DNA from: a virus
IMG/VR virus record: IMGVR_UViG_3300007512_001547
Coordinates: 32,001 to 96,000 of that record
Length of the DNA: 64,000 bases
Reading direction: 5' to 3' (one strand)
Shown here: piece after piece, positions 1-64,000 of the stretch
Layout: every line of letters starts with the position of its first letter
How positions within the stretch are numbered: position 1 is the stretch's first letter
Program-made: the position numbers and the translations under genes
The notes under the pieces: generated by a model
What the model was told of the DNA's origin: nothing
What the model saw: the letters and a program-made list of their open reading frames with translations, nothing else
Database searches by the model: none

Positions 1-1
1 G

Positions 2-508
2 TATAAAGGTAATCCAGAAGGACTTACAAAATTAATTAATAGATTTTTAACTAGGATGACCAATGTTATTATTGCTAACGGCGGCACAATAGATAAATTT
101 ATGGGCGACTGTATAATGGCATTTTGGAATGCTCCACTTGATGTACCAAATCATCAAGTATTAGCAATACAAACTGCTCTACAAATGCAAACCGAATTAG
201 CAAAATTAAATAAAGAATTAGAAGCTGAAGGATTACCAAACATTAACATAGGCATAGGAATCAACACAGGTGAAGCACTTGTAGGCAACATGGGTTCTGA
301 TCAAAGATTTGATTATTCTGTAATAGGTGACTCTGTTAACCTTGCATCACGTTTAGAAAGCTCTAGTAAAACATTAGGAAAAACTTTAGTAATTTCAGAC
401 AATACAGTGCAAGATATTTACGAAGGTGTATTTCCGTTTGAGTATATTGACCATATTACAGTCAAAGGCAAAACAGAAGAAATCAAAGTGTATACAATCA
501 AAAGTTAA
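2..508 (+). CDS. Class III adenylate cyclase, C-terminal catalytic part (5'-truncated by window edge)
   Basis: Frame is open from base 2. Motifs KFMGDCIMAFW, GIGINTGEALVGNMGS, DYSVIGDSVNLASRLE, VKGK. The K and D specificity residues indicate ATP as substrate. Confidence 0.9.
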   Translation, partial: YKGNPEGLTKLINRFLTRMTNVIIANGGTIDKFMGDCIMAFWNAPLDVPNHQVLAIQTALQMQTELAKLNKELEAEGLPNINIGIGINTGEALVGNMGSDQRFDYSVIGDSVNLASRLESSSKTLGKTLVISDNTVQDIYEGVFPFEYIDHITVKGKTEEIKVYTIKS

Positions 509-511
509 ATA
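506..511 (+). promoter_or_regulatory. Late promoter TAAATA
   Basis: TAAATA 8 nt upstream of ATG 520; the same motif recurs before many genes in the window. Confidence 0.6.
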
Positions 512-519
512 CACACATA

Positions 520-801
520 ATGAATCAATTTTTTAGTCTAGTAGCAGAATTAGGATTACCAATTGCCGCAACAGTGGGAATGGGTGTATTCATACTGTTC
601 ATAATCAAATATATTTTAAACGGTATTGTAAATTCAATTAAATTTATTGAAAGTGTTATATCTCAACTTGATAACAGAGTAAAAACAATGAACAACGATA
701 TTATAAAAATTGATCAAGAAGTGTCAGAGCAACTAGGCATACCTGTAGACACAGACAGAGTGGCTAGGGCAGACGGCAAAGTAGATGCGAGGAAAGACTA
801 A
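520..801 (+). CDS. Small single-TM membrane protein
   Basis: Hydrophobic LPIAATVGMGVFILFII followed by a coiled-coil; resembles the next gene (DNRVKTMNNDII vs DRVRMLDNDLI). Confidence 0.65.
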   Translation: MNQFFSLVAELGLPIAATVGMGVFILFIIKYILNGIVNSIKFIESVISQLDNRVKTMNNDIIKIDQEVSEQLGIPVDTDRVARADGKVDARKD

Positions 802-1049
802 TGGACGTTGTAAGCAAAACAATGACAGTAACGACAATCATACAGGACTATGGGTTCCCCACTGTCGCTGTGTTCTTCCTTGCATATTTTATATGGTTCC
901 TTTGGAAATACATTACAAACGAAATTACTCCAAAATTAAATTCCACATCAGCAACACTTATCAAACTCATTGATAGAGTACGTATGCTGGACAATGACCT
1001 TATTCGACTACAGGCTAAAGTGAGAACTGTTAGCAAAAAGAAGAAGTAG
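801..1049 (+). CDS. Small single-TM membrane protein, paralog-like to upstream gene
   Basis: GFPTVAVFFLAYFIWFLW TM segment, basic C-terminus, TAATG stop/start overlap. Confidence 0.65.
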   Translation: MDVVSKTMTVTTIIQDYGFPTVAVFFLAYFIWFLWKYITNEITPKLNSTSATLIKLIDRVRMLDNDLIRLQAKVRTVSKKKK

Positions 1050-1118
1050 TCTTATAACTTCTAATAGCAGATTACTTACAATTCACAACACGTAAATAAA
1101 TTTGGTCGGGAGAGAAAA

Positions 1119-1370
1119 ATGAATTTCATAATGGTAATAATAATATGTCTTGGTGCGAATTGCCAAGCAATTTGGGACAAGCAACAATATTCAACTATTA
1201 ACGATTGCCTTGTGGCATCAGGACCTGTTAAAGAATATATGATGCAGGTTTATCCAACTTCGGCTGGCCAAATATACTGCATGGACGAACAACAATTTAA
1301 AAATTACCAAGAATATATAGAAAATGGTGGTAAACCTACCATAGAAGAATATAACAAACCATCATCTTAA
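1119..1370 (+). CDS. Hypothetical secreted/membrane protein with 4 Cys
   Basis: N-terminal hydrophobic stretch; TAAATA at 1093-1098; GGAGAG RBS. Confidence 0.55.
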   Translation: MNFIMVIIICLGANCQAIWDKQQYSTINDCLVASGPVKEYMMQVYPTSAGQIYCMDEQQFKNYQEYIENGGKPTIEEYNKPSS

Positions 1371-1399
1371 TTGACAGATTTTGGTTTTCGCAGTAAAAT
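1371..1399 (+). promoter_or_regulatory. Sigma70-like promoter
   Basis: TTGACA(1371-1376)-17 nt-TAAAAT(1394-1399); ATG at 1405. Confidence 0.7.
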
Positions 1400-1404
1400 A
1401 AACT

Positions 1405-1728
1405 ATGGAAAGTAAAATCAGAAGAAGTCTGGTTAAAACCTTGACTTGGAGAATCCTTGCGACTACTGATACATTTTTAATCAGTTGGATAATTACAGGT
1501 TACTTAACACTAGCCGGTGCCATTGCAGGTATTGAGGTAATAACAAAAATGTTTTTATATTATGCTCACGAAAGAGGTTGGAGCAAAATTAAATGGGGTT
1601 ACATAGGACCTGAGGAACACACTCATATATTTCCTTTTGCAGAAGATTGGAAACCTATAAAATACGATTTTAGAGATAAAAATACTCATATAAAATATGA
1701 TTTTAGAGATAAAAAAAACGATGAGTAA
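1405..1728 (+). CDS. DUF2061-like membrane protein
   Basis: RSLVKTLTWRILAT...LYYAHERGWSKIKWG pattern. Confidence 0.75.
   Translation: MESKIRRSLVKTLTWRILATTDTFLISWIITGYLTLAGAIAGIEVITKMFLYYAHERGWSKIKWGYIGPEEHTHIFPFAEDWKPIKYDFRDKNTHIKYDFRDKKNDE
1656..1715 (+). repeat. Tandem duplication, 33 bp period
   Basis: tataaaatacgattttagagataaaaa at 1656 and tataaaatatgattttagagataaaaa at 1689 (1 mismatch); encodes IKYDFRDK twice. Confidence 0.9.
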
Positions 1729-1891
1729 CTATATTAAAAGTTTAGCAAGTTTTTTATTCAATAAAATGAATAATTATCAAAATGATAACAAAGTAAGAAA
1801 AGAAAAACCAATGCTTTGGCCTTCTGGAATATATTTCACAGAAAAAAATATAGAAAATTGGATAAAAGAACACGATAAAAAAAATGACTAA
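1721..1891 (+). CDS. Hypothetical protein
   Basis: ATG 1721 overlaps the upstream stop region; operon packing. Confidence 0.45.
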   Translation: MSNYIKSLASFLFNKMNNYQNDNKVRKEKPMLWPSGIYFTEKNIENWIKEHDKKND

Positions 1892-2075
1892 ATGTTGGGA
1901 ATTTAAATTGAAACTAGAAAAGAAAACTATTAAAACTTTTGTTTATAGTAATGATGGAAAAGATATTGAATTAAGATTTCCTAATAACAAGGTTACTAAT
2001 ATAAAAGAGATTGACGATCCATTAAAAGATGTTTCTTGGACTGGGTGGAAACCAAAGAAAAAGGAATACACATGA
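1884..2075 (+). CDS. Hypothetical protein
   Basis: Overlapping operon packing. Confidence 0.5.
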   Translation: MTKCWEFKLKLEKKTIKTFVYSNDGKDIELRFPNNKVTNIKEIDDPLKDVSWTGWKPKKKEYT

Positions 2076-2605
2076 TCCACGCAATGATAGACTTAGAAAC
2101 GTTAAGCACAAATCCTGATGCAGTAATTTTAACTGTTGGTGGTGTTAAATTTGATCCATGCACTCACGCAGAACCATCACAAGGAATGTATTTTAGAGTT
2201 GACGTAGATTCACAAACTGCAAAAGGCAGAGAAGTAATGCAAGAAACATTAGACTGGTGGAGTACGCAACCAAAAGAAATATCCGATGAAGCACTAGGTG
2301 ACAAAGATAGAATTAGTTTAGAAGAAATGATTAAAACTATTAACAAATGGTCTGTTGGCGTTGATGTATTTTGGTGTCAAGGCCCATTATTTGATTATGC
2401 TATACTACAAAATTTATATAAACAATTAGGTCATCCAGTTCCATGGCAATACTGGCAAATACGAGATTCGCGAACTTTGTTTAGTCTAGTACCACGTGAT
2501 TTAAATGAAAAGAGAACTGGACTACACAACGCATTAGAAGATTGTTACTTTCAAGCAAAGAAAGTACAAAAAGTATATAAACAATTAGGAATTAAAAATG
2601 TATAA
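2072..2605 (+). CDS. DEDDh 3'-5' exonuclease (T4 DexA/Rv2179c-like)
   Basis: MIDLETL, FDYAIL, IRDSRT, HNALEDC; AAGGA RBS before ATG 2072. Confidence 0.85.
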   Translation: MIHAMIDLETLSTNPDAVILTVGGVKFDPCTHAEPSQGMYFRVDVDSQTAKGREVMQETLDWWSTQPKEISDEALGDKDRISLEEMIKTINKWSVGVDVFWCQGPLFDYAILQNLYKQLGHPVPWQYWQIRDSRTLFSLVPRDLNEKRTGLHNALEDCYFQAKKVQKVYKQLGIKNV

Positions 2606-2918
2606 ACCTCTTCCAGATGGAATTACAATTAAATATTCTAAAATACAAGGCTTAGGTTTATATGCTACAAAAGATTTTCCAAAAGATACAGTATTTGGAA
2701 TTGTACATATTAAAAATAAAAATTTTCCACATGGTCATATAAGAACAGCTTTAGGTGCATTTTATAATCATTCAGAAAACCCAAATTGTAAAACATATCA
2801 AGGATTTTGGCATCAATTGCCAGTAGTATATCTTATGTCAATTAAAGACATTAAAGCAAATGATGAATTAGTTGCCAAATATACATTATACATGGATTTT
2901 GATGACGACGGAAATTAA
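2598..2918 (+). CDS. SET-domain protein (putative lysine methyltransferase)
   Basis: SKIQGLGLYATKD, GAFYNHSENPNC and DIKANDELVAKY SET signatures. Confidence 0.8.
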   Translation: MYKPLPDGITIKYSKIQGLGLYATKDFPKDTVFGIVHIKNKNFPHGHIRTALGAFYNHSENPNCKTYQGFWHQLPVVYLMSIKDIKANDELVAKYTLYMDFDDDGN

Positions 2919-3273
2919 TTGGTATTCTATTGAGGATTTATACACAATAGAAAAATATAAAATACGACACAATAAAAATCCAGTTACTAAATGGATCAAA
3001 TTACCTTGTGTGTATAAAATAAAAATTAATAATAAAATTGTACACGTAGGGAGATCAGACACTTGTAAAAAACATGGTGGTGCTGAAAAAGTAAGAAAGG
3101 CGTTGGTTAACCTATTAAATGTTTTAGGACACAATCCAAGTGTTACAAAAACCAAATATTGGGGAAAAATTAGATTGCAACATAAACCAAATTCTAGTAA
3201 TATTAAAATAGGAATCATAAAAACTAATGCCATCAAAAAAACCTACATACAAGAAACCCAGAGAAGTAATTGA
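2902..3273 (+). CDS. GIY-YIG-like nuclease-domain protein
   Basis: PCVYKIKINNKIVHVGRS resembles the GIY-x-YIG motif pair. Confidence 0.45.
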   Translation: MTTEINWYSIEDLYTIEKYKIRHNKNPVTKWIKLPCVYKIKINNKIVHVGRSDTCKKHGGAEKVRKALVNLLNVLGHNPSVTKTKYWGKIRLQHKPNSSNIKIGIIKTNAIKKTYIQETQRSN

Positions 3274-3640
3274 ATACTACGAAGAATGTACTTGGCTTAA
3301 TCCAACGAACGTACCACCAATGTTTCAAAATGAGAAAGTTTCTGTATTTTACGACAAATATCCTGTTGTAAAAGGACATTTATTGTTTGTTCCAAAAAAA
3401 AATGATATTGAACACGTAGGTGAAGCATACAAACTTGCTTTTTATTGTGGGGAACAATGGATTAAAGAAAAGAAAATGGATGGTTTTAATATTGGACAAA
3501 ATATAGGTAAGGCGGCGGGTCAATCTATTATGTGGCCACACGTACATTTTATTCCTAGACGCAATGGAGACTGTGATAAAAATACAAATAACGGAATTAG
3601 ACTATCTCATCCTAAAGGTGACCACAAGGAATATTATTAA
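3227..3640 (+). CDS. HIT family nucleotide hydrolase
   Basis: DKYPVVKGHLLFVPK, GFNIGQNIGKAAGQSIMWPHVHFIPR. Confidence 0.85.
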   Translation: MPSKKPTYKKPREVIEYYEECTWLNPTNVPPMFQNEKVSVFYDKYPVVKGHLLFVPKKNDIEHVGEAYKLAFYCGEQWIKEKKMDGFNIGQNIGKAAGQSIMWPHVHFIPRRNGDCDKNTNNGIRLSHPKGDHKEYY

Positions 3641-3873
3641 TGGCAATTTATATTTCACCAGATGGAGGAGAAACTGTGTACAGACAAAAAAAAGATGGTA
3701 CTCGAGGCAAACTTGTTTCACAATCACAGTATGCTAAAGATATAGAAAAAGAAATCGACGAAGCAGAAATGGTTGGCAGAGAAGCAATCAAACTAAGACG
3801 TAAGTATCCTACCCTACAAAAAGCATGGGATAGATATGTTACCATATGGCATTTAATTAACGATAATGAGTAG
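3640..3873 (+). CDS. Conserved phage hypothetical protein
   Basis: IYISPDGGETVY...YPTLQKAW pattern; operon packing. Confidence 0.55.
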   Translation: MAIYISPDGGETVYRQKKDGTRGKLVSQSQYAKDIEKEIDEAEMVGREAIKLRRKYPTLQKAWDRYVTIWHLINDNE

Positions 3874-3953
3874 TAATACACATATGCCCAAAAACAATTT
3901 TACCATGCGTATACGTGGCTCTATGTGCGTTTAAAGGGGTATTAAATAGTAGT

Positions 3954-4586
3954 ATGACCAAGTATGTTTCTATAATAGGCAATGGTGAATCACGAAGAGG
4001 ATTTGATATAAGTCCTTTAAAAGACTTCTCAACTGTGGTTGGCTGTAATGCTTTATACAGAGATTATATGCTTGAATATGTTGTATGTTGCGATAAACAT
4101 ATGTGCCAAGAGGCCGCAAATACAGTCAGTAAAAATACAAATATTTTTACCAGAGATAGATGGTTTAAACAATTTCAATTTTGGCCAAATGTAAAAAGAT
4201 TACCAGAATTACCTTACGAAGGAGACAAAAGACAAGACGATCCTTTTCATTGGGGGACTGGACCTTATGCAGGAGTGTTAGCATTAACTTTTAAACCAAA
4301 AGCAATTTTCATGTTAGGGTTTGATCTCTACGACCGAAATAAAAAAATTAATAATATGTACACAGGTTCACATGGATACACTTATATTAAAAGACCTGTA
4401 GATCCATCTTATTGGATATATCAATTTGATAAATTAATGAAATTATCACCTGACGTACGATGGATTGTGGTAAATGAAGAAAATTGGAAAATGCCAAAGG
4501 AATGGAAAGCACATAAAAACGTTTTCCAAGAATCATATGAAGGCATGGCTAAATTTATTAATAAGCAGTTGACAAAATCTAAATAA
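3954..4586 (+). CDS. DUF115/MptE-like or sialyltransferase-fold protein (IIGNGESR family), paralog 1
   Basis: IIGNGESR, VGCNALYRD, WGTG, MLGFDL; TAAATA at 3943-3948 supports start at 3954. Confidence 0.55.
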   Translation: MTKYVSIIGNGESRRGFDISPLKDFSTVVGCNALYRDYMLEYVVCCDKHMCQEAANTVSKNTNIFTRDRWFKQFQFWPNVKRLPELPYEGDKRQDDPFHWGTGPYAGVLALTFKPKAIFMLGFDLYDRNKKINNMYTGSHGYTYIKRPVDPSYWIYQFDKLMKLSPDVRWIVVNEENWKMPKEWKAHKNVFQESYEGMAKFINKQLTKSK

Positions 4587-4596
4587 CGTTTATACT
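4569..4596 (+). promoter_or_regulatory. Sigma70-like promoter with a TAAATA late motif inside the spacer
   Basis: TTGACA(4569)-16 nt-TATACT(4591); TAAATA at 4580-4585; ATG 4603. Confidence 0.6.
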
Positions 4597-4602
4597 AATA
4601 CT

Positions 4603-4908
4603 ATGTTTAATAATTTTAAAGAAGGAAATCTTGTTACTTTAAAACTTACATCAGGTGAAGAAGTAATTGCAAAATTTAAATTACTTAATGATGATTATAT
4701 TAGCATTGAGAAAGCACTAGTATTAATGCAAGGACCACAAGGATTGGCATTTGGAACATTTTTTTCAACTGCTGAACAAACAGAACCTATTAATATTGCT
4801 AAAGATAAAGTTACATCTATTGCAAACATTAATGATAAAATTAAAACAGAATATGAAAGAATATTTTCTACAGTGAAAATGCCTGACAAACCAAAAATTA
4901 TAGTATAA
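4603..4908 (+). CDS. Small Sm-like-fold phage protein
   Basis: VTLKLTSGEEVIAK...KPKII pattern typical of T4-like marine phages. Confidence 0.5.
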   Translation: MFNNFKEGNLVTLKLTSGEEVIAKFKLLNDDYISIEKALVLMQGPQGLAFGTFFSTAEQTEPINIAKDKVTSIANINDKIKTEYERIFSTVKMPDKPKIIV

Positions 4909-5165
4909 TGACACATTTTGACAAACATAGTAAAAGTATTAAAGCATTACTTGATGTTACAGAAGCGATGCTTCATGCAATGGAAAAACACGATGTTGAC
5001 CCTGAATCTGTTGCAAACAGACCTGAATTTTCTGTATTAATTCACTTCTTAAAATCTATTCTAGATGGTGAATTAAATATACCAAACGAACTTACTGACA
5101 GCATACGAAACAAATCTGAAGAATTAGGACTTGATTTTGAAAAATTTAAAAGGAGATTACACTAA
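4908..5165 (+). CDS. Hypothetical protein
   Basis: TAATG overlap with both neighbours. Confidence 0.55.
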   Translation: MTHFDKHSKSIKALLDVTEAMLHAMEKHDVDPESVANRPEFSVLIHFLKSILDGELNIPNELTDSIRNKSEELGLDFEKFKRRLH

Positions 5166-5665
5166 TGGCTGACGATTATGATAATGTAACAGAAGAATGT
5201 TTTACATCAACAAAAAGTTTTTGGAACTTTCCTTGTGCTCATAGACAATATAGACACGATGGCAATTGCCATTTAATTCATGGATACAGCAGAAGTTTTC
5301 ACTTTGTATTTGGTTGTAAAAGTTTTACTAAAGAAGGTTTTGTAGTTGATTATGGCGATCTAAAAGATGTAAAAGCACATTTAGATCATATGTATGACCA
5401 TACATTGGTGCTTGATGAAGAAGATCCATATATGGATACTTTTAAAAAATTAGAACAAGCAGGTGTATGCAGAATTAGAACTCATCCCATGGGGCCTGGC
5501 ATGGAAGGTACCGCACATTATCTTTGTGAATGGGCAGACAAACTTTTACGTGAAAAATCTCGTGGACGTGCTTGGGTTATTAGTGTTGAGGCTAGAGAGA
5601 ATGACAAAAATAGCTCAATCTATACAAACCCAAATGCAGGATTCAAGGGATGGACAAACACATAA
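5165..5665 (+). CDS. queD: 6-carboxytetrahydropterin synthase (QueD/PTPS family)
   Basis: CAHRQ, CHLIHGY, VVDYGDLK, DHTLVLD, GMEG, VEARE T-fold motifs. Confidence 0.8.
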   Translation: MADDYDNVTEECFTSTKSFWNFPCAHRQYRHDGNCHLIHGYSRSFHFVFGCKSFTKEGFVVDYGDLKDVKAHLDHMYDHTLVLDEEDPYMDTFKKLEQAGVCRIRTHPMGPGMEGTAHYLCEWADKLLREKSRGRAWVISVEARENDKNSSIYTNPNAGFKGWTNT

Positions 5666-6792
5666 CAGATAATTTCCTATATGAAAACATTGTTATTCGA
5701 CTTAACAATAAACAGTTAAGAATAAACATCTACGATACACCATTAGGCAAAAGATGGTTAGAAGCATTAAGAGATAATCTAAAACAAAAAAGAATATTAG
5801 AAAAAAACTTCTGCTTTTTAGGCTGGGCAGATTCCAAAAGAGATTTAACTTATCTTTGCGAAGAATTAAACAAAAATATAGCACAAATTAATTCATTTAA
5901 TTTTAACCCACCATATCCTAAATTAAAAACTTTCACAAACGAAGATTTTCAATATTCGGATAAGTTACCAATTGGCTACATGATAGATAATGATCCAATG
6001 AAAACTCCAGGTTTAAGATTAAAACACGATGCTTGTAATTTATTACATCGTTACTTTGAAGAACTACAAGGTACTGCTTGGAACCTTTCAACATGGTACA
6101 AACAAGCAGACAATGATACAAAATATGCAATAAGACAATTAAATATTTTATGTCACGAAATAGAAAGTTGGGTTCATGCCTATAGAAAAAGTAAGATCGA
6201 ACCTGAATGGATGAGATGCAGTCAAATTACAACTTTTTTAAATGCACCAAGATATGATTTACATGAAGAAGATTATGAATTATTCAAACAAAACAGATAT
6301 GATAGAGAATTAGGGGGAGTATATCTACATTGGAGTCAGGTAGGAAAAACACTTTACGAAGTTTGGAGAGATGAAGATGCACCAGAAATGGATGAAACAA
6401 CCTGTTCTGCTATAAATCACCAAAAATATTATAGTGGAGAGTTTGATATTGATTGGGGACAAACAATTACTGAAGATACTTTTGATTGGAAAAAAGGAGA
6501 GATGGACAATTATAAAAATTGGTTAAAAGAAAATAATTACGATTGGGGAGATCCCAAATTATCACTTGGCTATATTAAATTAGGACAGGTAGATATGAAA
6601 CTGGCATTTCAAAATAAACCTTTTCTGGAAGTTTACAAACAAATGAAAAATAATTTAAATATAAAAAGTATCCATATCATTGGTTCATATACGACAGAAT
6701 GTGAATATCCATACACACTAGATAATGACGATTGGAAACAAAGACAAATGGAAGGATTAAAACGAGGTTATGAATCATATAGTATGCGTTAA
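5650..6792 (+). CDS. Hypothetical protein, 380 aa
   Basis: Long ORF in operon; no catalytic motif recognised. Confidence 0.6.
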   Translation: MDKHITDNFLYENIVIRLNNKQLRINIYDTPLGKRWLEALRDNLKQKRILEKNFCFLGWADSKRDLTYLCEELNKNIAQINSFNFNPPYPKLKTFTNEDFQYSDKLPIGYMIDNDPMKTPGLRLKHDACNLLHRYFEELQGTAWNLSTWYKQADNDTKYAIRQLNILCHEIESWVHAYRKSKIEPEWMRCSQITTFLNAPRYDLHEEDYELFKQNRYDRELGGVYLHWSQVGKTLYEVWRDEDAPEMDETTCSAINHQKYYSGEFDIDWGQTITEDTFDWKKGEMDNYKNWLKENNYDWGDPKLSLGYIKLGQVDMKLAFQNKPFLEVYKQMKNNLNIKSIHIIGSYTTECEYPYTLDNDDWKQRQMEGLKRGYESYSMR

Positions 6793-7465
6793 ATGGGGTA
6801 ACAAATACATTTCACAATATGTAAATGTACTTTATAATATGGTTAAAAGGAATACTACCGTGCCTTTTGAATTTCACTGTATTACTGACGATATCAAAGG
6901 ATTAGATCCACATATCAAAACAATAAAACTGCCAAATGACCCATGGATTAAAACATGGTGGAGTAAGTTATGGATGTTTGGTGGACATTTTCCATTACAA
7001 GGCAATATATTATATTTTGATTTAGATGTAATTGTTTTTAAAAATATTGACGAATTATTCAATTATAATCCAGACAAGTTTATGATTATTAGAGATTTCA
7101 ATAGATGTAGAATTAAAGATTGGAAATTATGCAATTCAAGTGTAATGAGATGGAAAACAGGTACTGTAAATTACCTATGGGATGACTTCGTTTCTAAACC
7201 TAATGTAGTAATGGGAGACAACCATGGAGATCAAGATTGGATTACTAAAAGAGCAAAACAAGATACAAACCACTGGCCAGATGATTGGATACGTTCTTAT
7301 AAATGGGAAATGATTGGTTACAAAGACACAAAAGCAAGACGTGGACCAAAACTTATATTTGACCGACCTCCAAAAATTATAGAAGCAAACAAAGTAGCAG
7401 TTTTTCATGGTGAACCTAAACCGTTTAACTGTGGAGATGCTTTTGTTGAGGAAAATTGGAAATGA
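6770..7465 (+). CDS. GT-A fold glycosyltransferase (GT8-like)
   Basis: CVKWGNKY, LYFDLDVIV (DxD), NSSVM, GDQDWI, FHGEPKP. Confidence 0.8.
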   Translation: MNHIVCVKWGNKYISQYVNVLYNMVKRNTTVPFEFHCITDDIKGLDPHIKTIKLPNDPWIKTWWSKLWMFGGHFPLQGNILYFDLDVIVFKNIDELFNYNPDKFMIIRDFNRCRIKDWKLCNSSVMRWKTGTVNYLWDDFVSKPNVVMGDNHGDQDWITKRAKQDTNHWPDDWIRSYKWEMIGYKDTKARRGPKLIFDRPPKIIEANKVAVFHGEPKPFNCGDAFVEENWK

Positions 7466-7776
7466 AAAAGTTTGGTAAAGTAAAAATAGCAAGTATGAAA
7501 CCATTAGAGGAGATTCCTGACGACTGTGGTTATGAAAAAAGATTCAAATACGATATTGATATGCAATCAAATGGCATAATGGGTGAATGTATAGAATGGT
7601 GTCAAATTAATTGTAAAAAGAAATGGGGTTGGTGGTTTGAGGGGCCTGATTTAACTAATCCCTATAATCATAATTGGGAAAATCAAAACAGTTATATGAG
7701 TTTTGAAAATAAAAGAGAAGCTATGGCATTCTTTTTGGCCATCGGAATACAAAATATGGGAGATACAAACAAATAA
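7462..7776 (+). CDS. Hypothetical protein
   Basis: CIEWCQINCKKKWGWWF; operon packing. Confidence 0.55.
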   Translation: MKKFGKVKIASMKPLEEIPDDCGYEKRFKYDIDMQSNGIMGECIEWCQINCKKKWGWWFEGPDLTNPYNHNWENQNSYMSFENKREAMAFFLAIGIQNMGDTNK

Positions 7777-7784
7777 ATATTAAT

Positions 7785-8120
7785 ATGAAATGGTTTGATA
7801 TAACAGATTCAGCAAAAGCACAAATGGAAAAATTGCTTTCTAAAAATCCTGGCAAGTATGCTGTAAGTTTGGCAGTATTAGGAGGAGGATGTGCAGGTTT
7901 CAAATACGATTGGGGATTTATTGATTCTAAAGATAAAGTAGGCTCCGAAGACATCACTGAAGATTGGGGTACTGGTCGTTTTGTTGTTGATGAAACTTCT
8001 ATGCTCTATATTGCAGGCACAAAAATTGATTGGATAGAAGAAACATTTGGTTCTCAATTTGAAATTGTCAATCCAAACAGTTCAAGCTCTTGTGGATGTG
8101 GAGAAAGTTTTGGTGTCTAA
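7785..8120 (+). CDS. HesB/IscA/ErpA Fe-S cluster carrier
   Basis: GGGCAGFKY, NPNSSSSCGCGESF; TAAATA at 7774-7779. Confidence 0.92.
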   Translation: MKWFDITDSAKAQMEKLLSKNPGKYAVSLAVLGGGCAGFKYDWGFIDSKDKVGSEDITEDWGTGRFVVDETSMLYIAGTKIDWIEETFGSQFEIVNPNSSSSCGCGESFGV

Positions 8121-8890
8121 TGGACACAGCATTCATAATAGGTAATGGCGAGTCAAGAAATATATTTCCAATAAAAGATTTAAAAAATAAAGGCATAATA
8201 TATGGTTGTAATGCCATATACAGAGACTATCCTGAACTATGTGATCATATTGTAGCAGTTAATCCACCAATGTATGAAGAATTAAAACAATGGTATGATG
8301 AAACAAATCCTAATCTAAAAATACACGGACTTGATGACATATCCAAATGGAATTATCTATGCGATGGAGACTCACAAGCCAATTTCTCTCCAAATGCAGG
8401 TATACCAATAGGTTTAAAACTTTATAGAGTTTGGCGAGGAGGTGACATTAAAAAAGGTAATGAAATTAGAACAATTGATTTTACTGAATCAAAAGGATCT
8501 GGTACTTCAGCAATATTACTAGCCGTAGAATCAGGTATTAAAAATATAGTAATATTGGCGTTTGACATACTAGGTTCAAGACAATGGGAATTTAGCAAAA
8601 GAGGAGAACATAGCAGAGAACAAAATAATATGTACAAAAATACAACAAATTATCCTTCAAGAATCAACATGAAAGCCTATCTCAAATATGAATGGCTATT
8701 TCAATTAAGACAAACATTCCGTAAACATCCAAATACAAATTTTTATTTTATTAATCGTAGAGAATACCTAGATGGTAATCATTTTTTAAGATCTTACTTT
8801 GATCAACCTAATATTAAAGTTGGAATTTATGCAGATTTAAGACGTTGGGTAGACGGAGATCGTGATAAAATTAATTGGCGGAAATTATAA
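8120..8890 (+). CDS. DUF115/MptE-like or sialyltransferase-fold protein (IIGNGESR family), paralog 2
   Basis: IIGNGESR, YGCNAIYRD, GSGTSA, ILAFDI; clearly similar to 3954-4586. Confidence 0.55.
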   Translation: MDTAFIIGNGESRNIFPIKDLKNKGIIYGCNAIYRDYPELCDHIVAVNPPMYEELKQWYDETNPNLKIHGLDDISKWNYLCDGDSQANFSPNAGIPIGLKLYRVWRGGDIKKGNEIRTIDFTESKGSGTSAILLAVESGIKNIVILAFDILGSRQWEFSKRGEHSREQNNMYKNTTNYPSRINMKAYLKYEWLFQLRQTFRKHPNTNFYFINRREYLDGNHFLRSYFDQPNIKVGIYADLRRWVDGDRDKINWRKL

Positions 8891-9163
8891 AGTAACTGTA
8901 CTCGAAGCATCAAGTTTGTAAATCTTACGCATTTTAATACCTACTTTTTGAGCAAATTTCTTGCTATCACAATACGAACAAACGTGTTTATAATCATTAC
9001 TTGCTCTATCTGGATCTACTTGTGACCTAGGTCTTAAAAATGTTACTCCACACGAATCACATTTAAAATAATATATGGTATTTTTTCTATGAAACGTATG
9101 ATATACGCCTAATTTACTTTGACGTTCATACAATCTCATCGTTTTCAACGTTTCTATGAACAT
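8885..9163 (-). CDS. Zn-ribbon protein (92 aa), the only credible minus-strand gene
   Basis: CDSC and CSYC pairs; on the minus strand TAAATA lies 5 nt before the ATG at 9163. Confidence 0.7.
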   Translation of the reverse strand: MFIETLKTMRLYERQSKLGVYHTFHRKNTIYYFKCDSCGVTFLRPRSQVDPDRASNDYKHVCSYCDSKKFAQKVGIKMRKIYKLDASSTVTL

Positions 9164-9167
9164 ATAA

Positions 9168-9182
9168 GTATTTAATAAATAC
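9168..9182. promoter_or_regulatory. Back-to-back divergent late promoters
   Basis: Perfect inverted repeat GTATTTA-A-TAAATAC, giving TAAATA on both strands. Confidence 0.7.
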
Positions 9183-9195
9183 GTATTATAATAAT

Positions 9196-10605
9196 ATGGC
9201 ACGATTAATAATAGACACTGGAACAGAAGGAAACACGGCAACAGGCGATACTTTACGTGGCGCTATGGCGAAGATCAACGCGAATTTCGTAGAGGTCTAC
9301 GATGATTTAGCCGGATCTAGTTTGGGTGGATTATTCACAAACAACCAAACCAATGGTGATGTAAAAATACAAGCCAATGGAACGGGTATAGTCGAAATAG
9401 ATCAATTACAAATTACAGATGATGCAATAACTTCGCTTGTTACAAACGGTGATGTGACACTAGCAGGTAACGGCACAGGTGTGGTACACGTGAACGATAC
9501 ATTAACAGTTGGTGTTAACAATACCAATGCAACCATAACAACTCTTGGAACTGGTGATTTAACATTAAGCACAAACAGTGGCACAAATTCAGGTACAATA
9601 AAAATAGCTGATGGTGCAGGTGGAAACATCACAGTTGAGCCTAATGGCTCAGGTGACATTTTATTAAAGGCAGGTGGTCAAGTTGGTATAGGAGATGTTA
9701 GTTCACCTGACACTTCATTACATATTAAACAATCCACTGCAACCATAACACTCCAGAGAACAAGTGATGCAAACACACCAGGTATTGATTTCCAAAGTGC
9801 CGGCGGTGACGTCAGAGCCAAGATGTACATGGATGGTACTAATGGAACAAACAAAGAAATTATTTTTAAAGTAAGAGATAATTCAAGTACGGACGAAAGA
9901 TTTAGAGTTACATGGACCGGGGCCAGTGTAACAGGAACTTTTAACATTATGAGTGATAGTGATTCTTCTTTAAGTGATGCTACCATCAGCATGACTGAGA
10001 ACAAAATTACAACATTAAGATCTAACGATAATCTAGAATTATCTGCGAATGGTACAGGCAAGGTCTATACAGACAGTAATTTACATTTACATTCTGCTAC
10101 ACCGCTTATTCAATTTCAAAGAACAGACAACGCAAACGTGCCTGGAATAAGTTTTTTAGGTGATGGTGGAACAGAAGGGGCCAGTATTAAATTTGATGGA
10201 ACTGATGGTACAACAAACGAAATAATTTTAAGTTCTTTTTATTCTAGTGCTGTAACAGAAAGACTTAGAGTTACAACAACAGGAGCCAAAGTTTCAGGCA
10301 CTTTGGACGTAGACGGTGCCATCACGATAACAGATAACAAAATTAGTGCTTCAAGAAGTAATGACGATTTAAATTTAGCGGCGTCAGGAACTGGTAATAT
10401 TGTTGTTGGTGCAATTACAATAAACGGTACAACTATAAGTTCAGCAGATTCAACAAAAATATCAATTGCAGAAGCAGTAGATATAAATGGTAATTTAGTT
10501 GCAACAGGATCACAAATAGATTTTACTAATCTTCCAACATCGGATCCAAGTGTTGCAGGAAGACTTTGGAGAAGTGGAACAGATCTAAAAATTAGTATAG
10601 GATAA
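9196..10605 (+). CDS. Baseplate/fibre protein with T4 gp9/gp10-like N-terminus, paralog 1
   Basis: IDTGTEGNTATGDTLRGAMAKINANFVEVY; repeated LxAxGTG units; internal duplication (LQRT.DAN.PGI.F ... ER.RVT.TGA). Confidence 0.75.
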   Translation: MARLIIDTGTEGNTATGDTLRGAMAKINANFVEVYDDLAGSSLGGLFTNNQTNGDVKIQANGTGIVEIDQLQITDDAITSLVTNGDVTLAGNGTGVVHVNDTLTVGVNNTNATITTLGTGDLTLSTNSGTNSGTIKIADGAGGNITVEPNGSGDILLKAGGQVGIGDVSSPDTSLHIKQSTATITLQRTSDANTPGIDFQSAGGDVRAKMYMDGTNGTNKEIIFKVRDNSSTDERFRVTWTGASVTGTFNIMSDSDSSLSDATISMTENKITTLRSNDNLELSANGTGKVYTDSNLHLHSATPLIQFQRTDNANVPGISFLGDGGTEGASIKFDGTDGTTNEIILSSFYSSAVTERLRVTTTGAKVSGTLDVDGAITITDNKISASRSNDDLNLAASGTGNIVVGAITINGTTISSADSTKISIAEAVDINGNLVATGSQIDFTNLPTSDPSVAGRLWRSGTDLKISIG

Positions 10606-10611
10606 TAAACA

Positions 10612-11610
10612 ATGGCACAGACAACAATTAATGTAGGTAGTAACGCAAATGACGGAACAGGTGATGATTTAAGATCAGCATTTATTTCTGTAAATGCTAA
10701 CTTCACAGAATTATATGCGGCATCTCCTGCAACTTCTTCAATATCACTTGCAGGAAATACAATTTCTACAAATGCCTCAAATGCAAATTTAAAATTATTA
10801 GCATCTGGTACAGGTGTTATAGAATTAGAAGGAATTCAAATTAGAGATAACCACATTGAAGGTACAAGATCAAATGAAGATTTAATTGTATCTGCATCAG
10901 GTACAGGAAACATTATTGTAGGTGCAATTAGAATTAATGGTACAACTTTAAGTGCAGATGATTCTAGTTCAATTAAAATTAATGAAACATTACAAGTCAA
11001 TACAATTTCTTCTGATGATTCTAGTGCTGTAACAGTCTCAGACAATTTAAATATATCTGGAACTTTAAGTGTAAACACAATTGATACCAATTCAATTTCA
11101 TCTTCAGACTCAACTGCAATACAAATTAATGATGCATTAAACGTTTCTGGAACTTTAAGTGCAAACATACTTGACACAAACGTAATATCGTCTACAGATT
11201 CTAGTGCTGTAACAATATCAGACAACTTGCAAGTCAATGGAACACTAACAGCAACATCAATTACTGGATTAACCGTATTAAACAATTCTTCACAATCAGA
11301 TGGCACAGTAACACACGCAGGTTCATCTGGACAACAACCATTAGACAGTTTTGTTCATGCAACTTACAGAAGTGCAAAATATCAAGTTAGTATTACAGAT
11401 GCGGCAGAGAGTAGATATGCACTTGACGAAATCTACGTAACTCATAACGGTACAACTGCTTTCATATCAACAACAGGTGTAAGTTCAACTGGAGCATCAT
11501 TAGCAACTTACTCAGCAGATATTAGTGGTAACAACTGTAGAATTTTAATAGTTCCTGTATCTAATAATTCAGTTACATATAAGTTTGTTAAAACGTTAAT
11601 CAAAGTATAA
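10612..11610 (+). CDS. Baseplate/fibre protein with gp9/gp10-like N-terminus, paralog 2
   Basis: INVGSNANDGTGDDLRSAFISVNANFTELY; several SSxDSSAVTISDNLxVxGTL repeats; C-terminal YRSAKY domain. Confidence 0.75.
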   Translation: MAQTTINVGSNANDGTGDDLRSAFISVNANFTELYAASPATSSISLAGNTISTNASNANLKLLASGTGVIELEGIQIRDNHIEGTRSNEDLIVSASGTGNIIVGAIRINGTTLSADDSSSIKINETLQVNTISSDDSSAVTVSDNLNISGTLSVNTIDTNSISSSDSTAIQINDALNVSGTLSANILDTNVISSTDSSAVTISDNLQVNGTLTATSITGLTVLNNSSQSDGTVTHAGSSGQQPLDSFVHATYRSAKYQVSITDAAESRYALDEIYVTHNGTTAFISTTGVSSTGASLATYSADISGNNCRILIVPVSNNSVTYKFVKTLIKV

Positions 11611-11666
11611 AATTACATTCGGTTTATAAAATTTCTAATAAATAATCATATTAGGAGATTTAAAAC

Positions 11667-13529
11667 ATGGCACAACAAACAGTTAGCATAGGTTCATCAG
11701 CAAATGACGGTACAGGTGATCCATTAAGAACAGCATTTACAAAGATAAATGCAAATTTTACAGAATTATACGGCGATACTGCCGAAGCAAATGATATACT
11801 AGATGATACATCACCCCAATTAGGTGGTAATCTAGATATAAACGGATTTAATATTACATCAGCAAGATCAAACGAAAATATTAGAATTATTCCTAACGGA
11901 ACAGGTACAGTTGAGCTTGAAGGAACAACTAATGTTACAGGAAGTTTAACAGCAACAGGAAATATTTTTGCAAATGGAAACATTAACCTTGGTGATGGTG
12001 CAGGTGACCAAACAAAAGTAACTGGTGTATTTGAAGCAGACCAATTACAAATTGATGGTACAACATTAACAAGCACAGTTACAAACGGTGACGTAACTAT
12101 AACTGGAAATGCAACAGGTGGTGTCATTATTGAAAATTTAACTTTTAATGATAACACAATAACCTCACCTTCAAACAGTCATATATCAATTCAACCAGGT
12201 GGAACAGGTAATGTTGTAGTAGGTGCAGTAACAGTTAGTGGTACAACTTTAAGTGCGGCAGATTCATCTCAAATTACAATAGCAGAAGCATTACAAGTTA
12301 ACGGTGCGGCAACTTTAGGAACAAGTGTAACATTGGCAACAGGTGCAACTGTAACAGGTATCTTAGATGAAGATGCTATGGGAACAAATTCAGCAACACA
12401 ACTTGCTACACAACAATCAATAAAAGCATATGCAGATACAAAAGCAGTATTAACAGGTTCAACTAATAATACTATTACAACAGTAACAGGTGCTCATGCA
12501 TTCCAAGGTGAAGCAAACTTAACTTTTGATGGTAGTACACTAGCCGTAACAGGAGCAGGAACATTTAGTACTACTTTAGGAATAACTGGAACACTAACAA
12601 CAGCAGATATTACTACAACTGGAACACACACAGTTACAGGACAATCAGATATTGACTATGTAAGAATTAAAGATCATGCAATTACAACAAATGCCTCAAA
12701 TGCTAACTTAGACCTTTCAGCAAATAGTACAGGTGTTGTTAATGTTGCATCAGCAATGACAACTATTGGACAAACTATTACAGGTGACGTTGTTGTTACA
12801 GGTAGAATGGATGTTGACAACGTTGCAATAAACGGAAACGGTATTATAGCAACAAATTCAAATGGTGCGTTAAACATAAATCCTAATGGTACAGGTATAA
12901 TCACACTGGGTGGATCTTATGTTCATGTACCTGAACAAATATTATGTGGAGAACTATGGTGCGATTATGGTATAGAAATGGGCACAGGAGCCACTATTGC
13001 ACAACGATCAACTAACGAAAATTTAGTATTTGAAACTAACGGTACTGGAGTAGTAACTACTGCTTCACAATTAACATTGACTGGATCTTTTAAACCAGCA
13101 ATACATACTTTCACGGCAACTGATGCAATTACAGAAACAGAACACGCAGGTAGAACATTATTACTTGGTGAAGTAGGTGGTAATGCACTAGTTACATTAA
13201 CACTACCAGACGCAACAGGTTCAGGTGCAACATACAAATTCATAGTAACAGTTGTGAACACATCAACCTATGTAATCAAAGCACCAGATGCCAATAACAC
13301 TATTGACGGTATCATGATGTACCTAGATGAAGACGCAACGGCAGTTACAGCATTTCCAACAGTAGCGGCTACTGATACTATCACCATTAATGGTGGTACA
13401 ACAGGTGGTCAAATAGGTGACTATCTTGAACTAGTTGATATAGCAACTGACCAATGGCACGTTAGAGGAACTATGAGATGCCTTACAGGTGTTAATCCAG
13501 CAACTTGCTTTAGTGCTACTGTATCTTAA
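11667..13529 (+). CDS. Tail fibre/baseplate protein with gp9/gp10-like N-terminus, paralog 3
   Basis: IGSSANDGTGDPLRTAFTKINANFTELY; Thr/Gly-rich repeats; TAAATA 11639-11644 plus AGGAG RBS. Confidence 0.75.
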   Translation: MAQQTVSIGSSANDGTGDPLRTAFTKINANFTELYGDTAEANDILDDTSPQLGGNLDINGFNITSARSNENIRIIPNGTGTVELEGTTNVTGSLTATGNIFANGNINLGDGAGDQTKVTGVFEADQLQIDGTTLTSTVTNGDVTITGNATGGVIIENLTFNDNTITSPSNSHISIQPGGTGNVVVGAVTVSGTTLSAADSSQITIAEALQVNGAATLGTSVTLATGATVTGILDEDAMGTNSATQLATQQSIKAYADTKAVLTGSTNNTITTVTGAHAFQGEANLTFDGSTLAVTGAGTFSTTLGITGTLTTADITTTGTHTVTGQSDIDYVRIKDHAITTNASNANLDLSANSTGVVNVASAMTTIGQTITGDVVVTGRMDVDNVAINGNGIIATNSNGALNINPNGTGIITLGGSYVHVPEQILCGELWCDYGIEMGTGATIAQRSTNENLVFETNGTGVVTTASQLTLTGSFKPAIHTFTATDAITETEHAGRTLLLGEVGGNALVTLTLPDATGSGATYKFIVTVVNTSTYVIKAPDANNTIDGIMMYLDEDATAVTAFPTVAATDTITINGGTTGGQIGDYLELVDIATDQWHVRGTMRCLTGVNPATCFSATVS

Positions 13530-13573
13530 TAGTATCTAAAACTCAATAAATACTGGTGAAGGAGTAAGTTCTA

Positions 13574-16075
13574 ATGTCGACACCAGTGTGGTCAACCACA
13601 GCAGGTAAACTTGCATCAATTGATGAGCAAGTGTCATATTCGCTACAATTAGAAGCGAATACAGCCGATTCTACGGCTATCACTTACTCCGTAATTGCAG
13701 GGAGCCTACCTTCAGGAATGGAACTTACTTCAGCAGGCTTACTTACAGGGATTCCAGCTGAGGTTTCGAAAAGAACTAGATACACCTTCGTTGTACGTGC
13801 CACAGCTGGAACAACAATTACAGATAGAAATTTTTATTTAGATATAGAAGGTGCAGACGCACCAACATTTACAACTGCATCAGGACAACTCCAGTTAGAT
13901 GACTCTTCAAGAGTTGGTTTATATTGGATATTGGATGGATCATCGTTATCATTCCAAATAGCGGCAAGTGATACAGATACAAGAGCAGGACAATCGTTAG
14001 TTTATGAAATTGTACAAGGTGCATTACCACCAGGTATTACTATGTCAGCAACAGGATTAATATCTGGAATAGTACAACTTACAGAAGATGAACGATATGG
14101 ACCACAAGGTGGATATGCAGAAGATTATGATGATTATGTTTACGATAGAACAGTATTTTCAAAATCTAGATCAATAAATTATGATTTTATAGTAAGAGTT
14201 TCAGATAGTACAAGTTATGTAGATCAAAATAATTCAATATTTGTTTATACAGCAGATTATTGGAGAGTATCAAATTCAGAAATTACAGTAGACATGAATG
14301 AAATAGGGGGTTCAGCATTAACAGTTGATTTTAGTGCTAATAGAAGACCAATTTTCAAAACAGCATCAGCCCTTGGAACATTTAGACATGACAACGCCTG
14401 TGTAATTAAAATTGACGTTGAAGATTTTGATCCATTACAAGCAGATTTAGAATATTCAATCGTATCAGGTGCTATGCCTTCAGGTTTATCAATTAATATT
14501 AGCTCTGGAGAAATATATGGAACATTGGCAAGACAGACCGCTATTGAAACAAGTTATACATTTACAATAAGAGCGAACAGAGTTGTATCAACTGGAATAA
14601 ATGTGTTCACTGATCAAATATTTACAATGAAAGTAATTGGTGAAATTGATATTGGAATTACATTTACAACTCCAGCAACCATTGGTACATTGACGGCAGA
14701 TATTCCAAGTATATTATCATTTTCAGCAGTAGCAGAAGAAACAAATAGAGTTTTAACTTATAGTTTAACATCTGGATCGTTGCCAACAGGTATAACATTA
14801 TCTCCACAAGGAAATTTAATAGGAACAATTGATCCAAGTGACTTTACTGATTCAACTCGAGCATATACATTTACAGTTACGGTTAGTGACCAATATCAGT
14901 CATTAGCAACATCAAAAGAATTTACATTAAACATTGACATACCATATACTACTATTGAATATGGTAATATGACCGGACATTCAACATCTTTTATTGATCA
15001 AAATATATTTTATAATATTGCACAAGATCCAAATATTAATTCTCCTGAATATATTTACAGACCAGAGGATAATAATTTTGGAATGAAACTAAATCCTGAA
15101 ATGTTAATGATGGCAGGATTACAAGCACAAACACTTACAGCATTCCAACAACAAATGGAACAAAATCATGCTCCAAAAACTTTATATTTTGGAGAATTAA
15201 AAACAGCAGTTGCAAAAGAAAACAATATTATAAAATATGAAGTTGTTTATCTTGAAATGACAGACAAACTTGTTAATAATGATGGTACAGCAATTAGTTC
15301 ATCGGTTTCATTAAGAACAGATGTTGCAAAACCTATGTTAGGTCCAAGAGCAGGAACAGTTAATTTAACTACTGATATGGATGACTTCAATATTACAACC
15401 TCTGGCGGATTATCATTTAGCACGTCTGGCTCTAAAGTTCCATATGCTGGTCAAATTTCAGCAGATTTAGATTATATGGCAACACTTTATCCAAATGCAG
15501 TTGCAAATATGAGAAGTAGAATGAAAACTTTAGGACATAAAGAATGGGACCATTTGCCTTTATGGATGAAAACAACACAATCAGGTGACCTAGCACCATT
15601 GGGGTTTGTATTAGCAGTACCTATATGTTATTGCAAGGCAGGTACATCTGCTTTGTTAAAGAAAAGAATAAAAGATAAAGGATTAATTTTTAGAAATATT
15701 GACTTTATTGTAGATAGATATCAAGTTAGTAAAAGCAAAGTTACACCTGCTAAATTCACAGCAGATGGCTCAACTACTACATTCCAATTAGATGAGATTG
15801 TACATGAAGAAGATATTTTGGTTAAAGAAGGTAGTGATATTGTTTATGCTGGAGACGGAGTAACAGCAGACAATAACCAAAAGCCAACAGATTTAACTGC
15901 TGATGGTGAATTAAGATCTGCAGACCATGAATATGGCATTGAACTTACTCATAATACTTCAACTAGTAAAACTACAATTACTTTTACCAAAGAAGTACCG
16001 TCAGACGGCACTATTATTACAGTCGAAAGAGCTAACGATAAATATCTTAAATTTAGAAGCAAAGGAATATTTTAA
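13574..16075 (+). CDS. Baseplate wedge-like structural protein with Ig/cadherin-like repeats
   Basis: Repeated YS..SGSLP.G..LS..G.I.G units; TAAATA 13547-13552; follows the fibre genes. Confidence 0.65.
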   Translation: MSTPVWSTTAGKLASIDEQVSYSLQLEANTADSTAITYSVIAGSLPSGMELTSAGLLTGIPAEVSKRTRYTFVVRATAGTTITDRNFYLDIEGADAPTFTTASGQLQLDDSSRVGLYWILDGSSLSFQIAASDTDTRAGQSLVYEIVQGALPPGITMSATGLISGIVQLTEDERYGPQGGYAEDYDDYVYDRTVFSKSRSINYDFIVRVSDSTSYVDQNNSIFVYTADYWRVSNSEITVDMNEIGGSALTVDFSANRRPIFKTASALGTFRHDNACVIKIDVEDFDPLQADLEYSIVSGAMPSGLSINISSGEIYGTLARQTAIETSYTFTIRANRVVSTGINVFTDQIFTMKVIGEIDIGITFTTPATIGTLTADIPSILSFSAVAEETNRVLTYSLTSGSLPTGITLSPQGNLIGTIDPSDFTDSTRAYTFTVTVSDQYQSLATSKEFTLNIDIPYTTIEYGNMTGHSTSFIDQNIFYNIAQDPNINSPEYIYRPEDNNFGMKLNPEMLMMAGLQAQTLTAFQQQMEQNHAPKTLYFGELKTAVAKENNIIKYEVVYLEMTDKLVNNDGTAISSSVSLRTDVAKPMLGPRAGTVNLTTDMDDFNITTSGGLSFSTSGSKVPYAGQISADLDYMATLYPNAVANMRSRMKTLGHKEWDHLPLWMKTTQSGDLAPLGFVLAVPICYCKAGTSALLKKRIKDKGLIFRNIDFIVDRYQVSKSKVTPAKFTADGSTTTFQLDEIVHEEDILVKEGSDIVYAGDGVTADNNQKPTDLTADGELRSADHEYGIELTHNTSTSKTTITFTKEVPSDGTIITVERANDKYLKFRSKGIF

Positions 16076-16638
16076 TGGCAAGTAACATAGTACCAGGTAA
16101 CGTAGACGGCACTTATCCTAAAGCAGGACAGGATAACAGTTCACAAGGATTTAGAGATAATTTTAGTGCAATTAAAAACAATTTTACTGAAGCAGTAACA
16201 GAAATAGAAGCATTACAAACAAACAAAGCAAACTTAAACGCTTCAAGTGATTTTGCTGATAATGAAGTTATTAGAGCAAAATTTAAAGATACATCAGAAA
16301 CAGTATACGCACATGGTACAACTGGTGGTGCAATTACATTAAATCACCAAAATGGACATTACCAAACTATAACGTCTAATGCATCTATAACATTATCATT
16401 TACCAATTGGCCTGCTACAGCAACACTGGGTAGAATTGTATTAGATATTACGTTTGCATCTACAGCACACACGATTACAATTCCAACTGCTGTATTAGTA
16501 TCTGGTTTAGTATTAGGTGGAGATGGCTCTTCTAATACAATAACTTGTCCAACATCTGGAAGATATGTTTACGAGTTTACAACTCCAGATGCAGGTACAA
16601 CAATTTTAATGAACCAATTGGGTAACAACTACATCTAA
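16075..16638 (+). CDS. Virion structural protein (baseplate/tail)
   Basis: YPKAGQDNSSQGFRDNF...EIEALQ N-terminus; located in the structural block. Confidence 0.55.
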   Translation: MASNIVPGNVDGTYPKAGQDNSSQGFRDNFSAIKNNFTEAVTEIEALQTNKANLNASSDFADNEVIRAKFKDTSETVYAHGTTGGAITLNHQNGHYQTITSNASITLSFTNWPATATLGRIVLDITFASTAHTITIPTAVLVSGLVLGGDGSSNTITCPTSGRYVYEFTTPDAGTTILMNQLGNNYI

Positions 16639-16650
16639 TAGGAGGTAGTA

Positions 16651-16902
16651 ATGTATTTTCATCCATTACAAGAAGAAATCGGAAATTTATCTGAAGAAGA
16701 TATCTCCAAAAGAATAAAAGAGCTTTCTAGAAAAGTTGCTATTGCTAGACGAGGCAGAAATCCAGACATGTTACAAAAACTACAACATGCACTTGGAACT
16801 TATCAAGATGCTATTAGACAAAGAAGAGTTGAACAATGGCACAAAGACTTTAAAAAAGCAAGAGGCGAACCAGATTTAGGTGATTTAATCAACATTGAAT
16901 AG
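16651..16902 (+). CDS. Conserved hypothetical protein
   Basis: MYFHPL start; GGAGG RBS. Confidence 0.6.
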   Translation: MYFHPLQEEIGNLSEEDISKRIKELSRKVAIARRGRNPDMLQKLQHALGTYQDAIRQRRVEQWHKDFKKARGEPDLGDLINIE

Positions 16903-16914
16903 TAAGTATGTTTA

Positions 16915-17547
16915 ATGCCAAATTCATTTAGTTGGAAAACAAAATTTAAATCAATTATAATTGTAGACGGTGAATTATTCGCAAACGAATATAGTATTAA
17001 ACTTTTCATAACACCCTACACTGCAAATTTAAAAGAACAAACAGAATATTTTGATAGATTAAAAAATCTCTTTGAAATGGTAATGGCGAATACAATTACT
17101 ACATGGAAAGATGAACCTCTTTACCATACTTTACAAAAATCATCTAACAATAGATTTATAGAATTACCAAAGCCACCATATGATCAAATAATGGCGGCGG
17201 TATGCTTCTGCAAAGCAAATGCAATTTTAGATTCTGTAATTGTAGTGAATAAATTAGAACTTTCTAGTTGGCAAGGGGATGGTATTACATATTCGGTTGA
17301 CAAAGATAGTAAAGAACTTATACTATTAGATACACCTGATTGGTTTTCAAAAAAATATGAAGGTTTTGATCCATGGTGGTTAAGGGCAGACACGGCAACA
17401 TATGATAGAGAACTTGATAAAGGCATATACACAGGACACTTTAGTTGGAATAATAAAATACCAGTTGACAAGAAGCACGAAACCCATGCTAAAATATTTG
17501 AGTTTAATCCAAAGGTTTTAGATGGTGGGAAAGATAAAAATAAATGA
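16915..17547 (+). CDS. Hypothetical protein, possibly a degenerate T-fold (QueD-like topology)
   Basis: Beta-beta-helix...P.P.DQIMA..helix-beta-beta spacing resembles QueD but the His ligands are missing; TAAGTA upstream. Confidence 0.4.
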   Translation: MPNSFSWKTKFKSIIIVDGELFANEYSIKLFITPYTANLKEQTEYFDRLKNLFEMVMANTITTWKDEPLYHTLQKSSNNRFIELPKPPYDQIMAAVCFCKANAILDSVIVVNKLELSSWQGDGITYSVDKDSKELILLDTPDWFSKKYEGFDPWWLRADTATYDRELDKGIYTGHFSWNNKIPVDKKHETHAKIFEFNPKVLDGGKDKNK

Positions 17548-18043
17548 AACAGGTGATTGTATCTTTACAGAAGAAGATGCAATAGATTCACTCTATACTA
17601 ATCCAGACTTCGATATATCAAAATTATTCTTTGAAGACACTGAACAATACAATAACAGCATAAAAAATACCGGAATTGATCTACAACAATTACAAACTGT
17701 ACCAAAACGACCTACTCCAGCAAAAGTTGATGCAACAAATATTGCTAATTGGCACATGCCACAAAAGTATTATGAATTAAATGTATTGGAATGGTTATTG
17801 AATAAGTGTCAAAACGATTTTGAGAAAAAAAGAGTAGAACAAGAATATTTGTTATTTGAAAAGAAAAACTTTATAAAAGTATTACAATTTTTAATCTACT
17901 TTGTAGATACATTACGAAAAAACAATATAGTATGGGGTGTGGGTAGAGGTAGTAGTGTGGCAAGTTTTTGTTTATTTTTAATTGGCGTACATAAGATAAA
18001 TCCATTGCAATATAACTTAAATATCGCCGAATTTTTAAGATGA
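17522..18043 (+). CDS. Stand-alone DNA polymerase III alpha (DnaE)-like fragment
   Basis: WGVGRGSSVASFCLFLIGVHKINPLQYNLNIAEFLR matches the DnaE GxGRGSxxGSLVxYxLGITxxDP motif. Confidence 0.8.
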   Translation: MVGKIKINETGDCIFTEEDAIDSLYTNPDFDISKLFFEDTEQYNNSIKNTGIDLQQLQTVPKRPTPAKVDATNIANWHMPQKYYELNVLEWLLNKCQNDFEKKRVEQEYLLFEKKNFIKVLQFLIYFVDTLRKNNIVWGVGRGSSVASFCLFLIGVHKINPLQYNLNIAEFLR

Positions 18044-18069
18044 TAAGTAAAATATAATAGGAGCATAAA

Positions 18070-18456
18070 ATGGTAGCAAGAGCACCCAGAAAAAGAATGT
18101 ATAGAACAATGCAAGGTCGTATGGTAGATATTGAAAAATTACGAACGGCAAACGAAACAGTTAGAGCCGTTGGTAATATGAATGTTAATGCTAGAGGTGA
18201 TGTATTAGGACCACATGGACAAATTGTAACATCAAAAGCAGAAGTAATGAAAACATATTACGAACAACCAAAAGGTAAGGTTGATGATACACCTGCAAGA
18301 GCAAAACCTACACCTCCAAGAAAAACACCTCCAACACCAGTACAAAAAATGACTCCAGTGGAATCAAAACCAACTGCTAAACCAGTAGAAACATTTAAAC
18401 CAAAAACTCCCACTGAGAAAAAAGGTATTGACGCCGCACTTGACGGATTAGAATAA
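18070..18456 (+). CDS. Conserved jumbo-phage hypothetical protein with Pro-rich tail
   Basis: YRTMQGRMVD...AVGNMNVNARGD; AGGAG RBS. Confidence 0.6.
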   Translation: MVARAPRKRMYRTMQGRMVDIEKLRTANETVRAVGNMNVNARGDVLGPHGQIVTSKAEVMKTYYEQPKGKVDDTPARAKPTPPRKTPPTPVQKMTPVESKPTAKPVETFKPKTPTEKKGIDAALDGLE

Positions 18457-18468
18457 ATCTTATATAAT
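18440..18468 (+). promoter_or_regulatory. Sigma70-like promoter
   Basis: TTGACG-17 nt-TATAAT; ATG 18475. Confidence 0.65.
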
Positions 18469-18474
18469 ACTTCT

Positions 18475-18918
18475 ATGTCACAAATAGAGGACTTACAAGC
18501 AAAAGGATTTGGATCGCATGGCGGTAAACAATACACCGTTGATCATGATATCACTCCACTTAAAAAAAGAGTATTAGTATCTGATATGCACTTCGGTGAA
18601 ACAAGATCTAAAGGCGGTATTATACTTGTAGATGACGATGGATCACAATCAGGTATTCATCCTAGATGGGCAAAAGTTTATGCTATTGGAAATCAACAAG
18701 AAGATGTAAAAATTGGACAATGGCTATTAGTTTCACACGGTCGTTGGTCTAGAGCATTCAAAGTTGCTAAAAACGGTATTGAATTAGAAGTAAGAATGAT
18801 TGACGAAAACGATATCTTGCTTGTATCAGACGAAGAGCCAGAACAAAATAGAAAACAAGCCGGATATGTCAACACAGGTGGACACCAACAAATGACTAAA
18901 CTTCCCGGCAATGACTAA
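18475..18918 (+). CDS. GroES-like co-chaperonin
   Basis: PLKKRVLV...SKGGIIL...AKVYAIG...VKIGQWLL...DENDIL. Confidence 0.8.
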   Translation: MSQIEDLQAKGFGSHGGKQYTVDHDITPLKKRVLVSDMHFGETRSKGGIILVDDDGSQSGIHPRWAKVYAIGNQQEDVKIGQWLLVSHGRWSRAFKVAKNGIELEVRMIDENDILLVSDEEPEQNRKQAGYVNTGGHQQMTKLPGND

Positions 18919-19297
18919 AAAAATTAAACTTAAAAGAATGTTTGTGCCTATAGACAAACTTGTCACAATGGCCGAACTAGGGTTGGGTGCAAAACGACCA
19001 CTCAACAAAGAAAAAAGAGGTTGGATAAACAAACTAAAAAAACAATCAGAGCCGTTGGATCCAATACTTGTAACACCTATAAAAGATTCTGGTTACTTTC
19101 TATTAACAGATGGATGGCATAGAGTACAGGCGGCAAAAGCAATGAAAGAAAAAGAAATCGAAGCACTACCATTACCAGCAGATATAGGATTAAGCATGGC
19201 TAAAGCAAATAAAATTTTACGAGATATCGATCGTCAATATGGATTTAAATTAGAATGCAGTGAAATTATAGGAGAATGGGCATTCTACAAAGATTGA
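18911..19297 (+). CDS. ParB/Srx N-terminal-like domain protein
   Basis: PILVTP...LLTDGWHRVQAAK motif. Confidence 0.65.
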   Translation: MTKKIKLKRMFVPIDKLVTMAELGLGAKRPLNKEKRGWINKLKKQSEPLDPILVTPIKDSGYFLLTDGWHRVQAAKAMKEKEIEALPLPADIGLSMAKANKILRDIDRQYGFKLECSEIIGEWAFYKD

Positions 19298-19322
19298 CAA
19301 TTAACAATAATTTATATATTAT
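19294..19322 (+). promoter_or_regulatory. Sigma70-like promoter
   Basis: TTGACA-17 nt-TATTAT; ATG 19329. Confidence 0.6.
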
Positions 19323-19328
19323 TACTAT

Positions 19329-20255
19329 ATGAAAGAACTTTGGGTAGAGAAGTATAGACCAAAAACATTAAAAGAATATGTTGTTCGTGATGAAGCACAA
19401 CGACAACAAATACAATCTTGGATAAATGATAAAGCAATTCCACATTTATTATTAAGTGGTGCACCTGGTGTTGGTAAAACTACACTTGCAAAAGTATTAT
19501 TCAACGAACTTGAAGTAAGCAGTTATGATATATTAGAAATAAATGCTTCTAGAGAAAATTCTGTAGATATTGTAAGAGAAAAAATTAATAACTTTGTACA
19601 AATTATGCCATTTGGTGCATACAAATATGTATTACTTGATGAAGCAGACTATATGAGTCCAAATGGACAAGCGGCATTACGTGGTGTAATGGAAACATAT
19701 CATACTTCAGCAAGATTTATAATAACTTGCAATTATCCAAATAGAATTATTCCGGCACTTCATAGTAGATGTCAAGGTTTCCATATGGAAGTAATTGACA
19801 AAACAGAATTTACAGCAAGGGTAGCAGAAATATTAATTTCTGAACAAACTGAACAAGACATTGAAACTCTAGACACTTATGTAAAAGCAACATATCCTGA
19901 TTTAAGAAAATGTATTAATATGATACAGCAAAATTGCAGAGATGGCAAACTTATGCCACCAACAAGTGGAGATTCAGGACAACAAGATTATAGATTACAA
20001 ATGGTTGAGCTGTTTAAAGCAGGTAAAATAAACGAAGCAAGAAAATTAGTATGTAGTCAAGCAAGGCCCGAAGAATGTGAAGAAATATACAGATGGTTGT
20101 ATGATAATTTAGAAATAATATCCAAAGAAGATGAGCTACAAGACAAAGCAGTGCTAATTATTAAGCAGGGATTAGTAGATCATTCATTTGTTGCTGATCC
20201 TGAAATAAATTTAGCAAGTGTTATGATTAAACTAGCAAGGTTAAACAATGGGTAA
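19329..20255 (+). CDS. Clamp loader AAA+ subunit (RFC small/gp44-like)
   Basis: LWVEKYRP, GAPGVGKTT, INAS, LLDEAD, SRC. Confidence 0.93.
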   Translation: MKELWVEKYRPKTLKEYVVRDEAQRQQIQSWINDKAIPHLLLSGAPGVGKTTLAKVLFNELEVSSYDILEINASRENSVDIVREKINNFVQIMPFGAYKYVLLDEADYMSPNGQAALRGVMETYHTSARFIITCNYPNRIIPALHSRCQGFHMEVIDKTEFTARVAEILISEQTEQDIETLDTYVKATYPDLRKCINMIQQNCRDGKLMPPTSGDSGQQDYRLQMVELFKAGKINEARKLVCSQARPEECEEIYRWLYDNLEIISKEDELQDKAVLIIKQGLVDHSFVADPEINLASVMIKLARLNNG

Positions 20256-20526
20256 AAAACATAATAAAAAAAGATTCTTTTGTGTCAAATACATTATAAA
20301 ACCGGATAAAAAGTTTGACGAATTTGTAGAACTATCCAAAAAGAAAATTGGTCCTGGAAAAATGTTAGAATACACTGTGGTGTTAGATCTTGTAAATGAG
20401 GAAATTATTAAGAACGATCTGCCTGGCATACCAGTTGCAGAAAGAGATAATATACCCTATTCACGTATTCTAGACCACTATAAAAAGTGGTATGCCGAAG
20501 CAATTAATACCTTTCTTGAGTCATAG
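20248..20526 (+). CDS. Hypothetical protein
   Basis: Overlapping operon packing. Confidence 0.55.
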   Translation: MGKKHNKKRFFCVKYIIKPDKKFDEFVELSKKKIGPGKMLEYTVVLDLVNEEIIKNDLPGIPVAERDNIPYSRILDHYKKWYAEAINTFLES

Positions 20527-20549
20527 TCTAATCGCTAAATAGTAGCATT

Positions 20550-21032
20550 ATGCATGATGTATTAGATATAATCCGTAACGTACAGTCTTTATACGCAGTA
20601 GGACCTACTTTAACAATTTTAAAAGATTTTGAAAGAGTTTTAGACGAGTTAGATGTGTATGTTTTTCAAAATTGGGAAGATGGTGAATTACTATCAGGAC
20701 CAGTTGATTCAAGACATTTTGTTACTTGTTCATTTATGTGGCCTGCTGATAAAATGCCTGACCCTTCAGGTGGCAAAAGATTGTTAGACAGAGGTTGTAA
20801 AGTTACATATGCAAAAGACGAATTACTAAAACCAAGAGAAATAAAGTCTCCGGAAGATTATAGACCAGGTACAACTAAAGGTAAAATTGATGGGCACGAT
20901 ATTTGGGTAGTAGAGATTAAAATGCCAAAAGAATTAATTGGTAATTTTAAACATGGCAAAGACGAAATTGATAGCCAAGACGAATCTGATATGGGTGCAG
21001 GGGACCTAAATAGTTTAGATGCAACAATTTAA
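20550..21032 (+). CDS. Conserved late hypothetical protein (possibly virion)
   Basis: TAAATA 20536-20541; DFERVLDELDVYVFQNW, MPDPSGG. Confidence 0.6.
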   Translation: MHDVLDIIRNVQSLYAVGPTLTILKDFERVLDELDVYVFQNWEDGELLSGPVDSRHFVTCSFMWPADKMPDPSGGKRLLDRGCKVTYAKDELLKPREIKSPEDYRPGTTKGKIDGHDIWVVEIKMPKELIGNFKHGKDEIDSQDESDMGAGDLNSLDATI

Positions 21033-21759
21033 TGAAGGATTAAAAGCTGGCGATTTAGAAGGCGTTGTTTCAAAAACGTTCTCAGTAGATCAATATAAAT
21101 CAAAAATGGGCGATGACAGGAACATTATGGTTCTTGCATTTGTTGTTAATGGTTTAGCACCAGCAAAAGATTTAGAACGTTTCGCTGAAACTGGATACAA
21201 AGAAGTATTAGATGCAGATGCTACGCCAGGCACAATGGCAGATGGCAAACATAGAGTATTTGTTGAGTTTCAAAGAGATGAAAAAGTTGATCGACACATT
21301 TATAAATTTTTAGAAGACCTTAAAAAATTAACTAATATTGAGACGTTCCATTTTACATATCATAAAAGAGATGTACCATTTGAAGCATCAGCAAAGAATC
21401 TAGCGGATGTATTACCAAGAACACCAATAGCATACACACAAAAAATTAGTTCATTAAGATTAGGTGAAGTAAAAAATTTCTTTGATAAGTTTAATATGAT
21501 GGAATTTAAGTTAGATAACAATATTGTTGACATAAAAAAACAAAATGCAGAAGCACTTAAATTTGAATTACACGCATTTGGTGATACACAAATGATAATA
21601 AACGAAGTAAAAGCATTTAAAATAGATCAAGAAGCAATGAGTGAGTGTATCTACCTCACAAAATATTTTGGACCATATCAAATTACCAAAACTACAGAAG
21701 ACAGATTCATTTTTTCTAAAGGCCAAGAGTCGGCTTTGTTAAGTAAAAGTGGATGGTAA
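21019..21759 (+). CDS. Conserved late hypothetical protein (possibly virion)
   Basis: MQQFNEGL N-terminus; SVDQYKSKMGDD. Confidence 0.6.
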   Translation: MQQFNEGLKAGDLEGVVSKTFSVDQYKSKMGDDRNIMVLAFVVNGLAPAKDLERFAETGYKEVLDADATPGTMADGKHRVFVEFQRDEKVDRHIYKFLEDLKKLTNIETFHFTYHKRDVPFEASAKNLADVLPRTPIAYTQKISSLRLGEVKNFFDKFNMMEFKLDNNIVDIKKQNAEALKFELHAFGDTQMIINEVKAFKIDQEAMSECIYLTKYFGPYQITKTTEDRFIFSKGQESALLSKSGW

Positions 21760-22217
21760 GATTAAGCGAAAATTTCAGTTTACAAGAATTTACTAAAAGT
21801 CAAACTGCTGAACGAAGAGGCATTGATAATACTCCTGTTGAAGGACATTTAGAAAATGCAAAAGCATTATTTGAAAATGTAGTACAACCTGTTAGAGATA
21901 ACTTTGGCGTAACAGTAATTAATTCAGGATATAGAAGTGGTGATTTAAACTATGCAATTGGTGGTTCAAATACTTCACAACATTGTAAAGGACAAGCAGT
22001 AGATATAGAATGTCCAGGCACTCCAAACTATGACGTTGCCAAGTGGATTGAAGATAACCTTGATTTTGACCAATTAATTTTGGAATTTTACACACCAGGC
22101 ATACCAGATTCTGGTTGGATTCATGTTAGTTATAAAACAGAAGACAATCGCAACGCATCATTAACAGCGATGAAAGAAAATGGAAAAACAGTCTACAAGC
22201 CTGGTTTAATTCAATAA
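21753..22217 (+). CDS. Peptidase M15 family, probable endolysin
   Basis: LSENFSLQEF, INSGYRS, SQHCKGQAVD, WIHVS. Confidence 0.85.
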   Translation: MVRLSENFSLQEFTKSQTAERRGIDNTPVEGHLENAKALFENVVQPVRDNFGVTVINSGYRSGDLNYAIGGSNTSQHCKGQAVDIECPGTPNYDVAKWIEDNLDFDQLILEFYTPGIPDSGWIHVSYKTEDNRNASLTAMKENGKTVYKPGLIQ

Positions 22218-22228
22218 ATACGTACATT

Positions 22229-22702
22229 ATGTTCGGACAAATTAGAATGATTTTTACCCTAATTATCATTATGGGTATAGCAGGTGCAGGTATGTATGTT
22301 TTCAAATTGAGAGCAGACAATGCCACACTTAAAGCAAACCAAATACAATTAGAAACTGCTATTACAGAACAGAACAAAGTTCTAGAACAACAAAAAGCAG
22401 ATTTTGAAGCAATCATGGAAAGTAATAAAAAATTAAATGTCTTAATACAAACATTTAAAAAAGATTTAGACGATTTAGATAAAAGATTTAATAAGAAAAA
22501 AAGAGATGTTGGCAAACTAGCAATAGCAAAAACAAAATCAGTTGAAAGAATTATAAACAAAGGTGCTGAGAATGCCCAAAGATGTGTTGAGTTGGCATCA
22601 GGTGCTGAACACACAGAAGAAGAATTAAAAGCAACAAAACGATCGGAGATTAATACGGAATGCCCAAGTTTAGCAAACCCGAGTTACGTACATTATGAGT
22701 AA
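22229..22702 (+). CDS. Probable inner-membrane spanin (Rz-like)
   Basis: N-terminal TM plus long coiled-coil with C-terminal Cys; follows the endolysin; TAAATA 22215-22220. Confidence 0.65.
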   Translation: MFGQIRMIFTLIIIMGIAGAGMYVFKLRADNATLKANQIQLETAITEQNKVLEQQKADFEAIMESNKKLNVLIQTFKKDLDDLDKRFNKKKRDVGKLAIAKTKSVERIINKGAENAQRCVELASGAEHTEEELKATKRSEINTECPSLANPSYVHYE

Positions 22703-23045
22703 AATTATTGCATTAGTATTAATAGTGTTTTTAACTGGTTGTTCAATCGGTGGTGAGAAAAAAATAAAAATATTTTCAGTCGAAGAGCCAAGACAAAAAT
22801 TAGATTATCCAATGCCTACTGCATTACAACTTGAACAACTTAAATGGATAGTCATTACAAGTGCAAACGCAGAAGAAGTATTTAAAAAATTAGAAGAAGC
22901 AGGAATTGATCCTGTATTATTTGGATTAACAGATAAAGATTTTGAAATGCTGGCAAAAAACTTTGCACAAATAAGACAAAAATTACAAGAAACTAACAAT
23001 TTATTAGAAGAATACAAAAAATATTACGAAACGGAAAGTGAATAA
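22695..23045 (+). CDS. Probable outer-membrane lipoprotein spanin (Rz1-like)
   Basis: Lipobox FLTGC; follows the i-spanin candidate. Confidence 0.65.
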   Translation: MSKIIALVLIVFLTGCSIGGEKKIKIFSVEEPRQKLDYPMPTALQLEQLKWIVITSANAEEVFKKLEEAGIDPVLFGLTDKDFEMLAKNFAQIRQKLQETNNLLEEYKKYYETESE

Positions 23046-23272
23046 TGTTTATCTTTCATTGGATTAAAGAATTTTTTTTAACAATATGGTTTTGGATCGT
23101 AGGACATCCTTTGGAACTAACTTATTGGTTTGAAGGAACTGAATTTAAAGTACAAGTACGTAAATTTAAAGAAGTAAAACCAAATCATATTGTTTTTAAA
23201 AATATGGATACTGATAAACACGTTGTTGTTAAATCAGATGTACCAATCAAATATATAGTAAGGGAAAAATAA
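23045..23272 (+). CDS. Hypothetical protein
   Basis: TAATG overlaps. Confidence 0.5.
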   Translation: MFIFHWIKEFFLTIWFWIVGHPLELTYWFEGTEFKVQVRKFKEVKPNHIVFKNMDTDKHVVVKSDVPIKYIVREK

Positions 23273-23709
23273 TGTACGAATATAGATGTAAAGTGTTAAA
23301 AGTAATTGACGGTGATACTGTTGATGTTGATATTGACTTAGGTTTTGGTACGTGGATACACAATGAACGTGTTAGAATTATGGGAATAGACACACCTGAA
23401 TCAAGAACAAGCAATGACATAGAAAAGAAATTTGGATTAGCGGCTAAAAATAGATTACAAGAGTTATTAGGTGAGAATGCTATTTTAAAAACACAAGTAA
23501 GCAAAAAAGGTGAAGATATGAAGGGTAAATTTGGACGTATCCTAGGTAATTTTAAAACTGAAGATGGGCGTATATGTGCAACTATACTTTGTGAAGAAGG
23601 TCATGCTGTGGCTTATTTTGGTGGTGCTAAAGAAGATATACACGAACAACACATTAAAAATAGAAAAAAACTTGTTAAAGAGGGTCTAGTTGAAGGCCCA
23701 ATTCAATAA
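23272..23709 (+). CDS. Thermonuclease (SNase-like)
   Basis: KVIDGDTVDV, RVRIMGIDTPE, GKFGRILG. Confidence 0.88.
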   Translation: MYEYRCKVLKVIDGDTVDVDIDLGFGTWIHNERVRIMGIDTPESRTSNDIEKKFGLAAKNRLQELLGENAILKTQVSKKGEDMKGKFGRILGNFKTEDGRICATILCEEGHAVAYFGGAKEDIHEQHIKNRKKLVKEGLVEGPIQ

Positions 23710-23730
23710 ATACGTATAAAAAGGAAAAAC

Positions 23731-24321
23731 ATGGAATTTATAATAACACTTGCAATGAAATTTTGGCAATGGACTTTAGTGATTGTTTTTATTCTAATAG
23801 GTTGGCTTATAAACGTATTAGATAAAAGAAAACCACCTAAAGTAGAATTTACATATAAAGAATTTCCACATATGCAACCATTAAAAATATCTACAAAAGG
23901 TATAGGATTTTTTAAAGGTATATTAATGTGGATACTATCAACAAGAAACTGGACTGTCACAAAAGATTGGTACTACAACATAAACGGAACTGATTACGTA
24001 ATACCTGCAGGATTTACATTTGATGGTGCAAGTATTCCAAAATTCCTAAGAACTTTTTTCTCTCCAGTTGGAGTATTATTAATGGGTGGACTTGTACACG
24101 ACTACGGTTACAAGTATCAAACACTACTTCTTAAAAACAAAAAAGAAACTATTGGCATTAAAGATCAAAAATGGATGGATAAAACATTCAGAGATATTAA
24201 CATCTTTGTTAACGGGTTTTATACTATGAACTACCTATCATATTGGTCATTGAGACTTGGCGGTTTTATGGCATGGAACGGACACAGAAAAAGAAATGCT
24301 AAAATTGAAGGTATAAAATAA
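23731..24321 (+). CDS. DUF1353-like membrane protein
   Basis: IPAGFTFDGASIP, LVHDYGY; TAAATA 23707-23712. Confidence 0.75.
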   Translation: MEFIITLAMKFWQWTLVIVFILIGWLINVLDKRKPPKVEFTYKEFPHMQPLKISTKGIGFFKGILMWILSTRNWTVTKDWYYNINGTDYVIPAGFTFDGASIPKFLRTFFSPVGVLLMGGLVHDYGYKYQTLLLKNKKETIGIKDQKWMDKTFRDINIFVNGFYTMNYLSYWSLRLGGFMAWNGHRKRNAKIEGIK

Positions 24322-24644
24322 TGGCTGACGATTTAGTTAAAGTTAAAAAAACTACAGAAGAATACGAATTAAAAAAAAGCGATCTTGTTCCAGAAACTGG
24401 TGATGACGCTCCTACGGTAACAAATAAAATTGCAGGATTATTAGATAAATTTAGAGTTATTCCTCGACTAGTAATGTTGGCCTACATCTTTGCTTTTTAT
24501 ACATCAGTTAAATGGTTTATGGGTTTAGAAGATCCAACAAATGCTCAAGCTATGTTTATATCAACAATAGTTGGTGCCGGTGCGGCATTCTTTGGATTGT
24601 ATGTTGGTAAGCCAGGAGCAACACTTCCAAAAAACAAAAAATAA
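24321..24644 (+). CDS. Two-TM membrane protein (holin candidate)
   Basis: RVIPRLVMLAYI and FISTIVGAGAAFFGLYV TM segments; basic C-terminus. Confidence 0.5.
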   Translation: MADDLVKVKKTTEEYELKKSDLVPETGDDAPTVTNKIAGLLDKFRVIPRLVMLAYIFAFYTSVKWFMGLEDPTNAQAMFISTIVGAGAAFFGLYVGKPGATLPKNKK

Positions 24645-24654
24645 TTACCAAACA

Positions 24655-24682
24655 TTGACAATTCACAGATCTGTAATATAAT
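24655..24682 (+). promoter_or_regulatory. Sigma70-like promoter
   Basis: TTGACA-16 nt-TATAAT; ATG 24694. Confidence 0.65.
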
Positions 24683-24693
24683 AATTACTGTAA

Positions 24694-25536
24694 ATGAAGA
24701 ATTATTATGATATGCTAGGTGTGGCTGAAAACGCATCTAATGACCAAATAAAAAAGGCTTTTAAAAGTATTGCTAAAAAAGAACACCCAGATCGTGGTGG
24801 CGATGAAGTAAAATTTAAAGAAGCCAACGAAGCATACGACACATTAAAAGATACAAAGAAAAGACACGAGTATGATACTGTAAGAAAGTATGGTCAAAGT
24901 ATGGGTGGACAAGGTGGAAACTTCCATTTTACTTCAGAAGACTTTTTTGGCGATGATATATTTGAAAATTTCTTTTCTGGATTTGGCGGACCTAATGTGC
25001 GAACAAGATTCCGTCAAAGACAACGTGCAAACAAATCAGTAAATGTACGTATGGCAATATCAATTAAAGAAGCAATGAATAGTATGGAAAAAACTATTAA
25101 CTATAGATTGCCATCAGGCAAAGAAGAATTTGCCACAGTTAAAATACCTGCTGGTATACAACATGGAGTAACTTTCAAATATAAAGGTATGGGAGATAAT
25201 TCACTTAAAAGTATACCACGTGGAGATTTATTAGTACAAATGAGTGTATTAGATTCTGATGGTTATACAAGAGACGGAAACGACTTACATACTAATAAAA
25301 CTATTGATTGTTTTCAAGCTATAAGAGGATGTGTAATAGAATTAAAAACATTAACTGATTCTACTATAAAAGTGCAAGTACCTGCAGGCACACAACCAGA
25401 TACATTAATTGCTTGTAAGGGACAAGGTATGCCTATACACAAAACGTTAAATATTAGAGGAAATCTGTATGTGAAAATTATAGTTTTAATTCCACAACTA
25501 TCAGCTGGTGACTTAAAGAAAATAAAAGATTTATGA
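24694..25536 (+). CDS. DnaJ/CbpA-type co-chaperone (no Zn finger)
   Basis: NYYDMLGV, HPD, G/F-rich linker, IPAG, GDL and GNL C-terminal motifs. Confidence 0.92.
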   Translation: MKNYYDMLGVAENASNDQIKKAFKSIAKKEHPDRGGDEVKFKEANEAYDTLKDTKKRHEYDTVRKYGQSMGGQGGNFHFTSEDFFGDDIFENFFSGFGGPNVRTRFRQRQRANKSVNVRMAISIKEAMNSMEKTINYRLPSGKEEFATVKIPAGIQHGVTFKYKGMGDNSLKSIPRGDLLVQMSVLDSDGYTRDGNDLHTNKTIDCFQAIRGCVIELKTLTDSTIKVQVPAGTQPDTLIACKGQGMPIHKTLNIRGNLYVKIIVLIPQLSAGDLKKIKDL

Positions 25537-26036
25537 TACAATTATTCTCATGGCCACATCAAGTATTAAATGAAGTAAGTTCTGTTTGGACTAAAGAAGA
25601 TTCTATTAAAGGTTACAATGACATAGAACAATTTGAAAATGATATGATAAAATTTATGTTAGAAAATAAAGGAATGGGTCTTGCGGCAAACCAAATAGGG
25701 ATTACCAAGCGATTCTTTGCAATTGGTAGTGATACGTTTGACAAATTTAAAAAACCTGTTATAATATGGAATCCACGGGTGATAACAGAAAGTGAAGAAA
25801 AAGTTATACACGAGGAAGGGTGTTTAAGTTTTAAAGGCATCTTTATAAAAGTAGAAAGACCAAAAGTAATAGAAGTAGAATATGAAACAACGCAAGAAAC
25901 AAAAGAAACAGCAAGACTGGACAACATGGAATCCAAGTGTTTCCAACATGAACTTGATCACCTTGAAGGTATTACGTTTAATAAAAGAATTAGTAAATTA
26001 CGATGGGACATGGCAAAGAAAAAAATAACAGGATAA
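25533..26036 (+). CDS. def: Peptide deformylase
   Basis: GMGLAANQIG, EGCLS, QHELDHLEG. Confidence 0.95.
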   Translation: MIQLFSWPHQVLNEVSSVWTKEDSIKGYNDIEQFENDMIKFMLENKGMGLAANQIGITKRFFAIGSDTFDKFKKPVIIWNPRVITESEEKVIHEEGCLSFKGIFIKVERPKVIEVEYETTQETKETARLDNMESKCFQHELDHLEGITFNKRISKLRWDMAKKKITG

Positions 26037-26251
26037 AAAAGAAAAAGGTATGGAAAATTTTAGATGGAACTTACAAGAAACCAATAGGCAAAGAGGATGT
26101 AGAGAGACTAATAGCGGCAGTACAACAGGAATGCTATTGGGACGACAGAGATGTGGAAACTTGGGACGAAATAAACTCGGGCAAAATAGATTGGAGTGGA
26201 GATGTTAGAAGCAAACGAAAGCCTAGAAAACATATTCGAAAACGCAGTTAA
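26003..26251 (+). CDS. Hypothetical protein
   Basis: Bridges def and clpA by overlaps; start uncertain. Confidence 0.35.
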   Translation: MGHGKEKNNRIKKKKVWKILDGTYKKPIGKEDVERLIAAVQQECYWDDRDVETWDEINSGKIDWSGDVRSKRKPRKHIRKRS

Positions 26252-28544
26252 AGAAGCAGAGAATAGAAAACACGAATACGTTACTATTGAACACGTACTT
26301 CTTGCACTTATAAAAGACGAACATATTAGCACAACACTAACTGAATTTAAAATAAATGTTGCAGGACTAATAAAAGATATTGCAGAATACCTTGATACTA
26401 AATGTAATGATATTATTTCAAAAGCTACAACTAAGGTAGTTCCAAGAAAAACTGCTTCATTAGAAAGATTAATGAATAGAGCGTTTACTCAAGCACTATT
26501 CCAAGGTAGACAAGATGTATCATCAATTGATATTTTAATATCTATATTTTCTGAAAAGAAAAGTTATGGTGCATTTTTCTTAAAGAAACATCAAGTAAAC
26601 AAACAAGATTTACTTGATTTAGTATCAACTGAAACTATACTCGATGAAGGTATGGCAACTTTAGGTGGAGGTTTAAGTGGAGGTCAACCACAATCAGAAC
26701 AAAAACTAAGACCTAACCAAGCAGATAGAGTATTAAAGAGTTATTGTGAAAATTTAAACCAAAAATATTTTGATAAGAAAATTGATCCTGTTATAGGCAG
26801 AGAAGACGAAACAAATCAATTAAAACAGATATTAGCAAGAAGAAATAAAAATAATGTATTAATAGTAGGTGATCCTGGTGTTGGTAAGACAGCAGTGGTA
26901 GAAGGACTAGCAAGACGTATTGCAAAAAACAAAGATGATGTACCTGAATACATTAAGGATCACATAGTTTGGAATTTAGATGTAAACTCTTTAATAGCAG
27001 GATCTAAATTTAGAGGAGATTTTGAAGAAAGATTAAAACTAATTGTAAATGCATTAGACCAAAAAGGCAAATCGATATTGTTTATTGATGAAGCACATAT
27101 GATGGTTGGTGCTGGTGCTACTGGAAGTGGTAATAGCATGGATATGGCTAATATGATTAAACCTGCATTACTAAAAGGTAACATAAAAGTAATTGCATCT
27201 ACTACATGGGAAGAATATAGAAAATATTTTGAAAAAGATAGAGCATTAATGAGAAGGTTCCAAAGATTACAAATAGGTGAGCCTAAAAATGAAACTGCGA
27301 TTAAAATATTAAAAGGTGTAAAACAATATTATGAAAAGTTTCATAAATGCACAATTACTGATGAGGCTTGTGAAGACGCAGTAGAATATTCATCAAAATT
27401 TATAGCAGATAAAAAATTACCTGACAAAGCAATTGATATTATCGACGTTGCCTGTGCAAGATTAAGATTAAATGGAACTAAAGATGGTAAAATAGATCAC
27501 GAAGAAATTATACACGAGATTGCGGCAATAACTGGTATTAGTATTGAACAATTATCTCAAAAACAAGCAAGTAATTTAAAAACATTAGAAGAAAAAATGA
27601 AATTACAAGTGTTTGGGCAAGATAAAGCAATTAACACTATTGTAGACAAAATATTAGTTGCAAGAGCAGGATTAAAAACTTTAAACAAACCAATTGGTTC
27701 ATTTTTATTTTTAGGACCAACAGGTTGTGGTAAAACTGAAACTGCAAGACAATTAGCAAAAACTTTAGGTGTTGAACTATTAAGATTTGACATGTCAGAA
27801 TATCAAGAGAAACATTCTATTGCAAAACTAATTGGATCACCTCCAGGTTACGTTGGATTTGAAGATACTACAATGGGTGGTGGTATGTTTATAAACGAAG
27901 TAGAAAAAAATCCACACGCAGTTGTATTATTTGATGAAGTAGAAAAAGCACATCGTGATGTATCTAATATGTTGTTACAAGTTATGGACTATGGTACAGT
28001 GACTGGTTCTAATGGTAAAAAAGCAGATTGTAGGAATATTACACTTATTATGACTTCTAACCTAGGTGCAGAAGAAATGGAAAGAAACAGTATTGGCTTT
28101 GGTCCTAGTGAAAGAACAGGCGAAGATGATGCCGCATTAAAACGATTCTTCCCACCAGAATTTAGAAACAGATTAGATGCAACAATTAAATTTGATAAAC
28201 TAGCAAAAGACACAATGAAATTAATTGTTAAAAAATTCTTAGCAGAACTTAATGCAATGACCATTGAGAAAAATGTAGAAGTTAATGCTACCAACGAAGC
28301 TATTGAATTTTTAATTAAAAAAGGATTTAATTCTAAAATGGGAGCAAGACCTTTACAAAGAGTTATTGATGATGAAATTAAAAAACCATTATCTCGAATG
28401 ATCTTGTTTGGTGAACTTACAGAAGGCGGAATGGTAGAAGTAAATTTATCTAACGACGTTATACCAAAACTTACAGTTGCATTTAAAACAACTAAAATTA
28501 TAGATAATTTTAAACCTAAAATTAAAAATGAGAATCCATCATAA
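26202..28544 (+). CDS. clpA: ClpA-type Hsp100 AAA+ unfoldase
   Basis: N-domain HEYVTIEH; Walker A GDPGVGKT and GPTGCGKT; FIDEAH, FDEVEK; ClpP-docking IGF loop (SIGFG); no ClpB M-domain. Confidence 0.92.
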   Translation: MLEANESLENIFENAVKEAENRKHEYVTIEHVLLALIKDEHISTTLTEFKINVAGLIKDIAEYLDTKCNDIISKATTKVVPRKTASLERLMNRAFTQALFQGRQDVSSIDILISIFSEKKSYGAFFLKKHQVNKQDLLDLVSTETILDEGMATLGGGLSGGQPQSEQKLRPNQADRVLKSYCENLNQKYFDKKIDPVIGREDETNQLKQILARRNKNNVLIVGDPGVGKTAVVEGLARRIAKNKDDVPEYIKDHIVWNLDVNSLIAGSKFRGDFEERLKLIVNALDQKGKSILFIDEAHMMVGAGATGSGNSMDMANMIKPALLKGNIKVIASTTWEEYRKYFEKDRALMRRFQRLQIGEPKNETAIKILKGVKQYYEKFHKCTITDEACEDAVEYSSKFIADKKLPDKAIDIIDVACARLRLNGTKDGKIDHEEIIHEIAAITGISIEQLSQKQASNLKTLEEKMKLQVFGQDKAINTIVDKILVARAGLKTLNKPIGSFLFLGPTGCGKTETARQLAKTLGVELLRFDMSEYQEKHSIAKLIGSPPGYVGFEDTTMGGGMFINEVEKNPHAVVLFDEVEKAHRDVSNMLLQVMDYGTVTGSNGKKADCRNITLIMTSNLGAEEMERNSIGFGPSERTGEDDAALKRFFPPEFRNRLDATIKFDKLAKDTMKLIVKKFLAELNAMTIEKNVEVNATNEAIEFLIKKGFNSKMGARPLQRVIDDEIKKPLSRMILFGELTEGGMVEVNLSNDVIPKLTVAFKTTKIIDNFKPKIKNENPS

Positions 28545-29208
28545 TAAATTATATTACGGTAAGTACCAATTTAAAAATATCTTTAAAATGCCATGGGCAG
28601 GTATTTTATATCCCACAACAGATCAAAAACTTTTAGAGATGATTCAAGGTAAAGATAAAAGTGTAAGGTATCTTAATACAAAATGGTATAAAACATCACC
28701 AGATGTAATTAAATTAGCACAATTTATTTTAGATCATAGAACAAAAATGAAATTTAGGCTACAACAAAAGTATGCAATTTTTTATTCTAATAAAAGTCTG
28801 GCACAATTATTAATTGAAACATTTTGGGATTCTTGGTATGGAGCAAAAAGCATTGATCCAAAATATAATAAATTAGGTAAAAATACAATTGGGTGTCGAA
28901 GATTACCACACGACAAATATCAATATCAAATACATTTAAAGAAAGACGTACATCAACATATTACAAAACAAGAAAGACAAAACCTATGGCACTTCTTAGA
29001 ACGAAATGTGGATAACTGTTTAGTTACTAACAAATATGTATTAGACTATCTTGAAGGAAAATATCCACATTGTTATCACGGGTATTTTTATGTAAGTGAG
29101 CAAAAAATGTTAACTCCAATCTATATGTTAGCACAAAAAGCAATAGATAAAGTTATAAAATATGTAAAAATAAAAAATGAAAGCAATAAAAAAATTAAAA
29201 GAAAATAA
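28528..29208 (+). CDS. Hypothetical protein
   Basis: KLYYGKY and KLPHDKYQY patterns; operon packing. Confidence 0.55.
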   Translation: MRIHHNKLYYGKYQFKNIFKMPWAGILYPTTDQKLLEMIQGKDKSVRYLNTKWYKTSPDVIKLAQFILDHRTKMKFRLQQKYAIFYSNKSLAQLLIETFWDSWYGAKSIDPKYNKLGKNTIGCRRLPHDKYQYQIHLKKDVHQHITKQERQNLWHFLERNVDNCLVTNKYVLDYLEGKYPHCYHGYFYVSEQKMLTPIYMLAQKAIDKVIKYVKIKNESNKKIKRK

Positions 29209-29473
29209 TATATTTGGGGAAGATTCTATTGTAGAGTCCTTTATTGAAAAACAATTATGGGGAACACCGTTTTTTAAGAAAGCATATTTACGAGTAAAAA
29301 TTGCAAAAAATAATTATTGTATTTGTGAAGAACGTGGTGAGGCTGACGGTAAAGCACACAAAATAAAATACATTAATATACTGACTGTTGATGGGCAAGA
29401 ACCAAACGAATTGGCCGCAGTATATGGATTAGGTCCAAAAACCGAAAGATTCAAGAAGCATAGAAACAAATAA
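29177..29473 (+). CDS. Hypothetical protein
   Basis: Operon packing. Confidence 0.55.
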   Translation: MKAIKKLKENNIFGEDSIVESFIEKQLWGTPFFKKAYLRVKIAKNNYCICEERGEADGKAHKIKYINILTVDGQEPNELAAVYGLGPKTERFKKHRNK

Positions 29474-29483
29474 ATAACAACAA

Positions 29484-30059
29484 ATGGCACAGACAAGCAC
29501 AACAGTATTAGCATCAAAGTCACATAAAGCAAACGTAACAGGTACGGATATCAGTTTTACTGCTACAGGTAGTGAATATAAAATTTCAGCAACAAGCACT
29601 ACATTAAACAATTTTGCGGTACGTGATTTAATTACAGTATCAGGAACTACAAACAACAATTCAACGTTTACTGTAAAAACTGTATCATCTAGCACAGAAC
29701 TTATTGTCGAAGAAATTGTTACAACAGAAACATCAGATGGTTCTACTACAACTACTTTAGATCATACTGGATTTGTTTCTAATAAAATTAAAGGTGATGG
29801 ATATTATTCACAACCAGACGGTGTACATACTGTGGCACACAAAGTTTCTGCAACATTAACTGGTGCAATTAAAATGCAGGGTTCACTTGCAACAACACCA
29901 TCTGAAGATGACTGGTTTGATATTTCAGGCACTACATTTACAACAGATCAAAGCACTACAATATCTAGTTCCAATTTTACTGGCAATTTTGTTTGGGTTA
30001 GAGCAAAAGCAACATCAGTTACAGCCGGTACAATAACTTCTACACAATTAAATCACTAA
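29484..30059 (+). CDS. Late, probable virion protein (beta-rich)
   Basis: TAAATA 29471-29476; KGDGYY, HTVA, QGSLA, DDWFDI, FTGNFVWVRA. Confidence 0.55.
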   Translation: MAQTSTTVLASKSHKANVTGTDISFTATGSEYKISATSTTLNNFAVRDLITVSGTTNNNSTFTVKTVSSSTELIVEEIVTTETSDGSTTTTLDHTGFVSNKIKGDGYYSQPDGVHTVAHKVSATLTGAIKMQGSLATTPSEDDWFDISGTTFTTDQSTTISSSNFTGNFVWVRAKATSVTAGTITSTQLNH

Positions 30060-30121
30060 CTTATCCACAATTACCAAAAATAAACCGTTGATTTACTAGG
30101 TCTATATAAGACCAACTTTGG

Positions 30122-30149
30122 TTGACATTTACCATTAATATGCTATACT
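30122..30149 (+). promoter_or_regulatory. Sigma70-like promoter (extended -10)
   Basis: TTGACA-16 nt-TATACT preceded by TG; ATG 30157. Confidence 0.7.
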
Positions 30150-30156
30150 AGTATTA

Positions 30157-30342
30157 ATGGACGATAAAGAAATTGAAAAAATACAAACAATAGATATTAC
30201 AGTTACAGCTGAATCATTAGATGCTCATGTAATTTGTCTAAGACAAAATGGGTATTCCGTACAAAAAGCATATTATAGATTAACACAATTAGCAATAGCA
30301 TTTTTATTAGGTGCATTTATAATGGGTACTATATTAAAATGA
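30157..30342 (+). CDS. Small membrane protein
   Basis: C-terminal TM LAIAFLLGAFIMGTIL. Confidence 0.55.
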   Translation: MDDKEIEKIQTIDITVTAESLDAHVICLRQNGYSVQKAYYRLTQLAIAFLLGAFIMGTILK

Positions 30343-33300
30343 CATCTAAATTTAAAAATACAATATTAGCTGGATTGGCAGGATTATCATTAACCGCTTG
30401 TGGTGGAGGAGGTGGTGGTGCTCCGGGTGCCGTTAACGATTTTATTAATGATGATTTATCCAATTTATCAGGTTCTGAATCTATTGTAAGTTCATATTCA
30501 AGTTTATTATCAAGTTTTCAATCAACTATATCAGGTGGTGATTATTCTGCCATACAGGCAGTATTAACAGGACCTAATGCAGAAGATATTGCAACCGCAA
30601 ATACATTATTAGGACAACTTAATCAAGCAGAAGCACTTTGGTCAGCAACAGAAGATTTAATCGCACAACAAAGCGATGGTGACAAATACACAATTTATAA
30701 CTCTAACTCATACAAAGAAGCATATGCGGCCATTCTCTATATGAAAAATTATGTTAAACCTATTATACAAAAAGTATCAAATGGTAATGCAGTTTCTATT
30801 ACAGAATATAATTTAGTTGTAAAAGAAGCTAAAGCACAAGAAATTATTAATATAGAAAAAGATACAACTGCAACAAGTTATGCTGAAACTAAAAAAATTA
30901 AAAGTACGGCAACAATTGCTGGCACACCTACAATTTCTACTGTTGATTCACAAGGTGAAGTACAATCATCTACTAGTTCATGGGTAACTGTATATCAAGG
31001 GGGTGGACAAGAAACAAGAACAATTACAACTACTACACCTAATTATCGAACTACTACAACAACACCTTGTACGATAGTTAGAACGACTTTATTAAATGGT
31101 TCAACTGTTGATAGTGCCTGCACATATGGAACACCGACTGTTTCTACAACAACTTTAGACCCAACAATTACAGAAGTTACTGAAACTAGAGAAGGAGACA
31201 ATCCAGTTACAGGTACAACAACATTAGAAGCAACAGTAACTACGGTTACTGAAACAAGCGACAACTATGTTGTAACAAATTATGCAGATGGTGACGAACA
31301 AACATCTACTACAAATGGCACGACAACAACTACAACTGCTAATAGAGATGTAGTAACTGACGTTAACAATGGAAACAATACTACAACAAGAACGACAGTT
31401 AGATATGTTGATACTACCGTGACAACTCCTGTAACAACAAGAGTATATTTTGTTAGAACATACACAGATATTACAAAGAAAAATACAAGAACAATTACAA
31501 CTACTACACCTAAAATACAAAACACATACAAAGATGGTACAACTGAAATTATAAATGGTACTGCAACAGTAGTGACTGGCGACTGGGTGGCTTCTACTAT
31601 TGATACTTCTACAAGAACCGAAGAAAGAGAAGTAAGTTCAACAACTGCAAACACAGTTAGTACAACTGCTGATTCAGGTACACAGATTGCACAGGTTGTT
31701 ATATCAAATGCATACACAGATACAGATAACACACTTGGAACAAAAACAGAAAATATGTCTACAGTTGTATCAGATCATAAAACTACTGAATTTAATAGAA
31801 ACCACGGATTGAATACAATAAATGCCGCGGAGGCTTATGCTAAAGGGTGGACAGGTAAAGGTGCAGTATTAGGAGTAATTGATACATACCAACAAACTAA
31901 TCACCCAGAATTAAATGGCAAATATAAATTTTACAATGATTATACAAGATATGACAACACGGTATCTACTTCAGGTAATACACAGGTTCACGGTACACAC
32001 GTTGCAGGTATTATAGCAGGTAAAAAAGATGGCACAGGAAATCACGGTGTGGCTTTTGATGCAGATCTAGTTGGTGCTAATGTTGACTATTATGGATTTG
32101 GTGGTATCTCAAAAAGTTATGCTCAACAGGCATTACACGATTTTGCAAAATTAAAAGATCCAAATGGTGAAAACTTAAACATTGTTGCAGTTAATATGAG
32201 TTTTAACTCTCCAACAGTATTTACTAGTGGTTCAAATGATTGGACATGGAATAATGGTTCAACAGTAATTCAATTATCAGATGGCACATACAACGCAACA
32301 GAAATTACTGCGGCAGTCAACGTTGGTGACGGTCAAGGAAAATATTGGAAAATTGCAACAGACAATGATATTATTTTAGTAAACTCGGCAGGTAACACCG
32401 GACATAATCACGCAGGTGATCCTGGTATATGGGCAGTTGAAACCGATGCAAATGGAAATCTTGTGTTAGGTGGCAAAATGGTTATAGTAGGTAACTGGGA
32501 TGGCTCAAATGTTCAAGGTAACAAAGCAGGCCATGTATGTTTAGATATTAATACATCTAACAATACTTGTAATGATACAAACAAAATTTCAGACTTTTAT
32601 ATATTAGCACCGGGTGATATGATTTATAGTTCAACACCTACACATTTATCGGGTAATGGATATATGAATATGTCTGGTACTAGTATGGCGGCACCCCACG
32701 TTACTGGTGCATTTGGTGTAATAAATCAAATGTGGCCACACATGAAAGGTGAAAATTTAGTTAAACTTGTATTATCGACAGCAGATAAAAATTTAACAGG
32801 TTATGATGTTAATGTACATGGACAAGGATTATTAGATTTAGACGAAGCAACAAAACCTCAAGGTGCAGTAGGTATTCCTACAACAGGTAGAACAAATGGA
32901 CCATTAGTAGGAACATATGGAACATATTTCTCAACTGGTACTGCGTTGCCAAGTAATTTAGCAAATTTAAAAGTAATGATACTAGACGAATATGAAAGGG
33001 ATTATTATATTAATTTAGGATCTGGTTTTACAGTTAAAGATACGAGAAAAATTTCTGACGTTGATGCAACAATGCAAGGGAACACATATCTTCCAATACA
33101 ATCTATGTACGGTAATTTTACACAAGGTGGAAATTACGATCTAGGATTTATGAACTTTGGCTTATACACAGGTGATGGTGGTAATGGAGACTATTCTTTA
33201 AATGTAGGTAAAAACTTTATGTTAAGTGATAAATTTAAATTAAAAACATCAATAGGACAAATGAACGAACAAGACAACTGGTTAGGTAACTCTTCAGATG

Positions 33301-33962
33301 GTGTTCTTGCAGTTGGTGATAATAACATTACAAACTTTGGACAAATAGGTGTTGAATATCAATTAGGTAACAATGTATTAAGTTTTGATTATTCAAAAGG
33401 TTACACAGATGTTAATACAATTGACAATAGTTTAATAACAGGATTTGATAATATTGAAACAGAATCAATGAAACTAGCATATAAAATACACAAAGATCAA
33501 AATAACACTTGGGGATTTACATTATCAACACCAAGTCATATTACAAATGGTACAATGAATTTATCAGTCCCTGAATCTAGAACATTAGATGGAACAGTAA
33601 ATTATACAGATATTAATTCTGAGATGAGTTCAAGCACAATAGAGAAAGACATTGGATTCTTTTATAAACACACTCCAAAAAATGACATGGATTTTTCTTT
33701 TAATTTTAAAACAGAATACAGAAAAGATATATCAGGTGTTGCTGGACAGGACGGTGTTAACCTAGCATTCAACTTTGTTAAAAAGTTAAACACAAATTGT
33801 AATTTTTTATGGAAGAAAAATCCAAAATGTTATGAAAAAAATGAAAATGGTGAAGAAGTATTAAAAGCAAATCTATATTCCAATAACAACGAAAACAACG
33901 CAACAAAACACGGATTAGTTTACGATTTAGAAACTGACAAATTTATACCAATAGAAAAGTAA
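30339..33962 (+). CDS. Lipoprotein S8 (subtilisin-like) protease with Thr-rich stalk and C-terminal beta-barrel-like region
   Basis: Lipobox LTAC (Cys21) plus Gly6; catalytic GVIDT, HGTHVAG, NSAGN, GTSMAAPHV; long Thr-rich segment. Confidence 0.88.
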   Translation: MTSKFKNTILAGLAGLSLTACGGGGGGAPGAVNDFINDDLSNLSGSESIVSSYSSLLSSFQSTISGGDYSAIQAVLTGPNAEDIATANTLLGQLNQAEALWSATEDLIAQQSDGDKYTIYNSNSYKEAYAAILYMKNYVKPIIQKVSNGNAVSITEYNLVVKEAKAQEIINIEKDTTATSYAETKKIKSTATIAGTPTISTVDSQGEVQSSTSSWVTVYQGGGQETRTITTTTPNYRTTTTTPCTIVRTTLLNGSTVDSACTYGTPTVSTTTLDPTITEVTETREGDNPVTGTTTLEATVTTVTETSDNYVVTNYADGDEQTSTTNGTTTTTTANRDVVTDVNNGNNTTTRTTVRYVDTTVTTPVTTRVYFVRTYTDITKKNTRTITTTTPKIQNTYKDGTTEIINGTATVVTGDWVASTIDTSTRTEEREVSSTTANTVSTTADSGTQIAQVVISNAYTDTDNTLGTKTENMSTVVSDHKTTEFNRNHGLNTINAAEAYAKGWTGKGAVLGVIDTYQQTNHPELNGKYKFYNDYTRYDNTVSTSGNTQVHGTHVAGIIAGKKDGTGNHGVAFDADLVGANVDYYGFGGISKSYAQQALHDFAKLKDPNGENLNIVAVNMSFNSPTVFTSGSNDWTWNNGSTVIQLSDGTYNATEITAAVNVGDGQGKYWKIATDNDIILVNSAGNTGHNHAGDPGIWAVETDANGNLVLGGKMVIVGNWDGSNVQGNKAGHVCLDINTSNNTCNDTNKISDFYILAPGDMIYSSTPTHLSGNGYMNMSGTSMAAPHVTGAFGVINQMWPHMKGENLVKLVLSTADKNLTGYDVNVHGQGLLDLDEATKPQGAVGIPTTGRTNGPLVGTYGTYFSTGTALPSNLANLKVMILDEYERDYYINLGSGFTVKDTRKISDVDATMQGNTYLPIQSMYGNFTQGGNYDLGFMNFGLYTGDGGNGDYSLNVGKNFMLSDKFKLKTSIGQMNEQDNWLGNSSDGVLAVGDNNITNFGQIGVEYQLGNNVLSFDYSKGYTDVNTIDNSLITGFDNIETESMKLAYKIHKDQNNTWGFTLSTPSHITNGTMNLSVPESRTLDGTVNYTDINSEMSSSTIEKDIGFFYKHTPKNDMDFSFNFKTEYRKDISGVAGQDGVNLAFNFVKKLNTNCNFLWKKNPKCYEKNENGEEVLKANLYSNNNENNATKHGLVYDLETDKFIPIEK

Positions 33963-33963
33963 T

Positions 33964-34152
33964 ATGGACAAAATTGAAATTACTTGTACAAATAATGGCA
34001 AAACTAAAACTGCAGACATACTATTTCGTAGTGATAAACATCTAAAAGTAGCCATTGAGGGTACTCAAATAACAATTGAGATGCATCGACTAGACGTAAA
34101 TAAACCGTATATAGGGCATACAGCAGGATTAGAGTTTACATATGGCAACTGA
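33964..34152 (+). CDS. Hypothetical protein
   Basis: ITCTNNG...GLEF pattern; operon packing. Confidence 0.55.
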   Translation: MDKIEITCTNNGKTKTADILFRSDKHLKVAIEGTQITIEMHRLDVNKPYIGHTAGLEFTYGN

Positions 34153-34621
34153 AAAATTAAAATTTAAATTAGAACTATACGCAACAATGTGGGATAAGCC
34201 ACCAATTGCTGATATAAAAATTAATGAGAAGAGTCATTTCAAAGAAGAAATCACAGGTACTAACGATAAACCAACTATTATAGAATTTGAGCACGAATTT
34301 GAAGAAAATAAATCATATAATTTTATCATAGACAGATTAGGTAAAGATAAAAAACAAACAATAGTTGAAGATGGAAAAATTGTTAAAGATCAACTATTAC
34401 ATATAAAATCTATAGAAATTGACGAAATTGAGCTTGGTTCATTAATATACGAAGGTGTATATAAACCTAACTATCCAGAACCATGGGCATCACAACAAGC
34501 AGAAGCAGGCAACAAACTACCAGAAACTCTTAAAAATGTTACCCAAATGGGTCATAACGGTACCTGGACATTCTCATTTACTTCACCCTTTTATATGTGG
34601 CTATTAGAAAACCTTTACTAA
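34142..34621 (+). CDS. Hypothetical beta-sandwich protein
   Basis: DQLLHIKSIEIDEI, PFYMWLLENL. Confidence 0.55.
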   Translation: MATEKLKFKLELYATMWDKPPIADIKINEKSHFKEEITGTNDKPTIIEFEHEFEENKSYNFIIDRLGKDKKQTIVEDGKIVKDQLLHIKSIEIDEIELGSLIYEGVYKPNYPEPWASQQAEAGNKLPETLKNVTQMGHNGTWTFSFTSPFYMWLLENLY

Positions 34622-34634
34622 TAAATATGCTTAT

Positions 34635-34991
34635 ATGAGAGCAAATCAATTCATAACAGAAGCACAAGATTCAGACGCAATAAACGAGTTAGACTTGTTT
34701 ATTATGAACGATGAAGATTTATATCGTAGACGTTTTATGCCTATTATAACAAATATTAAAAGAAAAATGAAAAGAGGCATATACGATCACGAAAAAGTAA
34801 TTAAATTATGGATGTATCTTGTTGATGATGCCGCAAGACAATACGTACAAGAATTTGGCACACCTGACCAAGATGTTAAAGATATGTTTCCTAAAGAAAC
34901 TAGACTGCAAGTTGCTCAAATAATTGCAAATAGAGAAAAAGAAAATATAGAACAAGGCGAATACGATGCACCTAAGGGAATTGTTTCTTAA
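34635..34991 (+). CDS. Putative head-packaged protein
   Basis: TAAATA 34622-34627; N-terminus MRANQFITE; ELDLFIMND, GIYDHEK. Confidence 0.6.
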   Translation: MRANQFITEAQDSDAINELDLFIMNDEDLYRRRFMPIITNIKRKMKRGIYDHEKVIKLWMYLVDDAARQYVQEFGTPDQDVKDMFPKETRLQVAQIIANREKENIEQGEYDAPKGIVS

Positions 34992-36138
34992 GGAGGATGA
35001 CAGGTCCACAGCCGTCTTTGCATTTGGCCGATTCAATCCTCCCACAATAGGACACCAAAAATTAATAGAAAAAGTACAGTCAATGGCTAGACAAGTCAAT
35101 GGCAAAGGATATCTATTTTTAACACATACACAAAACAATAAAAAAGATCCATTAACGTTTCAAGAGAAACAAGCATACATTACAAGTCAAGTAAATGATC
35201 CTAATTTGCAAATTGGAAGTGCAGATGTAAAAACAATTATTCAAGCATTACAAAAAATAGAAGCACAAGGTAGAACAAGAGTAATAATGGTTGCTGGTGA
35301 TGATCGTGTAATGGAATTCCAAAAATTTTTAAATCAATATAACGGCAATCCAGATAAGCAAGGTAACATTCCTTATAAATTTGATGACGTCCAAGTAGTC
35401 AGTGCTGGACAAAGAGATCCAGACGCAGATGACATAGCAGGTGTTTCAGCATCTAAGGCAAGAGAGTTGGCACTAAAAGGTCAGGAACATGAATTTTCTA
35501 AAATAGTAATGGGCGGTGATGCTGGTAAAGTACTATACGATAAAATACAAGACGCACTTGGAGTCCAGGTTGCTGAAAACAACAAAAAGTTGTATAATGA
35601 AGATATGGACGGTAAACCAATAGTATATATTGACATGGATGGCGTTTTGGCTGACTTCTTTGGTGGTGTTGAAAAAATGTATGGCGTACAACACTGGAAA
35701 GAATTAAGTTCAGACAAAACTAAAGATTTAAAACAAGAAGTTATTAATAGAATATCAGGCACAGATTTTTTTGCAACACTTCCTAAATTTGATAGTGCTG
35801 GTGAATTAATATCAATGGTTAAAGAGTTTACTGGTGGAAACTTTTCAATTAACACATCTCCTTTAAGAGGTGACAATGAAAACTCTACCAAATACAAAAA
35901 ATTATGGATACAAAATAACATTGAACAACCAGATGAAATTGTAATAACAGGACGTAAAGAAAGTTATGCAAAAGACAAAGCATCTGGTACACCAAATATT
36001 TTAATAGACGACAGGCCAGTTAATATTGAACGTTGGCAGGGAGCGGGAGGTTATGGAATTTTATATCAAGCAAATAGAGATTCACTAACTAAAGTAAAAC
36101 AAGCACTTGACCAATATGGTAAATCAGATCAATCATAG
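34966..36138 (+). CDS. HIGH-family nucleotidyltransferase fused to HAD 5'(3')-nucleotidase
   Basis: FGRFNPPTIGH, MVAGDDRV, VSASKARE; then YIDMDGVLADF and LIDDR; N-terminus MHLRELFLKE. Confidence 0.8.
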   Translation: MHLRELFLKEDDRSTAVFAFGRFNPPTIGHQKLIEKVQSMARQVNGKGYLFLTHTQNNKKDPLTFQEKQAYITSQVNDPNLQIGSADVKTIIQALQKIEAQGRTRVIMVAGDDRVMEFQKFLNQYNGNPDKQGNIPYKFDDVQVVSAGQRDPDADDIAGVSASKARELALKGQEHEFSKIVMGGDAGKVLYDKIQDALGVQVAENNKKLYNEDMDGKPIVYIDMDGVLADFFGGVEKMYGVQHWKELSSDKTKDLKQEVINRISGTDFFATLPKFDSAGELISMVKEFTGGNFSINTSPLRGDNENSTKYKKLWIQNNIEQPDEIVITGRKESYAKDKASGTPNILIDDRPVNIERWQGAGGYGILYQANRDSLTKVKQALDQYGKSDQS

Positions 36139-36781
36139 ATATCTTCACTTTGGACCAGTAATAGGTGGCACAAAATGTAATACTGATCTCTGTAAAGAAC
36201 TATTAAATCGTGGTCATAAAACAACTAGATCACACGTTAAAAATCTTGCAGGTCATATGAAAAAGGAAAATATCTTCGAAGACCTAGATAAGAAATGGTT
36301 TGTTGATAATTTTCAAAACTATTTTATTCCTTATTTTAAAAAATTACAAGACAAATCAGATCCCAATTACTATTATGGTATGGATCCTTTTAAAGAAATA
36401 TGGCTCGCAACATTATGGATTAATTTTATGAAAAAGGGAGAATATAATCCTCCACATAATCATACTGGAGACTTTTCATTTGTTTTATACTTGCAAGTTC
36501 CAGAAGAATTAAAAAAAGAAGATCAAGCATTTGAAGGACGAGGTAGTGGACCTGGAACAATAAGTTTTATATATGGAGAAGAACAAAAAGGTATTAGCAC
36601 TGGTCATGGAATACTCCCTACTATAAATGATTTATGGATATTTCATTCATCATTAAAACATACTGTACCACCATTTAGATCAGATGTAGAACGTATTTCT
36701 GTTTCAGGAAATTGGTATATTACAGATCATATAAAAGATAAAAGCAAAGAACTAGAATTTGGAAAAATTTTAATTAAATAA
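36116..36781 (+). CDS. 2OG-Fe(II) oxygenase-like protein
   Basis: WINFMKKGEYNPPHNH (HxH), SFVLY, IFHSSLKHTV, RISVSGN. Confidence 0.8.
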   Translation: MVNQINHRYLHFGPVIGGTKCNTDLCKELLNRGHKTTRSHVKNLAGHMKKENIFEDLDKKWFVDNFQNYFIPYFKKLQDKSDPNYYYGMDPFKEIWLATLWINFMKKGEYNPPHNHTGDFSFVLYLQVPEELKKEDQAFEGRGSGPGTISFIYGEEQKGISTGHGILPTINDLWIFHSSLKHTVPPFRSDVERISVSGNWYITDHIKDKSKELEFGKILIK

Positions 36782-36793
36782 CAAAAAGGAAAT

Positions 36794-36973
36794 ATGGCAA
36801 AATTCAGCGGGATCAATAGAGCATACACAACAGGTGAAATACCAAAAACACCACAAGAAAAACAAAGAGAGTTAGATAAAAAAATGCAAGAGTTTTTAGC
36901 CAAAGGCGGCAAAGTAGAAAAATTAAAAGATCATAAGCCTACCAAAGAACAATTAAGATCATGGAAGATTTAG
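36794..36973 (+). CDS. 59-aa SutA-like RNAP-binding-domain protein (below the ORF-track cutoff)
   Basis: Hand translation MAKFSGINRAYTTGEIPKTPQEKQRELDKKMQEFLAKGGKVEKLKDHKPTKEQLRSWKI; TAAATA 36775-36780 plus AAGGA RBS. Confidence 0.65.
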   Translation: MAKFSGINRAYTTGEIPKTPQEKQRELDKKMQEFLAKGGKVEKLKDHKPTKEQLRSWKI

Positions 36974-37167
36974 AACGTTTAAAAAAATTAGCAGGCATTG
37001 AGAATTTACCTGTAGAAGATTCAATGGGAGAAAACCTTTCTCTTCATGGAACAAAAAAAGCAGAATATCAAAGAAAACATAATGTCCGTCCTGGAACAGA
37101 AGAATGGTTTAAACTGTGGTTTGCTAGACCCAAACTAACAGGTGAGAACCCAATGCCAAAAAAATAA
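36961..37167 (+). CDS. Small putative head protein
   Basis: LERLKKLAGI; PGTEEWFKLWF. Confidence 0.6.
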   Translation: MEDLERLKKLAGIENLPVEDSMGENLSLHGTKKAEYQRKHNVRPGTEEWFKLWFARPKLTGENPMPKK

Positions 37168-37197
37168 TACCTAAATTTTACAAATTAAATACTGGCA

Positions 37198-38289
37198 ATG
37201 TTTGATGTTAAACAAAACAAAGCAATATGTATTTTACCATGGGTCCATGAGTTTAAAAATATAACTGGACAATCTGCTCCTTGTTGCCATGCACAAAAAT
37301 ACAAAAATAACCAAACCATAGATTATGTAAGAGACTCTATGTTGAAGGGCATACAACCTGATGTATGTAGTAATTGTTACAAAAGTGAAAAAGAATCAAA
37401 TTGGAGTCATAGAATAAGAGAAACCAACGATTGGATTAAAAAATTTGGTACTCCAGACATAGATAATCCAAAAATACAATTTGCAGATATTAGATACAAT
37501 CCAACTTGTAATTTAAAATGTAAAACTTGTAATGCAGAAGAAAGCACTTTATGGGCAAAAGAAAAAGGCATAAAAATTTCTATAAATGAAGAAAATCAAA
37601 ATTATATCCATACATTAGATAAAAAAATACTTAAAAAAGTTTACCTTGCAGGAGGAGAACCCACTTTTATAAAAGACTATTTAGAATTTTTAAATGCTTT
37701 ACATCTTGTTAATCCTTTTTGTGAAGTAATTATTAACACAAATCTAAAAAGACTGCCTGCTCCATGGAAAGAAATAATTAAAAAATTTGAAAATTTAACA
37801 ATAATTTGTTCTTGTGATGCTGTTGGTATACTTGGTACATATGTACGTTATCCTTTAGGTTGGGATGAATTTGAACAAAACGTTAAATTTGTAAGTGAGA
37901 ATGCAAACTTTCTACAATTTAATTTAGTTGCAAGTAATTTAACTTCTCACAAATTATACGAAACTTGCTCATGGATGAAGCAATATTCAAATCATATTAA
38001 TATATCTATTTTAAATGAACCCGAAATTTTTTTAGAATGTAGTGTACCATTGGAATACAGAGAAACATACATTAATAATATTAAAAAACTATTAAAATTT
38101 CCTGTATCTGTTTATTATGCTTCACAATTCAGAAGTGAAATAAACTATCTAATCAAAAAATACTCGACAGCGAAATATGTAAAATCATCACATAATGCGT
38201 TAAAAGACGAAATTACTGAACAAGATTCGCATAGACACTTAAAACTAATAGACGTTGATCCATTTTTACACTCTTGGATATTTCAATAA
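37198..38289 (+). CDS. Radical SAM protein with N-terminal twitch-like Cys domain, paralog 1
   Basis: CILPW..APCC..CSNCY; CNLKCKTC; LAGGEP; TAAATA 37186-37191. Confidence 0.88.
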   Translation: MFDVKQNKAICILPWVHEFKNITGQSAPCCHAQKYKNNQTIDYVRDSMLKGIQPDVCSNCYKSEKESNWSHRIRETNDWIKKFGTPDIDNPKIQFADIRYNPTCNLKCKTCNAEESTLWAKEKGIKISINEENQNYIHTLDKKILKKVYLAGGEPTFIKDYLEFLNALHLVNPFCEVIINTNLKRLPAPWKEIIKKFENLTIICSCDAVGILGTYVRYPLGWDEFEQNVKFVSENANFLQFNLVASNLTSHKLYETCSWMKQYSNHINISILNEPEIFLECSVPLEYRETYINNIKKLLKFPVSVYYASQFRSEINYLIKKYSTAKYVKSSHNALKDEITEQDSHRHLKLIDVDPFLHSWIFQ

Positions 38290-38299
38290 ATATTCATAT

Positions 38300-38908
38300 A
38301 TGCGAATAAATGAAATCCTAGAAGGTCCACACGATCCTTTTAGACATAAAGCAATATTTTTTGCTGGCTCTCCTGGTGCAGGTAAAACATATGTTGCTAG
38401 AAAATTAGCAGGTGTATTCCAAGGATTAAAACAAGTAAACATGGACACTTGGTTTAAACGTCTCATGACAAAGAAAAACTTATCATGGAAAATGCCTCCT
38501 GAAGAGGAACCTGAACGAGAAAAACAAAGACAAAGATCAAAAGAATTAGTTGCTAAACAACAACAATTACACACCGAAAGTGGATTAGGTTTGCTAATAG
38601 ATTCTACAGGTAGAGTATATGAAACTATTGAAAGAATAAAAAGTGGATTAGAAGATAAAGGATATGAAACAACAATGGTTTTTGTCAACACTGATTTACA
38701 AACTGCTTTACGTAGAAACAAACAAAGAGAACGTCAATTACCTGACGATCTTATACATAAAAATTTTGAAGTTATAGAACAAAATTTAGGAAGATTTCAA
38801 CGTTTGTTTAATGACGTACATATTATTAATAATTCTGATGATGAACAAGACACAATGCCTGAACAAATAGTACAAGTTGAAAAAGACATTAGAAAATTTT
38901 TGCAATGA
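38300..38908 (+). CDS. P-loop kinase (zeta-toxin/AAA_33-like)
   Basis: FFAGSPGAGKT, LIDSTG, ALRRNKQRER; TAAATA 38287-38292; N-terminus MRINEILE. Confidence 0.75.
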   Translation: MRINEILEGPHDPFRHKAIFFAGSPGAGKTYVARKLAGVFQGLKQVNMDTWFKRLMTKKNLSWKMPPEEEPEREKQRQRSKELVAKQQQLHTESGLGLLIDSTGRVYETIERIKSGLEDKGYETTMVFVNTDLQTALRRNKQRERQLPDDLIHKNFEVIEQNLGRFQRLFNDVHIINNSDDEQDTMPEQIVQVEKDIRKFLQ

Positions 38909-39162
38909 AAATACTTAGAATTATATTATGGCCTTTTAAGATGTTGTCAAACATATTATCTGCAAATTACTGGGCAAACAAAATAGCCGATAAAACCAAT
39001 ATGCATGAAAAGGTACAAGGTAGTAGATTTAATAGATGGCAGAATAGTCTACCTCAACCATATAGATTTATATTCAAAACATCTATGTTGATAATATGTA
39101 TCTACCTTATTGAGATGTATTTTAATCTAGTAGGTATGTCAATGTTGCCATGGAGATGGTAG
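38905..39162 (+). CDS. Small membrane protein
   Basis: Hydrophobic segments; operon packing. Confidence 0.5.
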   Translation: MKILRIILWPFKMLSNILSANYWANKIADKTNMHEKVQGSRFNRWQNSLPQPYRFIFKTSMLIICIYLIEMYFNLVGMSMLPWRW

Positions 39163-39543
39163 ATGAAAAAACTATTATTAACTTTATTTTTTATATTATT
39201 TACTTTTCCAATATATGCAAAAGAACACTTACAATTGTTAATGGCACACAATCCAGGTTGTAATATTTGTCAAAATTTTATTAACGAAGTAGCAGTAGAC
39301 TATAACGATACTGAACAATCAAGGTATCTTCCATTAGTCATAATTAATGTATATAAACAACCTGAATGGTTTAAAGAAGCATATGCTGAAAACAGAATTA
39401 AACATATTAGAGGAACACCAACATTTATTATATGGAATGGTAAAAAAGAGTTATCAAGACTTACTGGTTATAGAGACAAAGGCGATTTTATGATAAGAAT
39501 TAACATTTTTATTGAGGAACACAAATTAGATTATGAGAATTAA
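39163..39543 (+). CDS. Exported thioredoxin-fold protein (SoxS/SoxW-like)
   Basis: Signal peptide; PGCNIC; GTPTF; RLTGY. Confidence 0.75.
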   Translation: MKKLLLTLFFILFTFPIYAKEHLQLLMAHNPGCNICQNFINEVAVDYNDTEQSRYLPLVIINVYKQPEWFKEAYAENRIKHIRGTPTFIIWNGKKELSRLTGYRDKGDFMIRINIFIEEHKLDYEN

Positions 39544-40180
39544 TGAAATTATAGGTGAATGGCTGATAATGCCCCAATCAATTAAACCTATGGGTTTAAT
39601 TAGAAAACCTGGTGGGGGTTTTGACTTTAAAAATAAAGGCAACAACAGAGCCAACGAAAAAGCACCTCCTGGCAGAGAAAAACAAGTTAAAGCATTAAAA
39701 GGCAAGGTTGATAATCCATATGCAGTTGCTTGGGCTTCTTATAACAAAAGCAAAAATAAAACTAATGAAGCACCGATAGAACAAGATCATAACAATCCTA
39801 TAGCAAAACCATATGTTGATATGCCAGAATGGAAAGCATTACACGATATGGATGACAAAATTATTGACGCATACATTAAACACAAACAAGTAAAAGAAGA
39901 GGTAGATCAATTTGCACCAGCAAGAGCATTAGGTGAAGCTCAATCTTCTTTAATGCATGGATTACAAATGGCTCAAAATATAATTAAAAAAGATTATAAA
40001 TTGGCAGAAGTTCAAGCCAAAGTCATTGCAGAAAATTGGCCACCTTTGATTGATAAAATTCAAAACATATACAAAAAAGAAGATGCCGCCGGTGTTGGTA
40101 TTATTACCAAACAAAACACCACTAAAGACGTCAAACCTGGCGACGAATATAAGAACGTAAAAAAATTACACCTTAGATAA
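39533..40180 (+). CDS. Putative multi-module head protein
   Basis: N-terminus MRINEIIGE; short modules separated by NE/KE sites. Confidence 0.55.
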   Translation: MRINEIIGEWLIMPQSIKPMGLIRKPGGGFDFKNKGNNRANEKAPPGREKQVKALKGKVDNPYAVAWASYNKSKNKTNEAPIEQDHNNPIAKPYVDMPEWKALHDMDDKIIDAYIKHKQVKEEVDQFAPARALGEAQSSLMHGLQMAQNIIKKDYKLAEVQAKVIAENWPPLIDKIQNIYKKEDAAGVGIITKQNTTKDVKPGDEYKNVKKLHLR

Positions 40181-40202
40181 TACAAATAATTACTTTATAC
40201 GT

Positions 40203-40946
40203 ATGATACACCTTAGAAGTTTTGGTAATAATGACGATCCTGTTATGGGAGCAGGAAACTCAACTTGGGACGCTAATTCAGGTTTACGGAAAAAAATAAT
40301 GTTTGAAAATATATCTAAGTTGCCTTACGACTTTAATAATAAAAAAATTTTAACAATAGCAGGAGGAGTAGGCAGAAATGCCGATACTCTTAGAAACTTA
40401 GGTGCAAAAGTAACAAATTCTGATTTAGGTCAACTTTGCGTTAATATTGGAAAAAGATATTACCCTAAAATTAATCATATTGTTTATGACCTGCGTAATG
40501 ATCCTTTGGAAGGATTTGACTATGTTGTATGGGAACAAATATGGACTAGAGCATATGATTTTAAAACATGGGAACATATGTATAAGTGGAAAAATTTTGC
40601 AAGAATTATTCCAAATCCGATACGATTAAAAATTTTTAAATTTAATAGTGATTACATAGATAAGACTTATTATCAACCTGAAAAAATTGGTAATGATTAT
40701 ATTAAAAGACAATTTGGTGATGGAATTTGTAATGTTAAAATGGAAACTGATATAATTGAAGATTTAATTGAAGAAGATATTGAAATTGATCTATTCAATC
40801 TGAACATTAATATACCAAAGGTGTCAAGTCATAGGTATCAAATTTTAGGTTTTAAGACAGAGCTTATTTCTAACAGAATAAATGGAATTTTTATATCCAA
40901 TGGTATAAGATTAAAATTTGAAAACGGAAAAATCAAAAAAATATGA
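40203..40946 (+). CDS. Class I SAM methyltransferase-like protein
   Basis: KKILTIAGGVG...VTNSD motif I/II pattern. Confidence 0.5.
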   Translation: MIHLRSFGNNDDPVMGAGNSTWDANSGLRKKIMFENISKLPYDFNNKKILTIAGGVGRNADTLRNLGAKVTNSDLGQLCVNIGKRYYPKINHIVYDLRNDPLEGFDYVVWEQIWTRAYDFKTWEHMYKWKNFARIIPNPIRLKIFKFNSDYIDKTYYQPEKIGNDYIKRQFGDGICNVKMETDIIEDLIEEDIEIDLFNLNINIPKVSSHRYQILGFKTELISNRINGIFISNGIRLKFENGKIKKI

Positions 40947-41815
40947 GTTATATATTAGGTATTGGTTTACTATATAAAAAGTATAAAAAAAATGCAACAA
41001 TTAGAATTTATATAAACAATAATTTAATTGAAACATATCAATTAACACAAGACATCAATCATATAGAAATACCCACAAGTATAATAAAAAGTTTTATGAA
41101 AAAACTCAAACGGTTTAACCATAATTCTCTCTCCATTCCTGATCTAATTCAAATTAAATGTAAAATTCCAAAATTTTTAAAATTAATTGAAATTGAAGAA
41201 GAAAAACTTACTGGAGAAGTTAGAATTGAAGTTGACAATGATGATAGTAATTATACTAATGGATTTATGTCAAAGTCATCACTAATAGAACCAAATTTTT
41301 TTATACTTTGTCCAAAAGAACTTTTAAAAAACAATGGGCAGTTTTTTTTCGAATTCCAAGAAAACCTATACAAAAAATTAGTATCTAAGATTGAAAAAGA
41401 TAAGGATTTTTCGATCCGGAGCGAAAAACCCAGACTGGAGTGGCCAATACCTCAATTTTTTGATATTGTTTTAGATAGAAACAATAAAATTAATAAAATT
41501 AAAAAAGATTGTGAAAAACAAGAACTTTGGTATCAACGTAATGGGGCATATAAGGATAATCAGAAAAATTATAACTTTCCAAGAACAAAATGGATAGATC
41601 TTTTTAAAAAACGTGGTACTTTAGCTGACCCTTATGTTTTACCATATTTTACACAATATCCACAATATATTGGAGGATCATTTCATATAACATTTAACAT
41701 TAACAAAAAGAATAAAATATATTTTCTAGACGCATATAATGTAACTAGTGGAAACCCTACAGTTTCTATGCAAACCTTTTCGTTTGCCCACTACTTTTCC
41801 CATAAATATAAGTAA
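40943..41815 (+). CDS. Hypothetical protein
   Basis: VRIEVDNDDSNYTNGFMSKSS; very AT-rich. Confidence 0.55.
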   Translation: MSYILGIGLLYKKYKKNATIRIYINNNLIETYQLTQDINHIEIPTSIIKSFMKKLKRFNHNSLSIPDLIQIKCKIPKFLKLIEIEEEKLTGEVRIEVDNDDSNYTNGFMSKSSLIEPNFFILCPKELLKNNGQFFFEFQENLYKKLVSKIEKDKDFSIRSEKPRLEWPIPQFFDIVLDRNNKINKIKKDCEKQELWYQRNGAYKDNQKNYNFPRTKWIDLFKKRGTLADPYVLPYFTQYPQYIGGSFHITFNINKKNKIYFLDAYNVTSGNPTVSMQTFSFAHYFSHKYK

Positions 41816-42102
41816 TGAAAATTACAGAAATTATAATACATAAACGAATAGGTGAACAAGCAACTGCAGGTGCTACATCAAGCGGCAATATAGCAACAGT
41901 TACATCACCACACGTTGCAATAGGCAAGGATAGAGGTAATAAATCCTATATAGGATCACCAGGACGTTCAGGCACAAAAGCACCAAAACTACCTAAAATA
42001 GTACAAAAGAAAAATAAAGACGGTACAGCTAAACCATGGCATGAATTAGGAAAAGGTACTAGTATGTTTGGTGGGCCTGTACAACGGAGACCATATCCAT
42101 AA
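41815..42102 (+). CDS. Putative head-packaged protein
   Basis: TAAATA 41803-41808; MKITEII...EQATAGATSSGNIA. Confidence 0.6.
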   Translation: MKITEIIIHKRIGEQATAGATSSGNIATVTSPHVAIGKDRGNKSYIGSPGRSGTKAPKLPKIVQKKNKDGTAKPWHELGKGTSMFGGPVQRRPYP

Positions 42103-42248
42103 TGGAACTAAAAAAATGCAAGAACTGTGGTGGTGATTCACACTGCGAAACTAGAGCTACAAGAACGGAACATAGGTATCCATCTGAAGGCGGCGAAGAA
42201 TATGAAATAGAAGTATGCCGTGAATGTAGATGCGACACTTGTAAATAA
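42102..42248 (+). CDS. 48-aa Cys-rich peptide (below the ORF-track cutoff)
   Basis: Hand translation MELKKCKNCGGDSHCETRATRTEHRYPSEGGEEYEIEVCRECRCDTCK; TAATG overlap with the upstream gene. Confidence 0.6.
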   Translation: MELKKCKNCGGDSHCETRATRTEHRYPSEGGEEYEIEVCRECRCDTCK

Positions 42249-42256
42249 ATACTACT

Positions 42257-42676
42257 ATGAAAGCACAAGAATTTATTCAAGAAGGCGCATCAATGTTACC
42301 TTACTTTAAAAAAGATGAAAAAACTTGGTCTTTTCCAGATGCTTGGGCAAAAGACGAAGCATTAGACACACCTTATATGAGTAATATGAGTATGCGTCAG
42401 TTTTTAGACACACTAGGATATGACAGTGATTTTGAAAGTGCAAGTCCAGTAGATGCAAAAGAATTTATAGGACGTACTACACAATGGTTACAAAAAAATA
42501 TTGATAAACCATCACAAGAAATTCCAACAACAGTTGATAGATCCGGAGGCGGTGCTACAATGATAGGTGGCGGAAAACCAGAAGGTTGGGATAATAGACA
42601 AGTAAAACATCATAACGAATTAGCAAGAAAAATTTTAGCAAAATATCCAGAAGTAACACATTTTGGATTTAATTAA
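42257..42676 (+). CDS. Putative head-packaged protein
   Basis: TAAATA 42246-42251; N-terminus MKAQEFIQE. Confidence 0.6.
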   Translation: MKAQEFIQEGASMLPYFKKDEKTWSFPDAWAKDEALDTPYMSNMSMRQFLDTLGYDSDFESASPVDAKEFIGRTTQWLQKNIDKPSQEIPTTVDRSGGGATMIGGGKPEGWDNRQVKHHNELARKILAKYPEVTHFGFN

Positions 42677-42677
42677 T

Positions 42678-44804
42678 ATGAAATATAACGAATTTAATAA
42701 CCCTAGAGAAAAACCACAAGTTAGACCAGTAACAACCATGACGTCAAAAGAGCTTGGTGATAGAATAGAAAAAGCAAGAGCAAAAAATTATAAAAAACCT
42801 GAACCATTGGACTTTACAAAATTATGGAGTAAAGAAAAACCAGCAGTAGAAGCAGGTGTAACACCAGGCGGAACAAAAGTTGATTATGCCAATATAATGT
42901 TTCGTGGTAAAGAAATAGATCATAATAGTATAGAATATGAAATGCAGGATTTTAGTGATATGATTTATGAGCTACATGGAGCAAAATATATAGATGGTAC
43001 ACCTTTAACTGATGAAGAATTACAAGAACTTGAAAGGACAGACGAATTTACTGACTGGGTTAGTATGGATTATGCATCATCTGGACCAGATGCGCCAGAC
43101 GATTATCCATTTGAAGAAGACGGTATGACATCTGCTGATGTTGATCGAATAAGAAACCAAAAGTTTACTACCAACCAAATTAAACAGGCTTATCGTGTTT
43201 TAAATCATCCAAGAGTTAAAGGTGGCAATTATACAGCCGCTTATAATATTATTAATAGAATTGCTCCTGGTCTAGCAGATCACCCAGATGTTGCAAACGC
43301 ATTAAGAAGAGCAAATGAAATGAAAGAAGATATAACAACAATGGCATCAAGAGTAATCAGAAATTATGCTAGAGAGATTGGTCCGGATTCCATGGACTAT
43401 GGTATGTTTATGACATCAGCAGAACTATTAGACAAAGGTATGCTGAAATCATTAGCACAACTTATAGATAAGTCAGATACCGCTCCAAGAGAATACGTAA
43501 TGAAAAAAATAGCGGATCATGATCCAGAGACATTTAAAAAAATGTATGGTGACCAAGAGGGTTATCTTTCTGTAATGAAACCAGCACAAGATTTAAAAGA
43601 TGCTGACTACAATAACTCTTTACAAAATAAATTAGATAAAGCTATGCAAGAATACGACTCACCAGAAAAGAAAGCAGAACGTGATGCATTAATGAAAAAG
43701 TATCTTGCTAAAGGTGGAAAAGTTGAAAAAGTACCAACAGGAAAAACTGCATACAAAGGAAAAGAATTAAAACCACAATATAAAAAAGATAATGGAACAC
43801 CAATTACAAGTCCAATGAGCGACGAATCAGTGCAAGAAGACATTTCAGAAAAAGGCAGAATTGCTTTAGAAAAAGCAGGATTTGATCCAAATGCAATTCA
43901 TGAGTATATGGCAGTGTTCAATGACCACGGTGATACTTCAGAGTTAGAAGACATGAACGAAGTTAAAATTGGAGTAGCAGATGCTATGGCCATGGTGTTA
44001 GCATCTCACGATGCTGGAGATATGTATCCAAAAAGTCCATATAGTAGTGATCCAAAATATAGAAGTAAAGAATCAGTTGAAGAATCATCTATCAAACCTT
44101 ATGTGTCAATGTATAAAGGTGATGATGGAAAAACTGTATATGACGTACTAGACAAAGACGGTAAATCAGCATACAAAACAAAAGATGAAAGATTAGCACA
44201 GCATTACTTCAAAAAAAATTATCAAAAATTAAAAGAAGACGGCGCTCCATTTGGTTCAGGCATGGAACTTTTAAGAATGGCAATTATGAGAAAGTTTATT
44301 ACTGTTCAAGAATGGGATTTATTAAAACACAAATGGAAAGAAGCGGCCGCTGAAGTTGAACAACAATATAGTGATTGGCCAGAAGGCGAAGGTTTTGGAT
44401 CATCAGATCACAACTTTGCAATTAGAGATTTAATGACTGCTGTTGGATATGAATTTGATGACCAAGATACAAGTGGTAGATTTGTTGTTACAAAACAACC
44501 AGAAGAAATAGAAAAAGCAGGTATTAAAAATGTTAGAATGCAAGGTGAACCTGTTGCAACAGAAGGTGGTATGCCTGCTTCAATTATTAAACATAAACAA
44601 AAACTTGCACATATGTCTGATGAAGAATTAGCAGATAGATTTAAAGATTTTGATGAACAAAGATTAAGACAAATGGCTTGGAGACACGGATATGGTAAAA
44701 TGAGTTCTCATTACTTGGACAGAGTTAGAAACCATATGACTAGCAAAAGAACTGGAACATACGAATCAAAACTTGCTAATATGTTAAATCAACGTCTTAA
44801 ATAA
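42678..44804 (+). CDS. Multi-module putative head polyprotein containing a SutA-like segment
   Basis: Start MKYNEF; modules separated by AVE, FEE, MKE, VQE, VEE, LKE, ATE; segment KKAERDALMKKYLAKGGKVEKV. Confidence 0.6.
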   Translation: MKYNEFNNPREKPQVRPVTTMTSKELGDRIEKARAKNYKKPEPLDFTKLWSKEKPAVEAGVTPGGTKVDYANIMFRGKEIDHNSIEYEMQDFSDMIYELHGAKYIDGTPLTDEELQELERTDEFTDWVSMDYASSGPDAPDDYPFEEDGMTSADVDRIRNQKFTTNQIKQAYRVLNHPRVKGGNYTAAYNIINRIAPGLADHPDVANALRRANEMKEDITTMASRVIRNYAREIGPDSMDYGMFMTSAELLDKGMLKSLAQLIDKSDTAPREYVMKKIADHDPETFKKMYGDQEGYLSVMKPAQDLKDADYNNSLQNKLDKAMQEYDSPEKKAERDALMKKYLAKGGKVEKVPTGKTAYKGKELKPQYKKDNGTPITSPMSDESVQEDISEKGRIALEKAGFDPNAIHEYMAVFNDHGDTSELEDMNEVKIGVADAMAMVLASHDAGDMYPKSPYSSDPKYRSKESVEESSIKPYVSMYKGDDGKTVYDVLDKDGKSAYKTKDERLAQHYFKKNYQKLKEDGAPFGSGMELLRMAIMRKFITVQEWDLLKHKWKEAAAEVEQQYSDWPEGEGFGSSDHNFAIRDLMTAVGYEFDDQDTSGRFVVTKQPEEIEKAGIKNVRMQGEPVATEGGMPASIIKHKQKLAHMSDEELADRFKDFDEQRLRQMAWRHGYGKMSSHYLDRVRNHMTSKRTGTYESKLANMLNQRLK

Positions 44805-44829
44805 AACTACAACAAATATAAATACTTAG

Positions 44830-45663
44830 ATGGCACATAATAAATCCGAAGATAATAGTTTTAGAGACCTGGTTGCTCGTTTAAACGCAATGAGTAACAT
44901 GACTCCTGAGCAAGAACGTGCATCTCTAATGGAATCAGTTGGCAAGGCACCAAAAGTACTAGACGACAAAGACATTTCATTAGCAGATATTGCCAAATTA
45001 GCAGGTATTAAAGAATATGTTGAACCTGTAAAAGTTTCTAAAAAAGCACAAAAACTAGTTGAGGAAATTACTAAAGAACCAAAAGTAGAATCAAGCATAG
45101 CTAAAGCAATAGCAGAGTCTGACGCTGATGATTCAATATCAACAAACATTAAAAAAGCAGTAACAGAAGAAAGCAATAGATTAGATAAAATTACTGAACT
45201 TGAAGCACAACTAGCAGAATTAAAAGCAGAACAAAAAGAAGAACAAACATATGATAGTAAAGCATTTAGAGACGTTATCTCAACAGATATCGCAGAATAT
45301 ATTAAAAACGCAGAAGAATCTCAACTTGTTGAATTATACAACACTTTCTCAGACAATGAAGCAATTTACAATGAAGAACAAAAAAGCATTCTTGTCAAAA
45401 CTCCAGAAACTACAGAAATAATTGCAGACGCAGAAAAAGCAGAAGCACCTGAAGAAGATGAAGTTGTTCAAGAAAAAGAACCAGAAGAAAGATCAGTAGA
45501 CTTAGATAAAGAAGTTTTACCAGATCCTGGAACACCATCAGTAGAAACACCTGCTGTAGAAGATGGTGGCGAAGAAGTTGAACTAGATGCTGTTGAACCA
45601 GCAATTGAAGTCCCTCAACAAGATAAATTTACCAACGATTTAGACCCAGTAGAAAAAAAATAA
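44830..45663 (+). CDS. Acidic coiled-coil putative head/scaffold-like protein
   Basis: TAAATA 44819-44824; IAKLAGIKE; Glu-rich tail. Confidence 0.55.
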   Translation: MAHNKSEDNSFRDLVARLNAMSNMTPEQERASLMESVGKAPKVLDDKDISLADIAKLAGIKEYVEPVKVSKKAQKLVEEITKEPKVESSIAKAIAESDADDSISTNIKKAVTEESNRLDKITELEAQLAELKAEQKEEQTYDSKAFRDVISTDIAEYIKNAEESQLVELYNTFSDNEAIYNEEQKSILVKTPETTEIIADAEKAEAPEEDEVVQEKEPEERSVDLDKEVLPDPGTPSVETPAVEDGGEEVELDAVEPAIEVPQQDKFTNDLDPVEKK

Positions 45664-45672
45664 ATACCCTAT

Positions 45673-45909
45673 ATGACGGGTATTCCTTACAACTATAAAG
45701 ATTATATTAATGACGTTACTAAAATGCGTCAAAGAGGAGCCATTAGTGCAGGTGAACAAGTAAAATCTCCTAACAGTGCTGGTAGTAGAGGACTTGCAAA
45801 AGTTGAAGCATTTGCTGATAGTCCAAATCAAATAATGAAAAATAACGATGTAGTTGAAGAACACGATCAAGAATTACAACGTATCATGAAATTAGCGGGT
45901 CTACTCTAA
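45673..45909 (+). CDS. Small putative head protein
   Basis: TAAATA 45661-45666; C-terminal ELQRIMKLAGL. Confidence 0.55.
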   Translation: MTGIPYNYKDYINDVTKMRQRGAISAGEQVKSPNSAGSRGLAKVEAFADSPNQIMKNNDVVEEHDQELQRIMKLAGLL

Positions 45910-45916
45910 AAACCAT

Positions 45917-45945
45917 TTGCATATCATCTAAAACTGTTATATACT
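45917..45945 (+). promoter_or_regulatory. Sigma70-like promoter of the replication operon
   Basis: TTGCAT-17 nt-TATACT; AGGAG RBS before 45968. Confidence 0.6.
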
Positions 45946-45967
45946 TGTTATAACAACAGGAGAAACT

Positions 45968-46225
45968 ATGGCAGTAAGAAACTTTAACGAAGAAGAAAAA
46001 CAAAAATTAATCCAAATTATATCACAAGGTTCACAAGTGTTAGGTGAAGTTGATGATTTACGATCTGGATTAAGAGATACCGTTAAGTCAATTGCAGAGG
46101 AATTAGAATTAAAACCTGCATTAATCAACAAAGCAATTTCCGTTGCACATAAAGGCAATTACCAAAATATTGCTGATGACATGGACGCATTAGAAAGCAT
46201 ACTAAACTCAGTCGGTAAACTTTAG
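45968..46225 (+). CDS. T4 DsbA/GapR(DUF2312)-like dsDNA-binding protein
   Basis: Helical EVDDLRSGLRDTVKSIAEELELKPALINKAISVAHK pattern. Confidence 0.6.
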   Translation: MAVRNFNEEEKQKLIQIISQGSQVLGEVDDLRSGLRDTVKSIAEELELKPALINKAISVAHKGNYQNIADDMDALESILNSVGKL

Positions 46226-46503
46226 TGTATCGTTTACTCAAAGAATTTTGGGTAACAAGTTACAAACAAGATAAAATTGCTTTTTACCTAGAAGTATTTT
46301 CAGTCTCAGTTACGGTAGCAGGATCATATCTATTAACTTTTACCTCCCCAGGACCAGATATGCGTTTGATTTTTCCATTGTATCTTTTAGGTTCATCTAC
46401 TCTTGCATATGCATCATGGCGTAGAAGGATAATTTGGACTTGCGTTTTGGCATCATGGTTTACTATAATGAATGTAATAGGAAATTTTAGAGTATTTTTA
46501 TGA
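46225..46503 (+). CDS. Small multi-TM membrane protein
   Basis: Three hydrophobic segments; GTG start. Confidence 0.55.
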   Translation: MYRLLKEFWVTSYKQDKIAFYLEVFSVSVTVAGSYLLTFTSPGPDMRLIFPLYLLGSSTLAYASWRRRIIWTCVLASWFTIMNVIGNFRVFL

Positions 46504-46736
46504 GAACAAAAACAAAATATATTCACGTTAATCAACACAAAATTCGTTCAAATAAAAAACATGGCTTAAATGATCCAGTTATCACAATTAAACAAGGTTC
46601 TAAAAATACTTACTGTCACGAGGTTGCAATATTAGGACCAAGCCAAGTATTATATGGAGGTAATAATAAACCTTTACTTCCTTGTGGTGCTAGAGTTGTT
46701 ATTAAAACAGAAAGTGATGTTGAAATTATTAAATGA
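46500..46736 (+). CDS. Conserved phage hypothetical protein
   Basis: IHVNQHKIRSN...YCHEV...LPCGARVVI. Confidence 0.6.
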   Translation: MRTKTKYIHVNQHKIRSNKKHGLNDPVITIKQGSKNTYCHEVAILGPSQVLYGGNNKPLLPCGARVVIKTESDVEIIK

Positions 46737-49396
46737 GTTACATAGACGCTCTATATAAAAAAGACGAAGACAAAATTTACGTAGTAGAACGTGATTCTAA
46801 AAAAGGTCGTGTATTTGTAGATTATGATGCTAGGTATGTATTCTATTATCCAGACACAAGAGGCAAACATAAATCCATGACTGGTGAAACATTACAAAAA
46901 GTACAATGTCGTACATCAAAAGAATTCATTAAAGAGCAACGAATAAGGTCTAATAAAACTCTTTATGAACAAGATATCAATCCAGTGTTTAGATGCCTTG
47001 AGGAAAATTATTTAGGTAAAGAAACACCCAAGTTAAACGTACTGTTCTTTGATATCGAAGTGGACTTTGATCCTGAAAAGGGTTATGCCACAACTGATGA
47101 TCCGTTCATGCCCATAACTGCCATAAGTTGTTATATGGAATGGACGGATCAATTAGTTACCCTTGCAATTCCACCAAAAACAATTACAATGCAAGAAGCA
47201 AAAGTACTCACAGAGAGATTTCCTAATACAATGTTATTCGAAAAAGAAAAAGATATGCTTGATGCATTTTTACAATTAGTTGAAGATGCAGATATTTTAT
47301 CAGGTTGGAACTCAGAAGGATATGACATTCCATACACAGTAGGACGAATACAAAAAGTTTTAAGCAGTGATGATACAAGACGTTTATGTTTTTGGGGAGA
47401 AAAACCTAAAAAAAGAGTATTTGAAAAATACGGTAGAGAACATTTAAGTTATGATTTAATTGGCAGAGTACATTTAGATTTATTAGAGTTATATAGAAAA
47501 TACACATATGAAGAACGTCATAGTTTTAGATTAGATGCAATAGGTGAACATGAATTAGGAGAAAAGAAAACTATATATGAAGGATCGTTAGATTCACTTT
47601 ATAAAAATGACTTTGGTTTGTTTATAGAATATAACAGACAAGACACACACTTACTTGCAAAATTAGAAAAGAAATTAAAATTTATAGATTTGGCAAACGA
47701 AATAGCACACCAAAATACTGTATTGCTACAAACTACAATGGGTGCAGTTGCAGTTACAGAACAAGCAATCGTTAACGAAGCACATAGACGTGGCATGATT
47801 GTACCAGGTAGAAAATACAGAGAAAAAGACGCTGAACCAATTACGGCGGCAGGTGCTTATGTGGCAACTCCAAAAAAAGGTATACATGACTGGATAGGAT
47901 CTATTGATATTAACTCACTATATCCATCTGTTATTAGAGCATTGAACATGGGTCCAGAAACTATTGTAGGACAAATAAGACCAGTAATAACATCAGCAGA
48001 AATAAACAGAGCAAAATTACAAAAAAAATCATTTGCGGCGGCTTGGGATAATCAATTTGGCAGTTGGGAATATCAAGCAGTAATGAACAAAGATAAAGGT
48101 ACAGAAATAGTTATAGATTGGGCTGACGGTACTAGTATTAGAATGTCAGCGGCACAACTGTATGATTTAGTATTTGAAAGTAACAACAAATGGATGTTAA
48201 GTGCCAATGGCACAATATTCACATATGAATTTGAAGCAATTATTCCAGGACTACTTAAACGTTGGTATGCTGAACGAAAAGAAATGCAACGTAAAATGCA
48301 ACAGTCTGGAAGTAACGAAATTGAAAGAGCATATTGGGATAAAAGACAATTAGTTAAAAAAATTAATTTAAATAGTTTATATGGAGCACTTTTAAATCCT
48401 GGTTGTAGATTTTTTGATATACGTATAGGACAATCAGTAACATTAACAGGCAGATGCATTACAAAACACATGGCGGCAAAAGTAAATGATATTATTGCAG
48501 GCAAATATAATCATACTGGCGAATCTATAATTTATGGAGATACAGATTCAGTTTATTTTACAGCACATAAAACTTTACAAAATGATATTAACGCAGGTAA
48601 AATTGCTTGGAATAAAGAATCAGTAATTGCATTATATGATAAAATTGCAGAGGAAATGAATACATCTTTTACAGGATTCATGACTAACGCATTTCATTGT
48701 CCACATACACGTGGTTCTGTTATTAGAGCAGGTAGAGAACTTGTAGCAATTAAAGGATTATTCATTACAAAGAAAAGATATGCAGTATTATATTACGACA
48801 TTGAAGGTGAACGTACAGATAACGCAGGTAAAGAAGGCAAAATGAAAGCTATGGGATTAGATTTAAAAAGATCTGATACTCCAATATTTGTACAAGATTT
48901 TTTAAGTGATATATTATATATGGTATTAACAGGTAAAACAGAAAAACAAGTATTAAACAGGATTGGCGAATTTAGATCAGAATTTAAAGCAAGACCTGGT
49001 TGGGAAAAAGGATCTCCAAAAAGAGCAAATAATGTTACAAAATATACCGACGAAGAAAAGAAAAAAGGCAAAGCAAATATGCCAGGACACGTAAGAGCAA
49101 GTATGAACTGGAACAACTGTAAACAAATGTATGGTGACAAGTATTCTTTACCTATATTAGATGGTGCAAAAGTTATTGTATGTAAACTTAAAAACAATCC
49201 ATTAAACTATACAAGTATTGCATATCCTACAGATGAATTACGTATTCCAGAATGGTTTAAAGAACTACCTTTTGATTCTGAAGCTATGGAACAAACAATA
49301 TTAAATCAAAAGATAGACAACCTAATAGGTGTATTAAATTGGGACGTACAAAGTACTGAAACCAGTAATACATTCAACAAACTGTTTGAATTCTAA
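46733..49396 (+). CDS. Family B DNA polymerase
   Basis: Exonuclease FFDIEVD; DINSLYPS; KINLNSLYG; YGDTDS; KKRYA. No intein visible. Confidence 0.97.
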   Translation: MSYIDALYKKDEDKIYVVERDSKKGRVFVDYDARYVFYYPDTRGKHKSMTGETLQKVQCRTSKEFIKEQRIRSNKTLYEQDINPVFRCLEENYLGKETPKLNVLFFDIEVDFDPEKGYATTDDPFMPITAISCYMEWTDQLVTLAIPPKTITMQEAKVLTERFPNTMLFEKEKDMLDAFLQLVEDADILSGWNSEGYDIPYTVGRIQKVLSSDDTRRLCFWGEKPKKRVFEKYGREHLSYDLIGRVHLDLLELYRKYTYEERHSFRLDAIGEHELGEKKTIYEGSLDSLYKNDFGLFIEYNRQDTHLLAKLEKKLKFIDLANEIAHQNTVLLQTTMGAVAVTEQAIVNEAHRRGMIVPGRKYREKDAEPITAAGAYVATPKKGIHDWIGSIDINSLYPSVIRALNMGPETIVGQIRPVITSAEINRAKLQKKSFAAAWDNQFGSWEYQAVMNKDKGTEIVIDWADGTSIRMSAAQLYDLVFESNNKWMLSANGTIFTYEFEAIIPGLLKRWYAERKEMQRKMQQSGSNEIERAYWDKRQLVKKINLNSLYGALLNPGCRFFDIRIGQSVTLTGRCITKHMAAKVNDIIAGKYNHTGESIIYGDTDSVYFTAHKTLQNDINAGKIAWNKESVIALYDKIAEEMNTSFTGFMTNAFHCPHTRGSVIRAGRELVAIKGLFITKKRYAVLYYDIEGERTDNAGKEGKMKAMGLDLKRSDTPIFVQDFLSDILYMVLTGKTEKQVLNRIGEFRSEFKARPGWEKGSPKRANNVTKYTDEEKKKGKANMPGHVRASMNWNNCKQMYGDKYSLPILDGAKVIVCKLKNNPLNYTSIAYPTDELRIPEWFKELPFDSEAMEQTILNQKIDNLIGVLNWDVQSTETSNTFNKLFEF

Positions 49397-49404
49397 ATAG
49401 TATT

Positions 49405-50202
49405 ATGCTGAGTATAGAAGAAATAAAACTGTTAATTGAAAAACTTGAAAAAGTAAAAAAAGAAGATTTACAAAAATTAATTGATTCTAATTTAAAAATT
49501 CTAAAAAATTTAGCAATAGCTATAGATGCTAATAATAACGAAGAAATTAACAGATTAGATAAGACTGTAGAATGGTATAGACTTGATCTGGAACAGAAAA
49601 TAAAAAAGCCTGTTGTTGACCTGATGTTATATAGAACAATACAAACAAAAATATTTCAATTTGCTAAAACCAATATTTACAATAGTTTAGAAATAGGCCC
49701 AGGTACAGGAATGTTTTCCAAAGAATTTAGATCATGGAGGAACAATTTCTTTTTAGAAACAATACCAGAACTAGAACTAAAAATTAGAAGAAGATTTAAA
49801 CCTCCACATCAAAAATATTTAAAATTTTATACAACACGCAGAACAGAATGTTCAAATATTCCACAAGGTTCATGCAACTTTGTGTTTAGTTGGGATACCT
49901 TTGTATTTTTTACACAAAATCATATACAACAATATCTACATGACATTAAAAGAGTGTTAATACCGGGTGGTTATGTGTTTATACAATATGCTGATTGCCA
50001 TTATGATTATGACTTACATCTAGCAAAACGTGGTTATTGGAATTATAATACCAAAACTGCAATGGAAAAAATTATTAAAGAAGAAGGTTATGAAATTATA
50101 GAAATGTTACAATTTAAACCAGGTGCCAATTATGCCATATTTAAAAAACCTGGTAAACAAAATCCTGCTATATATAAAATTTCTGAAATGACACTTGATT
50201 AA
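49405..50202 (+). CDS. Class I SAM-dependent methyltransferase
   Basis: LEIGPGTG, FVFSWDTF, RVLIPGG; TAAATA 49394-49399. Confidence 0.8.
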   Translation: MLSIEEIKLLIEKLEKVKKEDLQKLIDSNLKILKNLAIAIDANNNEEINRLDKTVEWYRLDLEQKIKKPVVDLMLYRTIQTKIFQFAKTNIYNSLEIGPGTGMFSKEFRSWRNNFFLETIPELELKIRRRFKPPHQKYLKFYTTRRTECSNIPQGSCNFVFSWDTFVFFTQNHIQQYLHDIKRVLIPGGYVFIQYADCHYDYDLHLAKRGYWNYNTKTAMEKIIKEEGYEIIEMLQFKPGANYAIFKKPGKQNPAIYKISEMTLD

Positions 50203-50223
50203 TATATGAATAACCTATATAAT
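50195..50223 (+). promoter_or_regulatory. Sigma70-like promoter
   Basis: TTGATT-17 nt-TATAAT; ATG 50232. Confidence 0.55.
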
Positions 50224-50231
50224 AAAGCACT

Positions 50232-50969
50232 ATGATAGATATCTTGAAAGACATTGTCAAGCATACGCATGGCTTGGGATTTTTAGATCTTGTTAAAATT
50301 ACTGGAGACAGTAACGAGACTGTCATTGATTCAATGGCAGAAGACAGATCAGTTATCTTGCAAGGATCTTTTCACAAACCACAATCAGAAATGGTTGGTA
50401 CTTTTGGTATGCCACAGTTAGGCAAACTAGATATTCACTTGAAGTGCCCAGAATATAAAGAAAAAGCAAAAATAACTGTACTCAAAGGAACTAGGAATGG
50501 CGCTGAAGTGCCAACAGGTATTCATTTTGAAAATGAAAAAGGTGACTTTAAGAACGATTACAGATTTATGAATGCTGAAATTATCAACGAGAAACTTAAA
50601 ACAGTTAAATTTAAAGGTGTTAAGTGGGACGTTGAAATTGAACCAAGTGTGGCAAGTGTACAAAGATTTAACTTTCAGTCAGTAGCAAATACAGAACACA
50701 ATTCTTTTGTTGTTAGAACAGAGAATGGTAACCTGGTATTCACATTTGGTGATCAAGCATCACACGGTGGAGAATTTGTTTTTGCAAACGGAATGAATGG
50801 AACTCTAAACAAAGGATGGAGTTGGCCTGTAGCACAGGTATTGCAAATACTGAAACTCTCTGATTCGGCAAAAGTTATGTTGCATTTTTCTAACGAAGGT
50901 GCAATGATGATTTCTGTTGATTCAGGACTTGGCAAGTATCAATATATTATTCCAGCTCAGGCGCAATAA
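50232..50969 (+). CDS. Sliding clamp (gp45/PCNA-like)
   Basis: About 245 aa, near PolB; ends VDSGLGKYQYIIPA, typical of phage clamps. Confidence 0.7.
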   Translation: MIDILKDIVKHTHGLGFLDLVKITGDSNETVIDSMAEDRSVILQGSFHKPQSEMVGTFGMPQLGKLDIHLKCPEYKEKAKITVLKGTRNGAEVPTGIHFENEKGDFKNDYRFMNAEIINEKLKTVKFKGVKWDVEIEPSVASVQRFNFQSVANTEHNSFVVRTENGNLVFTFGDQASHGGEFVFANGMNGTLNKGWSWPVAQVLQILKLSDSAKVMLHFSNEGAMMISVDSGLGKYQYIIPAQAQ

Positions 50970-52420
50970 TGACAGAAAATAAAAGGCAAGAACATTTAGG
51001 AGATTTTAATCGAAATTTTGCAGTGTTCTTGCCTGCTATTTCCAATTTTTTTAATACATTCATTTCCAGACAAAGAGTTACTAAAGGTACTCATATTCCA
51101 ACAGAAAGAATTCCAAAAGGTTTAGACAGAGGAGTTGAAGGTTTAAACTTTATTAATCCAGACGAAGGTTACTTTACATATCCAACTGCATTATATTCAG
51201 CAGGACACGCTTGTTTAGATATGGATAAAGTTACAGACAGAGATTCTATGTGTGTTAATAGAGATCGAAAATTTAGTACAATAGTAGGCGACTCTGGTGG
51301 ATATCAGATAGCAAAAGGTGTTATACAATTTGATTGGAAAGATTTTGAAGGTAACAAAGCAAATAAAGTTAGATCTAACATATTAAATTGGTTAGAACTT
51401 ATTGCAGACTGGTCAATGACATTAGATGTACCTACATGGGCGGCAGATGATTTAAACAGAGGCAAATCAGGATTAAACAGTTTCCAAGATTGTTTAGATG
51501 CTACAAAATTTAATAATGATTATTTCCAAAAAAATAGATTAGGACAAACAAAATTTTTAAATGTACTACAAGGTGATGATTGGGAGACTGGAACAATTTG
51601 GTATGATCAAATGAAAAAATACGAGTTTGAAGGTTGGGCATTTGGTGGTATTAATATGTGTGATATGGAAATACTACTTAAAAGACTAATTGTAATGAGA
51701 GATGAAAAGCAATTAGATGGCAAAGATTGGATTCACGTATTAGGAACATCACAATTAGATTGGGCTTGTTTCTTAACTGCAATACAAAGACAACTAAGAA
51801 AACATATCAATCCAAACGTTACAATAAGTTTTGATTCAGCATCTGCATTTTTATCAACTGCAAACGGTTTAGTTTATACACAAAATACATTTACTCCAAG
51901 TAGATTCTCATTTATTATGGATAAAGCACCAGATGACAAAAAAATGAAAGGTTCAGATATACCTTTTCCATTCCACAGTCAAATTGGAGATAGATTAACA
52001 ATGGGAGATGTTTGTTGGTATGGCGAAGGCGACCTAAATAAAAACAACAAAGAAGGTGCAACTTCTTGGGATAGTTTTAGTTATTGTTTAATGATGTCTC
52101 ACAATGTTTACAATCAAATCAAAGCAGTACAAGTAGCAAATGATTTAAACGATATTGAAAGTATAAAATATAAACCACAAGTAGGGCATTGGCGAAAAAC
52201 AAAAGGATCAGATACAACCGATGAAATGAGTAATTTTGTTCCAAGAAATATATTATATTTCAATACACTTGTAGAAGAAGTATTCACATCAGAGAATCCC
52301 ATGGAAGTTATCAATAATGCTAGACCATTTTTAGCAGATATAAGAGGAACACGTTGGGCAAGACATACAGGTGGTGGTAAAGGTAAAAACAACTTTAGTT
52401 CATTATTTGAAGGAGGATAA
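50969..52420 (+). CDS. dpdA: TGT-fold transglycosylase, DNA deazapurine-inserting (DpdA-like)
   Basis: GDSGGYQI, MTLDVP, VLQG, GWAFGG, WIHVLG, SFDSAS, MSHN. Confidence 0.8.
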   Translation: MTENKRQEHLGDFNRNFAVFLPAISNFFNTFISRQRVTKGTHIPTERIPKGLDRGVEGLNFINPDEGYFTYPTALYSAGHACLDMDKVTDRDSMCVNRDRKFSTIVGDSGGYQIAKGVIQFDWKDFEGNKANKVRSNILNWLELIADWSMTLDVPTWAADDLNRGKSGLNSFQDCLDATKFNNDYFQKNRLGQTKFLNVLQGDDWETGTIWYDQMKKYEFEGWAFGGINMCDMEILLKRLIVMRDEKQLDGKDWIHVLGTSQLDWACFLTAIQRQLRKHINPNVTISFDSASAFLSTANGLVYTQNTFTPSRFSFIMDKAPDDKKMKGSDIPFPFHSQIGDRLTMGDVCWYGEGDLNKNNKEGATSWDSFSYCLMMSHNVYNQIKAVQVANDLNDIESIKYKPQVGHWRKTKGSDTTDEMSNFVPRNILYFNTLVEEVFTSENPMEVINNARPFLADIRGTRWARHTGGGKGKNNFSSLFEGG

Positions 52421-53592
52421 TGCAAGATAATTTTTGCGTAATGCCGTTTGTACACGCATTTGTTACACCTAACATCATAAGTCCTTGTTGTGCCTATACT
52501 ACACCACTCAAATTTAATTCAAAAAAACAATATTGGGCTTCTGAACAACTCAAAACAATTCAACAAAATATGTTGAGCAACACACGTGACGCAGGTTGCA
52601 GAGTTTGTTGGAAAAAAGAAGACAGAGGGTATAGCAGTTTAAGACAACATAGTAATCAAATTTACAAAGAACACATAGACTCAATTAAAAGCAACAGTAT
52701 TGATAAGCAACCATACTATCTTGATTTACGTTTAGGAAACTTATGTAACCTTAAATGTAGAATGTGTGTAAGTGAATGGAGCAGTCAAATTGCAGGAGAG
52801 ATATTAGATAATCCTAATGAAGACTGGATAGACACACCTAAACAAAAAATAATTGAATTGGACGACGACTCATGGAAACTATTAGATAATTGGATTCCGT
52901 TTGTAAGACGTGTGTTCATGACTGGCGGAGAACCAACAATTATAAAACGTAACTTAGATTATATTGATAAAATTGTAGAATCAGGATATAGTAAAAATGT
53001 TGAACTTATTTTTACAACAAACGCCACAAATATAAATCAAAAATTTATAGAAATTAGTAAGAAATTTAAGAGTGTTAGTTTTAATGTATCAATAGATGCA
53101 GTTGGTAATTTAGCAAATTATATTAGACATCCTAGTAATTGGAAAACTATTAAAAATAATTTACAAAACATTAATAAAAACGGTGTTGGAGTATCTTTTA
53201 ACACAACTATACAATGGTTAAACATGACAAGATTAAATGAGATATTTGATTACATTGAAAATTGCAATATTGATTTTGGTGGTATTTGGTTTCAATTGGT
53301 TACTGATCCATATTATCTTGATTCAATATATGCTCCAAATTTTATGAAAAAAAAATGTATTAACGATATAGAAGAATTTTTACATAGACCTTTTTTAAAT
53401 AATCCAAAATTTAATAACATTCTTTTTGGTGAATTAAAGCAAAGTCTAATACAAACAAAGAACTTTTTGAGTAAAAACTTTAACAATGTAAAATATACAG
53501 ATGAGTTTTTAAAAAGGATGGAAATACTTGATAGATTAAGAAACCAAAATCTATTTGAGGTATTACCAGAATTAAAACAGATAGGAGAATAA
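52420..53592 (+). CDS. Radical SAM protein with twitch-like domain, paralog 2
   Basis: CVMPF..SPCC..CRVCW; CNLKCRMC; TGGEP. Confidence 0.88.
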   Translation: MQDNFCVMPFVHAFVTPNIISPCCAYTTPLKFNSKKQYWASEQLKTIQQNMLSNTRDAGCRVCWKKEDRGYSSLRQHSNQIYKEHIDSIKSNSIDKQPYYLDLRLGNLCNLKCRMCVSEWSSQIAGEILDNPNEDWIDTPKQKIIELDDDSWKLLDNWIPFVRRVFMTGGEPTIIKRNLDYIDKIVESGYSKNVELIFTTNATNINQKFIEISKKFKSVSFNVSIDAVGNLANYIRHPSNWKTIKNNLQNINKNGVGVSFNTTIQWLNMTRLNEIFDYIENCNIDFGGIWFQLVTDPYYLDSIYAPNFMKKKCINDIEEFLHRPFLNNPKFNNILFGELKQSLIQTKNFLSKNFNNVKYTDEFLKRMEILDRLRNQNLFEVLPELKQIGE

Positions 53593-53593
53593 A

Positions 53594-53791
53594 ATGGCTG
53601 GTAAAAACAAAAAATTAAAAAAATTACAAGATCATCATGATTACCTAAATCGAAAGGTAGATGACCTTACCAAAGACAGAAAAAAAGATAGAAGTGATGA
53701 AAGCAAACAACTTTTAATGCGTTTGAAAAAAACCAAACTTGCGATAAAAGATGCAATCGCTAAAACCAAACAAACATTGACAAAATCTTAG
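53594..53791 (+). CDS. DUF465/YdcH-like coiled-coil protein
   Basis: LQDHHDYLNRKV...RLKKTKLAIKDAI. Confidence 0.65.
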   Translation: MAGKNKKLKKLQDHHDYLNRKVDDLTKDRKKDRSDESKQLLMRLKKTKLAIKDAIAKTKQTLTKS

Positions 53792-53804
53792 GATATGCTA
53801 TAAT
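53777..53804 (+). promoter_or_regulatory. Sigma70-like promoter (extended -10)
   Basis: TTGACA-16 nt-TATAAT with TG; the ATG at 53803 is inside the -10 box, so the start is placed at 53812. Confidence 0.7.
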
Positions 53805-53811
53805 GTTAACA

Positions 53812-54348
53812 ATGAAAAGAACTTATGCAACAGGTATAAAAAAAGATGTTACTGTGTTTTCTGGATTGGAAATTGAGCATACGCCTGCATATGGCTTACA
53901 AACACTATTCATTGCTCGTAATGATTTAACATTTGATCAAATACAAGAAATGGCTGTAATAACCAATGCTGAAGCAATTTATTATGGTGCAAATAGAAGT
54001 TATATGCACAATCAGTATATGCAAGTAGCACAAATTATGAAATTTTTAGAACACGGTTATTATGTAACTGTGGAATATCCTTTTGAATTACACCAAATGG
54101 TTGGACAAAAATTTGCATTAGTTTGGAAACATCCAAAATTTATTCCGTTCTGTTCAATTATAATGCCAGATTCAGAAGAAGACTCATCGCTATGTTTTAA
54201 AATTGACGATATTGATTTTAACAAAACTAATCCCGGTGTATGGACAATGAGTATGAAAGATTTTAAAGATAAAGCAGGATTTACTAAATGGGATCAATAT
54301 ATAAAAGATGAACCAATAGAAGAGAACAAAATATGGTCAATGAAGTAG
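53812..54348 (+). CDS. Hypothetical protein upstream of the DpdL-like gene
   Basis: FSGLEIEHTPAYGLQTLF, KIDDIDFNKTNPGVW. Confidence 0.6.
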   Translation: MKRTYATGIKKDVTVFSGLEIEHTPAYGLQTLFIARNDLTFDQIQEMAVITNAEAIYYGANRSYMHNQYMQVAQIMKFLEHGYYVTVEYPFELHQMVGQKFALVWKHPKFIPFCSIIMPDSEEDSSLCFKIDDIDFNKTNPGVWTMSMKDFKDKAGFTKWDQYIKDEPIEENKIWSMK

Positions 54349-54770
54349 AAGAAAGAAGAGATCAAGCATTAACGGAAAACTTGAGTAAAGCAAGTAAAAT
54401 GATATGGGTTACTTTCCGTAAGGAAGGTATGCACAAATACCCAGCGGCATTAGAAGATCCAAAATTAAAAACAGGTGATGAATATGATGTATCGTTTTTA
54501 GGATACCCACATAGACATACGTTCCATTTTAAAGTTGCAATAGAAGTATTCCACGACGATAGAGATATTGAATTTATACAATTTCAAAGATGGATTTTAA
54601 GTTTATATAGTCAAGGTACATTACAAAACGACTTTAAAAGTTGTGAAATGATGTCAGATGATTTATACATTCAAATAACAAAAAAATATCCTGGCAGAAA
54701 AATTGAAATAGATGTTTCTGAAGATGGAGAAAACGGATCACACGCAGTATATGAAAGAAATAACGTTTAA
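54333..54770 (+). CDS. dpdL: QueD-paralog T-fold protein, DpdL-like (CDG decarboxylase)
   Basis: LGYPHRHTF fits the LxxxHRHxF signature; HDDRDIEF, SCEM, VSEDGENG. Confidence 0.7.
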   Translation: MVNEVEERRDQALTENLSKASKMIWVTFRKEGMHKYPAALEDPKLKTGDEYDVSFLGYPHRHTFHFKVAIEVFHDDRDIEFIQFQRWILSLYSQGTLQNDFKSCEMMSDDLYIQITKKYPGRKIEIDVSEDGENGSHAVYERNNV

Positions 54771-55071
54771 AGAAAAAAGAGCAACAACAAGAATGGGTTA
54801 CCTACCAATTGGTGGAGGTGGACTTAATGCTTCATATACTTTTGTTGATGCAGTAGCAAATATATGCACTACCGCAGGTAATTTAGGTATGAAATATGGC
54901 AAAGATTTCATTTGGGCATATCACGGATATGACAATGAAGACGATGACTGTGTTACATTAATGGTGAAAGAAGACAAGTATGAAACTTTTTTACATTTAG
55001 CACTACAAAACTCACACAGAATTAAACACACCGTTAACGGCACAATCAAACTAACAAAGGAGAGAGCATGA
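54751..55071 (+). CDS. Hypothetical protein
   Basis: Operon packing. Confidence 0.55.
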   Translation: MKEITFKEKRATTRMGYLPIGGGGLNASYTFVDAVANICTTAGNLGMKYGKDFIWAYHGYDNEDDDCVTLMVKEDKYETFLHLALQNSHRIKHTVNGTIKLTKERA

Positions 55072-55307
55072 CTAAACTATACGAAGTGAAGATAGAACTT
55101 ACTGAAAAAATTAAGACACACAAAACCGAGTACATAAAAGCAGAATCAAAACATGAAGCGATGGAGAAGGTCGAAGGATTCGTTACAGACCAATATGTCA
55201 AAGATAACGACTTCAACTACACTGACGCCAATGCCATCAGCGCCAAACCAATCAGTGAGAGGGACTTCTCAAATGACAGGATCGGACTGCCATCAGACAA
55301 CACATAA
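55068..55307 (+). CDS. Hypothetical protein
   Basis: GGAGAG RBS. Confidence 0.55.
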   Translation: MTKLYEVKIELTEKIKTHKTEYIKAESKHEAMEKVEGFVTDQYVKDNDFNYTDANAISAKPISERDFSNDRIGLPSDNT

Positions 55308-55316
55308 GGAGGCAAG

Positions 55317-55847
55317 ATGAGAGTACCATATGTAAATTTTAAAACAAGAATAGGCGATAACGACGCAGTAGGTGGTTGTACATTTATTGGAGGTGAATGG
55401 AAAGAAGTAGATACTACAGAAATATTTGACAATAAAAAAGTCGTTGTATTTGCACTTCCAGGAGCATTTACACCAACTTGTTCATCACAACAAGTACCAG
55501 GATATGAAAAAATGTATGATGAAATTAAAGCACAAGGTATAGATGAAGTTTATTGCTTATCAGTAAATGATGCATTTGTAATGAATGCTTGGTTTAAAGA
55601 TGAAAAAATTACAAAAGTTAAACCAATCGGCGATGGTGAAGGTGCATTTACACAAGGTATGGGTATGCTTGTGAATAAACCTGGACAAGGTTTTGGCATG
55701 AGGTCTTGGAGATACTCAATGCTTGTTGATAACGGAGAAGTTGTTAAACAATTTATTGAACCGGGTAAAAACGACGCTAGTGATGACAACGATCCGTTTG
55801 AGGTTTCTGACGCTAAAACAATGTTAAATTATTTGAAGGGTGCATAA
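55317..55847 (+). CDS. Peroxiredoxin (Prx5-like)
   Basis: LPGAFTPTCS, SVNDAFVMNAW, RSWRYS. Confidence 0.93.
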   Translation: MRVPYVNFKTRIGDNDAVGGCTFIGGEWKEVDTTEIFDNKKVVVFALPGAFTPTCSSQQVPGYEKMYDEIKAQGIDEVYCLSVNDAFVMNAWFKDEKITKVKPIGDGEGAFTQGMGMLVNKPGQGFGMRSWRYSMLVDNGEVVKQFIEPGKNDASDDNDPFEVSDAKTMLNYLKGA

Positions 55848-55865
55848 GTCATCTAAATAACATGA

Positions 55866-57020
55866 ATGTCACGAAAAATACTAGAAAAAAATTTCTGTGT
55901 ATTACCTTGGACAGGTTTTGAACTAGAACCTGACGGTGTAGTAAAAAACTGCATTATCTCAAAAGAAACTATTGGCAACATACATCAAAATAGCATAGAA
56001 GATATTCTTCAATCAGAAAAGAATCTTGAGATTAAAGCTCAAATGCTAAACAAAGAATTCCCAAATAATTGTGCAGGTTGTTATTTTCAAGAAAAAGATC
56101 GTGCAACAAATTTTGAAAGTATTAGTAGTAGACTATATTATGCAAAAGAATTAGGCCCACACATTGACAATAAATTACTAGACAAAAAAGATAACTTTGA
56201 TTTAAGTCATGTTGATCTCAGATGGAATAATAAATGCAATCAGGCCTGTGTTTATTGTTACCCAGAATACAGTAGTAAATGGGCACAAGAATTAAACATT
56301 AAACAAGAGTTTGAAAAAGGAAATGTTGAAAAAGTAAAACAATATGTCTTTAAAAATATTAAAAAATTAAAAAACATCTATCTTGCTGGTGGTGAACCTT
56401 TACTTATAAACGAAAATCGTGAATTTTTAAAATTATTATTAGAACAAAATCCAGATGTACATATAAGAGTAAACACAAATTTAAGTTCAACAAAAACTGG
56501 AGTATTTGAATTATTGTGTAAATTTAAAAATGTCCATTGGACGGTAAGTGTTGAATCCATGGATAAGGAATATGAATATATTAGATACCATAGTTCATGG
56601 AAAGACTTTATAAAAAATCTAAAATACATACAAACACTTAATCATAAAATTAGTTTTAATATGTTGTATTTCATTTTAAACTACAAAAGCATATTTGATT
56701 GCATTGATTACTTTAAATCGATAGGATTTCACAATAATAGTTTTATAATAGGACCATTATATACACCATTGTTTTTAAATGTTAGACATTTACCAAAAAA
56801 TATAAAAGAAGAAGTTATTACTATGTTTGAAAACAAAATTGCTGAACAACCAGGATTTTACCTACAAAATAGTTTGGAAAATTGCTTAAAGTATTTGACT
56901 GAAAATGGTTTTAATGCTAATATAGAACTAACAAGACAAAACATTAAAAAAATGGATTTAAGAAGAAAATTAGATAGCGAAAAAGTATTTCCAGAATTAT
57001 ACAAAGAGGTACTAAATTGA
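55866..57020 (+). CDS. Radical SAM protein with twitch-like domain, paralog 3
   Basis: CVLPW..KNC..CAGCY; CNQACVYC; AGGEP; TAAATA 55854-55859. Confidence 0.88.
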   Translation: MSRKILEKNFCVLPWTGFELEPDGVVKNCIISKETIGNIHQNSIEDILQSEKNLEIKAQMLNKEFPNNCAGCYFQEKDRATNFESISSRLYYAKELGPHIDNKLLDKKDNFDLSHVDLRWNNKCNQACVYCYPEYSSKWAQELNIKQEFEKGNVEKVKQYVFKNIKKLKNIYLAGGEPLLINENREFLKLLLEQNPDVHIRVNTNLSSTKTGVFELLCKFKNVHWTVSVESMDKEYEYIRYHSSWKDFIKNLKYIQTLNHKISFNMLYFILNYKSIFDCIDYFKSIGFHNNSFIIGPLYTPLFLNVRHLPKNIKEEVITMFENKIAEQPGFYLQNSLENCLKYLTENGFNANIELTRQNIKKMDLRRKLDSEKVFPELYKEVLN

Positions 57021-58192
57021 AAATATTTTACATGGGTTTAGAACCCTATGAAGGACGATATACATTACAATTAACAGAATGGACTAAACGTGTTTATAAA
57101 AAACGTGATATTGACTATGTGATTGTTCCAGGTACTACTATTGACGATTCAAAAGCAATAGTAACAGGACAAGTTTTAGATGCACATGGCAGAAGTTATT
57201 TTGGTATGAGCCAAATGATGAATCTTGTACAAATGATGAAAGCTGGCGAAGTTACTTCCGAGGATATAATATTTTTTGAGGATATGTTCCAACCAGGAAT
57301 GGAATCTCTTCCATATATTTTACACCAAGTTGACAAAGAGCATATGCCAACAATATATTTGAGATGTTTAGCACAGGCAATTGATCCTGATGACTTTGTA
57401 CACGTTTGGGGAATGAGCAAATGGATGAGTTTATATGAACAGATGTGTAATGAAATTCCAAATGTCAATATACTTGCAACAAACGAAGAAATGGTTGCAC
57501 ATATGCGTATAGCAAACTGGAAAGCACCTATATACAATATATCTGGTTTAAGTTTTGGCAAAGAAGAAGTACAAGAAAGAGTTCCTAATAGAAAAGCATT
57601 TAATGATAGAAAAATGAGAGTAATATTTGGAGCAAGATGGGATCAAGAAAAACAACCAGGATTTTTTATGGATATGATTGATCACTGGAAAGCAAATCCA
57701 AAATTACCAGAAGTAGAATTTGCAATATGTTGTGGCGGTCCTTTAAGAAGTAATAACACTTCTTATGTAAACAGAGCAAGAATAATGGAACAAGACGGTA
57801 CATTAAAAATATATGAAAATTTAAAAAAGAATGAATACTACAACATACTTGCAGATTCAAGAGTATTGTTTAATTGTGCATTACAAGATTGGACATCCAA
57901 TACAGTATCAGAAGCAGACTCATTAGGCACAAACGTATTGTTTCCAGCATACAGAACATTTCCAGAAGTATTTGCTAACGATGAAACAAGAATGTATATT
58001 CCATGGAGCGGTAGAGACGCAATGGAAAAATTAAAAGTATTATTAATGAAACCATCCCCTAGTATAGGTCAAATATCTGATTGGACAGACGGTACAATAG
58101 ATAGAATGATTGACATTATGACAGGCACGGGAGAACAATGGAGAAGAGATGGAAAACACTACAGAACACCAGTTTCCGAGTCCAAGTATTAA
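57017..58192 (+). CDS. GT-B fold glycosyltransferase
   Basis: RWDQEKQPGFF, SRVLFNCALQD, EA...G..VLFP..R.FPE C-terminal pattern. Confidence 0.7.
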   Translation: MKIFYMGLEPYEGRYTLQLTEWTKRVYKKRDIDYVIVPGTTIDDSKAIVTGQVLDAHGRSYFGMSQMMNLVQMMKAGEVTSEDIIFFEDMFQPGMESLPYILHQVDKEHMPTIYLRCLAQAIDPDDFVHVWGMSKWMSLYEQMCNEIPNVNILATNEEMVAHMRIANWKAPIYNISGLSFGKEEVQERVPNRKAFNDRKMRVIFGARWDQEKQPGFFMDMIDHWKANPKLPEVEFAICCGGPLRSNNTSYVNRARIMEQDGTLKIYENLKKNEYYNILADSRVLFNCALQDWTSNTVSEADSLGTNVLFPAYRTFPEVFANDETRMYIPWSGRDAMEKLKVLLMKPSPSIGQISDWTDGTIDRMIDIMTGTGEQWRRDGKHYRTPVSESKY

Positions 58193-59180
58193 CACACTTA
58201 CAAGATCTGTATTAGTTACAGGTGGAGGTGGCTATGTGGGTTCTCACACTTGCAAATTATTATCTAAAAATGGATACGTTCCTGTAACTGTTGATAGACA
58301 TTACAGAGAAGGACTAGTATCGTTTGGGCCAAATTATAATTTACATCTACCACAAGAAATTAATAGATTAGATGAAATTATTAAAAGACATAACATTACA
58401 AGTTGTATACATTTTCTGGCCAGCACATCAGTATCTGAATCTGTTACAAATCCCTCATTATATTATAAAAACAATCTTATAAACACAATTACATTACTAG
58501 ACAAATTAGTTTCTTTAGATATTAAATCATTTGTATATTCTTCTAGTGCGGCAGTTTATGGCAATCCAGGAATGAAACTATGCAAAGAAACAGATCAATG
58601 CAATCCAATTAGTTCTTATGGTGGAAGTAAATTAATGATAGAACAAGTTTTAAAAGATTATCATAGAGCATATGGTATATCATCAGTAGGATTAAGGTAT
58701 TTTAATGCCGCTGGAGCAGACCCAGAAGGAGACGTTGGAGAATTAAGAGAAAAAGAAACACATATAATACCATTAGCCATTAAAGCATCTAGGCAACTAA
58801 AAACATTTAAATTATTTGGTGCAAAATTTCCAACAGAAGATGGCACGTGTGTTAGAGATTATGTTCATGTTATGGACCTTGCAGATGCACACATTAAGGC
58901 TTTAAACTATGCTCATGAAAATAATTGTGCCGATGTTTTTAATTTAGGTTCTGGAGCACCTGTTTCTAATAGAGAATTATTAGATGTTATACAAAAGCAT
59001 ACAGGTAAAATGGATATTAAATTTGAGCCAAGCAGAGCAGGGGATCCTGCATATCTTGTAGCAGATATAACAAAGGTAAAAGAAATATTAAATTGGGAAC
59101 CAACACAAAGTTCAATTGATAATATAGTAGCAACTGCATTAAGATGGTATAATAAGATGCACAAGAAAGATATCCATTAA
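58149..59180 (+). CDS. galE: UDP-glucose 4-epimerase
   Basis: TGGGGYVGSH, SSSAAVYG, YGGSK, LRYFNAAGA, DGTCVRDYVHVMDLA. Confidence 0.9.
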   Translation: MENTTEHQFPSPSINTLTRSVLVTGGGGYVGSHTCKLLSKNGYVPVTVDRHYREGLVSFGPNYNLHLPQEINRLDEIIKRHNITSCIHFLASTSVSESVTNPSLYYKNNLINTITLLDKLVSLDIKSFVYSSSAAVYGNPGMKLCKETDQCNPISSYGGSKLMIEQVLKDYHRAYGISSVGLRYFNAAGADPEGDVGELREKETHIIPLAIKASRQLKTFKLFGAKFPTEDGTCVRDYVHVMDLADAHIKALNYAHENNCADVFNLGSGAPVSNRELLDVIQKHTGKMDIKFEPSRAGDPAYLVADITKVKEILNWEPTQSSIDNIVATALRWYNKMHKKDIH

Positions 59181-60316
59181 TGGATCCAAAGAAAAAATAC
59201 CATTTATTCAAAACAAATAAAAATTTTTGTGTTGTTCCGTGGACTAATTTTGAAATATACACAAATGGAGATGTTAGAACCTGTTCAATGGGTGGCGAAA
59301 CTTTAGGCAATATTAACAATCAAGATATTGAAGATATTTTACAAAGTGATACTATTAAACGAATTAAATCAAATATGCTAGAAAATAAACCAGATAAAAA
59401 CTGTGTATCATGCTATCACAGATCTATTGAAGATAAAAATTTTTCATATCTACGAGATCATTACAACAAATTACTGGTCAAAGCAGATGTTGATTATGAA
59501 AACATTGAAACTTTTGATATGCACTGTATTGATTTGCATTGGTCTAATATATGTAATTTACGTTGTATAATGTGTAATCCACAACAAAGCAGTTTGATTG
59601 CAAAAGATGAAAAGGAAATTATTACTCCAGTTAATAAAAAAAGTGTAGAAAAAATAATACAAATGACTGTTAAAAATCAAGCAAAAATAAAAGAAATATA
59701 CTTGAGTGGTGGAGAACCATTTTATATTCCTTACAATGTACAACTTTTAAAACAACTGGAAAATAAAGATGTACCATTAAGAATTAATACTAATATGCAA
59801 TGGAAAAAAACAAATCCTTTATTACAAGCATTGAAAAATTTTAATAATGTTCAACTCACAATGAGTGCTGATGCTGTAGGTGATAAATTTAATTATATAA
59901 GAAACGGAGCGGATTGGGACTTGTTTTGTAATAATTTAGAATATATTAAAAACAATACAAATTTTTCAATCAGAGTAAACACAATTTTTAGTATAATCAA
60001 TGCTGATTGTATAGATAATTTAATTAATTATTTTTATAACCAAATGAATATAACTGACATGACTATTAATTTAGTATATGTTCCTAATGCAATGGATCCA
60101 AGAAACTACCCTGCAGGAAAAAAAACAAATATCATATCTAAATTGCAAAAAATTAAAAAAACTATATCTAACGAACACACAAATTTACTTAATAATTTAG
60201 AAAATTGTATCATGCAAATAAGTTTGGAAAATATAAAAGATTATGTTCCTACGTTAGATCATGTTACAAAAAAACATAAAACAAATTGGAGACAAGTATT
60301 TGTAGATTTAGTATGA
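59180..60316 (+). CDS. Radical SAM protein with twitch-like domain, paralog 4
   Basis: CVVPW..RTC..CVSCY; CNLRCIMC; SGGEP. Confidence 0.88.
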   Translation: MDPKKKYHLFKTNKNFCVVPWTNFEIYTNGDVRTCSMGGETLGNINNQDIEDILQSDTIKRIKSNMLENKPDKNCVSCYHRSIEDKNFSYLRDHYNKLLVKADVDYENIETFDMHCIDLHWSNICNLRCIMCNPQQSSLIAKDEKEIITPVNKKSVEKIIQMTVKNQAKIKEIYLSGGEPFYIPYNVQLLKQLENKDVPLRINTNMQWKKTNPLLQALKNFNNVQLTMSADAVGDKFNYIRNGADWDLFCNNLEYIKNNTNFSIRVNTIFSIINADCIDNLINYFYNQMNITDMTINLVYVPNAMDPRNYPAGKKTNIISKLQKIKKTISNEHTNLLNNLENCIMQISLENIKDYVPTLDHVTKKHKTNWRQVFVDLV

Positions 60317-60924
60317 AGACAGCATTATTAATTGGTTGTGGCGGAAAAAGAGGAGAAGATTTAATAAAAGGTTGCCAACAGGCTGACTTTGACGTAATTA
60401 ATATAGGTTCTAGTGAATCTAAATTAAAAAATGTAGAAAACATTAAGATTGATTGGAGAACCTTTGATATAATACAAATGCATAAAATTTATAAACAACT
60501 GTCTTACAATTTTGACTTTATATTTTTTAATCAAAATTCATCGGCGTTGGCAAAAGAAAATTTTATTAATACAATTAAAACTGTAGATTTATGGAGTTTA
60601 ACTAAGAGCTGGAGTAAAAGTTATTGGTTAAGTTGTCAATTTCCTTTTATAATAATCAAAACACTAGAAGAACAAAATAAGTTAGATAAAAATGCTACTA
60701 TAGGTTGGATGCTGTCTAGTTACATTGATAAAAATGTTAAAGGTGTTGACGACTATGCTGATTACAGTGGTTATAAATTTACAAACTATTTAATAATGAA
60801 AAACTTTAATACAAAATACCAATGTTTTGGTATTAATCCCAAATTTGGTTCTTCTGACTATACAGATTTAATTTATAAAATTTGTAGCAACCAAATTAAA
60901 TGCAATGGACAAATAATTGAATAA
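60313..60924 (+). CDS. Atypical SDR/Rossmann-fold protein
   Basis: ALLIGCGGKRG, YSGYK (YxxxK). Confidence 0.5.
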   Translation: MKTALLIGCGGKRGEDLIKGCQQADFDVINIGSSESKLKNVENIKIDWRTFDIIQMHKIYKQLSYNFDFIFFNQNSSALAKENFINTIKTVDLWSLTKSWSKSYWLSCQFPFIIIKTLEEQNKLDKNATIGWMLSSYIDKNVKGVDDYADYSGYKFTNYLIMKNFNTKYQCFGINPKFGSSDYTDLIYKICSNQIKCNGQIIE

Positions 60925-60928
60925 TTGT

Positions 60929-60957
60929 TTGACAAAATGGTGCAACTACTGTAAAAT
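60929..60957 (+). promoter_or_regulatory. Sigma70-like promoter
   Basis: TTGACA-17 nt-TAAAAT; AAGGAG RBS before 60976. Confidence 0.7.
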
Positions 60958-60975
60958 AGTATATAAGGAGATACA

Positions 60976-61176
60976 ATGACAAATGAAGAAGACAAAAGCT
61001 ATGAAAATGAATCGGCCAGTCCATCACCAATGGTACAAATCTCAATTAAAGAGTATGACAAACTCAAAGAACATCAAAAATATATTACAGATAAAAGTTT
61101 AATTGCTGTAATTGATAAAATTGAAGAGTTAGTTAGAGCATTAAGAAAACACATAGTTAGAACAGATATAGAATAA
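60976..61176 (+). CDS. Hypothetical protein
   Basis: AAGGAG RBS and upstream promoter. Confidence 0.6.
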   Translation: MTNEEDKSYENESASPSPMVQISIKEYDKLKEHQKYITDKSLIAVIDKIEELVRALRKHIVRTDIE

Positions 61177-61179
61177 TAT

Positions 61180-61890
61180 ATGGATGACACTTTAAAAGAC
61201 AGTTGGATTGTTAAAGGTCCAATATCAAAAACAATTAAAGACAGAATTAAAAAAGCAGGAAAAAGATTTCACTGTAATGATAATATTTCTGAATATATTG
61301 AGGATGGTGACTTAGAAAAATTACAAGTAGAGGTACAAGAAAAATTACAAGGAGTTTTGGAAAGTCTTGTAATTGATACAGAAAACGATCACAACACACA
61401 AGAAACTGCAAAACGTGTCGCAAAAATGTACATCAAAGAAACATTTGGTGGCAGATATAATCCAATGCCAAGAATTACACACTTTCCTAATATGGGATAT
61501 AAGAGTATGTACACTAGTGGTCCAATCAGTATTAAATCAACGTGTGCTCACCATTTACAAAACATTGTAGGTAATGCTTGGGTAGGTATTATTCCAAATG
61601 GCAAAGTTATCGGATTAAGTAAGTTTAATAGAATTATTCACCATATTGTAGAAAGACCACAAATACAAGAAGAGATGACAACACAAATTGCTGATGCATT
61701 AAAAGAATATGCACATACAAGTCATATTGCAGTAGTAGTTAAAGCAGAACATCATTGCATGACACACAGAGGCGTAAGAGAACACGAATCTGATATGACA
61801 ACTGCAATTATGTTAGGTGCATTTAAAGAAGATCCAGCAACTAGAGATGAATTTTATAAAATTTGTATGAACATGAAGGGTCATGAATAA
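61180..61890 (+). CDS. folE: GTP cyclohydrolase I
   Basis: STCAHH, GLSKFNR, RPQIQE, HHCMTHRG. Confidence 0.95.
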   Translation: MDDTLKDSWIVKGPISKTIKDRIKKAGKRFHCNDNISEYIEDGDLEKLQVEVQEKLQGVLESLVIDTENDHNTQETAKRVAKMYIKETFGGRYNPMPRITHFPNMGYKSMYTSGPISIKSTCAHHLQNIVGNAWVGIIPNGKVIGLSKFNRIIHHIVERPQIQEEMTTQIADALKEYAHTSHIAVVVKAEHHCMTHRGVREHESDMTTAIMLGAFKEDPATRDEFYKICMNMKGHE

Positions 61891-62158
61891 AAAACAATAC
61901 CAAAAAGAAAAAGAAAGACAAGCTAACTTACAATCAGATAATGTAGAAATGGAAAATTGGGTTCCAAGTGAAGGTTCAATAGGCACCGTCGATACTATGA
62001 ATATAGATTTTGACGTAGGTTATGATTCAGATCAAATGAATTTTGATTTTGAAAGAGATTTAAGAAAAAAATATCCTGCACTAAAAGATGCTTGGGAGCA
62101 TTATCAAAATATAAAACAAATGTGTGAAGCAAGAGAAAAAGAAGAAGATGCGAATTAA
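61883..62158 (+). CDS. Hypothetical protein
   Basis: KYPALKDAWEHY pattern (similar to the C-terminus of 3640-3873). Confidence 0.55.
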   Translation: MNKKQYQKEKERQANLQSDNVEMENWVPSEGSIGTVDTMNIDFDVGYDSDQMNFDFERDLRKKYPALKDAWEHYQNIKQMCEAREKEEDAN

Positions 62159-63191
62159 CCAAGATCCAAAACTAAATTACGAAGACGTTTTATTACAACC
62201 AAAACGTTCCACGTTATCATCAAGAAAAGATGTAGACATGACTCGTAAGTTTACATTTCGGAACTCAGACAAAGTAATGAACTTTACACCAATCTTTGCA
62301 AGTAATATGGATGGTGTTGGTACATTTAGTATGGCAAAAATATTACAAGAATATAAAATGATGACTGTTATTACAAAATCCACTACTCCAGATCAATGGA
62401 AAGAGGCAGTAGGCAATGGTGTAAGATTACAAAGTGTTTCTGTATGTACAGGCACAAATAAAATGTTTGATGATGAAGCTGAAGATTATACTAATATGCA
62501 AGAAATATTAAAAAGTTTTCCTGATATTAAAATGATTACAATAGATGTTGCTAATGCATATCATCAAAATATGGTTGGCTTTGTTCAAAAAGTTAGAGAA
62601 GAATATCCAGACAAAGTTATTGTAGCAGGTAACGTAGTAACACCTGAGATGACCGAAGAATTAATTATTAACGGTGCTGACGTAGTTAAAATAGGAATAG
62701 GACCAGGTAGTGTTTGCACTACACGAACAATGACTGGTGTTGGTGTTCCACAATTTTCAGCAATATTAGAATGTGCTGATGCGGCTAATGGTGTTGATGG
62801 ACACATAATGGCGGATGGTGGTTGCACACAACCAGGAGATATTGCAAAAGCATTAGGTGGTGGTGCACATATGGTTATGATTGGCGGTATGTTAGCAGGA
62901 CATAACGAATCAGAAGTAGAAGTAAAAGACGGATTTAGAGAATTTTATGGCATGAGTTCTGATCGTGCAAGAGAAGTACACGGCAAAAGAAAAGACGGAT
63001 ATAGAGGCAACGAAGGTAGAGTAGTACATTTACCTGATAGAGGACCTGTTAAAGAAACTATAGAAAATATACTTGGCGGTGTAAGAAGTGCTTGTACATA
63101 TATTGGTGCAAGACGATTAAAAGATATGCCTAAATGTGCAACTTTTGTAACAACATACAACGTAATTAATAAAGTTTACGAGCAATTTTAA
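62148..63191 (+). CDS. guaC: GMP reductase
   Basis: DVLLQPKRSTLSSRKDV, ASNMD, GIGPGSVCTT, ADGGC, FYGMSS, GGVRSACTY; no CBS domains. Confidence 0.9.
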   Translation: MRINQDPKLNYEDVLLQPKRSTLSSRKDVDMTRKFTFRNSDKVMNFTPIFASNMDGVGTFSMAKILQEYKMMTVITKSTTPDQWKEAVGNGVRLQSVSVCTGTNKMFDDEAEDYTNMQEILKSFPDIKMITIDVANAYHQNMVGFVQKVREEYPDKVIVAGNVVTPEMTEELIINGADVVKIGIGPGSVCTTRTMTGVGVPQFSAILECADAANGVDGHIMADGGCTQPGDIAKALGGGAHMVMIGGMLAGHNESEVEVKDGFREFYGMSSDRAREVHGKRKDGYRGNEGRVVHLPDRGPVKETIENILGGVRSACTYIGARRLKDMPKCATFVTTYNVINKVYEQF

Positions 63192-63208
63192 ATATTTAAA
63201 TACATTAT

Positions 63209-64000
63209 ATGATTCCTAATAAGAATACATTTTGTATTGCTCCATGGTTTAGTGTTTTTATTGATTCAAGAAAAAAATTATCACCATGTTGCAAAAGTAA
63301 TAAGACAAACAAATACAATTATTCTCAATTAAACGATTATTTTTTTTCTAACGAATTAGAACAATTACGCAAAGACTTAATTAATGGAATAAAAAACAAG
63401 ACTTGTTCAGCATGTTGGGAAACAGAAGAACAAAACGGAGATTCATTACGAAAACAATACAATAGGACTTTAGCCATGAGATTTGATAAAGGTTCTATTC
63501 TCAATCAAATCAATAATCCATCAGTAAAAAATATAAAAAGTTTTGATCTAGTTCTAGGAAATTTATGCAATTTAAAGTGTATAATGTGTAATCCAGGACA
63601 AAGTAGTCAATTACTAGCAGAAGCAAATTTAAATCCTGAATTGAAAAAATGGTATACAAAAAATACTACATATAATCAAAAATTATTTAATTGGCCAGAA
63701 GACAATGATTTTGTCAACTGGTGTGAGAAAAATCTACCACAAAGTATTCATATAAAATTTACTGGTGGAGAACCTTTTATAATTCCGGGGCTTCATAAAA
63801 TTATAGAACAAATCCCAGACTCACAAAAGAAGAATTGTATTTTGCATTTTACTACAAATTTAACGAATATTAATAAAGATATATTAAATTATTTTACAAA
63901 ATTTAAAGAAGTTTGGCTGAGTGTTTCTTGCGAAGGTATAGAAGAAACACTAGAATATGTAAGATTTGGTCATAAATGGAAAACACTAGATGAAAATTTT
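63209..64000 (+). CDS. Radical SAM protein with twitch-like domain, paralog 5 (3'-truncated, not in ORF track)
   Basis: Hand translation MIPNKNTFCIAPW..SPCC..CSACW; CNLKCIMC; TGGEP; TAAATA 63197-63202. Confidence 0.88.
   Translation, partial: MIPNKNTFCIAPWFSVFIDSRKKLSPCCKSNKTNKYNYSQLNDYFFSNELEQLRKDLINGIKNKTCSACWETEEQNGDSLRKQYNRTLAMRFDKGSILNQINNPSVKNIKSFDLVLGNLCNLKCIMCNPGQSSQLLAEANLNPELKKWYTKNTTYNQKLFNWPEDNDFVNWCEKNLPQSIHIKFTGGEPFIIPGLHKIIEQIPDSQKKNCILHFTTNLTNINKDILNYFTKFKEVWLSVSCEGIEETLEYVRFGHKWKTLDENF

Follow-up and report, generated by a model that had tools for sequence, protein, structure and literature searches.

The SutA protein of Pseudomonas aeruginosa (PDB 7F0R, 7XL3 and 7XL4; NCBIfam NF041490; Pfam PF20661) has so far been described as a cellular factor of Pseudomonadales and Alteromonadales. 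It is an acidic protein of 105 aa, equipped with a D/E-rich N-terminal domain, a wedge loop, an RNA polymerase (RNAP)-binding domain and a C-tail. The RNAP-binding domain (RBD), a helix-GG-strand unit, comprises residues 57–90 (He et al. 2022, PMC9300723). By mutation, residues L67, M71, F74, L75, V81, I84, K60 and R64 as well as the pair G78-G79 were found to be needed for binding to the protrusion of the beta subunit (PMC9300723). The N-terminal domain, in which 23 of 55 residues are acidic, enters the main cleft, which is positively charged, and steers the wedge loop between protrusion and lobe (PMC9300723). The PFL_1563 proteins (NF058628) are bacterial RBD-only paralogues of about 60 aa, built of a short basic N-segment, the helix-GG-strand unit and a short tail; a literature search found no paper mentioning PFL_1563. 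Among phage proteins, T7 Gp2 targets the beta' jaw and sigma 1.1 of the polymerase, and T4 AsiA targets sigma region 4. Additionally, a 155-aa 'Regulatory protein' of putative function in Pseudomonas Mu-like phages (Beetrevirus, vB_PaeS-D14F) carries a SutA-type motif, QELDELVQQFLAGGGQIEKV, with a weak match to PF20661 (E=3.4e-4). In vB_PaeS-D14F (BK061479.1; locus L083, 2483–2950), its gene lies directly upstream of gemA and mor.

The locus described here encodes a viral protein of 59 aa with a predicted helix-GG-strand RNAP-binding domain like that of SutA. Unlike SutA, it is basic (pI 9.9) and lacks the D/E-rich domain, a defined wedge loop and the SutA C-tail. The protein has the same size and layout as the PFL_1563 proteins, but their tail GVSGQ...IS.GKK is missing from it, and it has ends of its own, KFxGINRxY and KPTKEQLxSWKI. 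Its likeness to T7 Gp2 (cited in PMC9300723) and T4 AsiA is that of a small phage protein predicted to sit on the host RNAP and to alter initiation; there is no sequence relation to either of them, and the predicted site is the beta protrusion. The 155-aa Beetrevirus protein shares the motif but is longer, differs in its C-terminal part and comes from temperate phages whose host has SutA.

The window, a stretch of 64,000 nucleotides, represents bases 32001–96000 of a 137,583-bp IMG/VR record. CheckV estimates this record to be about 29% complete, which implies a genome of several hundred kb. The GC content is 32.4%, and no tRNA genes were found in the piece. The DNA polymerase is of T4 type, with the nearest relatives in the 470–490 kb phages Phosso of Sinorhizobium (50.6% identity) and Atu_ph07 of Agrobacterium (45.5%); no close relative of the phage was found among 50,697 GenBank phage records. 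The hexamer TAAATA occurs at 110 sites on both strands of the 137.6-kb record. It lies 3–25 nt upstream of the start, mostly at 5–8 nt, in 39 of 174 crude gene calls, as compared with about 1.6 expected from its overall frequency. These boxes are very probably T4-type late promoters, and their spacing suggests very short leaders or none. Searches of the 137-kb record, at its completeness of about 29%, for an RNAP beta domain and for Sigma70_r2 found nothing. As neither gene was found in the piece, the phage probably uses the host polymerase; the TAAATA enrichment fits such a phage, as does the missing beta gene.

The original prediction concerned an ORF with a SutA-like motif that had been missed by a 60-aa cut-off, and a frame of 59 aa with this motif was found on the forward strand (Table 1). 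Its description as unannotated holds for that cut-off only, as the gene is called in public collections. Residues 22–44 of the protein read EKQRELDKKMQEFLAKGGKVEKL. Overall, 15 K+R stand against 8 D+E, and the 19 residues N-terminal of the helix have a net charge of +2. The gene was said to have its own TAAATA box and ribosome-binding site, and both are present, the former sharing bases with the stop codon that ends the 2OG-Fe(II) oxygenase gene upstream. However, the claim of an own late promoter is weaker than the rest, because the box, with the sequence ATTAAATA, stands 13 nt away from the ATG, unlike the ATAAATA that lies 5–8 nt upstream of many other genes of the record. A scan for sigma-70 promoters and terminators gave nothing better than shuffled sequence. 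Both ends of the protein are conserved, the N-terminal one as M-x-K-F-x-G-I-N-R-x-Y and the C-terminal one as K-P-T-K-E-Q-L-x-S-W-K-I, and presumably matter. The overlapping 68-aa ORF (MEDLERLKKLAGIENL...) comes after the gene in most syntenic relatives and is missing from the gene's other contexts; no family was found for it.

Table 1. Features of the window around the 59-aa gene and the second SutA-RBD-like block (positions within the window)
Feature	Position	Strand	Remarks
Fused cytidylyltransferase-like/NT5C 5'-nucleotidase protein, 390 aa	34966–36138		Upstream neighbour of the 59-aa gene
2OG-Fe(II) oxygenase, 224 aa	36107–36781		Upstream neighbour of the 59-aa gene
TAAATA box, candidate T4-type late-promoter element	36775–36780	+	13 nt before the ATG
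Shine-Dalgarno-like AAAGGAA	36784–36790	+	From sequence; AAAGGA 4–9 nt before the ATG of the 59-aa gene
59-aa gene, basic protein with SutA-RBD-like core	36794–36973	+	ATG start
Amphipathic helix, residues 20–36	36851–36901	+	Equivalent to SutA helix 57–76; AF2 monomer and co-fold contacts
Residues 38–47, G38 G39 turn and KVEKLKDH segment	36905–36934	+	In the co-fold model, an extra beta strand alongside beta 121–127
68-aa ORF	36961–37167	+	Overlaps the 59-aa gene by 13 nt
713-aa ORF, modular protein family	42663–44804	+	709 aa from the ATG at 42678 (MKYNEF...); holds the second SutA-RBD-like block
Second SutA-RBD-like motif (SPEKKAERDALMKKYLAKGGKVEKV)	43662–43751	+	PF20661 match; invariant core of the large family

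Judged by comparison with its homologues, the 59-aa ORF is a real and conserved gene. A word-indexed search of 5.8 billion proteins yielded 157 homologous clusters, almost all of exactly 59 aa and from marine metagenomes including Tara. Most of these clusters already bear a precomputed PF20661 match, and one Atlas cluster carries the automatic name 'SutA RNAP-binding domain-containing protein'. The word-index searches skipped proteins of 105–167 aa, so SutA itself could not appear there. Moreover, 129 IMG/VR loci encode the protein in several unrelated gene contexts. Across 19 loci, the nucleotide differences from the window copy at codon positions 1, 2 and 3 were 229:126:476, a third-position bias which indicates that the frame is translated and under purifying selection. 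The position behind the NMNAT/5'-nucleotidase gene is retained in about 25 related contigs. The gene is also found alone in at least six unrelated neighbourhoods; in one of these, its neighbours are a primase, another 2OG oxygenase and a fragment of a DNA polymerase. Furthermore, another subgroup has longer variants of 85–95 aa immediately upstream of its DNA polymerase, and one related viral contig has a tandem duplicate of the gene (L033, 1376–1770). An origin of the ORF by chance, or as the end of the oxygenase gene before it, was considered and rejected, as the ORF is found by itself in unrelated contexts. Against GenBank phages, megablast of the surrounding 6 kb returned no match, and tblastn of the protein against the same phages returned weak matches only (E >= 2), mostly to Pseudomonas Mu-like phages. 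The same weak tblastn match is given by 49 Pseudomonas phage records.

An HMM search was proposed as a check on the predicted SutA-like RNAP-binding domain, and its outcome supports the prediction. The top match of the 59-aa protein is the Pfam SutA-RBD (PF20661), at E=4.1e-6 and 26.5 bits, 2.8 bits under the gathering cut-off of 29.3 bits. Among 17 diverse relatives, 16 match PF20661 (best E 8.1e-9), and 11 of 53 relatives are at about the cut-off. The family as a whole qualifies for PF20661, and the window copy falls just short. Within NCBIfam, the PFL_1563 small protein model (NF058628) was matched at E=2.2e-4 and 20.8 bits against a 60-bit cut-off, over model positions 4–29 only. The SutA equivalog model (NF041490) was matched at E=4.9e-4 and 20.9 bits against a 145-bit cut-off, over model positions 65–88 only.

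A set of bacterial proteins was collected by scanning 401 Pseudomonadota genomes with PF20661, and 22 of the sampled genomes were above the cut-off, with 1–4 copies each. The bacterial ORFs comprise a SutA-like protein of 104 aa and several basic RBD-only proteins of about 60 aa, which are PFL_1563 small proteins by NCBIfam (83–88 bits). When the phage family was compared with these bacterial SutA/PFL_1563 proteins by hhalign, the probability was 94.5% (E=7.4e-8, 30 columns). A profile search of the PDB was ambiguous: a designed repeat protein and a chain named CaBP4 ranked above SutA, which was third (E=0.038). For PDB chain 7f0r_G ('Transcriptional factor SutA'), the alignment shows KQKERDALAKAMEEFLSRGGKVQEIEP; the SutA segment KERDALAKAMEEFLSRGGKVQEI quoted in the original prediction is printed there and is correct. 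Single-sequence phmmer against 1.8 billion representatives did not reach SutA. The homologous stretch is short (about 30 residues) and rich in lysine and glutamate. The proposed resemblance to the SutA-RBD exceeds what chance would give; it stands for the domain, by the hhalign probability, and fails for SutA proper, by the equivalog score. In terms of sequence, the protein resembles SutA at the domain level only and is not a SutA orthologue, because it has neither the acidic N-tail nor the SutA C-tail and its overall pI is 9.9.

The contact residues known from SutA can be placed directly on the phage protein. With a gapless offset of 40, SutA L67, M71, F74, L75, V81 and I84 correspond to phage L27, M31, F34, L35, V41 and L44, and SutA G78 G79 to phage G38 G39; six of six hydrophobic contacts and both glycines are kept. 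The polar contacts are not kept, with P20 and Q24 in place of SutA K60 and R64. F34, G38 and G39 do not vary among 53 relatives, and L27, V41 and the positions next to them are almost invariant; the same holds for M31 in a set of 17 more diverse relatives. Thus, the positions most conserved in the phage family are those that matter in SutA.

Structure prediction was carried out for the monomer and for a complex with the beta subunit. The AF2 monomer, based on the 53-sequence alignment, has a helix at residues 20–36 (pLDDT about 77–84), a short helix at 51–56 and a mean pLDDT of 69.6. It contains no strand; a strand-like pairing of phage residues 41–47 with beta 121–127 appears only in the co-fold, among the lowest-error pairs. 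Co-folding with RNAP beta was another check proposed for the original prediction, and its result agrees with docking at the SutA site. With residues 1–520 of P. aeruginosa RpoB (RPOB_PSEAE), a stand-in for the host's own protein, ipSAE was 0.69, 0.71 and 0.69 in three runs and 0.00 in each of three controls. The 0.69 mark is reached by 58 of 80 solved complexes and by 2 of 110 mismatched pairs, and is to be read as a rough guide, our own alignment having been used. The partner pLDDT was 70, and at least 78% of the contacts were common to the runs.

The co-fold interface covers beta 58–64, 71, 73, 95–132 and 493–511, and phage residues 20, 23, 24, 27, 30, 31, 33, 34, 40–49, 53 and 56–59. Beta S59 and E73, which are named for SutA (PMC9300723), fall within it, as does the strand addition. 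Q24 contacts beta 61, 62 and 73 despite the replacement of R64. The C-terminal residues touch beta 493–511, and the conserved N-terminal 19 residues were not placed. The predicted docking would use the SutA site on the beta protrusion, which speaks of likeness and not of binding. As the SutA-RNAP complex is already solved, the co-fold pass may reflect memory of that structure. The contacted beta residues 58–62 (RSVFP) and the strand at about 120–132 are well conserved in four proteobacterial rpoB genes, with or without PF20661; the site therefore does not narrow the host.

With the HMM search, the profile-profile comparison, the conserved interface residues and the co-fold with its controls, a role at the beta protrusion is the best reading of the gene. 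We put slightly better than even confidence in a docking of the 59-aa protein on the host RNAP, at the beta protrusion and via its SutA-RBD-like module, with an action by occupancy or through its own tails and not by an acidic-tail wedge. The protein would be a phage-encoded, stand-alone version of the SutA RNAP-binding domain. Its amphipathic helix 20–36 would lie in the hydrophobic groove of the beta protrusion (beta1), and the G38-G39 turn with the KVEKL segment would, as in SutA, extend the sheet of the protrusion by one strand. Having no acidic N-terminal tail, the protein could not thread a D/E-rich tail into the main cleft and wedge the lobe open. What we infer of its effect on transcription, the timing of this effect and the host goes further than the gene, the homology and the contacts, which were read from the data, and the docking, which was modelled. 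The action would presumably be by site occupancy, and several forms of it can be envisaged. Host factors that use the protrusion site may be blocked or displaced, the seating of sigma region 3 and of the upstream DNA beside the protrusion may be changed, or the conserved KFxGINRxY and KPTKEQLxSWKI segments may be presented to the polymerase.

As a sub-case of the docking reading, the protein might be a competitive antagonist of host SutA-family proteins that switches off a stress or slow-growth programme. This requires a host with SutA or PFL_1563 proteins, and we regard it as unlikely. An RBD without the activating tail is the expected look of a competitor, and the predicted beta-protrusion site is the same. 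Bacteria with PF20661 carry 1–4 paralogues, including the RBD-only PFL_1563 proteins of about 60 aa. Moreover, the nearest cellular relative is a 72-aa protein from a MAG of marine Spongiibacteraceae in which a SutA-like gene is present too, and the motif occurs in the early 'regulatory protein' of the Pseudomonas Mu-like phages. However, PF20661 was present in only 22 of the 401 sampled Pseudomonadota genomes, and the phage DNA polymerase is nearest to those of phages of Alphaproteobacteria.

A different explanation dispenses with RNAP contact altogether: the motif would be a short convergent or over-read one, in a small, basic protein whose partner is something else, such as a nucleic acid, a virion component or another phage protein. 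The gene does lie within a block of probable late genes, some of which have capsid-targeting-like leaders, but the 59-aa protein itself has no such leader, and in other phage lineages the gene stands beside replication genes. Also in its favour, the alignment covers a short region with a biased composition, the window copy is below the Pfam cut-off and the PDB profile search is ambiguous. Against these points stand the profile-profile probability of 94.5%, the conserved positions, which are exactly the experimentally defined SutA contact residues, and the co-fold controls at 0.00. This explanation is therefore considered improbable. Finally, the original proposal of a functional SutA mimic, which would activate promoters such as those of rRNA or stress genes and keep a starved host productive, is very doubtful: although the RBD-like core is the same as SutA's and most of the N-tail is said to be missing from some SutA homologues of bacteria (bioRxiv 10.1101/423384), deletion of the SutA N-terminal domain abolishes activation (PMC9300723), the N-segment of the phage protein, whose pI is 9.9, has 19 residues with a net charge of +2 against 23 D/E in 55 residues of SutA, the NF041490 score is 20.9 bits against a 145-bit cut-off, and the data show no link to starvation.

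Docking at the beta protrusion, the preferred reading, would give the gene a meaning beyond this phage. Viral homologues are unmentioned in the two SutA mechanistic papers and in a 2026 preprint, and a literature search found no paper describing viral SutA-RBD proteins. It is already known that automatic pipelines attach PF20661 to many of these proteins. What is new is a viral form of this known domain that has no tail, and of which the phage also encodes a fused version. The half of SutA that binds the polymerase, without the activating half, is thus met as an abundant small gene in several uncultured marine phage lineages. If binding is confirmed, the beta protrusion would be another RNAP surface targeted by phages, and the protein would offer a natural 'RBD-only' tool to probe the roles of the SutA-family and PFL_1563 proteins. 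In that case, the docking module could also help to trace further phage proteins directed to the polymerase.

The fused form is encoded in the same window, in the 713-aa ORF (Table 1). Its SutA-RBD-like block matches PF20661 at E=6.5e-6 in the genome scan and at 6.2e-4 on the protein. The motif reads EKKAERDALMKKYLAKGGKVEKV, of which ERDAL is common to SutA. Homologues of the large protein are mosaic, with differing N- and C-terminal modules. In a 13-sequence alignment, the invariant columns cluster in the SutA-RBD-like block and the next 35 or so residues (PTGKTAYKGKELKP...TSPMSDESV). The protein has no further Pfam match and no PHROG match, the ESM Atlas gave nothing for it, and tblastn of its motif block against GenBank phages found no match. 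Its AF2 model, with a mean pLDDT of 41.7, is too poor for use. The 59-aa gene and the gene of the large protein co-occur in at least two different gene arrangements, and the 713-aa protein begins with a T4 capsid-targeting-like leader (MKYNEF...).

As the module is also embedded in the 713-aa protein, a portable tag that attaches proteins to RNA polymerase suggests itself. Tentatively, and with low confidence, we propose that the SutA-RBD-like block may be a portable RNAP 'address tag' employed by this group of giant marine phages in two forms, one free as the 59-aa protein and the other at the core of a head-packaged, co-injected protein of about 710 aa. If this is the case, the large protein would be packed in the head and injected with the DNA, would attach to the beta protrusion as soon as infection starts and would bring its variable cargo domains to the polymerase. 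The proposal would resemble T4 Alt in its logic, not in sequence.

Two short contigs from metagenome-assembled genomes also encode the 59-aa protein, at 73–75% identity. These contigs, NHCU01000066.1 and NHDJ01000027.1, were binned with a betaproteobacterium and a verrucomicrobium; they make up 2/3 of the genome-collection matches and come from MAGs of discordant phyla, and are most likely mis-binned phage DNA. As another observation on the surroundings of the gene, a 2OG oxygenase near it is found in an unrelated phage context as well (L037).
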